Source: a virus (Duplodnaviria; Caudoviricetes). Taken from it: a stretch of 50,005 nucleotides of DNA. Both the position numbers and the translations under genes were made by a program. The notes beneath the pieces were generated by a model. The model was not told where the DNA came from, searched no databases, and saw only the letters and a list, made by a program, of their open reading frames with translations. The DNA is taken from positions 1 through 50,005 of the IMG/VR virus record IMGVR_UViG_3300031825_000373, one strand, 5' to 3'. Of the stretch, positions 1-50,005 are shown in pieces (the stretch's first letter is position 1; each line of letters opens with the position of its first letter).

Positions 1-1887
1 TCATGCCGCGAAGTCTCCGGCGCCCCGCGATCTGGAAACGCGGAGCGTGGTCACGCCGGCCGCGTCCGGCTCGAGGGCGGCGACGACCAGCCGGTCGCCG
101 GGCCTGACATCCGCGTCGAACAGGGCGCGCGCCAAAGGGTTCACGAGGTGCGTCTCCACCTTGTTGCGGATGCCCCGGCCACCGTTGGAGAGGTCCGCCA
201 AGGCCAGCTCCGCCAGTCGCTCCCGTGCGCTGTCGGAGAGAATGACCTCGATATGTTGGGTCGCCTCCACGTCCTTGAGGATGCCATTGACCATGCCTGC
301 AAGGATCTGCGCCCCGACCTCGGCTCGTACGAAGTCGAAGACGAGCACGTTGTCGCCGATTCGGTTCAGGAGCTCGGGCCGGTTCAGCGCCATCTTGAAA
401 TGACGCTCGATCTCGGTGCGAACCTTGGCCTGAACGACCTCGAAAGCATCATCCGGCGTCACGTTCGCGACGCGTGTGCCGTCCGCCTCGAGACGGTAGA
501 TGCCGAGGTTCGAGGTAAATACGATGAATGCCTCGGAGAAATAGACCCGGTCGCCGCGGCCGGAGGTGAGGACGCCGTCGTCCAGCACCTGGAGGAACTT
601 GTCGAGGATGCGCGGGTGCGCCTTCTCGATCTCGTCGAACAGGACGACGCAGAACGGCTTCTCCCGCACTGCGTTGGTCAGTTCGCCGCCGACGTCGTAA
701 CCGATATAGCCGGGCGGGGCGCCGATCAGCCGCTGATCGGAATGCTCGGCGGAGAATTCCGACATGTCGAAGCGCACGTAGGCCGTATCATCACCGAACA
801 GGAGGCTGGTGAGCGTCTTGGCGAGTTCGGTCTTGCCGACCCCCGTCGGCCCGGCCAGGAATGCGACGCCGCGCGGCCGGCTGCCGCGACGAGGTGCGCC
901 CACGCCGGTGACCGCCCGCTTCACGATGTCCAGCACATGGGTGACGGCATGGTCCTGGCCTTTCACCCGGGCGCGGATGAAATCCGCGCCATGGCGCACC
1001 TTGTCCCGCTCGATGCGCGCCCATGGATCCTCGGTCACGCCCACCTTGTAGCGGCGCACTGCATCGCCGACGCGCTGCAAGCTCAGCCCCTCGGAGCGGC
1101 CGAGCTGGATGATGGCGGAAAGGTCCACCAGCAGCAGCCCCTCCGTCTGCTCCACCAGCGCGTCCAGGGCAGCATCCATCTCGGCCGGGCTAGCCGCCCG
1201 CGCGCCGTCGAGGCCCGGCAGGAGCATCGACGCCAATTGCCGCCTAAAATGATGGTCCGGCGCGGCGACCGGAACGTGGCGAATGCGCGGATTGTCGACG
1301 ACGAGCCAGTCCGGCAGGTCGCCTTCCTTGTCGACGATCCAGATTACGGTGTTGAAGAACGGGCGCGGCGGCGTCCCGCAAGGCCGCGCACGGGCTTGGT
1401 GGGATAGCACCAACGCGCGGGTGAACATCTGATGCTCGGCATTGGACAGCGCGTCGGTGCGTACGACAAGGCGCGAGGCGAAGTCGGCGATCAGGGCGAT
1501 GGGGCCGTCAACCGACGCAATTCCGCCGGCCACGCGCCCCAGCACGTCCGAGAACAGATCCGGCCCAGCCGGTGCAGTCCCGTCGCTCCCGACTGTCAGG
1601 CCGAGCTGCGTCAGGAGCGCCGCACCGGCGGATGGGCTCTCACCGGGTCGCTGGAGGGGGCGAAAACCGGTGACGGGATCGTAGCCGATCACAGAGACAT
1701 AGCCCGCCGCCCGCAGGGCTGTCGTCAGCGCCGAACTGAGCGGGACCGCTGCAACCGTGCCGGGCGCCACCTCCACGACCTGCAAGTCCCGCACATTGCC
1801 GGAGAGAACGAACTGCGGCTTGAGCGGCAGAAAGCGGACCAGATCACGCAGCCAGCGCGGCGCCTCATAGGCAGTTGATGCGGACAC
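1..1887 (-). CDS. Host-side AAA+ ATPase, ClpA/B D2-like module with a degenerate N-terminal AAA-like module
   Basis: Walker A GPTGVGKT, RFDMSEF, LIGAPPGYIGY, Walker B VVLFDEIEKAH, NRPELLNRI, GGRGIRN. No Clp N-domain or second Walker A is visible, so it is not canonical clpB. Lies outside the att site. Confidence 0.8.
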   Translation of the reverse strand: MSASTAYEAPRWLRDLVRFLPLKPQFVLSGNVRDLQVVEVAPGTVAAVPLSSALTTALRAAGYVSVIGYDPVTGFRPLQRPGESPSAGAALLTQLGLTVGSDGTAPAGPDLFSDVLGRVAGGIASVDGPIALIADFASRLVVRTDALSNAEHQMFTRALVLSHQARARPCGTPPRPFFNTVIWIVDKEGDLPDWLVVDNPRIRHVPVAAPDHHFRRQLASMLLPGLDGARAASPAEMDAALDALVEQTEGLLLVDLSAIIQLGRSEGLSLQRVGDAVRRYKVGVTEDPWARIERDKVRHGADFIRARVKGQDHAVTHVLDIVKRAVTGVGAPRRGSRPRGVAFLAGPTGVGKTELAKTLTSLLFGDDTAYVRFDMSEFSAEHSDQRLIGAPPGYIGYDVGGELTNAVREKPFCVVLFDEIEKAHPRILDKFLQVLDDGVLTSGRGDRVYFSEAFIVFTSNLGIYRLEADGTRVANVTPDDAFEVVQAKVRTEIERHFKMALNRPELLNRIGDNVLVFDFVRAEVGAQILAGMVNGILKDVEATQHIEVILSDSARERLAELALADLSNGGRGIRNKVETHLVNPLARALFDADVRPGDRLVVAALEPDAAGVTTLRVSRSRGAGDFAA

Positions 1888-2361
1888 CTCGGACGCCCCC
1901 GTCGATCATATGTCGAAGCCCGTGACCGGACTCAAGCCTGACGGCAATCGTAAAGGCAATTCGACGGGAGTTCGACAGTTGCCTCAACCTGGAGGAAACA
2001 CCAGCACGTGCCATGCTATGGGGGCGGGCGCCACGGGGCGGGAGGACTTATACGCCACCCCATTGATTGCTTGCCGGCATCCAACTGCCACACGTGCTCC
2101 TTCCATCGGTGCCTCTCGATGCCGCTGTGGGCGCCGTCGCGGACCATGGTGCCGCCGTTGCCGGGGTTTGCTGTCGGTGCACTCGTCAGGAATTCGATGC
2201 TTCGCCGCGCCGATAGTCAAGGTGGAGCCGGATAGGCTGCGCATCCGCAGAGGACGCAGGCATTTGGTGGCGTGGCGACTCGGTGGCGACTCGCGGCTTC
2301 TGATGCCCCATCCGAGCGCGGGCGTCAGGAGAGATTGTCTAAATTTCTGAATGGCTTGTGG

Positions 2362-2406
2362 TGGTACAGGTGGGTGGGTTCGAACCACCGACCTCCGGTT
2401 CCACAG
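2362..2406 (-). pseudogene. 3' half of tRNA-His(GTG), att core duplication at the left prophage boundary
   Basis: Reverse complement is CTGTGGA ACCGG AGGTC GGTGG TTCGAAC CCACC CACCTGT A CCA: anticodon loop with GTG, T-arm, 3' acceptor strand and CCA. The sequence on its 5' side (TCACA) cannot pair with ACCGG, and no D-arm or 5' acceptor strand is present. Confidence 0.85.
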
Positions 2407-2432
2407 TGTGACGTACTCTAGAGCAAGCGATT

Positions 2433-2461
2433 GAGGGGATTGGGAAAAACCCAGTCCTCTC
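2433..2461 (+). other. 12-bp stem-loop between att and the RNAP genes (terminator or processing site candidate)
   Basis: GAGGGGATTGGG-AAAAA-CCCAGTCCTCTC pairs with two G-U wobbles; no long U tract follows. Confidence 0.45.
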
Positions 2462-2478
2462 TGTGCCTTATTGGGCCA

Positions 2479-2499
2479 CAACTCCACTAAATCTCACTG
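2479..2499 (+). promoter_or_regulatory. Motif A copy (asymmetric 21-bp repeat) upstream of the RNAP N-subunit gene
   Basis: CAACTCCACTAAATCTCACTG, 19/21 match to consensus CAACTCCACCAAATCACACTG. Confidence 0.7.
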
Positions 2500-2526
2500 T
2501 CTCAATTACTTACATCAGGTGAGAAC

Positions 2527-3339
2527 GTGGCACACTTTAGGCACACTGAGCCGCACATCGCGGACATCGAGAAGCAGATCAGGTGGGAGATGCACGGGGT
2601 CGAGCGGGGCGCTGAGCGCGTCCGCGAGGCCATGGCCGAGGCCAAGCATCTGGGCGACACCGACGTGGGCATGAAGCTCATCGCCAAGGTCGCACCCAAG
2701 CTCATCGCCAAGATCAGGGAAGCCCAGACCGAGGCCACCCTGGGGGTCAACTCCGGCAAGCGAGGCGCGCCCCAGCAGTGGTGGTGGCTGATCCTCACCA
2801 TCGACGCCGAGCAACTGGCGGTCATCGTCCTCAAGTCCCTTTTCACGCAAAGCCCGCGTGAATTTACGTTCAACCTATCGGTGACGTCGGTGGCCAACGC
2901 CATCTCGAAGCACTCCCACACCCAGATCGACTACGAGGAGTGGAAGGCGACCGAGAAGGAGAAGGCCAAGGAAGCGGCCAAGGCCGGTGACGAAGACCAC
3001 GTCGACCAGCACATGCGGTTCCTGCGCTCGACCAAGCAGCTGGATCACCGCGCCTGGGCGAAGTTCACCGCCCGCATTCAGCGGGTCCGCAAGGAGAAGT
3101 GGCCCATCGACGCTGGTGTCCAGTTCGGCGCCAAGATGGTCGAGCTGCTGTGTGACGCGGTCCCCGACTGGTTCAGCGTCCAGGACAACCGCCTGAAGGG
3201 CGGACAGCACGAGAAGGCCATCGTCTTCAGTGACGAGGCCAAGCTGACCATGGCCGACCTGATGGAGCGCAATGAGGTCTCCCGACCCATGCTCCTGCCG
3301 ATGATCTGCCCGCCCGCCCCCTGGCGCCGCGCTTCCTGA
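2527..3339 (+). CDS. T7-like RNA polymerase, N-terminal (promoter-binding) subunit
   Basis: GTG start after AGGTGAG. QIRWEMHGVERGAER N-terminal helix, SGKRGAP (like the T7 AT-rich recognition loop), GVQFGAKMVELL, and ending RPMLLPMICPPAPW, equivalent to T7 SPMFQPCVVPPKPW. Confidence 0.85.
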   Translation: MAHFRHTEPHIADIEKQIRWEMHGVERGAERVREAMAEAKHLGDTDVGMKLIAKVAPKLIAKIREAQTEATLGVNSGKRGAPQQWWWLILTIDAEQLAVIVLKSLFTQSPREFTFNLSVTSVANAISKHSHTQIDYEEWKATEKEKAKEAAKAGDEDHVDQHMRFLRSTKQLDHRAWAKFTARIQRVRKEKWPIDAGVQFGAKMVELLCDAVPDWFSVQDNRLKGGQHEKAIVFSDEAKLTMADLMERNEVSRPMLLPMICPPAPWRRAS

Positions 3340-3367
3340 CCCCAGCTCCAGCTCGAAAGGACACACC

Positions 3368-5077
3368 ATGTCGCGGAAGAAGCGCGCCTATGAGGGTGGC
3401 TACTATTTCATCAACCAGGACCTCATCCGGTCGGGCCTGTACGAGCACACCACGGCGCTGGAGGACCCCATCTCCGAGGAGACGCTGGAGGGCCTGAACA
3501 TCGTCCAGGCGACCCCGTGGGCGATCAATGGCTGGCTGCTCGACACCATGCGTCAGGCGTACCTTGAGGGTGCCTACCTGGGCGACCTTCCGTATGCCGA
3601 CGAGGTGCCCATCCCCCGCAAGACGGATGAGGAATGGGAGGCCATGGAGGACGTCGAGAAGTCCCTGTGGAAGCAGGAGCTGGCCGACATCCACGCGATC
3701 AACGCCCGCATGATGGGCCGTCGCCACAGCTTCAACCACCGGCTCGACATCGCGCAGCAGCTGCGGGACCAGACCATCTGGTTCCCCCACTTCCTCGACT
3801 TCCGCACCCGCCTGTACCCCATGTGTCAGGACCTCCACACCCAGTCCGATGACGCGGGGCGGGCTCTGCTGCGGTTCGGAAAGGGCAAGCGCCTGGGCAA
3901 GCGTGGGCTGTACTGGCTGGCTGTACGCCTCGCCAACACCTACGGTCAGGACAAGCTGCCCTTTGACGAGCGCGTCGAGTGGGTCCGTAAGCACCATGAC
4001 CTGATCCTCGACAGCGGACGTGATCCGCTTGACGGGCAGCGGTTCTGGGCCGCGACGGACGCGAAGGGCAAGCCCGTGGCCGACGAGCCCTGGAATTTCC
4101 TGGCGACGTGCCGCGAGTGGTACGAGGCGCACCTTCTCGACGATCCCAAGGACTACGTCTCCTACCTCCCGATCCAGATGGATGGCTCCTGCAATGGGCT
4201 CCAGCATCTGTCGGCCATGGGCCGGGACCGGGTGGGTGCCACCGCGACCAACGTGGCGGCTAACACCGAGCGTCAGGACATCTACCTGATGGTGGCCGAC
4301 GTGGTGATGAAGCTGGTCAGCGAGGACGCCGTGGAAGGCAACGCCCTGGCGCACCAGTGGGTCGGGAAGATCGGCCGCAAGACCGTCAAGCGGGCCGTCA
4401 TGACGACGCCCTATGGCGTGACCGAGCGGGGCATCTCCGACCAGATCAGGAACGACGGCCACGTCAAGGACATGGACGACAAGGGCGCCGCTGCGGCTTT
4501 CCTGAGAGACAAGATCGTGCTGGCCCTTGAGCAGACCGTCGTGTCCGCCAAGACCATCATGGCCTGGATACAGGAGGTCGCGAAGCGTCTGTCCGAGGCG
4601 GACATCCCGTTCCGCTTCACCACGCCCTGCGGCTCCAAGGTCGAGCAGTCCTATGTCCAGCTCCAGAAGACCCAGGTGACGACCCTCCTGGGCAAGCTGG
4701 TGCTGTGGAAGCCTGACCGCTTCGCCGGTCTCAATGACCGCAAGCAGATGCTGGCGAGCGCCCCGAACGTCATCCATGCGTTCGACGCTGCCCATCTCAC
4801 CAAGACCGTGCTCCGCATGGTCCGCGAGGCCACCGACGAGGTGTCCTTCTCCATGATCCACGACAGCTATGGCGTCCATGCCTGCGACGTGGACCTTCTG
4901 CACCGCTGCATCCGCGAGGAGTTCGTCGCGATCTACCAGACGGACTGGCTCCAGCGGATTGAGGATGAGGTCAGGGCGTATGCCCCTGACGTCGACATCC
5001 CGAGCTATCGGGACTTCGTGACTGTGGGCGACTTCGACGTGAGCGAGTGCCTGAACAGCCCGTTTTTCTTCGCCTAG
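3368..5077 (+). CDS. T7-like RNA polymerase, catalytic (C-terminal) subunit
   Basis: Own SD (GAAAGGA) and ATG. Begins at the GGYY motif; LNIVQATPWAIN, LDFRTRLYP, motif A DGSCNGLQH, motif B RKTVKRAVMTTPYG, APNVIHAFDAAHL, motif C IHDSYG, C-terminal FFFA foot. Confidence 0.95.
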   Translation: MSRKKRAYEGGYYFINQDLIRSGLYEHTTALEDPISEETLEGLNIVQATPWAINGWLLDTMRQAYLEGAYLGDLPYADEVPIPRKTDEEWEAMEDVEKSLWKQELADIHAINARMMGRRHSFNHRLDIAQQLRDQTIWFPHFLDFRTRLYPMCQDLHTQSDDAGRALLRFGKGKRLGKRGLYWLAVRLANTYGQDKLPFDERVEWVRKHHDLILDSGRDPLDGQRFWAATDAKGKPVADEPWNFLATCREWYEAHLLDDPKDYVSYLPIQMDGSCNGLQHLSAMGRDRVGATATNVAANTERQDIYLMVADVVMKLVSEDAVEGNALAHQWVGKIGRKTVKRAVMTTPYGVTERGISDQIRNDGHVKDMDDKGAAAAFLRDKIVLALEQTVVSAKTIMAWIQEVAKRLSEADIPFRFTTPCGSKVEQSYVQLQKTQVTTLLGKLVLWKPDRFAGLNDRKQMLASAPNVIHAFDAAHLTKTVLRMVREATDEVSFSMIHDSYGVHACDVDLLHRCIREEFVAIYQTDWLQRIEDEVRAYAPDVDIPSYRDFVTVGDFDVSECLNSPFFFA

Positions 5078-5098
5078 CAACTCCATCAAATCACACAC
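5078..5098 (+). promoter_or_regulatory. Motif A copy immediately after the RNAP stop codon
   Basis: CAACTCCATCAAATCACACAC, 18/21. Confidence 0.65.
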
Positions 5099-5120
5099 TC
5101 ACCAGGGACAGGACAGGGAC

Positions 5121-5948
5121 ATGAAGGCAGTTGATGAGATGATGAAGATGAAGCACTTCCCCGATCTGGCGTACCCGATGCGGTTCCAGCAAATGCAGCG
5201 GGAGCGGATCGCAGCCTTCCGCGCGGCGCTAAACCTGCGACCGCAATCGTTTCCCGAGGCCGGGCTTCTCGAAAAGGCGCGCTTGAACGTTCTGCGTGAC
5301 GTCTACGGCCGGTTCGCCCCTCCGGTGGACCCGCTGGCTCCCGTCAAGAAGCCGCAGCTGTACGTCAAGTCCGCATTCTCGGAGTCCAACGAGTACATGC
5401 GCCGTCTCCGGAGGCGTGGCTTTGAGGAGATCGGTGGGGGTGCTTACTCGACCGTGTTCACCCGGCCTGGGTGGGACAAGGTTCTGAAGGTCTGCCGACA
5501 TGCTCGGGACTACTGGCCCGCCTATGCCAAGTGGTGCCAGCAGACGAAGAGCCCACACGCCATCCGGGTCTATAGTATCAAGCACCACAAAGGCTTCTAC
5601 GTCGCCATCATGGAGAAGGTGAAGCCCGCCCGAGACCAGCACAAACTCAGCGATCTGTCCTCCTACATCTGGGACTGCGGAAGCAAGGCTCCGACGATGG
5701 TCGCAACGTCGCTGAAGAATGCCGCAATAGCTGGTCAGACCAAGATTGTGGCCAAGGAGTATCCGAAGCTTCCTGCCTTCCTGCGGCTGGTGAGAAGGCT
5801 TGGGACTGATCTCCATGCGGGAAACTGGGGCACTCGGGAGGATGGCACGCCAGTGATCTTCGACCCCGTAACAACCGAAATCCCCCCGAAGTTCGCCTCG
5901 AAGTTCCACAACACCAAGCGCTTCCGTAGCACGGCCCCACGGGCTTAG
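5121..5948 (+). CDS. Phage protein kinase, T7 gp0.7-like
   Basis: Gly-rich loop IGGGAYSTVF, VLKV lysine, catalytic loop DLHAGN, and IFDPV, parallel to T7 gp0.7 DMHSGN and ITDPV. Confidence 0.8.
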   Translation: MKAVDEMMKMKHFPDLAYPMRFQQMQRERIAAFRAALNLRPQSFPEAGLLEKARLNVLRDVYGRFAPPVDPLAPVKKPQLYVKSAFSESNEYMRRLRRRGFEEIGGGAYSTVFTRPGWDKVLKVCRHARDYWPAYAKWCQQTKSPHAIRVYSIKHHKGFYVAIMEKVKPARDQHKLSDLSSYIWDCGSKAPTMVATSLKNAAIAGQTKIVAKEYPKLPAFLRLVRRLGTDLHAGNWGTREDGTPVIFDPVTTEIPPKFASKFHNTKRFRSTAPRA

Positions 5949-5957
5949 TGCGCCCAA

Positions 5958-5978
5958 CAACTCCAGCAACTCTCACAG
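5958..5978 (+). promoter_or_regulatory. Motif A copy upstream of the endolysin
   Basis: CAACTCCAGCAACTCTCACAG, 17/21, abutting the SD GAGG. Confidence 0.55.
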
Positions 5979-5988
5979 TGAGGATCAC

Positions 5989-6489
5989 ATGAACTACCCC
6001 TGGATGGACGTCGCCAAGAGCCTGATCGGCACCAAGGAGATCAAGGGTCCGAAGGACAGCCCGATCATCATGGGCTGGGCCAAGGAGATGAAGCAGTGGT
6101 ATCCCGACGACGAGACCGCATGGTGTGGCCTGTTCGTGGGCTACTGCATGTTCAAGGCCCTGCCGCAGGAGCCCCGCCCGAAGAACATCCTCGGCGCGCG
6201 CCAGTGGGAGAAGTTCGGCGTCAAGCTGGTGAAGCCCGTCTATGGCTCGGTCGTCACCTTCTGGCGCGGCTCTCCGCAGTCCGGCTTCGGTCACGTCGGC
6301 TTCTATGTCGGTGAGGACGACGAGTCCTATCACGTCCTTGGCGGCAACACGGAGGACTCCGTGAAGGAGGCCCGGATGCCCAAGCGTCGCTTCACGGCGG
6401 CCCGGTGGCCCGGCCTGTTCGACTATCCCGACATGAAGGGCACGATCCTGAAGAACCTCGAAGGTGGTCTCTCGACCAACGAGGCGTGA
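5989..6489 (+). CDS. TIGR02594-like NlpC/P60-type cell wall hydrolase (probable endolysin)
   Basis: PWMDVAKSLIGTKEI, DDETAWCGLFV (catalytic Cys), GHVGFY (His), VLGGN. Confidence 0.8.
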   Translation: MNYPWMDVAKSLIGTKEIKGPKDSPIIMGWAKEMKQWYPDDETAWCGLFVGYCMFKALPQEPRPKNILGARQWEKFGVKLVKPVYGSVVTFWRGSPQSGFGHVGFYVGEDDESYHVLGGNTEDSVKEARMPKRRFTAARWPGLFDYPDMKGTILKNLEGGLSTNEA

Positions 6490-6518
6490 CCTCGGGCTCC
6501 AGCGAAACGCACTGTCCG

Positions 6519-6543
6519 ATTTATTCACTCCTACTGCCTAGAC
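6519..6543 (+). promoter_or_regulatory. Motif B copy (putative phage RNAP promoter) upstream of the SSB operon
   Basis: ATTTATTCA-CTCCTACTGCCTA-GAC, intergenic; a degenerate motif A (14/21) lies just upstream at 6494-6514. Confidence 0.65.
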
Positions 6544-6581
6544 GGTACACACCGCCTGGGCATCAACCTGAAAGGATCAAC

Positions 6582-6737
6582 ATGCTCGGGATCACCATTC
6601 GCATCGGCGCCGCCTACGACACCGTCTCCACGAAGGACGGGGCAGTGTTCGACCGCTCCCGCATGGACAACACCAAGAAGCGCAAGCTGGCTCGCATGGT
6701 CCGCGACATTTACGCGCTTCACATCGAAGGAAACTGA
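6582..6737 (+). CDS. Hypothetical small protein (51 aa)
   Basis: SD GAAAGGA then ATG; its stop overlaps the SSB start (TGATG). Confidence 0.6.
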   Translation: MLGITIRIGAAYDTVSTKDGAVFDRSRMDNTKKRKLARMVRDIYALHIEGN

Positions 6738-7348
6738 TGGCCAAGAAGAAGTTCCTTGCTCGCGTCCCCCGTGGGATTGCTGCTTTCGCCTACATCCACA
6801 AGCCCGACACCGGCCACAAGTACAGCACCAACAAGTTCAAGGTGACTGTCGTGCTCGACGGCGACACGGACATGGAGGCAATCCGCGCCAAGGCGCTGGA
6901 GGCTGCGGCCCACGAGTGGGGTGACAAGGTTCAGGAAGGCGACATCGTCATGCCCTGGCGGGACGGCAATGATCGCAAGCAGGAAGAGTTCCACGGCAAA
7001 ATCCTCCTGACCGCCAGCTCGAAGTTCGCCCCGACCGTGGTGGACTCCAAGCGCAAGCCCCTGAAGAAGGGCGTCCAGGTCTGGTCCGGTGACGAGGTCG
7101 CCATCGTCGTGAACCTGAACCCCTACGAGAAGACCGAGAAGGTCCGCGAGGGGAAGAAGATGGTGGAAGTACAGACCTTCGGTGTGTCCGCCCAGCTCAA
7201 CATCGTCCAGCTGATCGCCAAGAACAGCGGCGGTGGTGGCCTCAATCTCCTCGAAGACGAGGAGGGCTTCGAGAACGACGACGTCGATGACGCCGACGAG
7301 ACCGATGCCGACGTGGCGGACGACGAAGACAACGATGGGGATTACTGA
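6737..7348 (+). CDS. ssDNA-binding protein, T7 gp2.5-like
   Basis: PRGIAAFAYIHKPDT, GVSAQLNIVQLI, and a highly acidic C-terminal tail ending in an aromatic residue (EDNDGDY). Confidence 0.85.
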   Translation: MAKKKFLARVPRGIAAFAYIHKPDTGHKYSTNKFKVTVVLDGDTDMEAIRAKALEAAAHEWGDKVQEGDIVMPWRDGNDRKQEEFHGKILLTASSKFAPTVVDSKRKPLKKGVQVWSGDEVAIVVNLNPYEKTEKVREGKKMVEVQTFGVSAQLNIVQLIAKNSGGGGLNLLEDEEGFENDDVDDADETDADVADDEDNDGDY

Positions 7349-7778
7349 CCTCATCGCTGGGGTGAAGTCGCAGATGGAGAGGCTGGCCCAGGCTGGCCTC
7401 TTCTATCTCTGGATCGGCGGCAAGCCGGTCCCTGCGGGTCGCCCCAGGGTTTCCAAATGGGGTGTCTACTACCCCGCTCCGTACACCCGATGGATCAAGG
7501 CCAGCAAAGGCTATGTGGACGACCTGTCCTCAGTGCCGACTGACCAGCCCATCGCAGTGATGATCGAGATCATCTGCCCACCCCTCAAGACGTCGAAGAA
7601 CCCGGCCCCGATGGGAGACCTGGACAACTTCGCCAAGGGGCCTCTCGACCTCCTCACCAAGTCCCAGAAGGCGTGGCTCGACGACCGTCAGGTCATGTTT
7701 CTCGGCACCGCAAAGCGGTTCGCCGGGAGCGACGAGGAGCCGGGCTTCAGCATCTGGTGGTGTCAACTCGAAGGATGA
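7335..7778 (+). CDS. RusA-family Holliday junction resolvase
   Basis: PVPAGRPR and the RusA signature GDLDNFAKGPLDLL...WLDDRQV; occupies the T7 gp3 slot after SSB. Confidence 0.8.
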   Translation: MGITDLIAGVKSQMERLAQAGLFYLWIGGKPVPAGRPRVSKWGVYYPAPYTRWIKASKGYVDDLSSVPTDQPIAVMIEIICPPLKTSKNPAPMGDLDNFAKGPLDLLTKSQKAWLDDRQVMFLGTAKRFAGSDEEPGFSIWWCQLEG

Positions 7779-8023
7779 ACAACATGGGAAACATCAACTA
7801 CCTCGTCGGCCTCGCTCCGCAGTTGCGGAAGATCGTCACCCACTGCCAGGACAACGGCTTCATCACGAGCCTCCAGGCCGCGCGTGACCTGAACATCACG
7901 TCCCTGCATCGCCGCCTCTCGGACCTCCGTGAGCGTGGCTACGTGGTCCACAAGACCACCACCAAGAGCCGCAAGGGCGTCGTCTACGCCCGCTACTACA
8001 TCAGCACCCGTCCCATCTACTGA
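7775..8023 (+). CDS. Small winged-HTH DNA-binding protein
   Basis: GFITSLQAARDLNITSLHRRLSDLRERGYVV...YARY; ATGA overlap with rusA (alternative ATG at 7784). Confidence 0.7.
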   Translation: MNNMGNINYLVGLAPQLRKIVTHCQDNGFITSLQAARDLNITSLHRRLSDLRERGYVVHKTTTKSRKGVVYARYYISTRPIY

Positions 8024-8601
8024 TGGACCTCATTGTGCCCCACGAGTGGTGGGGCGTTCTCTCTACGGTCCAGCGCGCTTCGCGAGGGGCCTTCCTGGCC
8101 GGTGGCGCTCTGCGTGACCTACGGACCCGCCGCCCGGTCAAGGACGTGGACATCTTCGTCGGTCCCGACGTGATGCAGGACCTCCTCGACACGTCTCTGG
8201 GGTTCCGGGGCTACCGCAAGACCACCATCGCCCACGCCGAGTATTTCTCCGACGACGAGAGCCTTCAGCTTGCGACTGTCTACGAGAAGGACGGCGAGCT
8301 TCCGATCAACATCATCCAGCTCTCCCGGCCGATGAGCCTACGTGAGGGGCTGGAGCGCCTGGACTGGGGCTTCTGCCAGATCGGCACCGATGGCGGCGAC
8401 ATCATCGCCACCGAGGCGCACGAGAAGGACATCCGACAGAGCACCATGACGCTTTGCCGGTGCCAGTCATCCGACCAGTATAAGCGGTCCATCGAACGGT
8501 CTGACCGACTGCGTCAGAAGTACGTCAACTGGCGCGTGGTGATCCCTCCGCAGTTCGACGAGTACCGCCGCACGATCTTCGACCCGGCACTCGGGTTCTA
8601 A
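8023..8601 (+). CDS. Nucleotidyltransferase, polyA-polymerase/CCA head-domain-like
   Basis: FLAGGALRDL...KDVDIF signature, LDWGFCQI. Confidence 0.75.
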   Translation: MDLIVPHEWWGVLSTVQRASRGAFLAGGALRDLRTRRPVKDVDIFVGPDVMQDLLDTSLGFRGYRKTTIAHAEYFSDDESLQLATVYEKDGELPINIIQLSRPMSLREGLERLDWGFCQIGTDGGDIIATEAHEKDIRQSTMTLCRCQSSDQYKRSIERSDRLRQKYVNWRVVIPPQFDEYRRTIFDPALGF

Positions 8602-8617
8602 CTCACAAGGACATCAC

Positions 8618-8851
8618 ATGACAGGGAATGACGCTGCTCCGGCAACGGAGCGGGCGCCCTTTGGCGTGCGCGCTGGGGCAAACAAGTTCGGGTTCGTCAA
8701 GTGCCCCTTCTGCGGCCACCGGGGAACCGAGCTGGTCGACGAAGCAACCGGCACGCGGGTCCGCTTCTTCATGTTCAACGACGAGGCGTCGGCGCGGGAG
8801 CACCGGATTTCCGGCCTGTGTCAGCCCTGCCAGGACGGGGGGTTCCACTGA
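8618..8851 (+). CDS. Small putative Zn-ribbon protein
   Basis: CPFC...CQPC; SD AAGGA. Confidence 0.6.
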   Translation: MTGNDAAPATERAPFGVRAGANKFGFVKCPFCGHRGTELVDEATGTRVRFFMFNDEASAREHRISGLCQPCQDGGFH

Positions 8852-9588
8852 TGGGCAACGCTCTGACCACCTTCCAGACGCCCACCTTCGGGCACGACGG
8901 GAACACCCACCACATCCGCGTGGTGGACATCGGGGGAGAGCCTTGGTTCCTGGCGACCGACGTCTGCAAAGCGCTCGGCTTGCCTTTCGGAAACGGTGCC
9001 GGTGGCGTTGGACGCTACCTGTACAATTTGGCGGAAGACGAACGACGGCTCATCGCTAAGTGCGATCTGATCGCCCCTAGCACATTCCCTAACCGGGGAG
9101 TGACGGCCATCTCCGAGTCTGGCCTCTACAAGCTGATCCTCCGCTCGGACAAACCCCAGGCCAAGCCGTTTCAGGACTGGGTCACTCGCGTCGTCCTCCC
9201 CGCCATCCGCAAGGACGGTGGGTACATCCAGGGCGAGGAGAAGGTCGCGAAGGGGGAGATGTCGGAAGACGAGCTGGTCTTCCGCGCGATGGAGGTGATG
9301 AAGCGGAAGATCGACCGTCTCACCGCCGAGAACAAGGTGATGTCGGACGAACTGAACCTCGTCACGGTCGACGAGTGGCGCAGCCTGCATCACATCTATC
9401 TCCTCCACGGCGAGAAGGTGAAGGTTGGGAAGCTGGCCAGCCTTATGGCCACCGGCCTGGGTGTCCGGCTGGAGAAGCAGACGCGCAAGGTGCGTATCGC
9501 CAATGGTGAGACCCGCGAGACCCAGATCAACGTCTACCCCCGCGCCATCCTGGACAAGGCGGGTGAGCAGCTGGGGATCATCTCGTGA
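8851..9588 (+). CDS. BRO-N domain protein (antirepressor-like)
   Basis: IRVVDIGGEPWFLATDVCKALG, ISESGLYKLILRSDKPQAKPFQDWVT.VLPAIRKDGGY. Confidence 0.85.
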   Translation: MGNALTTFQTPTFGHDGNTHHIRVVDIGGEPWFLATDVCKALGLPFGNGAGGVGRYLYNLAEDERRLIAKCDLIAPSTFPNRGVTAISESGLYKLILRSDKPQAKPFQDWVTRVVLPAIRKDGGYIQGEEKVAKGEMSEDELVFRAMEVMKRKIDRLTAENKVMSDELNLVTVDEWRSLHHIYLLHGEKVKVGKLASLMATGLGVRLEKQTRKVRIANGETRETQINVYPRAILDKAGEQLGIIS

Positions 9589-9749
9589 CCCCCCAGGACA
9601 TCGAAGCCCAGGCCAAAGCAGAGCTTGAGGCCGAGGAACACCGCGCCGCCGTGGAAGCGGCGAAGCAGCACATCCGAGAGAAGCGCGCCGCCCAACGCTG
9701 GTGGCACGCCCTGTTCCCCTACACCATTGAAATCAAACGGAGAACGTGA
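9585..9749 (+). CDS. Hypothetical helical protein (54 aa; not in ORF track)
   Basis: GTGA overlap; MTPQDIEAQAKAELEAEEHRAAVEAAKQHIREKRAAQRWWHALFPYTIEIKRRT. Confidence 0.6.
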   Translation: MTPQDIEAQAKAELEAEEHRAAVEAAKQHIREKRAAQRWWHALFPYTIEIKRRT

Positions 9750-9931
9750 TGATCGACATCAAGGACGTCGAGAAGCAGGCGCGCGAAGAGCTGAACAAGG
9801 AGCTGGCCGAGAAGGCCAAGGACAAGCTCAAGTCCAAGCTCAGGCAGATCGCCCAGGCGGAACGCATCCTCCAGAACCATCGCGACGAGTACGCCGCGCT
9901 GCGGCTGGAAGTCGGCGCCGATGTGGGCTGA
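9749..9931 (+). CDS. Hypothetical coiled-coil protein
   Basis: SD GGAG, TGATG coupling, helical K/E-rich sequence. Confidence 0.65.
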   Translation: MIDIKDVEKQAREELNKELAEKAKDKLKSKLRQIAQAERILQNHRDEYAALRLEVGADVG

Positions 9932-10502
9932 CGACCGGGAGCGGTTCCTTTCGCTCCCCGTCACGCTGAACATGGCGGGCTGGACGTCGGACACCTACCG
10001 GCTCCAGCAAGCTGGCTGGTCCCTCACGGCGGATCAGGACATGCGAACCATGACCATGCAGATGGCCATGAAGCACGAGCAGATGGGCCTCTTTGGGGTG
10101 TCTGCCCGTCTCCCGTGGGAGTATCTGCGGGATGACCCTCAGTTCCTCCGTCATGCGGAACTGCCGGTGCGCTGGGTGGGGCGCGACATCATCATCCAGA
10201 TGATGGGTAAGCCCGACTTCAACTTCCAGCCCATCGACGCCGTCCCTCAGCTGCGTGTCAGCCAGCGGAAGCGACTGGAGGACTTCGTCCATTTCGCTCC
10301 GGCTCTCACCAGGACGAACCAGATCATCGTCCCGGAGGAGAGCGTCGAGGAGCTGATGGATCGCATCCTCAAGCTCCAGCAGCCCGACCGCACCGAGCGC
10401 TTCAAGCGCCTCGCCAAGGAGGCCCAGGACGAGGGCCGTCACATCGACATCCAGCCTTCCAAGGCCAAGTTCCAAGCCCAGATCATCTCTCTCGCCGCAT
10501 AG
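9921..10502 (+). CDS. Hypothetical phage protein
   Basis: 193-aa ORF with phage-typical codon usage, coupled to neighbours. Confidence 0.7.
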   Translation: MWADDRERFLSLPVTLNMAGWTSDTYRLQQAGWSLTADQDMRTMTMQMAMKHEQMGLFGVSARLPWEYLRDDPQFLRHAELPVRWVGRDIIIQMMGKPDFNFQPIDAVPQLRVSQRKRLEDFVHFAPALTRTNQIIVPEESVEELMDRILKLQQPDRTERFKRLAKEAQDEGRHIDIQPSKAKFQAQIISLAA

Positions 10503-10510
10503 GACAACCC

Positions 10511-10690
10511 ATGGACGAAAAGACCCTGTTCGAGCAGACCGCCGCGCGTGTCCTCGACCTGACCAAGCACAACGACGGCAGCTACGTGTCTGCCTCCACG
10601 ACCCAGGCGTATTACGGCTGGTGCCTCCGGGCCTCCATCATCTCCAACGCCAAGATCAAGACCACTCGCGTCAAGAAGACCGCTGAGTGA
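10511..10690 (+). CDS. Hypothetical protein (59 aa; not in ORF track)
   Basis: SD AGGA then ATG; MDEKTLFEQTAARVLDL...KKTAE. Confidence 0.55.
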   Translation: MDEKTLFEQTAARVLDLTKHNDGSYVSASTTQAYYGWCLRASIISNAKIKTTRVKKTAE

Positions 10691-10719
10691 AACCGCGCGC
10701 AATCTGAAGGAAAGTTGAG

Positions 10720-11091
10720 ATGAGCAAGTTCAAGAAGGGTGACGTGGTGGTCGCTATCGAGGGATACCCCGGTGCATTCACCAAGGGAAAGCAGTACACG
10801 GTATCTCACGAGGATCAAATGGGTGTACACGTCGTGAAGAGCGACAGTGGAAGACCAGACTGGTACTTCCCTAATTGCTTCGACAGGAAGCCGACCGTCC
10901 CCCACCTCGTGATCGCCAAGACCGACACCGGCTACGCCCCCAACGAGAACCCCAAGGTCCACCAGGGCTTCGACGCAGCTGCTGCTGAGGCCAAGCGCCT
11001 TGCCAACACCATCGGTGGCGAGTTCGTGGTCTTCGCTCCGGTCGCCAAGGCCGTGGCCCCCAAGGTGGAAGTCGAGTTCACCAAGCTCTGA
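10720..11091 (+). CDS. Hypothetical phage protein
   Basis: SD GAAGGA; MSKFKKGDVVV start typical of small beta-rich phage domains. Confidence 0.65.
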   Translation: MSKFKKGDVVVAIEGYPGAFTKGKQYTVSHEDQMGVHVVKSDSGRPDWYFPNCFDRKPTVPHLVIAKTDTGYAPNENPKVHQGFDAAAAEAKRLANTIGGEFVVFAPVAKAVAPKVEVEFTKL

Positions 11092-11092
11092 C

Positions 11093-12718
11093 TTGAGCGA
11101 GTGGGTCGAGACACACATCCCGTGTCCGTGCGGTGAGTCCTCAGACGCCTACAGCGTCGCCGAGGATGGTCACGGACACTGCTTCTCCTGCGGGAAGACC
11201 TTTCAGCCTGAAGGGTCTCCCGCCCCCTCCACCAAGAAGAAAGGACAGCGTCCGCTGATCCCGTTTGGCCAGTACAAGGCCCTGCAAGCGCGTGAGATCA
11301 GCGAGGAGACCTGTAAGAGATACGGCTACTTCATCGGCAAGGACGACACCGGAAAGTCCGTCCAGGTGGCTCCCTATCGCAAGCGGGGGAGTGGTCAGGT
11401 CGTAGCGCAGAAGGTGCGCGGGCCAAACAAGACTTTCTACACCACGGGCGACTTCTCCGACGTCGAGCTGTGGGGCTCCCGTCTCTGCCGCAAGGGTGGT
11501 AAGCGCATCCTCATCGTCGAGGGTGAGATCGACGCCATGGCCGCGAGCGAAATGCTCGGGACGTGGCCCGTGGTCTCCATCCCCAACGGCGCCCAGGGTG
11601 CAGCCAAGTCCCTCGCCGCGAACATTGAGTTCCTGGAGAGCTACGAGACGGTCGTCCTGTGCTTCGACATGGATGACCCAGGCCGCAAGGCCGTCCAGGA
11701 GTGCATCCCGCTTCTGCCGCCCGGCAAGGTGGCGGTCATGGAAATCCCCTTCAAGGACCCCGACGAGATGCGCCGGGCAGGGGAGGTCAAGGCGTTCGTG
11801 ACGGCCTTCTGGGAGGCACGCGAGCAGCGTCCTGACGGCATCGTCCGCATGTCGGAGATCAAGGAAACCATCCTGAAGCCGATTGAGATCGGCCTTCCGT
11901 GGTTCTCCGAGACCCTGACGTCGCTGACCTATGGCCGTCGCCTGGGCGAGACCTACGCCTTCGGCGCGGGCACCGGCATCGGCAAGACGGACCTTCTCAC
12001 CCAGCAAATCCAGTACGACGTGGATGTCCTGAAGGAGAAGGTGGGCCTGTTCTTCCTGGAGCAGCAGCCCGAGGAGACCGCCAAGCGTGTCGCCGGGAAG
12101 TTCGCCGGGAAGCGGTTCCATGTGCCTGACGGTAGCTGGACCGAGAAGGAGCTGACCGACGTCATCGACCGGCTCGACCGGGACGACCGTATCTTCTTCT
12201 ACCGCAACTTCGGCGCCACGGACTGGAACGTCATCAAGGGCGTGATGACCTACCTGAACCAAGCGCAGGGCATCCGCATCTTCTATCTCGACCACCTCAC
12301 GGCGCTCGCCGCCGCCGAGGAAGACGAGAAGAAGGGACTGGAGCGGATCACCGCCGACATGGCGATGCTGGCCCAGCGACTGGGGATCATCATCCACTTC
12401 GTGTCGCACCTCGCGACGCCGGAGGGGAAACCCCACGAAGAAGGTGGTCGGGTCATGATCCGGCACTTCAAGGGCTCTCGTGCCATTGGCTTCTGGGCGC
12501 ACTTCATGTTCGGCCTGGAGCGTGACCAGCAGCACCCGATGGAAGCCTTCCGGTCCATCACCACGTTCCGATGCCTGAAGGATCGGTTCACCGGCCGGGC
12601 AACCGGCAAGGTGATCTACCTGGGCTACGACGATGCGGCCGGTCGTCTGTTCGAGACCGAGGCGCCTACCGAGGATGATCCGATGGATCACCTCCAAGAG
12701 GAGGACGGGGACTACTGA
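11093..12718 (+). CDS. DNA primase-helicase, T7 gp4-like
   Basis: Zn finger CPCG...HCFSC, TOPRIM IVEGEIDA and CFDMDDPG, Walker A GAGTGIGKT, YLDHL, VSHL, CLKDRFTG, acidic tail. TTG start at 11093 is inferred. Confidence 0.95.
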   Translation: MSEWVETHIPCPCGESSDAYSVAEDGHGHCFSCGKTFQPEGSPAPSTKKKGQRPLIPFGQYKALQAREISEETCKRYGYFIGKDDTGKSVQVAPYRKRGSGQVVAQKVRGPNKTFYTTGDFSDVELWGSRLCRKGGKRILIVEGEIDAMAASEMLGTWPVVSIPNGAQGAAKSLAANIEFLESYETVVLCFDMDDPGRKAVQECIPLLPPGKVAVMEIPFKDPDEMRRAGEVKAFVTAFWEAREQRPDGIVRMSEIKETILKPIEIGLPWFSETLTSLTYGRRLGETYAFGAGTGIGKTDLLTQQIQYDVDVLKEKVGLFFLEQQPEETAKRVAGKFAGKRFHVPDGSWTEKELTDVIDRLDRDDRIFFYRNFGATDWNVIKGVMTYLNQAQGIRIFYLDHLTALAAAEEDEKKGLERITADMAMLAQRLGIIIHFVSHLATPEGKPHEEGGRVMIRHFKGSRAIGFWAHFMFGLERDQQHPMEAFRSITTFRCLKDRFTGRATGKVIYLGYDDAAGRLFETEAPTEDDPMDHLQEEDGDY

Positions 12719-12724
12719 TCCCCG

Positions 12725-12747
12725 TTTTCTGCCTCCTACTGCCTAAC
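12725..12747 (+). promoter_or_regulatory. Motif B copy (putative phage promoter) upstream of DNA polymerase
   Basis: TTTTCTGCCTCCTACTGCCTAAC in the short intergenic gap. Confidence 0.7.
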
Positions 12748-12759
12748 CCCAAGAGGTGA

Positions 12760-14520
12760 ATGTCAGACGTTCTCATCGCTGACAGCGAGACGAACGGCTT
12801 CCTCGATACCATGACGAAGATTTGGACTATCCAGATCGGTGAAGTGGATAGTGATGAAGTCGTCGTCTACGCTGACCAGCCAGGATTTCCGCCTCTTCGG
12901 GAGGCGGTGAAGCGACTGAAGAAGGCCAAGACGGTCGTCTTCCACAACGGCATGAAGTTCGACATCCATGCCATCAACAAAATCTTCCCCGGCACACTGA
13001 AGCCCGAACAGGTCTACGACACCCTGGTGGTGTCCCGACTGCTCGACCCGCAGAACCGGAAGCACAGCCTGAAGGAACTGGGCCTGAAGCTCGGCGTCTT
13101 CAAGGGCGACTATGAGGGTGGCTTCGACAAGTTCAGCGACGAGATGGTGGTCTACGGCCGTCAGGACATCGTCGTCGGCAAGGCCATCTACCTCGACCAG
13201 CAGAAGCGCATGGCCGGGTGGGACTGGAGCTTCGCCGTCTGGCTGGAGAACCTGTTCGCCTATGCCATCTCCCTCCAGGAGCAGAACGGCTTCCTCCTCG
13301 ACACCAAGGCGGCTGTCGCACTGGCGGCCGAGCTGCGTCAGGAGAAGCACGACATTGAGCGCGAGCTTCAGGACATCTTCCCGCCCATCGTCCACGAGCG
13401 GATCAGCGAGAAGACCGGCAAGCGCCTCAAGGACAAGGTCGAGGTCTTCAACCCCGGCTCCGGCAAGCAGATCGCCGAGCGGCTGAAAGCCAAGTATGGC
13501 TGGAAGCCCAAGAAGTTCACCCCCTCGGGCGCCCCTGCGACCGACGAGAAGGTCCTGTCGGCTCTCCCCTACGTGGAGGCCAAGGCTCTGCTCCGGTATC
13601 TCCGGGTGCAGAAGCAGCTGGGCCAGATCGAGGACGGTGACAACGGCTGGTTGAAGCTGGTCACGGCTGCGAACCGTGTCCACGGCGCGGTGAACACCAT
13701 CGGTGCCTCGACGGGCCGGTGCTCCCACTTCAAGCCCAACATGGCCCAGGTCGACAAGAAGGACCTGCGGATGCGCGCCGTCTGGTGCGCTCGGGACGGC
13801 TGGAAGCTCGTGGGCTGCGATGCCGAGGGCTTGGAGTTCCGAATGCTGGGGCACTACATCGCCCCGAAGGACGGCGGTCAGACCATCGACCGCGTGCTGA
13901 ACGGCAAGAAGGAAGACAAGACCGACATCCACTCGGTCAACCAGAAGGCCGCCGAGCTGTTCCTGCGGGACAGCGCCAAGACCGCCATCTACGCCATGAT
14001 CTACGGCGCCAGTGATCCGAAGCTCGGGTCCACGGTGTTCGACGATGCACGCGAGGCGGGCAAGGAGCGGCCGAAGGGAACCGCCAAGGTCCACGGTGAG
14101 CGCCTGCGCAAGGCTCTCGGCCAGGGTATCCCCGGCCTGGACAAGCTGATCGAGGACGTCTCCCGCAAGGCCAAGAAGCAAGGCTGGCTGAAGGGCATCG
14201 ACGGCCGGAAGATTTACATCAAGTCCCCCCACAGCGCCTTCAACTACCTGCTTCAGGGTGGTGGTGCCGTGGTCATGAAGCTGGCCCTGGTGATCTTCCA
14301 CTTCGAGCGCCTGCCTACCCTCGACTGGGAACACGGTGTCGACTTCGCCTACTGCGCGAACGTCCACGACGAGGTTCAGTCCGAGGTCCGTCCTGAAATC
14401 GCTGAGGCGTTCGGCTCCACCATGGCGGACTGCATCCGCGAGGCTGGTGAGCGCCTGGGCATCCGTTGCCCGCTGGCTGGGTCCTTCGACATCGGCCTCA
14501 ACTGGAAGGATACGCATTGA
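12760..14520 (+). CDS. DNA polymerase, family A (T7 gp5-like)
   Basis: 3'-5' exonuclease motifs IADSET, HNGMKFD, YGRQD; polymerase motifs DAEGLE, RDSAKTAIYAMIYG, VHDE. Confidence 0.95.
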   Translation: MSDVLIADSETNGFLDTMTKIWTIQIGEVDSDEVVVYADQPGFPPLREAVKRLKKAKTVVFHNGMKFDIHAINKIFPGTLKPEQVYDTLVVSRLLDPQNRKHSLKELGLKLGVFKGDYEGGFDKFSDEMVVYGRQDIVVGKAIYLDQQKRMAGWDWSFAVWLENLFAYAISLQEQNGFLLDTKAAVALAAELRQEKHDIERELQDIFPPIVHERISEKTGKRLKDKVEVFNPGSGKQIAERLKAKYGWKPKKFTPSGAPATDEKVLSALPYVEAKALLRYLRVQKQLGQIEDGDNGWLKLVTAANRVHGAVNTIGASTGRCSHFKPNMAQVDKKDLRMRAVWCARDGWKLVGCDAEGLEFRMLGHYIAPKDGGQTIDRVLNGKKEDKTDIHSVNQKAAELFLRDSAKTAIYAMIYGASDPKLGSTVFDDAREAGKERPKGTAKVHGERLRKALGQGIPGLDKLIEDVSRKAKKQGWLKGIDGRKIYIKSPHSAFNYLLQGGGAVVMKLALVIFHFERLPTLDWEHGVDFAYCANVHDEVQSEVRPEIAEAFGSTMADCIREAGERLGIRCPLAGSFDIGLNWKDTH

Positions 14521-14744
14521 CACCTGATGGTTATGCCATCTGGGATACCCAGAAGTTTGTGTGGTTTGAGACCCCAAATGGGAAGAAATTCTGGAGCACT
14601 CGTGCTGCTGCGGCAAATGCTTGGAACCTTCACTATCGTCTCAACATCACCCCGAGGTTTGTGAAGCAGTCTCGCTTCATCACGGTGCCCGTTTACTTCA
14701 AGGCTCCTGAGCCCAAGCCGGACGCTGATGATCGCTCTTATTGA
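14517..14744 (+). CDS. Hypothetical protein
   Basis: TTGA overlap with the polymerase stop, SD GAAGGA; AT-richer sequence. Confidence 0.5.
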   Translation: MTPDGYAIWDTQKFVWFETPNGKKFWSTRAAAANAWNLHYRLNITPRFVKQSRFITVPVYFKAPEPKPDADDRSY

Positions 14745-15570
14745 TGGCGACCTCGCCATCTACATGGCGTCCGCCGCTGCCCAGACCACGATTGATCTGG
14801 GTGACGGTCTGGGCGATGAGCCCATCGTCGACACCGAGAAGGCTGTATCCACTGGCCTCCGCATGATCGACGAGTGGCGGCAGAAGGCCGGTGCCGACCG
14901 TGCCATCGTCTGCCTGTCGACCGGGGACAACTTCCGCAAGAAGATACTCCCCACCTACAAGTCCAACCGCAAGGCTCCCAAGCCGCTCGCCTATCAGGAT
15001 GTCCTGGAGGCGGTCGAGCTGGAATACGAGACGTGGTCCGAGCCGGGCCTGGAGGCGGACGACGTCATGGGCATCGCTGCCACCAGCGACCGTGGCGACT
15101 TCGTCGTGGTGTCCCGCGACAAGGACATGAAGACCCTCCCGGCCAAGGTGTTCAACCCCGACCACGACACCAAGCCCGTCCGCATCCGCCTCGGCGTGGC
15201 CGACCAGATGTGGATGAAGCAGACCATCTGCGGTGATCCCGTCGACGGCTATGCGGGCATTCCCGGTGTCGGTGATGTCGGCGCCCAGTCCATCCTCCTT
15301 GGTCCCCATCGGCTCCTGAAGAAGGCCACGCCGATCACGCGGGGCAAGAACAAGGGCAACATGAAGGTGTCCTGGGAGAAGGGCGGTCCCTGCGACCTCT
15401 GGACCTGCATGGTCGACTACGCGGCCAAGGCCGGAATGACCGAGCAAGAGCTGGTCACGATGGCTCGGGTGAGCCGCATCCTCAGGGCAGGGGACTTCGA
15501 CAAGGATCGTCGAGTGGTCCGGCTCTGGAAACCCAATGGATATGAGGAGTTGAAGCTTGGGAGTTTGTGA
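14728..15570 (+). CDS. 5'-3' exonuclease, T7 gp6-like
   Basis: LIDGD, NFRKKILPTYKSNR, LEADDVMGI, SRDKDM, GDPVDGYAGIPGVG. Confidence 0.9.
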   Translation: MIALIDGDLAIYMASAAAQTTIDLGDGLGDEPIVDTEKAVSTGLRMIDEWRQKAGADRAIVCLSTGDNFRKKILPTYKSNRKAPKPLAYQDVLEAVELEYETWSEPGLEADDVMGIAATSDRGDFVVVSRDKDMKTLPAKVFNPDHDTKPVRIRLGVADQMWMKQTICGDPVDGYAGIPGVGDVGAQSILLGPHRLLKKATPITRGKNKGNMKVSWEKGGPCDLWTCMVDYAAKAGMTEQELVTMARVSRILRAGDFDKDRRVVRLWKPNGYEELKLGSL

Positions 15571-15892
15571 CGGGTGTGCTCATGACTCGAAGAGGGCCGA
15601 TGCACATCCATGTCAAGAATGCACTCTGGGCAAGAACGGTGTCCCCACGATGTGGGAACGTGAAGGGCCGAAGGCTCTCGACGTCCAGGAAGGCGGGTCC
15701 CACTACAAGGACATGCCGATCCAGCCTATCGAATACATCCTTGCCAACAACATCCCGTTCACCGAAGGCAACGTCATCAAGTACGTCTCCCGGTGGCGGA
15801 AGAAGAATGGCGTGGCTGACCTGAAGAAAGCCCGGCACATGCTTGATGTGCTCATCGAACATGAGGAGGAGCCCCAGCGTGCGGCTGGCTGA
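15557..15892 (+). CDS. DUF3310 protein (T7 gp1.7 nucleotide kinase-like)
   Basis: GGSHY...QPIEYI...GNVIKYVSRW.KKNGVADLKKARH; Cys-rich N-terminus. Confidence 0.8.
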   Translation: MGVCDGCAHDSKRADAHPCQECTLGKNGVPTMWEREGPKALDVQEGGSHYKDMPIQPIEYILANNIPFTEGNVIKYVSRWRKKNGVADLKKARHMLDVLIEHEEEPQRAAG

Positions 15893-16208
15893 GTATCAGG
15901 AACAGACCGAGAAGTACGCCGTCTATCCCGAAAACATGGCGTTTCAGTACCTCGTCACCGGCCTCGTGGCCGAGGTGGGCGAGCTAGCCGGTCATCTCGC
16001 CAAGCGTTATCGCGGCGATGAGAACTATCGGGACCTGAAGAAGACCCACGACCTCCTCGTCAAGGAGCTGGGCGACATCCTCTGGTTCGTTGCGCGTCTG
16101 TCGGATGGCCTCGGCTATCGCCTCGACGACGTCGCCATCCTGAACCTGGAGAAGCTTAAGAGCCGCGCCGAGCGTGGCGTCCTCAAGGGAAGCGGGGACA
16201 ATCGCTGA
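15879..16208 (+). CDS. MazG-like NTP pyrophosphohydrolase
   Basis: GLVAEVGEL...KELGDILWF...NLEKLKSRAERGVLKGSGDNR; GTG start after GAGGAG. Confidence 0.85.
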   Translation: MRLAEYQEQTEKYAVYPENMAFQYLVTGLVAEVGELAGHLAKRYRGDENYRDLKKTHDLLVKELGDILWFVARLSDGLGYRLDDVAILNLEKLKSRAERGVLKGSGDNR

Positions 16209-16606
16209 TCCGTCTTGATACAGACCTCGCGTATATCGCGGGGTTCATTGACGGTGAGGGGTGTATTTCTATTGGGTCAAATGGCTCAATATCAATATCG
16301 ATCATCAATACATCTCTGAAAACACTCGAATATATCAGGGATGCGTTTGGGTTCGGATCGGTTTCCGAGAGGAAACAGAAGGTCAATAAGACCCAATACT
16401 GCTATCGAGCCTATGGGAATAACGCTGTGATTATTCTCAAGTCTATCCTTCCCTTCTTGATCGACAAGAGGGCTCAGGCGGAAACCGCCATTGAGTTCTC
16501 TGAGGTTCGTGGACCAACCTTCATCCCTGGTGTCAGAGGCCGCCGCGCGGACCCAAACCGGGAGGCGTACATTAAGAAAATCAAGGAGTTGAAACGTGCG
16601 GCCTGA
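16205..16606 (+). CDS. Free-standing LAGLIDADG homing endonuclease (133 aa, CTG start inferred; absent from ORF track)
   Basis: Manual translation LIRLDTDLAYIAGFIDGEGCISI...ILPFLIDKRAQAETAIEF; AT-rich; in-frame stop at 16157 and no ATG/GTG/TTG before the motif. Confidence 0.8.
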   Translation: MIRLDTDLAYIAGFIDGEGCISIGSNGSISISIINTSLKTLEYIRDAFGFGSVSERKQKVNKTQYCYRAYGNNAVIILKSILPFLIDKRAQAETAIEFSEVRGPTFIPGVRGRRADPNREAYIKKIKELKRAA

Positions 16607-18626
16607 GCCGTCATTTCGAGCACAGCTAATTACCCGCAGGACATACTCAAGGCCCAAGAACGACCAGGGCACCGAGTTCGAGAGCTGGACAGAGACCGTG
16701 GACCGCGTGGTCGGTCACCAGCGCTGGCTCTGGGAGCGCGCCAAGGGTTCCCCGCTTGACGCCGTCGAGGACTACGAGCTGGGCACGCTGCGTCGCTTCA
16801 TGCTGGAGCGGAAGCTGACCACTTCGGGCCGCACCCTGTGGCTCGGCGGCACGGCTGTCGCCCAGACCCGCGAGGCGTCCCAGTTCAACTGCTCCTTCGA
16901 GCACGTCGAGACCATCCACGATGTGGTCGACGCCTTCTGGCTGCTGCTCCAGGGCTGTGGCGTCGGCGGCAAGCCCATCAACGGCATCCTCAATGGCTTC
17001 GTGAAGCCGGTGGAGGTCCAGGTCATCCGCTCCACCCGGACCATTCAGGACTGGGAGCAGGGGCGCCGTGGCCTGGAGCACAACGACGTCGGCACCTATG
17101 AGCTGGGTGGCAAGACCCACTGGCACCTCACCGTGGGCGACAGTGCAGCCGCCTGGGCGAAGGCCGCTGGTAAGCTTCTGGCGATGAAGCAGCGGGTCGA
17201 CGTGGTCGTCCTGGACTTCTCACAGGTCCGCGCCGCTGGCATCCGCCTCAAGGGCTACGGCTGGATTTCGTCCGGTGACGAGACGGTATCCAAGGCGTTC
17301 GAGGAAATCTGCAACATCCTGTCCCGCCGCGCGGGCAAGCTGCTGCGCAAGCTCGACATCCTCGACGTGATGAACTGGCTGGGCACCACCCTGTCGTCCC
17401 GGCGCTCTGCCGAGATCATGGTGATGGACGCGGCCGATCCCGAGGCCGAGGCGTTCGCCGTCGCGAAGAAGGACCACTGGGCCAACGGCCAGCCCCAGCG
17501 GGCTCAATCGAACAACAGCCTGATCTTCTACTCCAAGCCGACCAAGCTGGAGCTGAAGGGTCTCTTCCAGATGATGATGGATGCCGGTGGCTCCGAGCCC
17601 GGCTTCATCAACGGTGAGGAAGCCCTGCGTCGTGCCCCGTGGTTCAAGGGCGTCAACCCCTGTGCGGAAATCCTCCTCGGGAACAAGTCCTTCTGTAACC
17701 TCGTCGAGGTCGACATGGGCAAGTTCCTGGATGATCCGGACGGCCTCATGCGGGCGGTCTACATCGCCGCTCGGACCAACTACCGCCAGACCTGTGTGGA
17801 CCTCCGGGACGGTGTGCTCTCGGCCTCCTGGCACGAGCTGAATGAGTTCCTGCGCCTCTGTGGTGTCGGTCTCACCGGCATCGTGAAGTGGCTGGACGTC
17901 CGGAAGGTGTCTCATTCCAAGCAGGAGATCGCCGCCCGTCTGGAGGAGCTTCGATGGAATGCCCAGCGCGGCGTCAACAACATGGCCGACGCACTGGGAC
18001 TTCCGCACGCCAAGGCCGTCACCACGGTCAAACCGTCCGGCACCCTCTCGAAGATCATGGACACGACCGAGGGCGTACATCGTCCGCTCGGCAAGTACAT
18101 CTTCAACAACGTCAACTTCTCGAAGCACGATCCCCTGGTGCCCATGCTTGTGGACGCTGGCTACCGTGTCTTCGACAACCCGTATGACACCACTGGAGCC
18201 GTTGTGACCCTCCCGGTTGCTTACGAAGACGTGGCGTTCTCTCGGGTGGAGAAGAATGGCGTGGTACTGGAGGTGAACACCGAGAGCGCCATTGAGCAGC
18301 TGGAGCGCTACAAGCTCCTGATGCAGAACTACGTGGACCACAACTGCTCTATCACGGTCAGCTATGACCCGAGCGAGGTCCCGGAGATCGTCGAGTGGCT
18401 GTACGAAAACTGGGACACCTACGTGGGCGTGTCCTGGCTGTATCGGAACGATCCGACGAAGACGGCAGAAGATTTAGGATACCCTTATCTTCCTCAACAG
18501 GTTGTAACGGAGGACGAATACAAGTCCTACGTCGCAACAATTCTTCCGGTGAGCCTTGACGGTGCTAACTCTTTTGAGGAGCTTCAGGACCGTGAGTGTG
18601 CTACCGGAGCGTGCCCAATCCGTTGA
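16596..18626 (+). CDS. nrdJ: Class II (AdoCbl-dependent) ribonucleotide reductase, monomeric RTPR type
   Basis: RRTYSR, SGRTLWLGG, SQFNC, LLQGCGVG, NPCAEI (thiyl Cys), TVKPSGT, C-terminal CATGACPIR; no R2 subunit gene nearby. Confidence 0.9.
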   Translation: MRPEPSFRAQLITRRTYSRPKNDQGTEFESWTETVDRVVGHQRWLWERAKGSPLDAVEDYELGTLRRFMLERKLTTSGRTLWLGGTAVAQTREASQFNCSFEHVETIHDVVDAFWLLLQGCGVGGKPINGILNGFVKPVEVQVIRSTRTIQDWEQGRRGLEHNDVGTYELGGKTHWHLTVGDSAAAWAKAAGKLLAMKQRVDVVVLDFSQVRAAGIRLKGYGWISSGDETVSKAFEEICNILSRRAGKLLRKLDILDVMNWLGTTLSSRRSAEIMVMDAADPEAEAFAVAKKDHWANGQPQRAQSNNSLIFYSKPTKLELKGLFQMMMDAGGSEPGFINGEEALRRAPWFKGVNPCAEILLGNKSFCNLVEVDMGKFLDDPDGLMRAVYIAARTNYRQTCVDLRDGVLSASWHELNEFLRLCGVGLTGIVKWLDVRKVSHSKQEIAARLEELRWNAQRGVNNMADALGLPHAKAVTTVKPSGTLSKIMDTTEGVHRPLGKYIFNNVNFSKHDPLVPMLVDAGYRVFDNPYDTTGAVVTLPVAYEDVAFSRVEKNGVVLEVNTESAIEQLERYKLLMQNYVDHNCSITVSYDPSEVPEIVEWLYENWDTYVGVSWLYRNDPTKTAEDLGYPYLPQQVVTEDEYKSYVATILPVSLDGANSFEELQDRECATGACPIR

Positions 18627-19033
18627 GCATCTGTGAGTTCTGCTCCTCCGGTTTCGACCGGGGGACAGGACGTGGATCAAATCGGAGGGTGACATGCACT
18701 TCATGTCAGAACGAGCCCAACTTCAGCAAGCTCTTGGACAAAAACAAGAACCTGAAGAGGGTATACGGGATCACACTATCTGAATATCGACAGATGTTAG
18801 CAGATCAAGGCGGAAAGTGCCTTGGGTGTGGTTGCATTCTCAAGGAAGTGTCTAGTCGTCCAAAATCGGGTGACAAACGGGACAATCATGAGACCGTAGT
18901 GGATCATGACCACAGCTCTGGAAGAGTTCGTGGACTGCTTTGTCATAACTGCAACGTGGCCATAGGTCATATGCAGGATGATCCAGAGATTGCTTTTCGG
19001 ATTGGACGTTACTTGGAACAGGCACATCGCTGA
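18623..19033 (+). CDS. Endonuclease VII-family homing endonuclease
   Basis: YGITLSEYRQMLADQGGKCLGC...VDHDHSSGRVRGLLCHNCN; AT-rich; start uncertain (18596 or 18623). Confidence 0.85.
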   Translation: MSICEFCSSGFDRGTGRGSNRRVTCTSCQNEPNFSKLLDKNKNLKRVYGITLSEYRQMLADQGGKCLGCGCILKEVSSRPKSGDKRDNHETVVDHDHSSGRVRGLLCHNCNVAIGHMQDDPEIAFRIGRYLEQAHR

Positions 19034-19131
19034 TGGCCCTGGACCCAGACGAGTATCCCCGCCTCGCTCTGCTGCACTTTGGAATGCTGATCGCCGCCTT
19101 GGCGGTCAGCGTCCATTGGATGCCGCACTGA
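19033..19131 (+). CDS. Small hydrophobic peptide (32 aa)
   Basis: TGATG coupling; MALDPDEYPRLALLHFGMLIAALAVSVHWMPH. Confidence 0.4.
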   Translation: MALDPDEYPRLALLHFGMLIAALAVSVHWMPH

Positions 19132-19149
19132 GCCAACCCCAAGAGACCC

Positions 19150-19830
19150 ATGGCAAAGCGACAGCGCAACGCGAAGTTCGCGGCTGCGGAGGCATCCCGC
19201 GTGCCCCCGCTCCGTCCCCTGAATGAGAAGCAGGACGTCTACATCCGGGCCATCCACGCCAATCCCGTGGTGGTCTCGACCGGCTTCGCCGGGACCGGCA
19301 AGACCTTCATCGCCGCCACCATCGCGGCCGACTGGTATCGGGACGGTGTGATCGACCAGATCACCCTGACGCGACCCAACGTTGCCGCTGGTCAGCGCAT
19401 CGGCTTCTTCCCCGGCACCCTGGAGGAGAAGATGGACCCCTGGATGGCTCCCCTGGTGGAGCGCATCAAGAGCCGCCTGGGGGCGGGCACCTACGAGTGC
19501 GCCGTGAAGAACGGCAACATCCGCGTGAGCCCCTTCGAGACCATGCGCGGCGCCAGCTTCAACGGCGTCACCATCCTCGACGAGGCACAGAACGTGACCC
19601 CTCACGAGATGCAGATGTTCCTCACCCGCTACGAGAGCGGCGTGATGGTCATCAACGGCGATGTCCAGCAGTCGGACCTGAAGGAGACGAGCGGTCTCGC
19701 CCACCTCCTGAAGCTCTGCCGTGCGGGTCTCCTCAGCTTCCCCGTCATCGACTTCAACGACCCCGAGGACATCGTCCGTTCGGACATCGTCCGCGACGTC
19801 ATCCTCGCATACGCAAAGGCTCCTGCATGA
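19150..19830 (+). CDS. phoH: PhoH-family ATPase
   Basis: PLNEKQ, GFAGTGKT, GFFPGTLEEKMDPW, MRGASF, ILDEAQN, NGDVQQSD, DIVRS. Confidence 0.9.
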   Translation: MAKRQRNAKFAAAEASRVPPLRPLNEKQDVYIRAIHANPVVVSTGFAGTGKTFIAATIAADWYRDGVIDQITLTRPNVAAGQRIGFFPGTLEEKMDPWMAPLVERIKSRLGAGTYECAVKNGNIRVSPFETMRGASFNGVTILDEAQNVTPHEMQMFLTRYESGVMVINGDVQQSDLKETSGLAHLLKLCRAGLLSFPVIDFNDPEDIVRSDIVRDVILAYAKAPA

Positions 19831-20165
19831 GCTTCGCCTTGGAAGCCCTCGCGGCTTCCGTCCTCTCTCTGTGTTTCATCGGCGGTGTCGTGGGTATGGG
19901 CGTGCTCGCCTACGACAAGGTCCGCGCGCTTCCGAAGCTCGACGATCCCTCGGTCTACAGCGTGATCGTCAACGGGCAGGAAGCCCTGGAGTTCAAGTTT
20001 CCGACCGGCCAGCAGTTTCTCATGCCCACCGAAGCGGTGGCCTGGATGCTCGGCCTCGCTCCCGCTGAGCCGGAAGGCCAGCACACCGACTGCGTCTCCA
20101 ACACCACCATGGGCTTCGTCGACTTCGAGAACGACGAGGATGAAGCCCGCAAGCGAAAGGCATGA
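19827..20165 (+). CDS. Hypothetical membrane protein
   Basis: ATGA overlap; N-terminal hydrophobic helix. Confidence 0.6.
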   Translation: MSFALEALAASVLSLCFIGGVVGMGVLAYDKVRALPKLDDPSVYSVIVNGQEALEFKFPTGQQFLMPTEAVAWMLGLAPAEPEGQHTDCVSNTTMGFVDFENDEDEARKRKA

Positions 20166-20377
20166 ACATGCGTCTCCTCAACATGACCGTTGCGTCCGTC
20201 CTCACCTCCTTCCAGAAGAACCTGAAGGACCTGGAAGCCATCGCCGAGGCCAAGGCCCGCGAGGCTGAGACCATCCGCCAGCGCATCCAGCGTGAAGCCC
20301 AGAAGGCCGGTGCGGCCGACGCCGAGCGCGATCACGCGCTTCGCGTCCACGCCAAGATCAAGGAGCTGATCGACTGA
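20162..20377 (+). CDS. Hypothetical coiled-coil protein
   Basis: Coupled start/stop; helical sequence. Confidence 0.65.
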   Translation: MNMRLLNMTVASVLTSFQKNLKDLEAIAEAKAREAETIRQRIQREAQKAGAADAERDHALRVHAKIKELID

Positions 20378-20586
20378 TGGGGTTCAAAGACCCGTTCGGT
20401 CACAAGATCAAGGTGGGTGATAAGATCGCTCACGTTCGTCGCTACGGAAGCGGACGTTACCTCGACATCGTCAAGGGCACCGTCGAGGGCTTCACCAAGA
20501 CTGCGGTTCGCTACTCCGACAAGGACTTTCTGCTCCACCTCGGACAGCCTCATCTGATCTTCGTGGATGTGTCCGCCCGTGATTGA
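20377..20586 (+). CDS. Hypothetical protein
   Basis: SD AAGGAG; DPFGHKIKVGDKIA pattern common in small phage proteins. Confidence 0.6.
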   Translation: MGFKDPFGHKIKVGDKIAHVRRYGSGRYLDIVKGTVEGFTKTAVRYSDKDFLLHLGQPHLIFVDVSARD

Positions 20587-21238
20587 CGTCGAACTACTCG
20601 ACTGGATGGGGGACGACGTGGCCGTGGTGAACGCGGCCCGTGTCTCCTTCGCCAAGGAGAGCGAGTATCACTGGGACGAGGACGACTGCGAGTTCTACCT
20701 GAAGCAGGGGGACAAGGGCCTCCTCGACTTCCTGGCCCGCAAGAACCACTGGTCCCCCTTCGCCCACGTCACGCTCAAGTTCCGGGTCAAGGCTCCGATC
20801 TTCGTTGCCCGCCAGCTGGTGAAGCATCAGGTGGGCCTTGTCTGGAATGAGGTGTCCCGCCGCTACGTGGACACGACGCCGACCTTCTATGTCCCCGATG
20901 GGTGGCGGAAGAAGGCTGAGAACGTCAAGCAGGGCTCCAGCGAGGAGACCGTCGACATCTCCGACATCATCTCCATCAACGGCTTCTACGAGACGATGGC
21001 GTCTGCATATGAGCAGTTGAAGGCTCGTGGTGTCTGTCCTGAGCAGATCAGGATGCTCATGCCGCAGAGCATGATGACGGAGTGGATTTGGACCGGCTCG
21101 CTTCTCGCGTTCAGCCGGGTCTGCAAGCTGCGTCAGGCCAAGGACACCCAGGCCGAGACCCGCATCGTCGCCGACCACATCGCATATGAGACTGAACAGG
21201 TCTTCCCGGACTCCTGGGCGGCCTTACAGCGACACTGA
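20567..21238 (+). CDS. thyX: Flavin-dependent thymidylate synthase
   Basis: VVNAARVSF, HWSPF, APIFVARQLVKHQ, NEVSRRY, PQSMMTEWIWTGS, DTQAETR. Confidence 0.92.
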   Translation: MCPPVIDVELLDWMGDDVAVVNAARVSFAKESEYHWDEDDCEFYLKQGDKGLLDFLARKNHWSPFAHVTLKFRVKAPIFVARQLVKHQVGLVWNEVSRRYVDTTPTFYVPDGWRKKAENVKQGSSEETVDISDIISINGFYETMASAYEQLKARGVCPEQIRMLMPQSMMTEWIWTGSLLAFSRVCKLRQAKDTQAETRIVADHIAYETEQVFPDSWAALQRH

Positions 21239-21239
21239 G

Positions 21240-21270
21240 GGAGGGGGCTTCGGCCCCTTCCTAATTTTTC
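21240..21270 (+). terminator. Intrinsic terminator closing the replication/metabolism region
   Basis: GGAGGGGGC-TTCG-GCCCCTTCC followed by TAATTTTT. Confidence 0.75.
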
Positions 21271-21286
21271 ATTTAACTGGGACAAG

Positions 21287-21787
21287 ATGTACGTAAACAG
21301 ACCGAAAAAAGGACGACCTGTTGGATCAGGTAGGGCCAACAGATGGATAGAAGAGCTTCTGAGTACGAACGATCATAAGGACGGTTGTGTGGAGTGGCCA
21401 TTCAGTAAAACTGAAAGTGGGTATGGGTTTTTCACAAACGATGGCGTTCGTTATCGGGTAAATCGCTTTGTATGTAGAAGGGTCTATGGTGAGCCTTCGT
21501 CAGAGGACTTGGACGCAGCTCATTCTTGTGGGAACCGTCTATGTGTTAATCCGAGCCACCTCAGGTGGGCAACCAGAAAGGAAAACTGTGCAGACCGTCT
21601 GATACACGGAACCGAGAACGTCGGTGAGAAAAACGGACAAGCAAAGCTGACTGAAGAGGATGTTCGGGAGATACGTGCGCTTCTCGAAAGTGGGATGAAG
21701 CGGAAGCTGATTGCAGATAGGTTCCATATATCTCTGAGCCACCTGGATGCGATACGAGCCAGGACTAAATGGGCCTATTCTAATTAG
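21287..21787 (+). CDS. HNH homing endonuclease with C-terminal HTH
   Basis: CVEWP...GYG...AAHSCGNRLCVNPSHLRWATRKEN...GEKNGQAKLTEEDV; AT-rich. Confidence 0.88.
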   Translation: MYVNRPKKGRPVGSGRANRWIEELLSTNDHKDGCVEWPFSKTESGYGFFTNDGVRYRVNRFVCRRVYGEPSSEDLDAAHSCGNRLCVNPSHLRWATRKENCADRLIHGTENVGEKNGQAKLTEEDVREIRALLESGMKRKLIADRFHISLSHLDAIRARTKWAYSN

Positions 21788-21803
21788 CAACTCCTACTGG
21801 AAG
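21781..21803 (+). promoter_or_regulatory. Motif B variant (putative late promoter) at the start of the structural region
   Basis: TAATTAGCAA-CTCCTACTG-GAAG: shared 9-bp core with an AT-rich upstream flank. Confidence 0.5.
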
Positions 21804-21816
21804 AAACTATCCTCCG

Positions 21817-22023
21817 ATGAACACACCCCTTAAAGATAAACTCTCTGAGTTACGGGGCATGTCAGCCTACGAGCTTATCACCCGCATGGATGCTGGCTTT
21901 CCGCCCCGCTGCATTGGTCTCAATGAGTCCGTCGAGTCCGCCCATCGCTATGCGGGGCTGAGGGACTTCATCGACGAGTTGGTTGAGATCAAGAAGGAGG
22001 AAGAGACCTCTGACGACGAATGA
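21817..22023 (+). CDS. Small hypothetical protein preceding the head genes
   Basis: ELITRMDAGFPPRC...YAGLRDFIDEL pattern and position typical of T7-like pre-portal genes. Confidence 0.6.
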   Translation: MNTPLKDKLSELRGMSAYELITRMDAGFPPRCIGLNESVESAHRYAGLRDFIDELVEIKKEEETSDDE

Positions 22024-22435
22024 CGTTTGGTGCCGTGTCGAGTACCGGCATCAGACCGTAGTCCAGTTTCTCCAGGATCAAGGCTATCCCCAGCCCTGGA
22101 CCGAGGAGATGTTCGCCAAGGCCCTCGTGGTTCGTGTCTTCGACGACCTCGGGACCATCGGCTACTTCTGGGGACACTGGATCGACAACGGGTGCATGGC
22201 CATCCATGCCTGCGTCGACCGTCTCCGACATCGTGATTGGCTCACCAAGGACGTCGTCCGCCAGCTTCGCCAGATAGCATTCTGGCTGGGGGCTGATGAG
22301 CTGTTCACGTCCATCCGCGACGATGTTCCCAAGGCACCCAAGGTTCGACTTCTGCTCCGACGATTGGGGTTCGTAGAGGACCCTGGACGCTACGGCGAAG
22401 ATCACGGCTTTACTTTGAACCTTTGGGAACCCTGA
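22010..22435 (+). CDS. Putative GNAT-fold protein (CTG start inferred)
   Basis: AAGGAGG 9 nt before an in-frame CTG; IHACVDRLRHR...LLRRLGFVE pattern; pre-portal position. Confidence 0.55.
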   Translation: MTTNDVWCRVEYRHQTVVQFLQDQGYPQPWTEEMFAKALVVRVFDDLGTIGYFWGHWIDNGCMAIHACVDRLRHRDWLTKDVVRQLRQIAFWLGADELFTSIRDDVPKAPKVRLLLRRLGFVEDPGRYGEDHGFTLNLWEP

Positions 22436-22647
22436 TGGGAAGCCTTTTCGATATTCCTGAGCCGACCGTTCCGGCTCCCCCGCCACCCCCGCCTGATCCG
22501 CCGAAGACCTCGGTGACTGATCCGGACGCGGTCTCGAATGCCCGCAAGCGGGCCTCGGCAGAGATGTCCCGTCGTGGACGCTCCAGCCTGAAAATCCCCC
22601 TTGGTGGCGCGTCCAGCGTCGGAAGCGGCGTGGCCATTCCGAAGTGA
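22435..22647 (+). CDS. Small virion protein, T7 gp7.3-like position
   Basis: MG start, Pro-rich, RRGRSSLKIPL; immediately upstream of portal. Confidence 0.7.
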   Translation: MGSLFDIPEPTVPAPPPPPPDPPKTSVTDPDAVSNARKRASAEMSRRGRSSLKIPLGGASSVGSGVAIPK

Positions 22648-24182
22648 CCGAGACGAGCGCCAAGGCTCGGTATGACGAACTGAAAATCCGCCGAGAGCCG
22701 TTCCTGCGACGGGCTCGCGAGTGCTCCAGCCTGACAATCCCGTCCCTGATCCCCCCGGAAGGCCACAACCCCTCAATGGTGTTGCCCCAGCCGGAGCAGG
22801 GTCTGGGGTCACGGCTTGTCGTGAGCCTTGCGTCCCGCCTGATGACGGCCCTCCTGCCTCCTGGCCGCAACTGCCTGCGACTTGGCATCTCCCCTGAAGC
22901 TCTCCTGGAGACCGGCGCTGATGCCGTCCCGGAGGACCTGGAGATTGCCATGGTGAAGACCGAGCGTCTGATCCACATGGAGATCGAGCGGAAGGCATGG
23001 CGTCAGCCGACCAATATGTCCCTCCAGCACCTTATCGTCGGCGGTAACGTGGTGGAGTACCTTCAGCCTGACAACACCATTCGCATCTTCCGCTTCGACC
23101 AGTTCGTGGTCGTCCGGTCTCCATCGGGTGAGGAGGTCGAGTTCGTCATCGCAGATGATCTTGATCCTGACGCTCTGTCTCCTTCCCTGAAAGCCCTGTA
23201 CGAGACGTCAACGCCTCCTCAGGCTTCAGCCGCTGCTCGCCGCGTCACCCTGTACACTTGGGGTGTCCGAGCTGGCGACCGATGGACTGTCCACCAGGAG
23301 CTTGGTGAGACGAAGGTCCCCAAGTCGAGTGGCCGGTACCAGCACAGCAGCCTCCCCTTCCTGTTCCTGCGTTGGCAGGCGGTCGCTGGAGAGGACTACG
23401 GCCGGTCCAAGGTTGAAGAGCACCTTCCTGATCTGAAGACCCTCGACGGCTTCCAGAAGGCCCTGCGTGATGGCGTGGCGATGGCCTCGCGGAACATCAC
23501 CCTGATCCGGCCGAACGCCGCAGCGGGTCTGAACCTGCGACGCAAGATCGCCCGAGCGAACAACGGCGAGTACGTCATCGGCAATCCCGAAGACGTCAAC
23601 ATGCTCCAGTTCGCTAACACGACCGGCATCCAGGTCACTCAGACCGAGCTGGCCCTGCTCCGACAGGAGCTTTCCGCAGCCTTCCTCATGCAGCAATCTG
23701 GTGTCCGAGACGCAGAGCGCGTCACGGCAACGGAAATCCGCATGGTGGCTCAGGAGCTGGAAGGCGTTCTCGGTGGCACCTACTCCATGCTGTCGCAGGA
23801 GATGCTGTCCCGTCGCGTCAACCGTCTGATCTACCAGATGCAGGCCAAGGGCGGTCTGCCCGAGTGGCCGGAAGGCACCATCGAACCTGTCATCCTGACC
23901 GGCCTGGAGGCCCTTGGCCGTGAGGCCCAGATGCAGAACGTGGTGGCGGCCCTCCAGATGCTCGGCGCGGTCAAGCCCGAAATCCAGGAAGAGTACGTGA
24001 AATGGCCCGTCTTGCTGAAGAAGGGCTTCAACGGACTGAACCTCTCCGACGCCGTGAACACGGAAGGGGAGGCGCAAGCCATCCGCGCACAGCGCGCTCA
24101 AACCCAAATGCTCACTGACGCCGTTGGTGCTGCTGCTGGCCCGCTCGCGAACGCGGCGGCCGGTCAGATGGCCCCGGCCTAA
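22644..24182 (+). CDS. Portal (head-tail connector), gp8-like
   Basis: ARECSSLTIPSL, LASRLMTALLPP, GEDYGRS, RDAERVTATEIR..AQELE..LGG.YS. Confidence 0.95.
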   Translation: MTETSAKARYDELKIRREPFLRRARECSSLTIPSLIPPEGHNPSMVLPQPEQGLGSRLVVSLASRLMTALLPPGRNCLRLGISPEALLETGADAVPEDLEIAMVKTERLIHMEIERKAWRQPTNMSLQHLIVGGNVVEYLQPDNTIRIFRFDQFVVVRSPSGEEVEFVIADDLDPDALSPSLKALYETSTPPQASAAARRVTLYTWGVRAGDRWTVHQELGETKVPKSSGRYQHSSLPFLFLRWQAVAGEDYGRSKVEEHLPDLKTLDGFQKALRDGVAMASRNITLIRPNAAAGLNLRRKIARANNGEYVIGNPEDVNMLQFANTTGIQVTQTELALLRQELSAAFLMQQSGVRDAERVTATEIRMVAQELEGVLGGTYSMLSQEMLSRRVNRLIYQMQAKGGLPEWPEGTIEPVILTGLEALGREAQMQNVVAALQMLGAVKPEIQEEYVKWPVLLKKGFNGLNLSDAVNTEGEAQAIRAQRAQTQMLTDAVGAAAGPLANAAAGQMAPA

Positions 24183-24191
24183 CGAGGACCT

Positions 24192-25025
24192 ATGGTCGAC
24201 CAGACCGAACAGACTGAAGACAAGCCGCTTGTTCCCGGCACCCCCGAGTACGATGCGGCGATGATCGCCAAGTTCCGTGGTGAGGAGACCCCTCCCGCCA
24301 CGGGTGGCGAACCGGAAGACACGTCACCCAAGCGGCCCGACGACATCCCTGAGAAGTTCTGGGATGCCGAGAAGGGCGAGGTGGACGTGGCGAAGCTCCT
24401 GAAGAGCTATGGCGAGCTTGAGGCCACCAAGGGTGCGCCCAAGGAAGACAAGCCTGACGACGCCCCTGCTGGTGACACTGCGGCTGCTGACGCGGCCAAG
24501 GAGACCGTCGAGAAGGCGGGCCTGGACTGGGACACGATCCTGGCCAAGGTGCGCACCAATGGTGACATTGACACCTCCGACTACGAAGCCCTGGAGAAGT
24601 CGGGCATCCCCCGCTCTCTGGCGGAAGAGGTGATCGAAAGCCGCAAGGCGAACGTCGAGCGTGAGCGTGTCGCTGCCATTGAGTACATCGGTGGTGAGAA
24701 GGAGGCGACTGACCTTCTGAAGTGGGCGGGTGAGAGCCTGTCCCCCGAGGACAAGGCCGCCTACCAGGGGATGCTGGATGGTCCGCACTGGCGTGTCGCT
24801 GTCGACGCGCTCAAGGCCCGTCGTGCGTCCACCTCCAAGACCGCTGATGAGCCCCAGCTGGAGACCGGCCGCAGCACCGGCACCGTTGGCACTGTCGGCT
24901 ACACCTCCCGCGAGGAGATGAAGGCTGATATGGCGAACCCGCTGTATTACGACCGCACTCCGGCCGGTGAGCGCTTCCGCGCCCAGGTCTACAAGCGTGC
25001 GGAGCTGGCGACCTACCGTCGCTGA
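24192..25025 (+). CDS. Capsid assembly scaffolding protein, gp9-like
   Basis: RPDDIPEKF...LLKSYGELE, acidic, YTSREEMKADMANPLY; between portal and capsid. Confidence 0.88.
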   Translation: MVDQTEQTEDKPLVPGTPEYDAAMIAKFRGEETPPATGGEPEDTSPKRPDDIPEKFWDAEKGEVDVAKLLKSYGELEATKGAPKEDKPDDAPAGDTAAADAAKETVEKAGLDWDTILAKVRTNGDIDTSDYEALEKSGIPRSLAEEVIESRKANVERERVAAIEYIGGEKEATDLLKWAGESLSPEDKAAYQGMLDGPHWRVAVDALKARRASTSKTADEPQLETGRSTGTVGTVGYTSREEMKADMANPLYYDRTPAGERFRAQVYKRAELATYRR

Positions 25026-25153
25026 CAACAACATGGCCGCGTCCTCTGGTCGTTAGACTACGGCGCGGTCCTCTATCACTACCCTCCCCAGCCCCTTCAT
25101 AGAGCTTTTCGCTTGAAGTCGCGTGCATCACTGCGCGCGTCGAGGGGCATTAT

Positions 25154-25229
25154 TGCCAAGTAGCTCAGTTGGTAGAGCAGGTGACTGTTAATCACCGGGT
25201 CGGAGGTTCGATCCCTCCCTTGGCAGCCA
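25154..25229 (+). tRNA. tRNA-Asn (GTT), phage-encoded
   Basis: Acceptor TGCCAAG/CTTGGCA, G discriminator, CCA; D-arm GCTC AGTTGGTA GAGC; anticodon arm GGTGA CTGTTAA TCACC; T-arm GGAGG TTCGATC CCTCC; 76 nt. Confidence 0.95.
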
Positions 25230-25427
25230 AATTCTCCTGTCTAGCCCACAGGAAATCAGGTGTGGCTCCTCATCTCGCGTAATCGGTCGGCTAACCGAGC
25301 GTTGGAACTGTCTCCCCTGAGAAAACACGAAGTACACGCGGCCCGCTACGGCGGAGAACCGTGGAGGAAACGTGCGTTCTGAAACCCGAACTTTTTCAAA
25401 AACAACACCGTTTTCTGGGATTTTACA

Positions 25428-26429
25428 TTGGTTGACTCTACTCCGTCCCGTTTCCTTCAGGGTCAGGCCGCTGGCGCGACCACGTCGGATATGCGGACGC
25501 TCGCTCTCGACATCTTCGGTGGCGAGGTAATCACCGCGTTCGATCTTGCGACCATCACTGCTGACAAGGTCCAGACGCGCACCCTTTCGGGTGGAATGCG
25601 TTCGGCTCGCTTCCCCAAGATTTGGAAGGCGACCGCTGAGTATCACACCGCTGGTAAGGAACTGCTCGGCAACGAGATCGAGACCGGCGAGATCACGATC
25701 ACCCCGGATGAGCTGCTTGTGGCTCACACCGCGATCTACGATCTCGACGACATCCTCTCGCACTTCGAGGTTCGTGGTCAGTTCAGCTCTGAGCTGGGCC
25801 GTGCCCTTGCCCGCGTCTACGACAAGAACAACTTCCGCCAGATCGTCCTGGCCGCCCGTCGTGCGGCTGATGGTCCGTTCCCCGGTGGCAACGTCATTCA
25901 GGACGCGGCCCTCGTGAACACTGGCGCCATCGACGGCAAGGCGTGGGTGGATGCCATCCGCAAGGCCAACAAGGCGCTGTTCAACAAGGACGTGCCCGAG
26001 TCCGAGACCCGCTACATGGCGGTGAACTGGGACGTGTTCGATGCGATCAAGTACGCGAAGGATGCCAACGGCAACTACCTCGTGCTCGACCGCAACTACA
26101 CCGGCACCCCCAGCTCGGGTGGTATCACCGCTCGTGAGGAGACCCTGCGGATCGATGGCGTGACCATCTACAAGACCCGCAATGCGCCGACCGCCAACGA
26201 GGCGGCCGATGCCACGGTCTACTCCAAGTACCGTGCCGACTACTCCAAGACCACGGCTGTCCTCTGGACGCCGATGTCCGTCGCCAACGTGAAGATGCGC
26301 GACATCACTCTGGAGACGACCCGCGACGTCCGCCGTCAGGAGGACTTCATGGTCGCGTCCATGCTTGCCGGTCACGGCACGCTGCGTCCGGAGTGCGCCG
26401 TCGAGTTCCGTACTGGCGCTCCTGCGTGA
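25428..26429 (+). CDS. Major capsid protein, gp10-like
   Basis: LALDIFGGEVITAF, SARFP, GRALARVYD, GHGTLRPECAVE; TTG start. Confidence 0.93.
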   Translation: MVDSTPSRFLQGQAAGATTSDMRTLALDIFGGEVITAFDLATITADKVQTRTLSGGMRSARFPKIWKATAEYHTAGKELLGNEIETGEITITPDELLVAHTAIYDLDDILSHFEVRGQFSSELGRALARVYDKNNFRQIVLAARRAADGPFPGGNVIQDAALVNTGAIDGKAWVDAIRKANKALFNKDVPESETRYMAVNWDVFDAIKYAKDANGNYLVLDRNYTGTPSSGGITAREETLRIDGVTIYKTRNAPTANEAADATVYSKYRADYSKTTAVLWTPMSVANVKMRDITLETTRDVRRQEDFMVASMLAGHGTLRPECAVEFRTGAPA

Positions 26430-26433
26430 CCCC

Positions 26434-26478
26434 AAGAGGGCGGCTCTTAGCTTCGGCTGAGGGTCGCCCTCTTTTTTT
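26434..26478 (+). terminator. Strong terminator after capsid (T-phi equivalent)
   Basis: 18-bp stem AAGAGGGCGGCTCTTAGC-TTCG-GCTGAGGGTCGCCCTCTT running into a T tract. Confidence 0.9.
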
Positions 26479-26490
26479 CCAAAAGAGGCA

Positions 26491-27093
26491 ATGAGCAACA
26501 AGCTAAGGGCGGTCAACCGATGCCTGAAGGCCATCGGTGAGGCATCCGTCAACTCTCTAAATTCCGGTGTTCCCGACGCTGAGGTTGCCCTGAGCATCCT
26601 CCAGGAAGTCACCGAAGATGTTCTTGAGACCGGGTGGCACTGCAACACCAACTACGGCGTCAAGCTCGTGCCCGACTCGAATGGCCACATCATCGTTCCC
26701 CCGAGCTTCCTCCAGGTTGACTCGACTGCGCGGAGCGCTCGACTGGATGTGACCGTTCGGAAGGACCCGAATGACACGGTCCTCAAGCTGTTCAACATCA
26801 CCGAGCAGACCTTCGTCTTCTCCGGTCCCGTCATCGCCGACGTGATCGTCAACCTGGACTATGACGGCCTTCCCCTGGCCCTCCAGAATTACATCTCGGC
26901 GCGCGCGGCGCGTGAGTTCCAGGAGAGCCAGATGGCCTCCGTGTCCCTCGACGGCTTCACTGTCCGTGCCGAACAGGCCGCCTGGGCAAAGCTCCAGGAC
27001 TACGAGGCCGAGGCCGAGGACAGCAACTGCCTCACCGACAGCGCCTACATGCGCTACGTGCGCGGCCGTAACAGCCCGATCTCGGGTCTCTGA
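26491..27093 (+). CDS. Tail tubular protein A, gp11-like
   Basis: LRAVNRCLKAIGEASVNSL, GWHCN, LPLALQNYISARAAREF. Confidence 0.9.
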   Translation: MSNKLRAVNRCLKAIGEASVNSLNSGVPDAEVALSILQEVTEDVLETGWHCNTNYGVKLVPDSNGHIIVPPSFLQVDSTARSARLDVTVRKDPNDTVLKLFNITEQTFVFSGPVIADVIVNLDYDGLPLALQNYISARAAREFQESQMASVSLDGFTVRAEQAAWAKLQDYEAEAEDSNCLTDSAYMRYVRGRNSPISGL

Positions 27094-29429
27094 TGGGCAA
27101 GCCCATTGAGCAGGCAATCCCCACGATCTTCAGTGGGGTGAGCCGACAGCCCGACTCCGTCCGGTTCCCCGGTCAGGTCCAGGACGCCGAGAATGTGTCG
27201 TTCTCCGTAGAGACCGGAGGCTTCAGCCCCCGGATGCCCCTGAAGCTCATCAGCAAGATCAGCGGCATGGCTCCCGGCGCGGCGCGGCGTCTCCATATCG
27301 TCAACCGCGACGTCACCGAGAAGTACGCCATCGTGCTGTCCTATGGCAGTCTGCGCGTCTTCGACCAGAACGGCTCAGAGAAGGTCGTGAACACCACTCC
27401 CGAGGGGGTGGCTTGGCTGTCGGAAGACCCAAGCAAGTTCAGCATCCTGACCGCCGTGGACTACACGTTCATCGCGAAGAGCACCGTCACCGTCCTGATG
27501 GATCAGGTGAACCTCGCTCCTGCCGCGCCGAGCGATGCTGTCATCTACGTCGCCACCAACTTCTTCTCCGGGACTGACTCATTCTCGGTGACGATCAACG
27601 GCACGACCTCCAGCGTCAACGCCGCCACCTACGGCTCCAACTGGAACCAAGCGTCGTCGAGCGGCATCGCCACCCAGCTGGCGAACAAGCTGACCTCGGA
27701 CCTGGGCACCGGATGGACCATCAACCGTTCCGGCTCCTACATCTTCGTCCGCAAGAACGACGGGGCGGCCTTCACCATTGAGCAGCAGTCCGGCAACGGC
27801 GACAGCGGCATCAAGCTGTACCAGTCGACCGCGTCCAACGTCGCTGAGGCGCCCGAGCGTGGTCGTCACGGCATGATGCTGAACATCAAGGGCGTCACCG
27901 GGGAGGGCTTCTGGATCAAGTTCGAGGCCAACAACACCACCTTGGGCTACGGGGAGGGTGTCTGGCGCGAGACCATGGAGCCAGGTAAGCCCTACAAGCT
28001 CCTGCCCGAGACCCTTCCCTGGGGATTGGTGCGAGAGGCCGATGGCAGCTTCACCCTGAAGAAGCTGACGTGGAACGACAAGACCGCTGGTGGCGAGAAG
28101 GAAGTCCCCGCACCTGACTTTGTGGGCGACAAGATTTCCGACATGGTCTTCTCCCGCAACCGGCTGGGCATCGTCTCTGGTGAGACCTGCTACTTCTCGG
28201 CGGCTGGCGACTATTTCAACTTTTGGCCCGAGACGTCGACTGAGCTGGTAGACTCCGATCCATTCGGCATGACCAACACCACCAACTCGGTGTCCCGGTT
28301 CTACTACGCGGTTCCGTTCCGGCGCTCGATCTTTGTCATGGCGGACAACGCCCAGTTCGAGATTGGTGGCGACATGCTCACTCCGGCCCAGGCCGTGATT
28401 GACTTGGCGACCGCCTATTCGGCCTCGACCGTCTGTCGTCCCGTCGCCGTGGGTGACGAGCTGTACTTCCCCGCCGACAGCGAGGGTGAGACCGCTCTGC
28501 TCTCCTACGTCTACAACGACCGAACGGTGTCCGAGACCGCGAACGACGTCACCAAGCACGCCCGAGGCTTCGTCCCGAAGCCCGTGGTGGAGATGGTGGG
28601 TGATCCCATCGGCGGTCAGGTGCTCGCCTTGAGTGCAGGCGCCAGGACCGACCTCTACTGCCATCGGTTCTTCTACCAGGGCAACGAGCGGGTCCAGTCC
28701 GCATGGTCACGGTTCCGGTTCCCCAGCCTCAACATCCTCTCCATCGCTCGGCTCAACAACCGGGTGATGCTCCTGGTGGAGTTCCGAGGGGCGGTGTGGC
28801 TGGCGAGTATGCTCCTCAACGACGAGCGCCTGGAGGGCTACAGCTGGGTTCCCCGGCTGGACTACCACCAGACCCTCACTGGGACCTACAGCCCGACGAC
28901 CGACCGGACCTCGTGGTCCCTGGGCTTTGCACCACAGAACCCCATCGCCGTCACGTCCGACCTGTTCCCCGAAGGCAAACGTATGCTGTCCGTCCCGCTG
29001 ACGGTCAGCGGCACCACGGTGAGCGCCAAGGGAGACTGGACGGCGGCACCGATGATGATCGGGGAGGGCTTCTCCTCCTTCGTCCTGTTCTCGAAGCAGT
29101 TCCTGCGGAACGACCAGGGCACGGCCATCGTCAATGGGCGTCTCCAGCTGCGTCACATGACCCTTCGGTACACCGATGCAGGGTTCTTCAATGTCACGGT
29201 GACGCCCTATGGGCGCGATCCGAAGACTTGGACGTTCACTGGTCGCCGGGTGGGTGACTTCCTGAACCGTATTCAATCGTACCCGATCACGTCGGGCAAG
29301 TTCCGCTTCTGGATCAACTCCAACAGCGAAACAACGGAGATCAAGGTGTGGAGCGACAGCTTCCTGCCGTACACGATCACCTCGGCCGCGTGGATTGGTT
29401 TCTTCAACGAAGTGTCAAGACAAGGATAA
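27093..29429 (+). CDS. Tail tubular protein B, gp12-like
   Basis: SGVSRQPD..RFPGQ, FSRNRL, QSAWSRF, GRLQLR; 778 aa. Confidence 0.92.
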   Translation: MGKPIEQAIPTIFSGVSRQPDSVRFPGQVQDAENVSFSVETGGFSPRMPLKLISKISGMAPGAARRLHIVNRDVTEKYAIVLSYGSLRVFDQNGSEKVVNTTPEGVAWLSEDPSKFSILTAVDYTFIAKSTVTVLMDQVNLAPAAPSDAVIYVATNFFSGTDSFSVTINGTTSSVNAATYGSNWNQASSSGIATQLANKLTSDLGTGWTINRSGSYIFVRKNDGAAFTIEQQSGNGDSGIKLYQSTASNVAEAPERGRHGMMLNIKGVTGEGFWIKFEANNTTLGYGEGVWRETMEPGKPYKLLPETLPWGLVREADGSFTLKKLTWNDKTAGGEKEVPAPDFVGDKISDMVFSRNRLGIVSGETCYFSAAGDYFNFWPETSTELVDSDPFGMTNTTNSVSRFYYAVPFRRSIFVMADNAQFEIGGDMLTPAQAVIDLATAYSASTVCRPVAVGDELYFPADSEGETALLSYVYNDRTVSETANDVTKHARGFVPKPVVEMVGDPIGGQVLALSAGARTDLYCHRFFYQGNERVQSAWSRFRFPSLNILSIARLNNRVMLLVEFRGAVWLASMLLNDERLEGYSWVPRLDYHQTLTGTYSPTTDRTSWSLGFAPQNPIAVTSDLFPEGKRMLSVPLTVSGTTVSAKGDWTAAPMMIGEGFSSFVLFSKQFLRNDQGTAIVNGRLQLRHMTLRYTDAGFFNVTVTPYGRDPKTWTFTGRRVGDFLNRIQSYPITSGKFRFWINSNSETTEIKVWSDSFLPYTITSAAWIGFFNEVSRQG

Positions 29430-29439
29430 GAGCAACAGC

Positions 29440-29982
29440 ATGGGTCCGATCATGCCGATGCTGATGATTGGACAGGCTGTCCTGGGAGTGGTGACGGGCT
29501 TTGCGCAAATGAGCGCGGCCCGTTCTGCCCAGCAGGCGGCCAACGAAGCTGCCACTCGTCAGATCAAGGCAACCTATGACGAGGTCTCCCGACAGCAGAA
29601 GGAGGTCAACCGCATCGCGGTGGAGCAAGCCTCCGACCGCATCCGGGCGGCCAACGCCGAGCTGGGCACGGTTCGCACCTCTGCTGGCGAGCGCGGCGTT
29701 TCCGGGACGACCATGGTCTCCTTCGCGCGGGCTATCGGCGCCCTGGAAGGTGTCGACCTGTCCCGTATCGAGAAGAACCGTCAGTCCAACATCGCAGCCG
29801 GTGAGGCCGCGAAGCGGGACGCACAGAACAACTACATCACCGCCGTGACCATCGCAGCCAATCAGGCTAGCGCCGCGACCACCTCTGCGTGGCTCGGTAT
29901 GGCGGGTTCCGGTCTTCAGATCGGCGCGAGCTACGCTGGCTATCAGCAGCGTCAGTCCTACTACCAGAACAAGAGGGCTTGA
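29440..29982 (+). CDS. Internal virion protein, gp14-like
   Basis: Hydrophobic N- and C-terminal segments, Ala/Gln-rich, AGERGVSG; synteny. Confidence 0.75.
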   Translation: MGPIMPMLMIGQAVLGVVTGFAQMSAARSAQQAANEAATRQIKATYDEVSRQQKEVNRIAVEQASDRIRAANAELGTVRTSAGERGVSGTTMVSFARAIGALEGVDLSRIEKNRQSNIAAGEAAKRDAQNNYITAVTIAANQASAATTSAWLGMAGSGLQIGASYAGYQQRQSYYQNKRA

Positions 29983-32387
29983 TGGCCAAGGAAATCCGCT
30001 CCGGCCGCACACAGGTCCAGACCCCCGGTCTCCCTGCCGCCCCAAGTGAGCGCTCCAAGCTCGTTGCCCAGCCGGTTCCCGAGTTCAAATCCAGCCGCCT
30101 CGGCCTCGACGGCCTGAGCCAGTCCTTCGCCAACTTCTTCGGCGCGACCAGCAAGGCCGCCGAGACGTTGATGCAGGCTGTCGAGCTGGGCGACCGCAAG
30201 CGGATCGAGCAGGAGAACATGGCGCAGAAGCGTCAGGCCGTGGGTGATGCCCTGACGGGCAAGGCCATGGATCAGGCCGGGTCCGAGGACTACGACTACT
30301 ACGACACCTACCGCACGGTCCTCGCTGAGAAGACCGGATCGGAGGCTGTCCGCGAGTTCAAGGACTGGTATCAGAAGGACTTCCTCCAGAAGACCCCTGA
30401 CTCCGACCTCGCCCAGGCGCGACAGGAATGGGCCATCAAGAACCTCACCGGGTCCAACGACCACGAGTTCGAGGGGATGTCTCTCTCGGCCTTCTACAAG
30501 GGCACCGAGACGATGCTGGGGACCCACATGGAGTCCCGCCTCAAGGCTCAGTTCGCCAAGGGCAAGGACAACCTGGAGGCCGTCATCGACGCTGATGCCG
30601 GCAACGGGTCCATCTCGCCCGAGCGCATCGCCTTCTACATCCAGGCGGCTCAGAAGCTCGACCCCCTGAATGCCCACGAGGCGGCGCCCATGGTGGCGAA
30701 TGCCTTGTCCGTCGCTGTGCAGAACCACCCCGACAAGTCCCAGGCCATCCTCTCGGTCCTCGACCGGGAAGGCACGGGCATCAACGGGAAGTCCTTCGCG
30801 GCGTCCTTCCCTGACTCCTACGCCAAGCTCCAGCAGAAGGCTGTCACCAGCTTCGAGCAGACGAACACGATGGCGGAATGGGAAGCGGTGAATGGCCTGC
30901 GTGAGCGCGCCATGAAGCTGAAGGAGATGAACGACGACGACCTTGCGGCCTTCGGTGAGGACCTGATCCGGACCCGGAACCGCTACGGCGCCGCCAACGA
31001 CATCAAGTCCCTCCAGGGTCTCCTGGTCCACGAGGCTGACCGCCGCGCGACCGAAGGGGCCAACTTCGCTCACGTCCAGCAGATGCTCATGGGAGCCACG
31101 CCGACCGACGTCGACGTCCTCAAGAAGAACCTGCCGGACTACATGAAGAAGGTCATGGGGATCGACAACATCCTGAAGGCCGACCCCACCCAGGTGAGCC
31201 AAATCCTGGTCAAGGCCGGGACGGTCGTTCCCGAGGACTTCAAGGCCCAGGTGTCTGGCGCCCTGGTCAACTTCGACAACCCCGCTGGCCAGATGGCTGC
31301 GGCCAATCTCCTCTTCTCAATTGAGAAGCAGCGGGACCAGAAGTTCGCGGCCAACTACCTGACCGACGAAGCATACCGCTATTACAAGCACATCTCCGAC
31401 GAGCAGGTGCTGACCAACGAGCCCATCGAAGCCACGCTCGCGCGTGTCGGTGAGCTGCGGCGGACGGCAAAGCCGGTGGAGTCCTGGGCTGCGGTGGTGG
31501 GCAAGCCTCCGGGTGAGACCAGGGTCGAGGTCGACAAGAAGCTCAACGCCGCCATCAAGACCACTTTCGGTGGCTCTGGTGCGTTCGGCACCGGCTTCTT
31601 CCGGTCTGACGTGTTCGTGCCTCCGGACATCCGGGAGCGGATCACCGACTATGCCATGGCGGTTGTCTCCGAGCGCGGCGCCCAGGGCGTCGAGTGGAGC
31701 AAGGCTGTGGAGGAGGCTGTGGGTCGCATGGCGAACCGGGCCGACGTCATTCCGCAGAACGGGACCTACGTCCTTCGGATCAACGACAACCAGAACGACG
31801 CCTACACCGAGAACGGCGTGACCGTCCCTCGGACCAAGCTCGGCCTGGAGGTCTACAACCCGAAGACCGGGAGCAACGTCAACACGGTCAAGGTCTATGA
31901 AACCCAGCTCGACCAGCTGGTGCAGAAGGCCCCGTTCTTCCTGAAGAATGGCACGGCCGACGACGTGTCCCTGATCGAGCATCCCTTCGCTGTCGCCAAG
32001 GGCTCCTATGCGGTCGCCCAGAACGGCAACTACCGGGTCTTCGAGCCGGGTGAGAAGGTCGAGCTGTGGTCTCACGAGGTCAGCATGACCGATGGTCGCT
32101 GGGAGAAGGTCAAGGACGGCAAGGAGGCCGTCATCCCCGACAACGAGACAGCTCTGAACGCCATGTTCCAGGGCCGCCTTCCGAAGGGCTTTGGCTTCGT
32201 CCGCATCCCCCTGAGCGACAACAAGACCGGCTGGATGCTCGCCTATCGTCCCAACTTCGGGCAGGACGAAGGGATCACCCTGGAGGAGCGTGAGAAGGCA
32301 TTCCAGCCTCCTGCGGCACCTCCTCCCATCCGTCAGGTTGTCTTCGCCCCCAGAACCCCATCCCAACGCATTGCTGAAGGGAAATAA
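29982..32387 (+). CDS. Internal virion (ejection) protein, gp15-like
   Basis: About 800 aa helical protein in the gp15 slot; start at MAKEIRSG by TGATG coupling. Confidence 0.7.
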   Translation: MAKEIRSGRTQVQTPGLPAAPSERSKLVAQPVPEFKSSRLGLDGLSQSFANFFGATSKAAETLMQAVELGDRKRIEQENMAQKRQAVGDALTGKAMDQAGSEDYDYYDTYRTVLAEKTGSEAVREFKDWYQKDFLQKTPDSDLAQARQEWAIKNLTGSNDHEFEGMSLSAFYKGTETMLGTHMESRLKAQFAKGKDNLEAVIDADAGNGSISPERIAFYIQAAQKLDPLNAHEAAPMVANALSVAVQNHPDKSQAILSVLDREGTGINGKSFAASFPDSYAKLQQKAVTSFEQTNTMAEWEAVNGLRERAMKLKEMNDDDLAAFGEDLIRTRNRYGAANDIKSLQGLLVHEADRRATEGANFAHVQQMLMGATPTDVDVLKKNLPDYMKKVMGIDNILKADPTQVSQILVKAGTVVPEDFKAQVSGALVNFDNPAGQMAAANLLFSIEKQRDQKFAANYLTDEAYRYYKHISDEQVLTNEPIEATLARVGELRRTAKPVESWAAVVGKPPGETRVEVDKKLNAAIKTTFGGSGAFGTGFFRSDVFVPPDIRERITDYAMAVVSERGAQGVEWSKAVEEAVGRMANRADVIPQNGTYVLRINDNQNDAYTENGVTVPRTKLGLEVYNPKTGSNVNTVKVYETQLDQLVQKAPFFLKNGTADDVSLIEHPFAVAKGSYAVAQNGNYRVFEPGEKVELWSHEVSMTDGRWEKVKDGKEAVIPDNETALNAMFQGRLPKGFGFVRIPLSDNKTGWMLAYRPNFGQDEGITLEEREKAFQPPAAPPPIRQVVFAPRTPSQRIAEGK

Positions 32388-33685
32388 TGGCCTACGCTGA
32401 CTACAGCGGTCAGCCTTTCGACGCCAAGAAGAAGCGTGAGGAAATCCTAGGCGATCTCCAGGACCGCCTCTTCCAGCGTTTCCGCAGGGCGGGAGCGGTG
32501 CCCATGACCTCCGAGGTCACGCGCATCCTCCCTCCTCCTGCGACCGGAGCTGATCTGCTGGCAAACGTCCAGTCCGAGGTGACGCGAGCCTATGTGACCG
32601 AGGGTCCTCGCTTCCTCGACCGACACTCGACGTCCTCCGAGGACACCTACCGCTCTCGCCGCTTCGACTTCATCTCGGGCCAGGAGGGCATTAACCTCAC
32701 CGCCTACGATGACCGCACCGGCAAGCGCGTGACGAACGGCCCGGTCCAGGGCAACGTCACCGTGGGTGTTGGCTTCAACATGGACCGCTCGGGCGCCAGG
32801 GAAACCTGGAAGGCCGTATTCGGGGACAACGTCTCATTCGACGACGTGCGCTCCGGCAAGACCAGCCTGTCCAACGATCAGGCCAAGGCCCTGTTCGAGC
32901 ACGACATGATGTACTTCGAGGGCGTTGTCTCCAAGGCGGCCGGTGGGCGCGCCCTGACGGAGAACCAGCGGCTTGCCCTGGTGTCCATCGCCTACAACAC
33001 CCCAAGCCGCGTGGCCGGTTGGGCGAACGTCATCCAGTCCGGTGACGATCAGGCGTTGACGCAGGAAATCCTCTACAACTCCTTCGCGAAGGATCACCCG
33101 CTTTCCAAGGGGCTCCAGTCCCGACGCTACCGCGAGGCCGCTCTGTTCGGAACCATCTCGGAAGCCAAGGACAAGCTCCCGACCTTCTCGACCTACCAGA
33201 AGTTCGACCCTGGCCAGGACATGGACGTCAACACGTTCAAGTCCAAGCACTACACATGGCAGGACTTCCGGAACGACCGCTTCCAGGACGCCAAGGTCAG
33301 CAGTGGTCTGGTGGGTCTCCTGGACACCGTCTCCGACCAGTTCGGCGGGAAGCTGAAGCTCACCTCGGGCTACCGATCCCCCGACTACAACGCCAAGGCA
33401 TCGTTCTCCGGCAAGGACGGTCCCCACACCCACGGCTACGCTGCGGACATCGACGTCTCCAGCTACAGCGACGAGCAGAAGCGCCAGCTGGTGTCTCTCC
33501 TGGTCGCCAACGGCGCGCGCGGTGTGGGTCACTACAGCAACGGTTCGATCCACGTCGACCTTCGCCCGACTGCGGGCAAGGGGCCGGGTGGTCTCGCGCT
33601 GTGGTGGAACAAGAACGAGCCCTACACCAACGGTCAGTCGTGGTTCGCTGAAGGCGTGGACCAAGGCTTGACACCCAAATCCTGA
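32387..33685 (+). CDS. Virion-associated two-domain peptidoglycan hydrolase: phage lysozyme-like plus peptidase M15-like
   Basis: EGINLTAYDD...TVGVG...ALVSIAYN...RRYREAALF (GH24-like); LTSGYRS..YN...HTHGYAADI...IHVD (M15 Zn peptidase). Confidence 0.8.
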   Translation: MAYADYSGQPFDAKKKREEILGDLQDRLFQRFRRAGAVPMTSEVTRILPPPATGADLLANVQSEVTRAYVTEGPRFLDRHSTSSEDTYRSRRFDFISGQEGINLTAYDDRTGKRVTNGPVQGNVTVGVGFNMDRSGARETWKAVFGDNVSFDDVRSGKTSLSNDQAKALFEHDMMYFEGVVSKAAGGRALTENQRLALVSIAYNTPSRVAGWANVIQSGDDQALTQEILYNSFAKDHPLSKGLQSRRYREAALFGTISEAKDKLPTFSTYQKFDPGQDMDVNTFKSKHYTWQDFRNDRFQDAKVSSGLVGLLDTVSDQFGGKLKLTSGYRSPDYNAKASFSGKDGPHTHGYAADIDVSSYSDEQKRQLVSLLVANGARGVGHYSNGSIHVDLRPTAGKGPGGLALWWNKNEPYTNGQSWFAEGVDQGLTPKS

Positions 33686-33700
33686 GGAACCTGAAACCGA

Positions 33701-36700
33701 ATGTGGACTGCCTCTCCGACGCCGGATGAGGTCCAGACTGAGAATGCTCGGGGGGCCATGATGATCCCCCGAGTTTCCATCGTGGACAAACCGTTCAGCC
33801 CTGACGACGAGGGGGGCTTTGGCTCCGCTTTCGGAGCGGCCTTCCTCCGACAGAACACCCTGATCTCCGCTCTCCACGAGATGACGGACGGAGACACCGC
33901 CACGGCCGAGGAAGTGCTTTCCGGCCGGGCCTCCAATTTCAACCCCTACACCTACCTGCGCGAGAACGTCGACAAGGACACCCTCGCCAAGGTCCAGCCC
34001 TTCGTGAGCCGTGGTGACTTCGAGGCGGCCATGTCGCCCCGTCAGGTCCAGGCCATCGTGGCGGACATCCAGTACGACGAGGAGCTTCAGAAGCGCGAGG
34101 GCAGCTCATTCCTGGGCTCACTCGCCGGGTCCTTCGTGACCTCCCTCATCGACCCCACCACCTACATTCCCGGCATCGGACTGGCCGCCAAGGGCTCGAC
34201 CCTGGGCAAGATCGGCCTCAGCGCTGCCAACGCAGTGCTCTCTGCCGGTATCTCCGAAGCCGCCCTCCAGGCCACGCAGCGCAACCGCTCGGCGGCCGAG
34301 ACCATCATGGGCATTGGCACAGCCGGTGTCCTCGGCGCTGGCGTCGGCGTGTTCGCTCACGCCCTCGGCCGCTCTTCGCTGCTGAACCCCGAGCACCCCA
34401 ACAACCCCCTCCGGACGGAGAACCTGACGGCCAACGGCGAGATCGTCCGGACGCCTGATGGTCACTTCTCCGACGACCTGTCGAGCGCCGAGCTGGGCTC
34501 CATGCGTGAGCTGGCTGAAGGCGGTTCCATCGGCGCGGCGCGCGTCGACGCCAACGAGATGCTGGCGGGCCGGGTCCTCCGCAATGAGCCCACCACGCCC
34601 ATCGGCAAGGCCCTGCGGACGGTGGACGACTTCATCAACTCCAAGACCATCGTTGGTCGTGTCGTGCGTGCGTCCTCTGACGCGGCGCGTGCCATTGGCC
34701 TGCGCATCATGGACCCCGGTGGCATCCTCCTCGACCTCCATCTCAACGGGAAGGCGGTCAAGCCCTCGGCCGAGATGCTGAAGGCGGACTACATGACCGA
34801 GGCCCACCAGTTGGTCGTCGGTCTGGAGGCCAGCACCCGAGCGGTGAACATGAAGGTCGCAGAGCTGCCCGGCTACAGTGGCCCGAAGACCACCCACGAA
34901 GACGTCCTCAAGCTCACCCAGCGGCGCCTCTGGGGCGTCGAGGACACGGCTGTGGAAGACGCTCTCTCGGCCAAGTACGGCGATCAGGCGTTCGAGATCA
35001 TCGCCGCCCAAGCTGACACCAACGTCGCCAAGGTCCACGGTCTCAACGACATCTGGGAGGCCCGGCTGGTCAAGGAAGGTGTCCTCCAGGACGCCGAGAA
35101 GATCGGCACGCTGACGACCGAGGTGGACAAGGCCAAGTCCGAGATCGAGACCCTGAAGGCTCAGAAGGAAGCGCTCGACCCCGAAGTGGGTGGCGGCGCC
35201 GAGATCGACGCCCAGCTGGCCGACGCCCGTGCTCGCCGGGACCGCTTCAAGAAGGAGCTGGTGTCCGAGACGTCCAAGGCCAAGCCCCTGGGCCGCCAGT
35301 ACGGTCACGCCCAGATGTGGAACCGCGACGTCCTCATCGAGAACCCCGACGAGTTCCGAGGCTTCCTCCTCGACGCCCTCGCGACGAAGCCCGATGCCGA
35401 ATGGCTGATGGAACGCTTCGATCTCGACCAGGGTGGACTGGAGAAGCTGGCCACCCAGGATCAGGCCAAGTACCGCGAGGTGCTGACCGAGTGGGCCGGG
35501 GACCAGTTCTATGTCGAGCTGACCCAGGCCGAGCACGCCGCCAAGGCCGCCGAGGAAGCCTTCAAGACGTCCAAGCTGGACCTGAAGGAGAGCCTGCGCG
35601 CTGTCGGCGTGATGAAGCGCGAAGAGAAGGACCTGACGGTTAAGCAGGCCCGCGCCAAGCGGGACCAGTTCTGGTCGCAGCTCCAGGCCACTCGCGCACG
35701 TCGTGACGAGCTGGAAGGCGCCAAGAGGGAGTTCCTTCACGCCGCCCAGGCGAACCGCCAGCAGGCGGCTTTCCGGGAAGCGAATGGACCTTCTCCGTTT
35801 GGTGCTCGACGTGACCAGCTGGTTGCCCAGGGCGACAAGGTCAATGACAAGCTCCAGGCTGCACTCGACGATGTCCTGACGGACCCGGCGACGCCGCAGG
35901 GACGCGCTTTCGACGCAGGCGACGTGGTCCAGCTGACCATGAAGCAGGGCCAGAAGAACGACGCCATCGCTCAGACGGAAGCCCGCGCTCGACAGGATCG
36001 GGACCACGTCTCGATTGCTTCGGCGCGCTGGCAGGGCAAGACGGAGGAAATCTCCCGCCAGCTCGACAAGGTTTCCAAGAAGCTCGCCGCCATGGAAGCC
36101 CGTGCGGCTGATCTGGACGCGCGCCTCGCGGCCTTCGAGAAGGCTCAGGAGTTCGTGCGGGTCAAGAAGGAGGCCCTGAACGAACGCTTCTTCTACGCCA
36201 AGGAGCAGACCAAGCTCGACTTCAAGACCCTGCGGGAAGCCAAGAAGGCGCTCCGCAAGGCCAAGGGCGCAACGCCCCTGGAGGAGGTCGTGGATGACAT
36301 CTACCGGAACCTGTCGAACACTGGCCGACTGCCTTCGGGCATCATGGACCGTATTGGCACGACCGGGGACCGCACCACGGGCCGCCTGAAGGAGCGCATC
36401 CTGCATCTCGATCAGGCCCAGCGTACCGAAGCTCTCCAGAAGGGGTGGCTGAAGGACGACCTCGCGAACATCCTGCATGGCCAGTACGACCAGCTTTCGG
36501 CTGAGCTGGCGCTGCGGGAAGGTGTTGGTTATGGGCCGGGCCGCCAGTTCACCTCTTGGAACGACGTCATGGACACCGTCATGCGGGACTATGACAACCT
36601 GATCCAGGAGGCTCCCGACCGGAAGACCAAGGACAAGCTCCACGCCCAGAAGAGGATCATCCTCGACGACCTGGAGGAAGCTCGCAACCGGCTGAAGGGC

Positions 36701-37963
36701 AGGGGAGACGACGACGGTACGACCATGGGCTGGGCTCGGTGGATTTCCGCCAAGTTCCGCTCCGCGAACTACCTGCGGTACGGCTCAGGCTTCCTGGTGC
36801 CGTCCCTCACCGACCTCGCAGCGGTCCACCTCCGGCACGGTTCGCTGGCCAAGGTGATCTTCAAGCATGGCCGTGAGGCCGTCGAAGAGATGCGGTCACT
36901 CCACGCCGAGAACCCCTCCCAGTTCCAGGCGTTCATCGCATCGCTGGAGATGGGTATGGGCTCGGCCGCCATGGCTCGCCGCTTCGGCACCGAGGACCTG
37001 ATCCACGGCGCCAACAGCAACTATGGCATCGGCTACGGCGTCACCCGCAAGATCACCGGAACCATCGACAAGGGCGCGGAGCGCATGAGCGGACTGGTGT
37101 CGCAGCTCTCGGGCCTGCCCATCTGGAACCGCTTCTGGAAGACCGTCTCGGGTATCGCCATGGCGCACAAGCTGCGTGACATGACGGTGGGATACCACAG
37201 CCTGAAGCCGAGCGACATCGCCGATCTGGCGTCCCTGGGCATCGGTCGTTCCGAGGCTGAGCGGATGGCTTCGTTCATCAAGCAGTATGGTGTCACGGAG
37301 GAAGGCCGGTTCGATCCTCATCTTGAGGAGTGGAACAGGACCGCCGAAGGGTCCGCTGCTGCGCGTGACTTCCGCATCGCCATCATGCGCGACATGGACC
37401 GGGCCGTGGCGACACCTGGCATCGGGGACACCCCGAGGCTCATGTCGACGTGGTGGGGCAAGCTCTGGCTTCAGTTCCAGACCTTCGCCTTCGCCTCCCT
37501 GAACCGGACGATCTACCCCCTGACACAGCGCATGGTCTCCTTTCAGGAGAAGCAGGCGTTCATGTCTCTGGGCATCCTGATGGCCGCCTCGACGTTCGTC
37601 ATGATCGGATCGGACCTCCGAAATGGGCGTAACCCATCCGAGCGGTTCACCCAGGAGCAAGCCACCAAGACGCTGCACGACATCATCGACAGGTCTGGCT
37701 TCCTTGGATGGACAAGCCCGTATGCCGACAGCCTCCTGAAACTGACCTCGGGGATCACTGGTTACGGAGGCACCTCGCGGTTCGCACGGAACAACGCACT
37801 GTCCAGCATCCTCGGGATCAACGCGGCCCTGGTGTCGGACATCCAGTCCGCTGCAGGCTCTCTCGCCAGCGGTGGTGATCCGAACGTGGTCAACAAGCTG
37901 CTCGTACTCGCGCCGTTTAGCGCACAAACCCGATTGTTCTACAACCAATTGCTAAAGGAGTGA
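33701..37963 (+). CDS. Large internal virion (ejection) protein, gp16-like
   Basis: 1420 aa; LIDPTTYIP hydrophobic N-region, long coiled coil, C-terminal TPGIGDTP...QFQTFAFAS; precedes the tail fiber. Confidence 0.8.
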   Translation: MWTASPTPDEVQTENARGAMMIPRVSIVDKPFSPDDEGGFGSAFGAAFLRQNTLISALHEMTDGDTATAEEVLSGRASNFNPYTYLRENVDKDTLAKVQPFVSRGDFEAAMSPRQVQAIVADIQYDEELQKREGSSFLGSLAGSFVTSLIDPTTYIPGIGLAAKGSTLGKIGLSAANAVLSAGISEAALQATQRNRSAAETIMGIGTAGVLGAGVGVFAHALGRSSLLNPEHPNNPLRTENLTANGEIVRTPDGHFSDDLSSAELGSMRELAEGGSIGAARVDANEMLAGRVLRNEPTTPIGKALRTVDDFINSKTIVGRVVRASSDAARAIGLRIMDPGGILLDLHLNGKAVKPSAEMLKADYMTEAHQLVVGLEASTRAVNMKVAELPGYSGPKTTHEDVLKLTQRRLWGVEDTAVEDALSAKYGDQAFEIIAAQADTNVAKVHGLNDIWEARLVKEGVLQDAEKIGTLTTEVDKAKSEIETLKAQKEALDPEVGGGAEIDAQLADARARRDRFKKELVSETSKAKPLGRQYGHAQMWNRDVLIENPDEFRGFLLDALATKPDAEWLMERFDLDQGGLEKLATQDQAKYREVLTEWAGDQFYVELTQAEHAAKAAEEAFKTSKLDLKESLRAVGVMKREEKDLTVKQARAKRDQFWSQLQATRARRDELEGAKREFLHAAQANRQQAAFREANGPSPFGARRDQLVAQGDKVNDKLQAALDDVLTDPATPQGRAFDAGDVVQLTMKQGQKNDAIAQTEARARQDRDHVSIASARWQGKTEEISRQLDKVSKKLAAMEARAADLDARLAAFEKAQEFVRVKKEALNERFFYAKEQTKLDFKTLREAKKALRKAKGATPLEEVVDDIYRNLSNTGRLPSGIMDRIGTTGDRTTGRLKERILHLDQAQRTEALQKGWLKDDLANILHGQYDQLSAELALREGVGYGPGRQFTSWNDVMDTVMRDYDNLIQEAPDRKTKDKLHAQKRIILDDLEEARNRLKGRGDDDGTTMGWARWISAKFRSANYLRYGSGFLVPSLTDLAAVHLRHGSLAKVIFKHGREAVEEMRSLHAENPSQFQAFIASLEMGMGSAAMARRFGTEDLIHGANSNYGIGYGVTRKITGTIDKGAERMSGLVSQLSGLPIWNRFWKTVSGIAMAHKLRDMTVGYHSLKPSDIADLASLGIGRSEAERMASFIKQYGVTEEGRFDPHLEEWNRTAEGSAAARDFRIAIMRDMDRAVATPGIGDTPRLMSTWWGKLWLQFQTFAFASLNRTIYPLTQRMVSFQEKQAFMSLGILMAASTFVMIGSDLRNGRNPSERFTQEQATKTLHDIIDRSGFLGWTSPYADSLLKLTSGITGYGGTSRFARNNALSSILGINAALVSDIQSAAGSLASGGDPNVVNKLLVLAPFSAQTRLFYNQLLKE

Positions 37964-37997
37964 GGGAGGCTACGGTCTCCCTTCTCCTTGGGAGACT

Positions 37998-40016
37998 ATG
38001 GCTTACTCTCGCGTTTCTTACACTGCCAATGGTGTTCAGACCGACTACACCTTCGGCTTCACGTATCTGGACCGCTCCCACGTCAAGGTGACCGTAGGTG
38101 GCGTTCCGTTCACTTCATTCATCTTCCTCGACGACCACACCCTTCGCTTCAGCCCAGCCCCCGTTGGGGAGTTGGTTATCTACCGCGCGACGTCGCCGGA
38201 AGCTCGGATGGTCGACTATGAGGCTCCGTCCCAGCTCAACGAGAGCGACCTGAATGTCGACTCGGAACAGGCGTTCCTCCTCACCCAGGAAGCACTTGAT
38301 GCCGCATCCATCGCCGAGGAGAAGGCGGACTTAGTAACTGACCGCGTCAACAACATCGACGGTACTGTGGCAGAAGAGGCAACAGAAGCCGCGCGGGTTT
38401 ACGCGGAGCAGGCCGCTGGTGACAGGGCGGCGGTACACACAGATCGCCTCGCCGTGGAAGTGGCCGCCACTAGCGTCGAGTCTGCCAAGACGACCGCCCA
38501 AGAAGCCGCTTCCGCTGCCGCCGCTGCCGCACTCGCTGCTACTGCGGTATCCAAGGACAAATGGCTGGGTGGTCTCGATCAGGTGACACCTGCGTTCCTG
38601 AACCAGCTCTCCATTGTGTCTCCGGCCGACACCGGGACCCACACCGGACGTACCGCCACCTCTCCTGACGCCGATGTTTCCGGTGTTCCGAACAGCGGTA
38701 TATACAGTGCATACGCCCTCACTGTTGGCGCATGGCGACGCGATGGTGATGTGAACCCTCTCGGGGCCGCGTCCCCCTCCCAGGTGGTGGCCGGTCTGGC
38801 CACGAACCTGACCGTCACCCCGGAAGGTGACAAGGCAGCTCTGGATGCCCGCATCAAGGGCGTCGTGATCTCCGAGACCGGGGCGGACAACCCCTATCTT
38901 GCGCCGTTCACCGTGATCGGCCCCGATGGTCTGCCTTGGCTGCTCGCTGCGTTCCAGCGGGATGGCCGACTGATGGCGAAGCTCTCGACCCTCAGCGAAG
39001 TGCCAGTGGAGGCTCTCGGAGCCGCAGCCACTCGCCTTCTCCCTGACGGGGTGGAGATGTACGTCACCGGGGTGGACAACCCCTACGTGATCGTCTGGGA
39101 CGCCTCTGGGGACATTCTGGGAGGCTTCCTGCGGGATGGCTCTCTGAAGGCAAAGCTCTCCTCTCAGTGCCTCTGGCCCGACACCCTCGCAACCGATGCC
39201 CACATCTTCTCCGGCCCCGGTGTGATCTTCCATGGCGATAGCCTGGGGCAGGGACTGGGCACGGCGGACTTCCAGGCGGCCTTCCCCGGTGTGGAGTTCA
39301 TCAACGACTGTCGCGGCTCACAGACCAGCACCGAGATTGCTGCACGACAGGGCGGGAAGGACCTCATCGTCTCAGTCACCGGAGACGTCATTCCGGCCAG
39401 TGGCGGCGTTGCCCTGACAGCCATCTCCGACGACGTGATCCGGAACGCGGGCGCCTACAGCCCGTCCGCAGGCAGCTTCCAGGTGCTCCTGGCCGGTGTT
39501 GCTGGGAGCCTCTCGGCCACGGCGGCTAACGCCTACACCTTCACCCGTAATGCGCCCGGAAGTGCCACGTCGTGCCCACCCAACTCGGTCATGACGTTGG
39601 TTAGCGCGGCACAGTACGCCTACCACACCATGTACCTGTGGGTCGGCCACAACAACATCGGTGCCTCCCAGGTTGTCGTCGACGACATCATCAGCATGAT
39701 CCGCTACCACAAGGCACGGGGCATGAAGCGTTACCGCGTGATGACGCTGGTCAATGACAACTATAACAACGCCGGTGCCAACGCGCTGATCCGAAAGACC
39801 TTCGGTCACCACGTTCTCGACATGCGCCAGATCATCCTTGATCGAGGTCTCGCCGACTGTGGCATCACGCCCACCAGCGAAGACACTGCGGCGCTGGCTA
39901 TTGGGAACATCCCTCCGTCTCTCAAGGCGGACTCCATTCATCTGACCGGAACTGCGCATCAATTCTGTGTGCGTCCGGCCATCATCCGTGACATGCAACT
40001 TATGATGGGGCTCTAG
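37998..40016 (+). CDS. Tail fiber/spike with T7 gp17-like anchor and C-terminal SGNH esterase-like domain
   Basis: YTANGVQTDYTFGFTYL...V...IYRAT...LNESDLN anchor; SGNH blocks FHGDSL, GHNN, DSIH. Confidence 0.85.
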   Translation: MAYSRVSYTANGVQTDYTFGFTYLDRSHVKVTVGGVPFTSFIFLDDHTLRFSPAPVGELVIYRATSPEARMVDYEAPSQLNESDLNVDSEQAFLLTQEALDAASIAEEKADLVTDRVNNIDGTVAEEATEAARVYAEQAAGDRAAVHTDRLAVEVAATSVESAKTTAQEAASAAAAAALAATAVSKDKWLGGLDQVTPAFLNQLSIVSPADTGTHTGRTATSPDADVSGVPNSGIYSAYALTVGAWRRDGDVNPLGAASPSQVVAGLATNLTVTPEGDKAALDARIKGVVISETGADNPYLAPFTVIGPDGLPWLLAAFQRDGRLMAKLSTLSEVPVEALGAAATRLLPDGVEMYVTGVDNPYVIVWDASGDILGGFLRDGSLKAKLSSQCLWPDTLATDAHIFSGPGVIFHGDSLGQGLGTADFQAAFPGVEFINDCRGSQTSTEIAARQGGKDLIVSVTGDVIPASGGVALTAISDDVIRNAGAYSPSAGSFQVLLAGVAGSLSATAANAYTFTRNAPGSATSCPPNSVMTLVSAAQYAYHTMYLWVGHNNIGASQVVVDDIISMIRYHKARGMKRYRVMTLVNDNYNNAGANALIRKTFGHHVLDMRQIILDRGLADCGITPTSEDTAALAIGNIPPSLKADSIHLTGTAHQFCVRPAIIRDMQLMMGL

Positions 40017-40927
40017 TGGGCGCTCGTTTCCACGTTTCTGATCTTCTTTCCGCTCCGCCGTTCGGCCGCTACGAGGAAATCCCCGGCGTATCGCCGGGAA
40101 CCCTCGCACTCTTCGATCCAACCCTGAATGCCGGAGCCTTCGTTGGCGTCCCGGCGACGGGTGGGGTGATCCCGAACGCTGCAAGGGTCCAGGCAGCGTC
40201 GATCCTGGGGGTGAGCGATCCGTCCACCCTCAACTTCACCCACACCTGGGCTCGTGAAGCCTCCAACGTCCTCTTCCTGGAGCGATCTGGCAAGGGTGGC
40301 CTCCACAGCATCATGTCCCAGACGCTCCAGACGAGCGCGGCGGGCAACTATGCTCGGATTGCGGTGCCGAATGCGATCCGCGACTACATCTTCAATCTGG
40401 TCAGCTCCGCCGGGGATACCGGTTGCCTGTACGCATTCCTGGCGACAAGGCCCACGCGGTCTCAGATTGGATCGCCTCCGGTTGCACAGTTCTTCATCGG
40501 CAACGTCTCCAGCGTGAACAACTCCCTGGTCCGCAATTCGTATGGAACCTACCTTGGAGCAGGGCAGAGAGGGTCCAACCAGACGCTCCTCGACGGCAAC
40601 GTCTATGTGTCGGCGGGCGGTTACAGTGCGTGGGCTGGCACGCGTCCCGCTTCGGCGGCGAGCATGTCCATCCAGCTCGGGTACGGTGGCATCGACGCCT
40701 TCAACAGCGGCACCATCGGCCTGAATAAGCTGCCATCCTGCTTGTACTATTACTTCAAGCTCGAAGACCTTTCGAAGACCAAGCGCACTCACGGCGGGGT
40801 CGGAGGCACCTTCGAGGAGGAATATGCGGCGGCCTACGCGGCCGACCTCGCACGTCTTCAGACTTACTTCGCCCCCGGAGGTGCTTTTGCCGGGGACACC
40901 TACACCAATCCGTCCGCCTACCCGTAA
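40016..40927 (+). CDS. Putative second tail/receptor-binding accessory protein
   Basis: Gly/Ser/Asn-rich 303-aa ORF coupled to the fiber stop. Confidence 0.55.
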   Translation: MGARFHVSDLLSAPPFGRYEEIPGVSPGTLALFDPTLNAGAFVGVPATGGVIPNAARVQAASILGVSDPSTLNFTHTWAREASNVLFLERSGKGGLHSIMSQTLQTSAAGNYARIAVPNAIRDYIFNLVSSAGDTGCLYAFLATRPTRSQIGSPPVAQFFIGNVSSVNNSLVRNSYGTYLGAGQRGSNQTLLDGNVYVSAGGYSAWAGTRPASAASMSIQLGYGGIDAFNSGTIGLNKLPSCLYYYFKLEDLSKTKRTHGGVGGTFEEEYAAAYAADLARLQTYFAPGGAFAGDTYTNPSAYP

Positions 40928-40943
40928 GAACTGAGCTAGTCCT

Positions 40944-41165
40944 ATGAACCCTGAGGTGAACGGTCTCATCGCTGACGGAGTGCAGGCCCTGGTCGACACT
41001 CCCTCCACCACCACGATAGCCCTGGGGTCGATCACCTCTCCCCTTTGGCTTCCCCGTATTGCTGACGTCTCGGCCTTCGCGGCCACCCTCATGCCCATCC
41101 TGGGTGTGACGTGGCTGGTCATTCAGATCGTCAGTAAGATCCATGAGATGCGGAAGGGTAAGTGA
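40944..41165 (+). CDS. Putative holin
   Basis: 73 aa, hydrophobic helices, basic C-terminus; T7 17.5 position. Confidence 0.7.
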   Translation: MNPEVNGLIADGVQALVDTPSTTTIALGSITSPLWLPRIADVSAFAATLMPILGVTWLVIQIVSKIHEMRKGK

Positions 41166-41470
41166 AAGCCCAAGCTCTCTCTGTGCTCAGGTTCCTGAAC
41201 CTCCTCGAACCTGGGCGCAACATGCTGTCCATCACGAAGACGTCCATGTGGGTCTCCCTCGTGGCCATCGTGGTGTGTCTCTTCAACGGAGTGGCGGACC
41301 CTATCGGTCCCCTCTCCACCTTCTTTGCGTCCTCCTCCCTCTACGCATGGCGCCGCTTCGTCTTCTGGAAGACAGGCCAGCGAGGCACTGGTGGAGGCTT
41401 TGCCCACGGCTGGGGTCCACGACCCGAGCTGGATACGGAGAACGATGATCCTGGAAACCGTGCTGGCTAG
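41162..41470 (+). CDS. Small two-TM membrane protein (second holin or antiholin candidate)
   Basis: LSITKTSMWVSLVAIVVCLF and a second helix; GTGA overlap within the lysis cassette. Confidence 0.55.
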   Translation: MKAQALSVLRFLNLLEPGRNMLSITKTSMWVSLVAIVVCLFNGVADPIGPLSTFFASSSLYAWRRFVFWKTGQRGTGGGFAHGWGPRPELDTENDDPGNRAG

Positions 41471-41804
41471 CACCGTCATCGGGAAGCTGAAGTCCTACCT
41501 GCTTCCCATCGCTGTCGGAGCCGGACTGGTCCTGTCGGTGTGGTTCGCCTGGAACCACTACGAGAACCTGAAGGAGGAGCGCAACGCCCTCCGCACCCAG
41601 GTCGAACAGGTCACAGCCGAGAACGTCCAGCTGAAGATCACCCAAAGCGTCCTTGAGGACCGCGCCACCGAGATGGTCGAGCGCACCAAGGAGCTGAACG
41701 ACATCAAGCGTGAGATTTATGAAATCCCTTCGTCTAGCGTGCCTGCTGACATTGGCCGTGCTCTTGAGCGCCTGCGCCAGCGTGAGTCGGCCCGAAATCC
41801 CTAA
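41445..41804 (+). CDS. Rz-like inner-membrane spanin
   Basis: SD GGAG; N-terminal TM segment then coiled coil; overlapped by a lipoprotein gene. Confidence 0.75.
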   Translation: MILETVLASTVIGKLKSYLLPIAVGAGLVLSVWFAWNHYENLKEERNALRTQVEQVTAENVQLKITQSVLEDRATEMVERTKELNDIKREIYEIPSSSVPADIGRALERLRQRESARNP

Positions 41805-41955
41805 GAGCCTCTTGACCTGCGCTCCGTCCCCCGCCGTCCCCGGCGAGAACGCATCCAGCCGCAAGGTGGCCACCTACATCGTCGACCTCTACGACGCCCA
41901 CAAGGACTGCGAGGGCAACCTTGCAGCCGTTCGCCGGATCACCGGCAATGAGTAA
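41719..41955 (+). CDS. Rz1-like outer-membrane spanin lipoprotein
   Basis: Lipobox LLSAC, then Pro-containing PEIPKSLLTCAPSP and a further Cys; overlaps Rz in another frame. Confidence 0.8.
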   Translation: MKSLRLACLLTLAVLLSACASVSRPEIPKSLLTCAPSPAVPGENASSRKVATYIVDLYDAHKDCEGNLAAVRRITGNE

Positions 41956-42250
41956 GGTCCAGGCCCTCAAGGAAGCCCTCCTTGACGAGCTGATCTCCCA
42001 GGTCTCCGAAGGCCCCGTGGTGATCGACAAGGAGACCGGCGATCCTGTCCGTGTCTCTCCCCCGGCTTCCCTTCTGTCGGTCGCTGCGAAGGTCGTGAAG
42101 GACTTCGCTGACGAAATCCCGAAGCAGGAGGATGAGGACAAGAAGCGGGAGACCCTGATGCGCTTCATGGAGGCCCGCAAGGTCAACCGATCAGCGCCCG
42201 TACCGATGATCGAGACCAAGGTGTCGGAGGCCGAAACGGTCCCCTTCTGA
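41948..42250 (+). CDS. Terminase small subunit, gp18-like
   Basis: LLDELI...PASLLSVAAKVVKD; immediately upstream of the large subunit. Confidence 0.7.
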   Translation: MSKVQALKEALLDELISQVSEGPVVIDKETGDPVRVSPPASLLSVAAKVVKDFADEIPKQEDEDKKRETLMRFMEARKVNRSAPVPMIETKVSEAETVPF

Positions 42251-42251
42251 C

Positions 42252-44144
42252 GTGCTTCACCCGCTCCTTGTAACCGTCGAGCACGACGGCGAGCTGGTTC
42301 AGGTCCCCCACTGGTTCACCAAGCCGGAGGCAGACTGGGAAGCCTATGAGTCCTTCCCGGTCTTCCTGACCCGCGTCTGGGACCACCTTGGCCTTCCGAA
42401 GCCCACCAGGGCACAGCTCGAAATCGCTCACCGCCTCCAATATGGCTACGACAGCTATGAGGCGAAGACCCTCCCGCAGGAGGCGCTGGAACATCTCCTC
42501 AACGCTCCGCGAGAGGACATCATCCGGGCCTTCCGTGGCCTGGGCAAATCCTATGTCACCGCTGCGTTCGTCATCTGGCGGGCCATGCGCAATCCCCGCG
42601 ACGAGAAAATCCTTGTCGTGTCGGCCACCAGCTCGAAGGCCAAGGAGTTCGTCTCCCAGGTCAAGGGCATCATCACGTCCATGCGGATGTGCCAGTGGCT
42701 GCTGGAGGGCTCCCGCGAGCTGAACGCTCCCCGCCGCGACACGGCCGAGGAGTTCGACGTCGCCGGGTCCAGTCTGTCTCAGTCCTACTCCATCGCCGCC
42801 CGAGGCATCACCGGCCAGATCACCGGGTCTCGCGCCACGCTGCTGGTGGCGGACGACATGGAGATCGAGAAGAACAGCAAGACCGAGGAGGCCCGTGCCC
42901 GCATCCTCAACACCGTCCGGTCGGACTTCGAGCCGATCACCAAGACGGAGTGGGGCAAGGGCGACCAGATTTTCCTGGGCACCCCTCAGACCGAGGAGTC
43001 CGTCTACAACGTCCTCGTGATCGAGATGGGCTTCCGGTGCATGTGCATTCCGGTGCGCTATCCGAGCCAGGAGAAGCGGAAGAACTACGTCATGATGACC
43101 GCTGGGCGTGTCCCTGTGGACATCCTGGCGCCGTACCTCCAGGCGATGTTCGACGAGGGGCTACTGGCCTATGGCCTGCCCACCGACAGCCGCTTCAGTC
43201 ACGACGAACTGCTCAAGACCGAGAGCAAGGGCCTGTCGGCCTTCGCCCTCCAGTACATGCTCGACACGTCCCTCTCGGACGCCGAGCGCTATCCCCTCAA
43301 GCTCCACGACCTGATCGTCTTCTCGACCAACCCCGAGAAGGCCCCGAGGACGGTCCAGTGGGGCCTGGACAGTGACCGCAAGAACCTCATCAAGGACATG
43401 CCCAACATGGGCTTCTCTGGTGACTACACGCTGCGTCCGCTGTTCACGGACAACGACTGGAGGGACTATGACCAGCTGATGATCTACGTCGATCCGGCCG
43501 GTCGAGGTAAGGACGAAACCGCCTGGGCTGTCCTGGGCCAGCTCAACGGCCTGATCTACCTGATCGACCTCAAGGGCGAGGTGGGTGATCCCCATACGGC
43601 CATGCAGCGCATCGCCCTGGATGTGAAGAAGTACCGGGTCCGTGAGGTGGTCGTGGAACCCAACTTCGGGCAGGGCATGTGGGCAGTCGCCTTCAGTCCC
43701 ATCCTGGAGCGGGTCTATGCTGGCAAGTGCTCTGTCCTGGAGTCCGAATGGGCCAAGGGTCAGAAGGAAGTCCGGATCATCGATACCCTGGAGCCTGTGC
43801 TGACCGCCCATCGTCTGGTGGTCAATGAGGCTGTCCTGAGGGAGGACCTGAAGCAGGACGACCGCACCTACAGCTTCATGTACCAGCTCACTCACATCAC
43901 CCGTGAGCGAGGCTCCCTGAGCCATGATGACCGTCTGGATGCTGTCGCCGGTGGCGTCGCCTACTACATGGCGTCCATCGGTGCGGACACCCGGAAGGCC
44001 GTCGAGGCCCAGAAGGAGTCGGAGCGTGAAGAGCTGATCGAAGCGTTCCAGGCTGCGCTGGACGGGGAGGGGAGCCTTTGGGACGGTCGCAGGATGGTCC
44101 TTGACGGCATCCCCTCGGATGTCTGGACGGACGCCAACTGGTGA
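42252..44144 (+). CDS. Terminase large subunit, T7 gp19-like
   Basis: AFRGLGKS, GITGQITGSRA, ADDME, LGTPQT, VDPAGRGKDETA, QKEVRIIDTLEP, HDDRLDA. Confidence 0.95.
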   Translation: MLHPLLVTVEHDGELVQVPHWFTKPEADWEAYESFPVFLTRVWDHLGLPKPTRAQLEIAHRLQYGYDSYEAKTLPQEALEHLLNAPREDIIRAFRGLGKSYVTAAFVIWRAMRNPRDEKILVVSATSSKAKEFVSQVKGIITSMRMCQWLLEGSRELNAPRRDTAEEFDVAGSSLSQSYSIAARGITGQITGSRATLLVADDMEIEKNSKTEEARARILNTVRSDFEPITKTEWGKGDQIFLGTPQTEESVYNVLVIEMGFRCMCIPVRYPSQEKRKNYVMMTAGRVPVDILAPYLQAMFDEGLLAYGLPTDSRFSHDELLKTESKGLSAFALQYMLDTSLSDAERYPLKLHDLIVFSTNPEKAPRTVQWGLDSDRKNLIKDMPNMGFSGDYTLRPLFTDNDWRDYDQLMIYVDPAGRGKDETAWAVLGQLNGLIYLIDLKGEVGDPHTAMQRIALDVKKYRVREVVVEPNFGQGMWAVAFSPILERVYAGKCSVLESEWAKGQKEVRIIDTLEPVLTAHRLVVNEAVLREDLKQDDRTYSFMYQLTHITRERGSLSHDDRLDAVAGGVAYYMASIGADTRKAVEAQKESEREELIEAFQAALDGEGSLWDGRRMVLDGIPSDVWTDANW

Positions 44145-44148
44145 CGTT

Positions 44149-44523
44149 TCACTTCGGCTGGAAGATGTCGTCGCAGAGCGAACCCCAGCCGAAGCCTCCG
44201 GTGGTCCTGTAGACCCCGATGTCGATCACCTTGTTCCCCTTGGAGACCACCTTGATCTGGCACTCCAGGGGGAAGTCCACCCCACCGCTCATAGGGACGT
44301 TTGTGGGGTTCACCATGGGGATCGTGACGTTGTCCCGACCAGAGGACCAGATGGCCACCACTCGGCCGTCCTGAGCCTTGTACGTGGACGCAGGAGGCCC
44401 GTTGTCGACGAAGAAGTCATCAGCCGAGCGGCCCAGGTATCGCTTCGCCAAGTAGCTGTTGGCGTCGGCCATGGCGGTGGACGTGGCGATGACCAGGAGG
44501 GTGGAGGCTAGAAGGAGCCGCAT
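44149..44523 (-). CDS. Secreted/periplasmic protein with signal peptide, opposite strand (moron candidate)
   Basis: MRLLLASTLLVIATSTAMA signal peptide (AxA site), two Cys; only convincing minus-strand gene in the prophage. Confidence 0.7.
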   Translation of the reverse strand: MRLLLASTLLVIATSTAMADANSYLAKRYLGRSADDFFVDNGPPASTYKAQDGRVVAIWSSGRDNVTIPMVNPTNVPMSGGVDFPLECQIKVVSKGNKVIDIGVYRTTGGFGWGSLCDDIFQPK

Positions 44524-45078
44524 GGGAGTCGTTCCAGGCAGGTAGGGTTTACGCGGCGTTAACATGGTGTGGGCTGGGGGGCCAAGTTGAAAATGGTGCT
44601 CCGATTTACGGACACATATTCCCCCCGCGCGAACCAGCGGCGCCCCCCGTGGCCCGGCCTCGACCGGCTGGCGGGCGCCGCGCGCGCCCACATGGCGCGG
44701 CTGCGCGGGGTAATGGCACGCCCGAGCTATTCCGTGGGCGCGAGGGCTAGGTGGGCAGGCGCGGGAAAGGCTCCCGGACATGGGCAGGCTGGCACACATC
44801 CGACACACTGGCAGGGTTGACCGCACGCAAACCGTTGCAGGCTCAACGCTTGGCGAGGTGTGAGCACCGGTCTAGTGGTGCGGCACATGGTGGTGTGTCG
44901 AGGGGCTGCTTAGGGCATAACCCGTTGGGATCGTTGTGTGATCCGTGCGCGGTGCATGGTGTGGCGCGGGGCTGGTCCGCTTGATTTCAATCGGTGTGCA
45001 CAGATGCGCGCCCCTGTTTTTTCGCTCGACATATCAAGCACATGCGGCGTTATCCACAGGTTCACCCAACGATCCCGC

Positions 45079-45106
45079 TTGCTAAATCAAATCACACTGT
45101 CAGACT
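45079..45106 (+). promoter_or_regulatory. Candidate host sigma70 early promoter overlapped by motif A half-sites
   Basis: TTGCTA-16 nt-CAGACT with TG at the extended -10 position; CAAATCACACTG in the spacer and CAAATCACAC at 45118-45127. Confidence 0.45.
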
Positions 45107-45142
45107 AGTCACACAAGCAAATCACACACCGGAACCGCGCCG

Positions 45143-45298
45143 ATGCTCTCCGACCTTCTCCCGACGCTCCTTGTGTTCGTGCCCTTCGCAATCTGCGGGT
45201 TTCTCCAATACCTGAACCACCGCAAACACGTCCGGCTGATGAATGACCGGATTGCATGGCGCGCCGAGAAGCAAGCGCGACGTGACCGGCTCGCCTGA
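45143..45298 (+). CDS. Early small membrane protein (51 aa; not in ORF track)
   Basis: MLSDLLPTLLVFVPFAICGFLQYLNHRKH...; first ORF after the candidate early promoter. Confidence 0.5.
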   Translation: MLSDLLPTLLVFVPFAICGFLQYLNHRKHVRLMNDRIAWRAEKQARRDRLA

Positions 45299-45319
45299 CA
45301 ACTCCACCAAATCACACTG
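45299..45319 (+). promoter_or_regulatory. Motif A consensus copy
   Basis: CAACTCCACCAAATCACACTG directly between a stop codon and SD AGGAG. Confidence 0.75.
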
Positions 45320-45332
45320 AGGAGCGCGCACC

Positions 45333-45545
45333 ATGTCCGACGAACTGCTTACCCTTGAGAACGCGGAACGCTACGTCGCCACGACCTTTGAGGGCATTCC
45401 GACCATGAGCCACATCGCGACCGTAGACGGTACCGTCATCATCGTTGTCCGGTTCATCAGGGACGGCGCCACCTTTGAGGCAGAAGTCTGGATCGATGAG
45501 GGACAGCTTTACGGGGAATACGGCGGACTGCCTTCCAGCCTCTGA
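45333..45545 (+). CDS. Early hypothetical protein
   Basis: SD GAGGAG; acidic 70 aa. Confidence 0.65.
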   Translation: MSDELLTLENAERYVATTFEGIPTMSHIATVDGTVIIVVRFIRDGATFEAEVWIDEGQLYGEYGGLPSSL

Positions 45546-45549
45546 GGGT

Positions 45550-45598
45550 GACGCCAGCTAGGGGAGCCTTACGGGGCTCCCACGGCGGGCACCATGCC
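45550..45598 (+). repeat. 49-bp direct repeat copy 1 (interrupted hairpin)
   Basis: GACGCCAGCTAGGGGAGCCTTACGGGGCTCCCACGGCGGGCACCATGCC; 47/49 identical to 46549-46597. Confidence 0.9.
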
Positions 45599-45601
45599 TG
45601 A

Positions 45602-45622
45602 CAACTCCACCAAATCACACTG
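45602..45622 (+). promoter_or_regulatory. Motif A consensus copy
   Basis: CAACTCCACCAAATCACACTG before SD GAAGGA. Confidence 0.75.
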
Positions 45623-45639
45623 ACGAAGGAACTGTAGCC

Positions 45640-46542
45640 ATGGCCAATCACTCCGCCGTTGCCCACGCATGGGCGCACCGCACGGGACGTCAGACGAAGG
45701 GCTTCAATGTCTTTTATGAGCGGGACACCATCTATTCCTATGGTTACCACTTCGCCATTGCTCGCCATTACGTTGACGCGCATGGTAACGCCTGTGTTCT
45801 CTTCAATCGGAACCACTATTCGCCCTCGACAAGCCAGCATCAGCATTACGTCGCCAGCGCTTGCCGCCACCTCCCGACCTATCAGGTTGCTAACCCGTGC
45901 CGTGATCCGAGCCGCGCCGATTGGGAGGCTTTCATTCAGGAGGCGCAGGACTGGGCGGACAAGGCGAAGCGTGCGCGGAAGTATGGTGATAGCTACCTGC
46001 GTTATGCGGCGGGGTATCTGGCCGACGCCAACGCCTTTAACGAAGCGTTCGCCCTCGGTTGCCCTACCGTCTCCCTTGAGACGCTTGGCCTTGTCACTGC
46101 GGACATTGCGGCGCGCCTTGAAGCCGAACGCCTTCGTCAGGCTCAAGAGGCGGCACAGCGTGAAGCCGAACGCCATGCACGTCAGGAAGCCACTCGGAAC
46201 GCATGGCTTGCCGGTGAAGAGGGTGTGTACTGGCATGGTCGCTCGCTCACTGGCGGCGCCTTGCTGCGGATCACAGGCGAGGAGCTTGAGACGTCCCTAG
46301 GTGCCTCTGTGCCTCTCTCCCACGCAATCCGCGTGTTCCGGTTCGTGTCCGAATGCCGGGCCAAGGGGGCCGATTGGAGGCCGAACGGGAAGAGCGTGCA
46401 TGTCGGCCACTTCACGGTTGATCGGGTCTATCCCAACGGGGATTTCAAGGCCGGTTGCCACCTCATTGAGTGGTCCGAGACGGAACGCCTTGCGCGCCAG
46501 CTGGGCCTTTTGACGCCCGACAACTCCACCAATTCACACTGA
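45640..46542 (+). CDS. Early hypothetical protein (300 aa)
   Basis: SD GAAGGA; VAHAWA, IYSYGYHFAIA, YSPSTSQHQ, LETSLGASVP, AGCHLI; function not recognised. Confidence 0.8.
   Translation: MANHSAVAHAWAHRTGRQTKGFNVFYERDTIYSYGYHFAIARHYVDAHGNACVLFNRNHYSPSTSQHQHYVASACRHLPTYQVANPCRDPSRADWEAFIQEAQDWADKAKRARKYGDSYLRYAAGYLADANAFNEAFALGCPTVSLETLGLVTADIAARLEAERLRQAQEAAQREAERHARQEATRNAWLAGEEGVYWHGRSLTGGALLRITGEELETSLGASVPLSHAIRVFRFVSECRAKGADWRPNGKSVHVGHFTVDRVYPNGDFKAGCHLIEWSETERLARQLGLLTPDNSTNSH
46521..46541 (+). promoter_or_regulatory. Motif A copy overlapping a gene end
   Basis: CAACTCCACCAATTCACACTG, 20/21; contributes to the TGA stop. Confidence 0.7.
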
Positions 46543-46548
46543 GCGGGA

Positions 46549-46597
46549 GACGCCAGCTAGGGGAGCCTTGCGGGGCTCCCACGGCGGGCGCCATGCC
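46549..46597 (+). repeat. 49-bp direct repeat copy 2 (interrupted hairpin)
   Basis: GACGCCAGCTAGGGGAGCCTTGCGGGGCTCCCACGGCGGGCGCCATGCC. Confidence 0.9.
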
Positions 46598-46614
46598 CGG
46601 CAATGGAGGTTCCT

Positions 46615-46947
46615 ATGTTCGATTTCATCTTGGGCGACGGCTACCCCTATCCGTATCCGGAAGGCATCACCGAAGAAGAACACGAGGAGATCGTGGGCGA
46701 GATGGATGTGGAGGCCATGCGCCTGCATGGTGTCGACTCTGTCGAGTGGCGGTTTGAGTGGACAATCCAGTTCGTGGATCAAGCCTCATACGACGCCGCC
46801 AAGGACGCGACTGGCTGGGAGTCTTTCGACGCGCGAGCGCTGATCCTGTCGATCCCTACAGAGCATCCGGGACGCGGTGGAATGCCCGGCATCATCGTGA
46901 AGGACAAGTCGTTCGCCCGCTGGATGATCGTGAAGGGGGAGGCTTGA
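46615..46947 (+). CDS. Early acidic hypothetical protein
   Basis: SD GGAGG then ATG at 46615; 22 D/E versus 9 K/R by manual count. Confidence 0.7.
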   Translation: MFDFILGDGYPYPYPEGITEEEHEEIVGEMDVEAMRLHGVDSVEWRFEWTIQFVDQASYDAAKDATGWESFDARALILSIPTEHPGRGGMPGIIVKDKSFARWMIVKGEA

Positions 46948-47018
46948 GCCATGATCGACGGCTTTGACGACATCCACCCTGCGGAGATGCCGCGCCCCGT
47001 GAGCTTGGAGGGCTGACA

Positions 47019-47348
47019 ATGAGCGACGCTAATCGTGAGCTTGTGGCGGCGCTCCATATCGCCAAGACCGCGCTACAGAACGCGGCCGTTCACATGCTCC
47101 AAGGCCCGGACTGGTGCCCGAACGCCTATGCCTCCATTGGCGCCGCTGTCGAGCATATCGAACGCGCCATAGAGAAAGACGCTCTTGTGGCGGCTGTAAC
47201 CCGTCACGGATGGGTCAAGAAGAAATTCGGTGAAGAGAAAAAATGGTACCGTCCGGCCGAAGATGATGGCGCGCGTTATCTGGATCACCTCAGGGGCCTC
47301 CGCAACATCTGCGAAGACTACGGCATATCTATTCATGAGGGGGTGTGA
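47019..47348 (+). CDS. Early hypothetical protein
   Basis: SD GGAGG; 109 aa. Confidence 0.65.
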   Translation: MSDANRELVAALHIAKTALQNAAVHMLQGPDWCPNAYASIGAAVEHIERAIEKDALVAAVTRHGWVKKKFGEEKKWYRPAEDDGARYLDHLRGLRNICEDYGISIHEGV

Positions 47349-47350
47349 CC

Positions 47351-47578
47351 ATGCGCGGCATCGTCATCGCCCAGTGCGGACCTCTCTCCCTCACCTCGTG
47401 GGGGCAGGGAACCGCGTACACGCTGCGACATGCGGCCGAAGGCTCCTCGGTGTTCATCCAAGGGGACGACGCGGCCACCTTCCGGGAAGAGCTGGAAGCC
47501 GAGGAGAACGCGCGGCCGACTGTGAACGCACTCCCCGAGATGTGGGACCGATACGCCCACGTTGCTGATGCTGACTGA
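47351..47578 (+). CDS. Early hypothetical protein
   Basis: SD GAGGGG; SVFIQGDDAATFREELE. Confidence 0.6.
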   Translation: MRGIVIAQCGPLSLTSWGQGTAYTLRHAAEGSSVFIQGDDAATFREELEAEENARPTVNALPEMWDRYAHVADAD

Positions 47579-47629
47579 CGCCGAAACGGAGCCCTTGCGC
47601 CGTCGCGTGGGAATGGTCTCCCGCGCCTG

Positions 47630-47842
47630 ATGAGGCAGACCCCTCGACATCACCTGTCGCCAACCGCGAGGCTCGACGTGAAAGAGCAAGAGGACCGGCC
47701 GCGTCACCTGAGGCGCTACACCGAGACCTATCTGGGGCCGAAAGGCCGCCTGCATCCCTATGACCGAGTTGGGTTATGGGCAGTCGCGTTCCACCTACTT
47801 CTGATGGTGGCTATTTTTTGCCTCCTACTGCCTAGGGGGTGA
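47630..47842 (+). CDS. Hypothetical protein with C-terminal hydrophobic segment
   Basis: 70-aa ORF; its 3' end overlaps a motif B copy. Confidence 0.4.
   Translation: MRQTPRHHLSPTARLDVKEQEDRPRHLRRYTETYLGPKGRLHPYDRVGLWAVAFHLLLMVAIFCLLLPRG
47811..47839 (+). promoter_or_regulatory. Motif B copy (putative phage promoter) upstream of the repressor-integrase module
   Basis: CTATTTTTTGCCTCCTACTGCCTAGGGGG; ends in TAGGG like T7-class initiation regions. Confidence 0.7.
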
Positions 47843-48135
47843 GAAAGGTTAACTCTTAGAGTCCACCGAGAGGGTCACATTACGACCCCCTGATTGTTCT
47901 CCTCCCTGATGCCACCGATGGATGAACTGAGGATGGTTCCTGTAGGTCAGTTATGCGGTATTCGCATGACAGAGGGGCTGACCTCCCGCAATTCCTCAAT
48001 CTCACAGCTTCCGAAGCAGTGGAGCTGCCGTTGGAAAGCCTCTGTCCCAACGGTAGGATGGCTGAATGTTCTCGTTGTGTTCTCATCAGGGTGGGAGACG
48101 GTCAAGGTGGAGCTAGTTGGTTGTAAGTCATTCGA

Positions 48136-48165
48136 TTGTGATGACGATGACACTAAGGCTATGCT
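48136..48165 (+). promoter_or_regulatory. Candidate host sigma70 promoter for the repressor
   Basis: TTGTGA-18 nt-TATGCT about 35 nt before the repressor start. Confidence 0.45.
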
Positions 48166-48200
48166 TGTGGGGAAGCACGACTCACCCGGAGAACATGGCA

Positions 48201-48548
48201 ATGGCATTTTCTCATCCGCAGTACGCCTCAGCAGACGCTGTAGCCTTGCGGAAGCAGGCTGGTGTGTATCTCAAGCATCTGCGCGAGGAAGCCGAGCTGA
48301 CGCAGCTCCAGCTCGCCAAGGAGCTTGGCTTGGACTATGCCCAGATGGTCTCCCATGTGGAGATCGGGAAGGCGCGCGTCCCGCCAGACAAGATCATTCC
48401 ATGGGCGCAAGCGGTGAAGAGAGACCCGCGCGAGGTGGCTCGGGAGCTGCTGAAATTCTACGACCCCTACATGTGGCAAGCCCTGTTCGGGGGAACGTCG
48501 TCAGGATCGAAGACTACCGGCCAGCACACCGCAGGAGCCGACAGCTGA
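48201..48548 (+). CDS. XRE-family HTH protein, probable prophage repressor
   Basis: GVYLKHLREEAELTQLQLAKELG...MVSHVEIGKARVP; no S24 autopeptidase domain; in the integrase module. Alternative ATG at 48195. Confidence 0.85.
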   Translation: MAFSHPQYASADAVALRKQAGVYLKHLREEAELTQLQLAKELGLDYAQMVSHVEIGKARVPPDKIIPWAQAVKRDPREVARELLKFYDPYMWQALFGGTSSGSKTTGQHTAGADS

Positions 48549-48829
48549 CCGAGCTTAACTCGCTGCGCCAGCTGATCCAGCTGGAGGCCGCATCATGCGG
48601 CTTTACGTCTGTCGAATGGGAAGAGGTGGAGGTGATCCATGAGGAGGACGGGGAAGTGTCCCTGTCGATCCCAATGGGCTCCACCAGCCTCGCCATCGTT
48701 CCCTCTCCCTCGAACCTCGACGTGTACGACCTGATCCGCTTCGGGGAGACCACCACGGTCCTCCTCCAGGCGGCCACGATCATTTCCGTCATGAGCCGAC
48801 TGCGAACCTGCCTGCAAGCGTGGGGATGA
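48545..48829 (+). CDS. Acidic hypothetical protein between repressor and integrase (94 aa, CTG start inferred)
   Basis: AGGAG 7 nt before an in-frame CTG that overlaps the repressor TGA; stop 3 nt before the integrase ATG. Confidence 0.6.
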   Translation: MTELNSLRQLIQLEAASCGFTSVEWEEVEVIHEEDGEVSLSIPMGSTSLAIVPSPSNLDVYDLIRFGETTTVLLQAATIISVMSRLRTCLQAWG

Positions 48830-48832
48830 CCG

Positions 48833-50005
48833 ATGACTGTCCAGCTCTACAAGCGGCCCAACAGCCCCTACTGGTACTTCGACCTTGCCGTGAAGGGGGT
48901 GCGTAAGCGCACCTCGACCAAGCGCACGGTGAAGCGTGAGGCCCAGCAGGTGGCCGAGGAGGCGCTACGGCGTGCCCTCGACAAGTCTCAGCTTGGCCGC
49001 GATCTCCAGCAAATCACAGTGAAGGATGCGATTTACAACTACTACCTCGCAAAGCGCCGGGGACAGTTGGATGACCGTCGCTACAAGGATTTGGAGTACG
49101 TGGCCCGCAAGGTGCTCGGGGAGGTGAAGGGCATCAAGGGCCTGCGCTCCGGCATCCACATGGATGAGCTGACCCACAACATGCTGGTGCAGTATCGCAC
49201 CGCTCGGATGGGTGAGAAGGCCGCCATCCGAACCATCGATCATGAGATGCGGCTGCTCTCTGCGGCCTATCACATGGTGGCCGGGGACTTCCTCGTGACG
49301 GCGGGTCTCAAGTTCCCCATTGAGCGTCCCAAGGGCCAGCCTCGGTTCCTCACAGACGACGAAGAGACCGCCCTTCTGGCCGAACTGAACCCGAACCGGG
49401 CTATCCCCATGTCCCGCAAGGGAAAACCGGGGAGGTCCTATTTTCTGCCTCCTACTGCCCAAGCGTTTCACCAGCGGCAGGACAACTACGACCTCGTGGT
49501 GATGCTGCTGGACACCGGGTGCCGCTACAACGAGATCGCCCAGCTCACCTGGGACTTGGTCGACGCGGTGGACTGGCAGTGGCTCCATATCTTCCGCTGG
49601 AAGGTGGGCAACGAGGGCAAGCTGGCCATCACCAACCGGATGCGTGAAGTGCTCCAGCGGCGGTTCAAGGACCGTCGCAACAGCCACTACGTGTTCCCCG
49701 GCTGGAAGCGCGACACCAAGGAGGATGAGCCCCGTCAGTCCACCCTCGCCATCCGCAGGGCCATGGAGAAGATCGGGATCAACCACCCGGCCAAGGTGAA
49801 GCGGTTCGGAAGGCGTGACGTGCGGTCCCTGAGGGACACCTTCGCGTCCAAGCTCCGCATGAAGGGCATGAGCCTCGACCGGCTCCAGAAGCTCCTCGGG
49901 CACGCCTCGCCTGAGATGACCCAGAAGTACGCCAACCTCACCGTGGACCACGCCTCGACTGAGGCAGCGGCCATCCTCAACAGCCTGAACGGAGACACCC
50001 AGTGA
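48833..50005 (+). CDS. int: Tyrosine recombinase (phage integrase)
   Basis: N-terminal arm-binding-like LYKRPNSPYWY; PRFLT..E, LLDTGCRYNEI (Arg), SLRDTFAS (Arg), LLGH, TQKYA (Tyr). Confidence 0.93.
   Translation: MTVQLYKRPNSPYWYFDLAVKGVRKRTSTKRTVKREAQQVAEEALRRALDKSQLGRDLQQITVKDAIYNYYLAKRRGQLDDRRYKDLEYVARKVLGEVKGIKGLRSGIHMDELTHNMLVQYRTARMGEKAAIRTIDHEMRLLSAAYHMVAGDFLVTAGLKFPIERPKGQPRFLTDDEETALLAELNPNRAIPMSRKGKPGRSYFLPPTAQAFHQRQDNYDLVVMLLDTGCRYNEIAQLTWDLVDAVDWQWLHIFRWKVGNEGKLAITNRMREVLQRRFKDRRNSHYVFPGWKRDTKEDEPRQSTLAIRRAMEKIGINHPAKVKRFGRRDVRSLRDTFASKLRMKGMSLDRLQKLLGHASPEMTQKYANLTVDHASTEAAAILNSLNGDTQ
49438..49463 (+). promoter_or_regulatory. Motif B copy embedded in the integrase CDS
   Basis: CTATTTTCTGCCTCCTACTGCC is 21/22 identical to 47811-47832. 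Confidence 0.65.

Follow-up and report, generated by a model that had tools for sequence, protein, structure and literature searches.

The window analysed here, a stretch of 50,005 nucleotides of viral DNA, carries near its host-flanked end two consecutive genes that match the promoter-binding and the catalytic parts of a T7-type RNA polymerase (RNAP). The relevant features are:

1-1887, minus strand: host ClpB-like AAA gene
2479..2497, plus strand: phage-promoter-like motif CAACTCCAnCAAATCnCAC (repeat family D2), 30 nt upstream of the ORF1 start
2527..3339, plus strand: ORF1, RNAP N-subunit; GTG start, 270 aa, Pfam RPOL_N, C-terminal end PMICPPAPWRRAS followed by the stop codon
3340..3367, plus strand: intergenic spacer of 28 nt with the Shine-Dalgarno sequence GAAAGGA at 3355-3361
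3368..5077, plus strand: ORF2, RNAP C-subunit; ATG start, 569 aa, Pfam RNA_pol, N-terminal start MSRKKRAYEGGYY
5078..5096, plus strand: second copy of the promoter-like motif with 0 mismatches, immediately downstream of the ORF2 stop and upstream of the kinase-like gene
5121-5948: kinase-like gene (phrog_15752, protein kinase)
5958, 45299, 45602 and 46521, plus strand: further copies of the promoter-like motif, found by motif search
48833 to the window end: integrase

ORF1 closes with a TGA codon at 3337-3339, and ORF2 lies in a frame offset by +1. The GAAAGGA stands 6 nt ahead of the ORF2 ATG; because ORF2 has its own Shine-Dalgarno sequence and start codon, the two ORFs are probably translated separately. 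The coordinates agree with the first-pass annotation, which had described two RNAP ORFs in different frames, 28 nt apart, with a GAAAGGA belonging to ORF2. The reading frame of ORF2 opens at 3305 and so shares 35 nt with the end of ORF1; this overlap contains a C-rich run. Members of the T7-type single-subunit family consist of one polypeptide; here, a stop codon, a spacer, a Shine-Dalgarno sequence and an ATG separate the two ORFs, and two subunits come from adjacent genes as in N4 RNAPII-type enzymes.

Elsewhere the element carries a set of T7-like genes that are intact and collinear, and the source record is classed as a provirus. With the RNAP genes at the host-flanked end, the integrase at the other and T7-like modules in between, the layout is that of a temperate T7-like prophage. 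The set comprises kinase, SSB, primase/helicase, DNA polymerase, exonuclease, portal, scaffold, capsid, tail tube A and B, internal proteins, fibre, TerL and integrase genes. According to the available part of one report, such prophages have their integration sites between the integrase gene and the RNAP gene (PMC12361551). The promoter-like motif matches the window seven times at up to three mismatches, six times with 0-1 mismatch, all on the plus strand, against a chance expectation of 0.08, and none of 100 shuffles reached seven matches. From its sequence and recurrence, we infer that it is a phage promoter. Two sequencing runs on record as RNA, X10 and X15, contain 0.17 and 0.11 of the sampled words, respectively.

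ORF1 matches Pfam RPOL_N over profile positions 2-287 of 334 (47.4 bits against a cut-off of 30.1, E 2.4e-12) and phrog_414 over positions 4-246 of 816 (E 1.2e-23). Its residues 16-267 align to T7 RNAP 35-279, yet the match to the T7 sequence itself is faint (E 0.006), and the identification of the N-subunit therefore rests on the Pfam and PHROG profiles. In the sequence alignment, ORF1 GKRGAP stands opposite T7 KRGKRP, and LKGGQHE stands opposite the T7 hairpin segment. With segments that we take to be the counterparts of the AT-rich loop, the intercalating hairpin and the hinge prolines of T7, ORF1 appears to encode the promoter-binding domain, and the earlier proposal that this part bears the recognition loop and the hairpin is in keeping with the aligned segments.

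Thirteen ORF1 homologues of similar length (244-282 aa, 48-98% identity) all terminate at the seam, and every one ends in PPxxW plus 2-7 residues. Among the 39 columns invariant in ORF1 homologues are G80, P82, G225 and E229 as well as R253, P254, L256, P258, M259, P262, P263 and W266, and the proline-rich tail RPMLLPMICPPAPW is the most strongly conserved stretch of the N-subunit. Named homologues carry the source-given name ‘hypothetical protein’. Against 50,697 phage records, ORF1 gave no match above 26% identity, and the weak matches all lie within fused RNAP genes and end at W266. A search of genome, viral and metagenome contigs with the N-subunit alignment returned no related locus. A search for longer ORF1 homologues found no fused form, which is weak evidence; fused forms did turn up in other searches.

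ORF2 matches Pfam RNA_pol (PF00940) with 373 bits (cut-off 22, E 2.1e-111) and covers phrog_414 from position 248 to 816 of 816 (E 8.4e-165), a much stronger match than that to the PHROG ‘N4-like RNA polymerase’ (5e-50). It contains the remaining C-linker with its GGYY head, the thumb, palm and fingers, and all catalytic motifs. Its residues 19-325 align to T7 RNAP 296-590 (E 8.7e-60, 206 bits), and its best match among solved structures is the yeast mitochondrial RNAP (E 3.3e-83, 283 bits). When aligned to the latter, ORF2 displays DFRTR (residues 144-148, the DxxGR motif), DGSCNGLQH, RKTVKRAVMTTPYGVT and HDSYG; the T/DxxGR motif and motifs A, B and C of a T7-type catalytic core are thus all present in this one ORF. 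The motifs are intact, as first annotated, and the catalytic columns, among them D272, K341, Y349, H498 and D499, do not vary across 26 C-subunits. C-subunits fall short of a full RNAP by about 250 aa.

Because ORF1 aligns up to T7 residue 279 and ORF2 from residue 296, we place the seam near T7 residue 280 (residues ~279-284 in the alignment). The earlier estimate of about residue 290 named the right region, but the aligned seam falls slightly earlier. This position lies within the T7 C-linker (251-296), just past the hinge of the N-terminal domain rotation; in the available part of the structural literature, this linker connects the rotating promoter-binding domain to the catalytic domain (PMC3961267).

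The same cut recurs throughout the relatives of this prophage. Among the best 120 ORF2 homologues (44-96% identity), 112 have a C domain without an N domain and begin at the seam, four have both N and C domains, and four are odd cases; ORF2 homologues begin with a methionine a few residues ahead of GGYY. A profile made from split N forms, which therefore ranks split forms first, gave 647 hits in total at E<=1e-3, and its best 150 comprise 130 full stand-alone N proteins ending at the seam, six fragments and 14 fused forms, a proportion that describes these top-ranked hits and not all 647. The first-pass annotation had asked whether homologues share the seam, and the close ones are indeed split there rather than fused. 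The related prophage lineages that keep the cut number well over a hundred, which suggests that it yields a functional two-subunit version of a classic one-subunit enzyme.

A search of bacterial genome contigs with the C-subunit alignment yielded 21 loci, 11 of them distinct loci with the C domain only, and in all 11 an N gene lies within 2.5 kb upstream. Cultured carriers found in this way include Devosia and Marivibrio strains. N and C are adjacent in five loci (L004, L006, L010, L011 and L014) and stand 0.8-1.7 kb apart with other ORFs between them in five more (L005, L007, L015, L017 and L019). In one further locus (L008, duplicated as L018) an intact C gene accompanies a frameshifted N gene, which may mean that decay is under way in some copies or that C withstands the loss of N. 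The junctions vary across genomes (TGA plus 28 nt; an ATGA overlap, twice; TAA plus 14; TAA plus 24 in the same frame; TAG plus 128). Each compared junction gives the C gene its own start codon, which argues for separate translation and against a joint made by recoding.

The ten ORFs between N and C in five genomes include a Bro-N domain, a Rha-like match below cut-off and a SWIM domain on the opposite strand; one small ORF of L017 has two weak sub-cut-off matches (DUF7560 and Zn_ribbon_PaaD), and the remaining ones are without matches. No homing endonuclease that could have caused the split was found among the ten. On a ‘quick’ LG+G4 tree that came with a long-branch warning, split and fused forms alternate repeatedly, by fission or re-fusion. 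Within a distant betaproteobacterial clade, where dS (0.6-1.3) is near saturation, dN/dS is 0.43-0.61 for N and 0.25-0.63 for C, values that say little about the relaxed selection raised in the first-pass annotation. Judged by the alignments and dN/dS, N evolves faster than C.

Modelled together, the two subunits form one T7-like assembly with an ipSAE of 0.82 (0.83, 0.80 and 0.82 in three runs), whereas the best of three controls reached 0.01. Of 80 solved complexes, 58 attain the calibration mark for this score, as do 2 of 110 mismatched pairs; this calibration is only rough here because our own alignments were used. At least 82% of contacts agree between the runs, and the partner pLDDT is at least 74. 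The modelled interface pairs N 254-269 with C 5-15, 43-51, 135-141, 152-157 and 435-447. The heterodimer proposed in the first-pass annotation is consistent with this model, although the score may arise because the model has memorised solved single-chain structures of T7 RNAP.

The analysis shows the two-gene anatomy, its conservation and the domain content of both genes; subunit assembly, promoter use and enzyme activity are inferred. The two ORFs very probably encode two subunits of a T7-type RNAP that are synthesised separately and come together non-covalently. The N-subunit would be the promoter-binding N-terminal domain and the C-subunit the catalytic core, with the cut placed within the C-linker just after the hinge about which the T7 N-terminal domain rotates on leaving the promoter. 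The tail RPMLLPMICPPAPW is predicted to bind the C-subunit at its GGYY head and the helices nearby. ORF1 and ORF2 are probably co-transcribed from the phage-type promoter at 2479, and the assembled enzyme would transcribe the T7-like genome making up the remainder of the window.

The alternative that survives best, though we consider it improbable, is that the C-subunit alone is a whole minimal polymerase, comparable to N4 RNAPII or mini-vRNAP, with N as a regulator or a dispensable remnant. The faster evolution of N and the frameshifted N gene beside an intact C gene in L008/L018 fit this idea, and N4-type enzymes function, in the available account, with a truncated N-terminal domain plus cofactors (PMC4496689). 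However, an N gene accompanies each of the 11 C-only loci, the N-subunit has kept its loop, hairpin and hinge segments, and the tail that is modelled against C is also the best-conserved part of N.

We assign a considerably lower probability to recoding, in which a programmed +1 frameshift or readthrough near 3305-3339 would fuse the frames into a single chain. The open ORF2 frame from 3305 and the C-rich run in the 35-nt overlap would permit such an event, but a shift within the overlap would cost the invariant W266 or the residues after it, and the ORF2 homologues start with their own methionine just before GGYY. Because the shifts needed differ between genomes (+1 here, -1 in L004, L006 and L010, an in-frame stop in L011) and 128 nt to 1.7 kb separate the genes in some relatives, no common recoding signal is possible.

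Slimmer still is the prospect that an indel, arising in a decaying prophage or as a sequencing mistake, disrupted a single-chain RNAP gene, even though two frames 28 nt apart are what such an indel would produce at first sight and broken copies exist elsewhere (L013 and L024 in several frames, the N gene of L008). Assembled contigs, as distinct from raw reads, of three runs (X2, X3 and X4) from studies other than that of the likely source run X1 span 3339-3368 at ~92-99% identity with 0 gaps and without inserted or omitted letters at the seam, which speaks against the assembly error that the first-pass annotation had considered. ORF2 has its own Shine-Dalgarno sequence and ATG, the other phage genes in the window are all intact, whole genes lie between N and C in five genomes, and the seam is conserved in 112 of the best 120 C homologues and 130 of the best 150 N hits, down to about 45% identity. 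The gap-free contigs, the five gene-separated loci and the conserved seam refute a pseudogene or assembly error for practical purposes; the split is natural, as first proposed. A trans-splicing intein at the seam is likewise rejected, as Pfam finds RPOL_N and RNA_pol only and the tail and head measure 4 and 9 residues.

The two-subunit reading can be set against known enzymes. The literature searched yielded no description of a natural two-gene RNAP cut at the C-linker. Single-chain RNAPs of the Autographiviridae resemble this pair in having the two Pfam domains in identical order, in their catalytic motifs and in their place at the start of a T7-like gene order. The nearest isolates (Mesorhizobium phage Lo5R7ANS, Rhizobium phages RHEph01 and TRX32-1, and Caulobacter phage S2B; ORF2 34-36% identical) have one ORF of ~820-830 aa, in which PPxxW and GGY are 5 residues apart, in place of the two ORFs found here. 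The likeness to mitochondrial RNAPs goes further than that to T7 in ORF2's top solved-structure match (yeast enzyme, 283 vs 206 bits). Mitochondrial RNAPs (Rpo41/POLRMT) are single chains with large N-terminal extensions that hand part of initiation to a separate, releasable protein; these factors (Mtf1/TFB2M) are methyltransferase-like and not a detached RPOL_N domain.

By contrast, N4 RNAPII is divided elsewhere. As described in the available portion of the source, gp15 (269 aa) comprises a truncated N-terminus, the thumb and DX2GR, and gp16 (404 aa) the palm and fingers with motifs A-C, so that the N4 seam lies inside the catalytic part; N4 RNAPII also needs the cofactors gp1/gp2 (PMC4496689). 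Here, DxxGR and motifs A-C all reside in the C-subunit, no seam runs between DX2GR and motif A, and the N-subunit is a full RPOL_N domain (2-287 of 334), which sustains, as far as that source goes, the earlier view that the architecture is unlike N4 RNAPII.

T7 RNAP itself has been divided artificially. The available text of Segall-Shapiro et al. 2014 describes separately translated fragments that reassemble, with seams in surface-exposed regions, three of the five at 67, 179 and 601, and a requirement for leucine zippers for good activity (PMC4299498). Of these three, which include the engineered nick near residue 179, none coincides with the natural seam at ~280. In T7 carrying a fragmented RNAP, the beta-sigma (601) split ‘profoundly suppressed’ fitness, as quoted from the accessible part of the Bull-lab report (PMC6009699). 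Unlike the engineered enzymes, the natural split evolved, is widespread and has no added dimerisation domain.

Beyond the two-subunit enzyme itself, we tentatively raise, as a hypothesis shared with the first-pass annotation and at rather low probability, that the N-subunit is a recyclable, sigma-like initiation factor and that dependence on two subunits sets a lysogeny threshold. With the C-linker cut, the promoter-binding domain would no longer be tied to the catalytic core; a proline tail of 13 residues and the promoter DNA would be the main anchors of N, which might dissociate or be swapped at promoter escape in the manner of sigma or the mitochondrial factors. The amount of active enzyme would then depend on the product of two protein concentrations, and with its own promoter at 2479, the resulting threshold could silence an autocatalytic polymerase in lysogens. 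The insertions of regulator-like genes (Bro-N, Rha-like) at the seam in relatives, together with the switching between split and fused forms, might represent tuning of this switch.

Biotechnology relies on T7 RNAP as a standard tool, and textbooks present it as the polymerase in which ‘one protein does it all’. In the available part of the literature, the stress behind abortive cycling and promoter escape is reported to pass through its C-linker (PMC3961267), and a large natural clade with a severed C-linker amounts to a natural experiment on the promoter-escape mechanism. The clade appears to document repeated gene fission and fusion at one seam, and surveys that expect a polymerase of ~800 aa may mis-handle it. 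If they self-assemble, as we suppose, these evolved pairs without added dimerisation domains could be useful for AND-gates and biosensors.

The T7-type RNA polymerase (RNAP) of this prophage is encoded by two consecutive genes in frames that differ by +1. Both the observation of a natural two-gene split and the core of its interpretation in the first-pass annotation are upheld. The genes and their junction are arranged as follows:

2527-3339, plus strand: ORF1, the RNAP N-subunit (promoter-binding part); GTG start, 270 aa, ending PMICPPAPWRRAS
3337-3339, plus strand: TGA stop codon of ORF1
3355-3361, plus strand: GAAAGGA, inside the 28-nt gap between the ORF1 stop and ORF2
3368-5077, plus strand: ORF2, the RNAP C-subunit (catalytic part); ATG start, 569 aa, starting MSRKKRAYEGGYY

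In Pfam, ORF1 matches RPOL_N (47.4 bits against a cut-off of 30.1, profile positions 2-287 of 334) and ORF2 matches RNA_pol (PF00940, 373 bits). In PHROG, phrog_414 ('RNA polymerase', 816 positions) is matched at 4-246 by ORF1 and at 248-816 by ORF2, so the two are consecutive pieces of one family profile. Among solved structures, ORF1 residues 16-267 align weakly with T7 RNAP 35-279 (E 0.006), and ORF2 residues 19-325 align with T7 296-590 (E 8.7e-60); the best match of ORF2 is the yeast mitochondrial RNAP (E 3.3e-83). Because the T7 alignments end and start there, we place the seam, that is the cut between the subunits, at about T7 279-284, slightly earlier than the nearly right first estimate of around residue 290.

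We considered whether the split could be an assembly error, a concern that the first-pass annotation had itself raised. Parts of 2400-5200 are present in 24 public sequencing runs from 13 studies; one run, X1, contains all of it and may be where the window comes from. We compared the Logan contigs (contigs, not raw reads) of X1 and three further runs, X2-X4, with the window, and observed that the seam is crossed as follows:

3255-4272: X2 record 9, 0 gaps across the seam
3255-3661: X2 record 10, 0 gaps across the seam
3221-3560: X3 record 13, 0 gaps across the seam
2400-5198: X4 record 17, 222 substitutions, 0 gaps across the seam

The table of inserted or omitted letters is empty. These contigs are independent assemblies of relatives (~92-99% identity), and their gapless seam rules out an artefact at the level of contigs.

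Relatives keep the same seam, a check that the first-pass annotation had called for. A near-length search with ORF1 returned 13 homologues (244-282 aa, 48-98% identity), all of which stop at the tail motif PPxxW plus 2-7 residues; five N-subunit homologues carry a source-given name, in each case 'hypothetical protein'. The 39 invariant columns of the N-subunit alignment are concentrated in the tail (R253, P254, L256, P258, M259, P262, P263 and W266). The corresponding search with ORF2 admitted proteins of 312-996 aa, letting fused, single-chain forms appear, and gave 1363 matches. Among the best 120, which we classified, 112 contain the C domain only and start within a few residues of the head motif GGYY, four contain both domains (P0052, P0060, P0124 and the odd P0084), and four are other cases (P0063, with a 50-aa head, and P0113, P0118 and P0127, which start just inside the domain). 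In P0084 (574 aa), N-profile positions 5-71 run straight into C-profile positions 57-556, so that it is an RNAP either chimeric or with an internal deletion. A profile of 14 N-subunits, run against 1.84 billion cluster representatives, had 647 matches at E<=1e-3, of which 114 reach E<=1e-30. The best 150 of the 647 comprise 130 full stand-alone N proteins, 6 fragments and 14 fused forms, in a ranking that favours split forms because the profile was made of them. The stand-alone proteins end at most 45 aa past the seam (median 6).

An alignment of C-subunits (26 of the 120 listed ORF2 matches plus the window) located 21 loci in species-representative bacterial genomes, where stop-to-stop ORFs were scored with the N and C profiles:

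L004, Devosia enhydra: adjacent split genes, ATGA overlap
L006, Acetobacteraceae MAG: adjacent split genes
L010, Magnetococcales MAG: adjacent split genes, ATGA overlap
L011, Asaia sp.: adjacent split genes, in-frame stop
L014, Variovorax: adjacent split genes
L005, MAG: split, other ORFs between N and C (3461-4851), a cassette of two genes (267 + 195 aa) with no assigned function
L007, Marivibrio halodurans: split, other ORFs between N and C (3529-4995)
L015, Rhizobacter: split, 3381-4909 between N and C, two ORFs on the opposite strand, one a SWIM protein
L017, Caballeronia: split, 3958-4925 between N and C, Rha-like match below cut-off
L019, Xylophilus: split, 4200-4886 between N and C, Bro-N protein
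L008 and its duplicate L018 (one genome): intact C gene, frameshifted N gene
L013 and L024: RNAP broken in several frames
L009, Nitrospirillum: fused
L012: fused
L016, SAR92: fused
L020, Acidimicrobiaceae MAG: fused
L021-L023: probably fused, a long ORF in which the N profile detects no N domain

At all 11 distinct C-only loci, an N gene lies at most 2.5 kb upstream of the C gene. The junctions compared differ between genomes (TGA + 28 nt in the window, ATGA overlaps in L004 and L010, TAA + 14 nt, TAA + 24 nt and TAG + 128 nt), and at every one the C gene has its own start codon, which rules out a shared recoding signal. In L005, L007, L015, L017 and L019 the seam is an insertion spot for accessory genes, with 0.8-1.7 kb of other ORFs between N and C. 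None of the 10 intervening ORFs in these five genomes is a homing endonuclease, and the seven other than the Bro-N, Rha-like and SWIM ORFs have no match or only weak, sub-cut-off matches. L008 and L018 are two identical RNAP regions in one Thalassobaculaceae MAG chromosome, with N broken into two frames; they represent either a duplicated, decaying prophage or an assembly consensus error.

The position of the cut relates to the mechanics of T7 RNAP. Tang et al. 2014 (PMC3961267) define a 'C-linker region' of residues 251 to 296 with a hinge at 258-266 and conserved P266 and P270, and report that linker rigidity is important for abortive cycling and timely promoter clearance. In our alignment, ORF1 P254 falls on T7 P266, P258 on P270 and W266 on the tryptophan of PPKPW, so the natural cut falls inside the C-linker, ~13 residues past the hinge. 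The N-subunit retains everything that rotates or refolds, with just a short tail past the hinge left as an anchor. A model of the N + C complex confidently packs N residues 254-269 against C residues 5-15, 43-51, 135-141 and 152-157, and has C residues 435-447 in contact with the body of N. Its ipSAE is 0.82 (runs 0.83, 0.80 and 0.82) versus 0.01 for the best of 3 controls; the calibration mark is passed by 58 of 80 solved complexes, as against 2 of 110 mismatched pairs. At least 82% of contacts agree between runs, with partner pLDDT at 74 or more. The subunits are thus predicted to assemble as in T7, a result that shows likeness to T7 and is no proof of binding, because solved single-chain T7 RNAP structures exist and our own alignments were supplied.

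Split and fused states appear to have changed repeatedly. A quick IQ-TREE tree (LG+G4) was built from 65 C domains, namely those of the window, of 32 among the 112 C-only matches, of 12 fused proteins and of 20 loci (broken L013 and L024 and duplicate L018 are absent). The fused forms of isolates S2B and Lo5R7ANS and of L012 and L020-L023 lie outside the split clade, and other fused forms are scattered within this mainly split clade. The tree requires at least 8 changes of state, at least 5 of them forced by starred branches, counts to be read with caution because some branches are long and the stars come from a quick search. In canonical fused forms, PPxxW and GGY are separated by 5 residues (5 of 5 readable). 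In the 12 fused forms that nest among split ones, the distance is 8-17 residues, about the sum of a split tail and head (4 + 9 in the window). This longer spacing would fit either re-fusion or an ancestrally long loop that was split several times.

The 50,005-base record is an IMG/VR provirus, bounded and interspersed as follows:

1-1887, minus strand: host ClpB-like AAA+ gene
~2357-2432, minus strand: stretch resembling a tRNA 3' part, T-arm GGTGGTTCGAACCCACC, then ...CCA (by eye)
21287-21787, plus strand: free-standing HNH endonuclease between thymidylate synthase and portal, unrelated to the RNAP seam
25154-25229, plus strand: intact tRNA-Asn (GTT) between scaffold and capsid genes
48833 to window end: tyrosine integrase, running off the end

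The tRNA-like stretch, at which ARAGORN calls no tRNA, has the AAA+ gene directly on one side and the first copy of the phage promoter-like motif on the other; it is probably what remains of an att site after the phage integrated into a tRNA gene. In L007 (a tRNA-Asn, at the prophage edge) and L011, too, tRNA genes are located just upstream of the N gene, and in L016 they precede the fused RNAP. After the two RNAP genes follow, intact and collinear, a 0.7-like kinase, CHAP peptidase, gp2.5-like SSB, nucleotidyltransferase, Ant-like protein, primase/helicase, DNA polymerase, exonuclease, ribonucleotide reductase, PhoH, thymidylate synthase, HNH, portal, scaffold, tRNA-Asn, capsid, tail tube A/B, internal virion proteins, fibre and TerL. 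RNAP at one edge and integrase at the far end is also the layout described for Autographiviridae prophages (PMC12361551). The motif CAACTCCAnCAAATCnCAC occurs in 6 plus-strand copies with 0-1 mismatch (2479, 5078, 5958, 45299, 45602 and 46521; 0.08 expected by chance), one of them 30 nt ahead of the ORF1 start; if it is the phage promoter, the polymerase genes would be autoregulated. Three copies cluster at 45299-46539 (plus strand), ahead of the integrase and of small ORFs that match no family; this segment resembles the early region that the phage genome would have in its free form.

N4 RNAPII is likewise a natural heterodimer of this family. As anticipated by the first-pass annotation, it is cut elsewhere: gp15 comprises a truncated N-terminus, thumb and DX2GR, gp16 comprises palm and fingers with motifs A-C, and the enzyme needs cofactors (PMC4496689). 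Engineered split T7 RNAPs have seams at 67, 179 and 601, with two further seams in a figure, and received zippers for better association (PMC4299498); a T7 phage with fragmented RNAP lost much fitness (PMC6009699). In 50,697 phage records, 2763 matches to ORF2 occur, none of which reaches 60% identity; the best are at 34-36%, and the two of these that were inspected are both fused. ORF1 has no match there at E<=1e-5; relaxing the threshold to E<=1 brings up 21 weak ones, and the 15 listed are all located within annotated RNAP genes and stop at residue 266. A betaproteobacterial N-subunit has 5 weak matches only. In the full-text literature searched, a library with few subscription journals, we found no account of a T7-type RNAP naturally divided at the border of N-terminal domain and core.

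The clade with a split RNAP is large, uncharacterised and broader than one prophage, with its cut in the C-linker, and its named genomes are mostly Alpha- and Betaproteobacteria. The further proposals of the first-pass annotation, a sigma-like role of the N-subunit and a part in the control of lysogeny, are hypotheses. ORF2 (3368-5077) scores 283 bits with the yeast and 250 bits with the human mitochondrial RNAP, above its 206 bits with T7 RNAP; the clade of these prophages, mostly alphaproteobacterial, may bear on how the mitochondrial polymerase arose.
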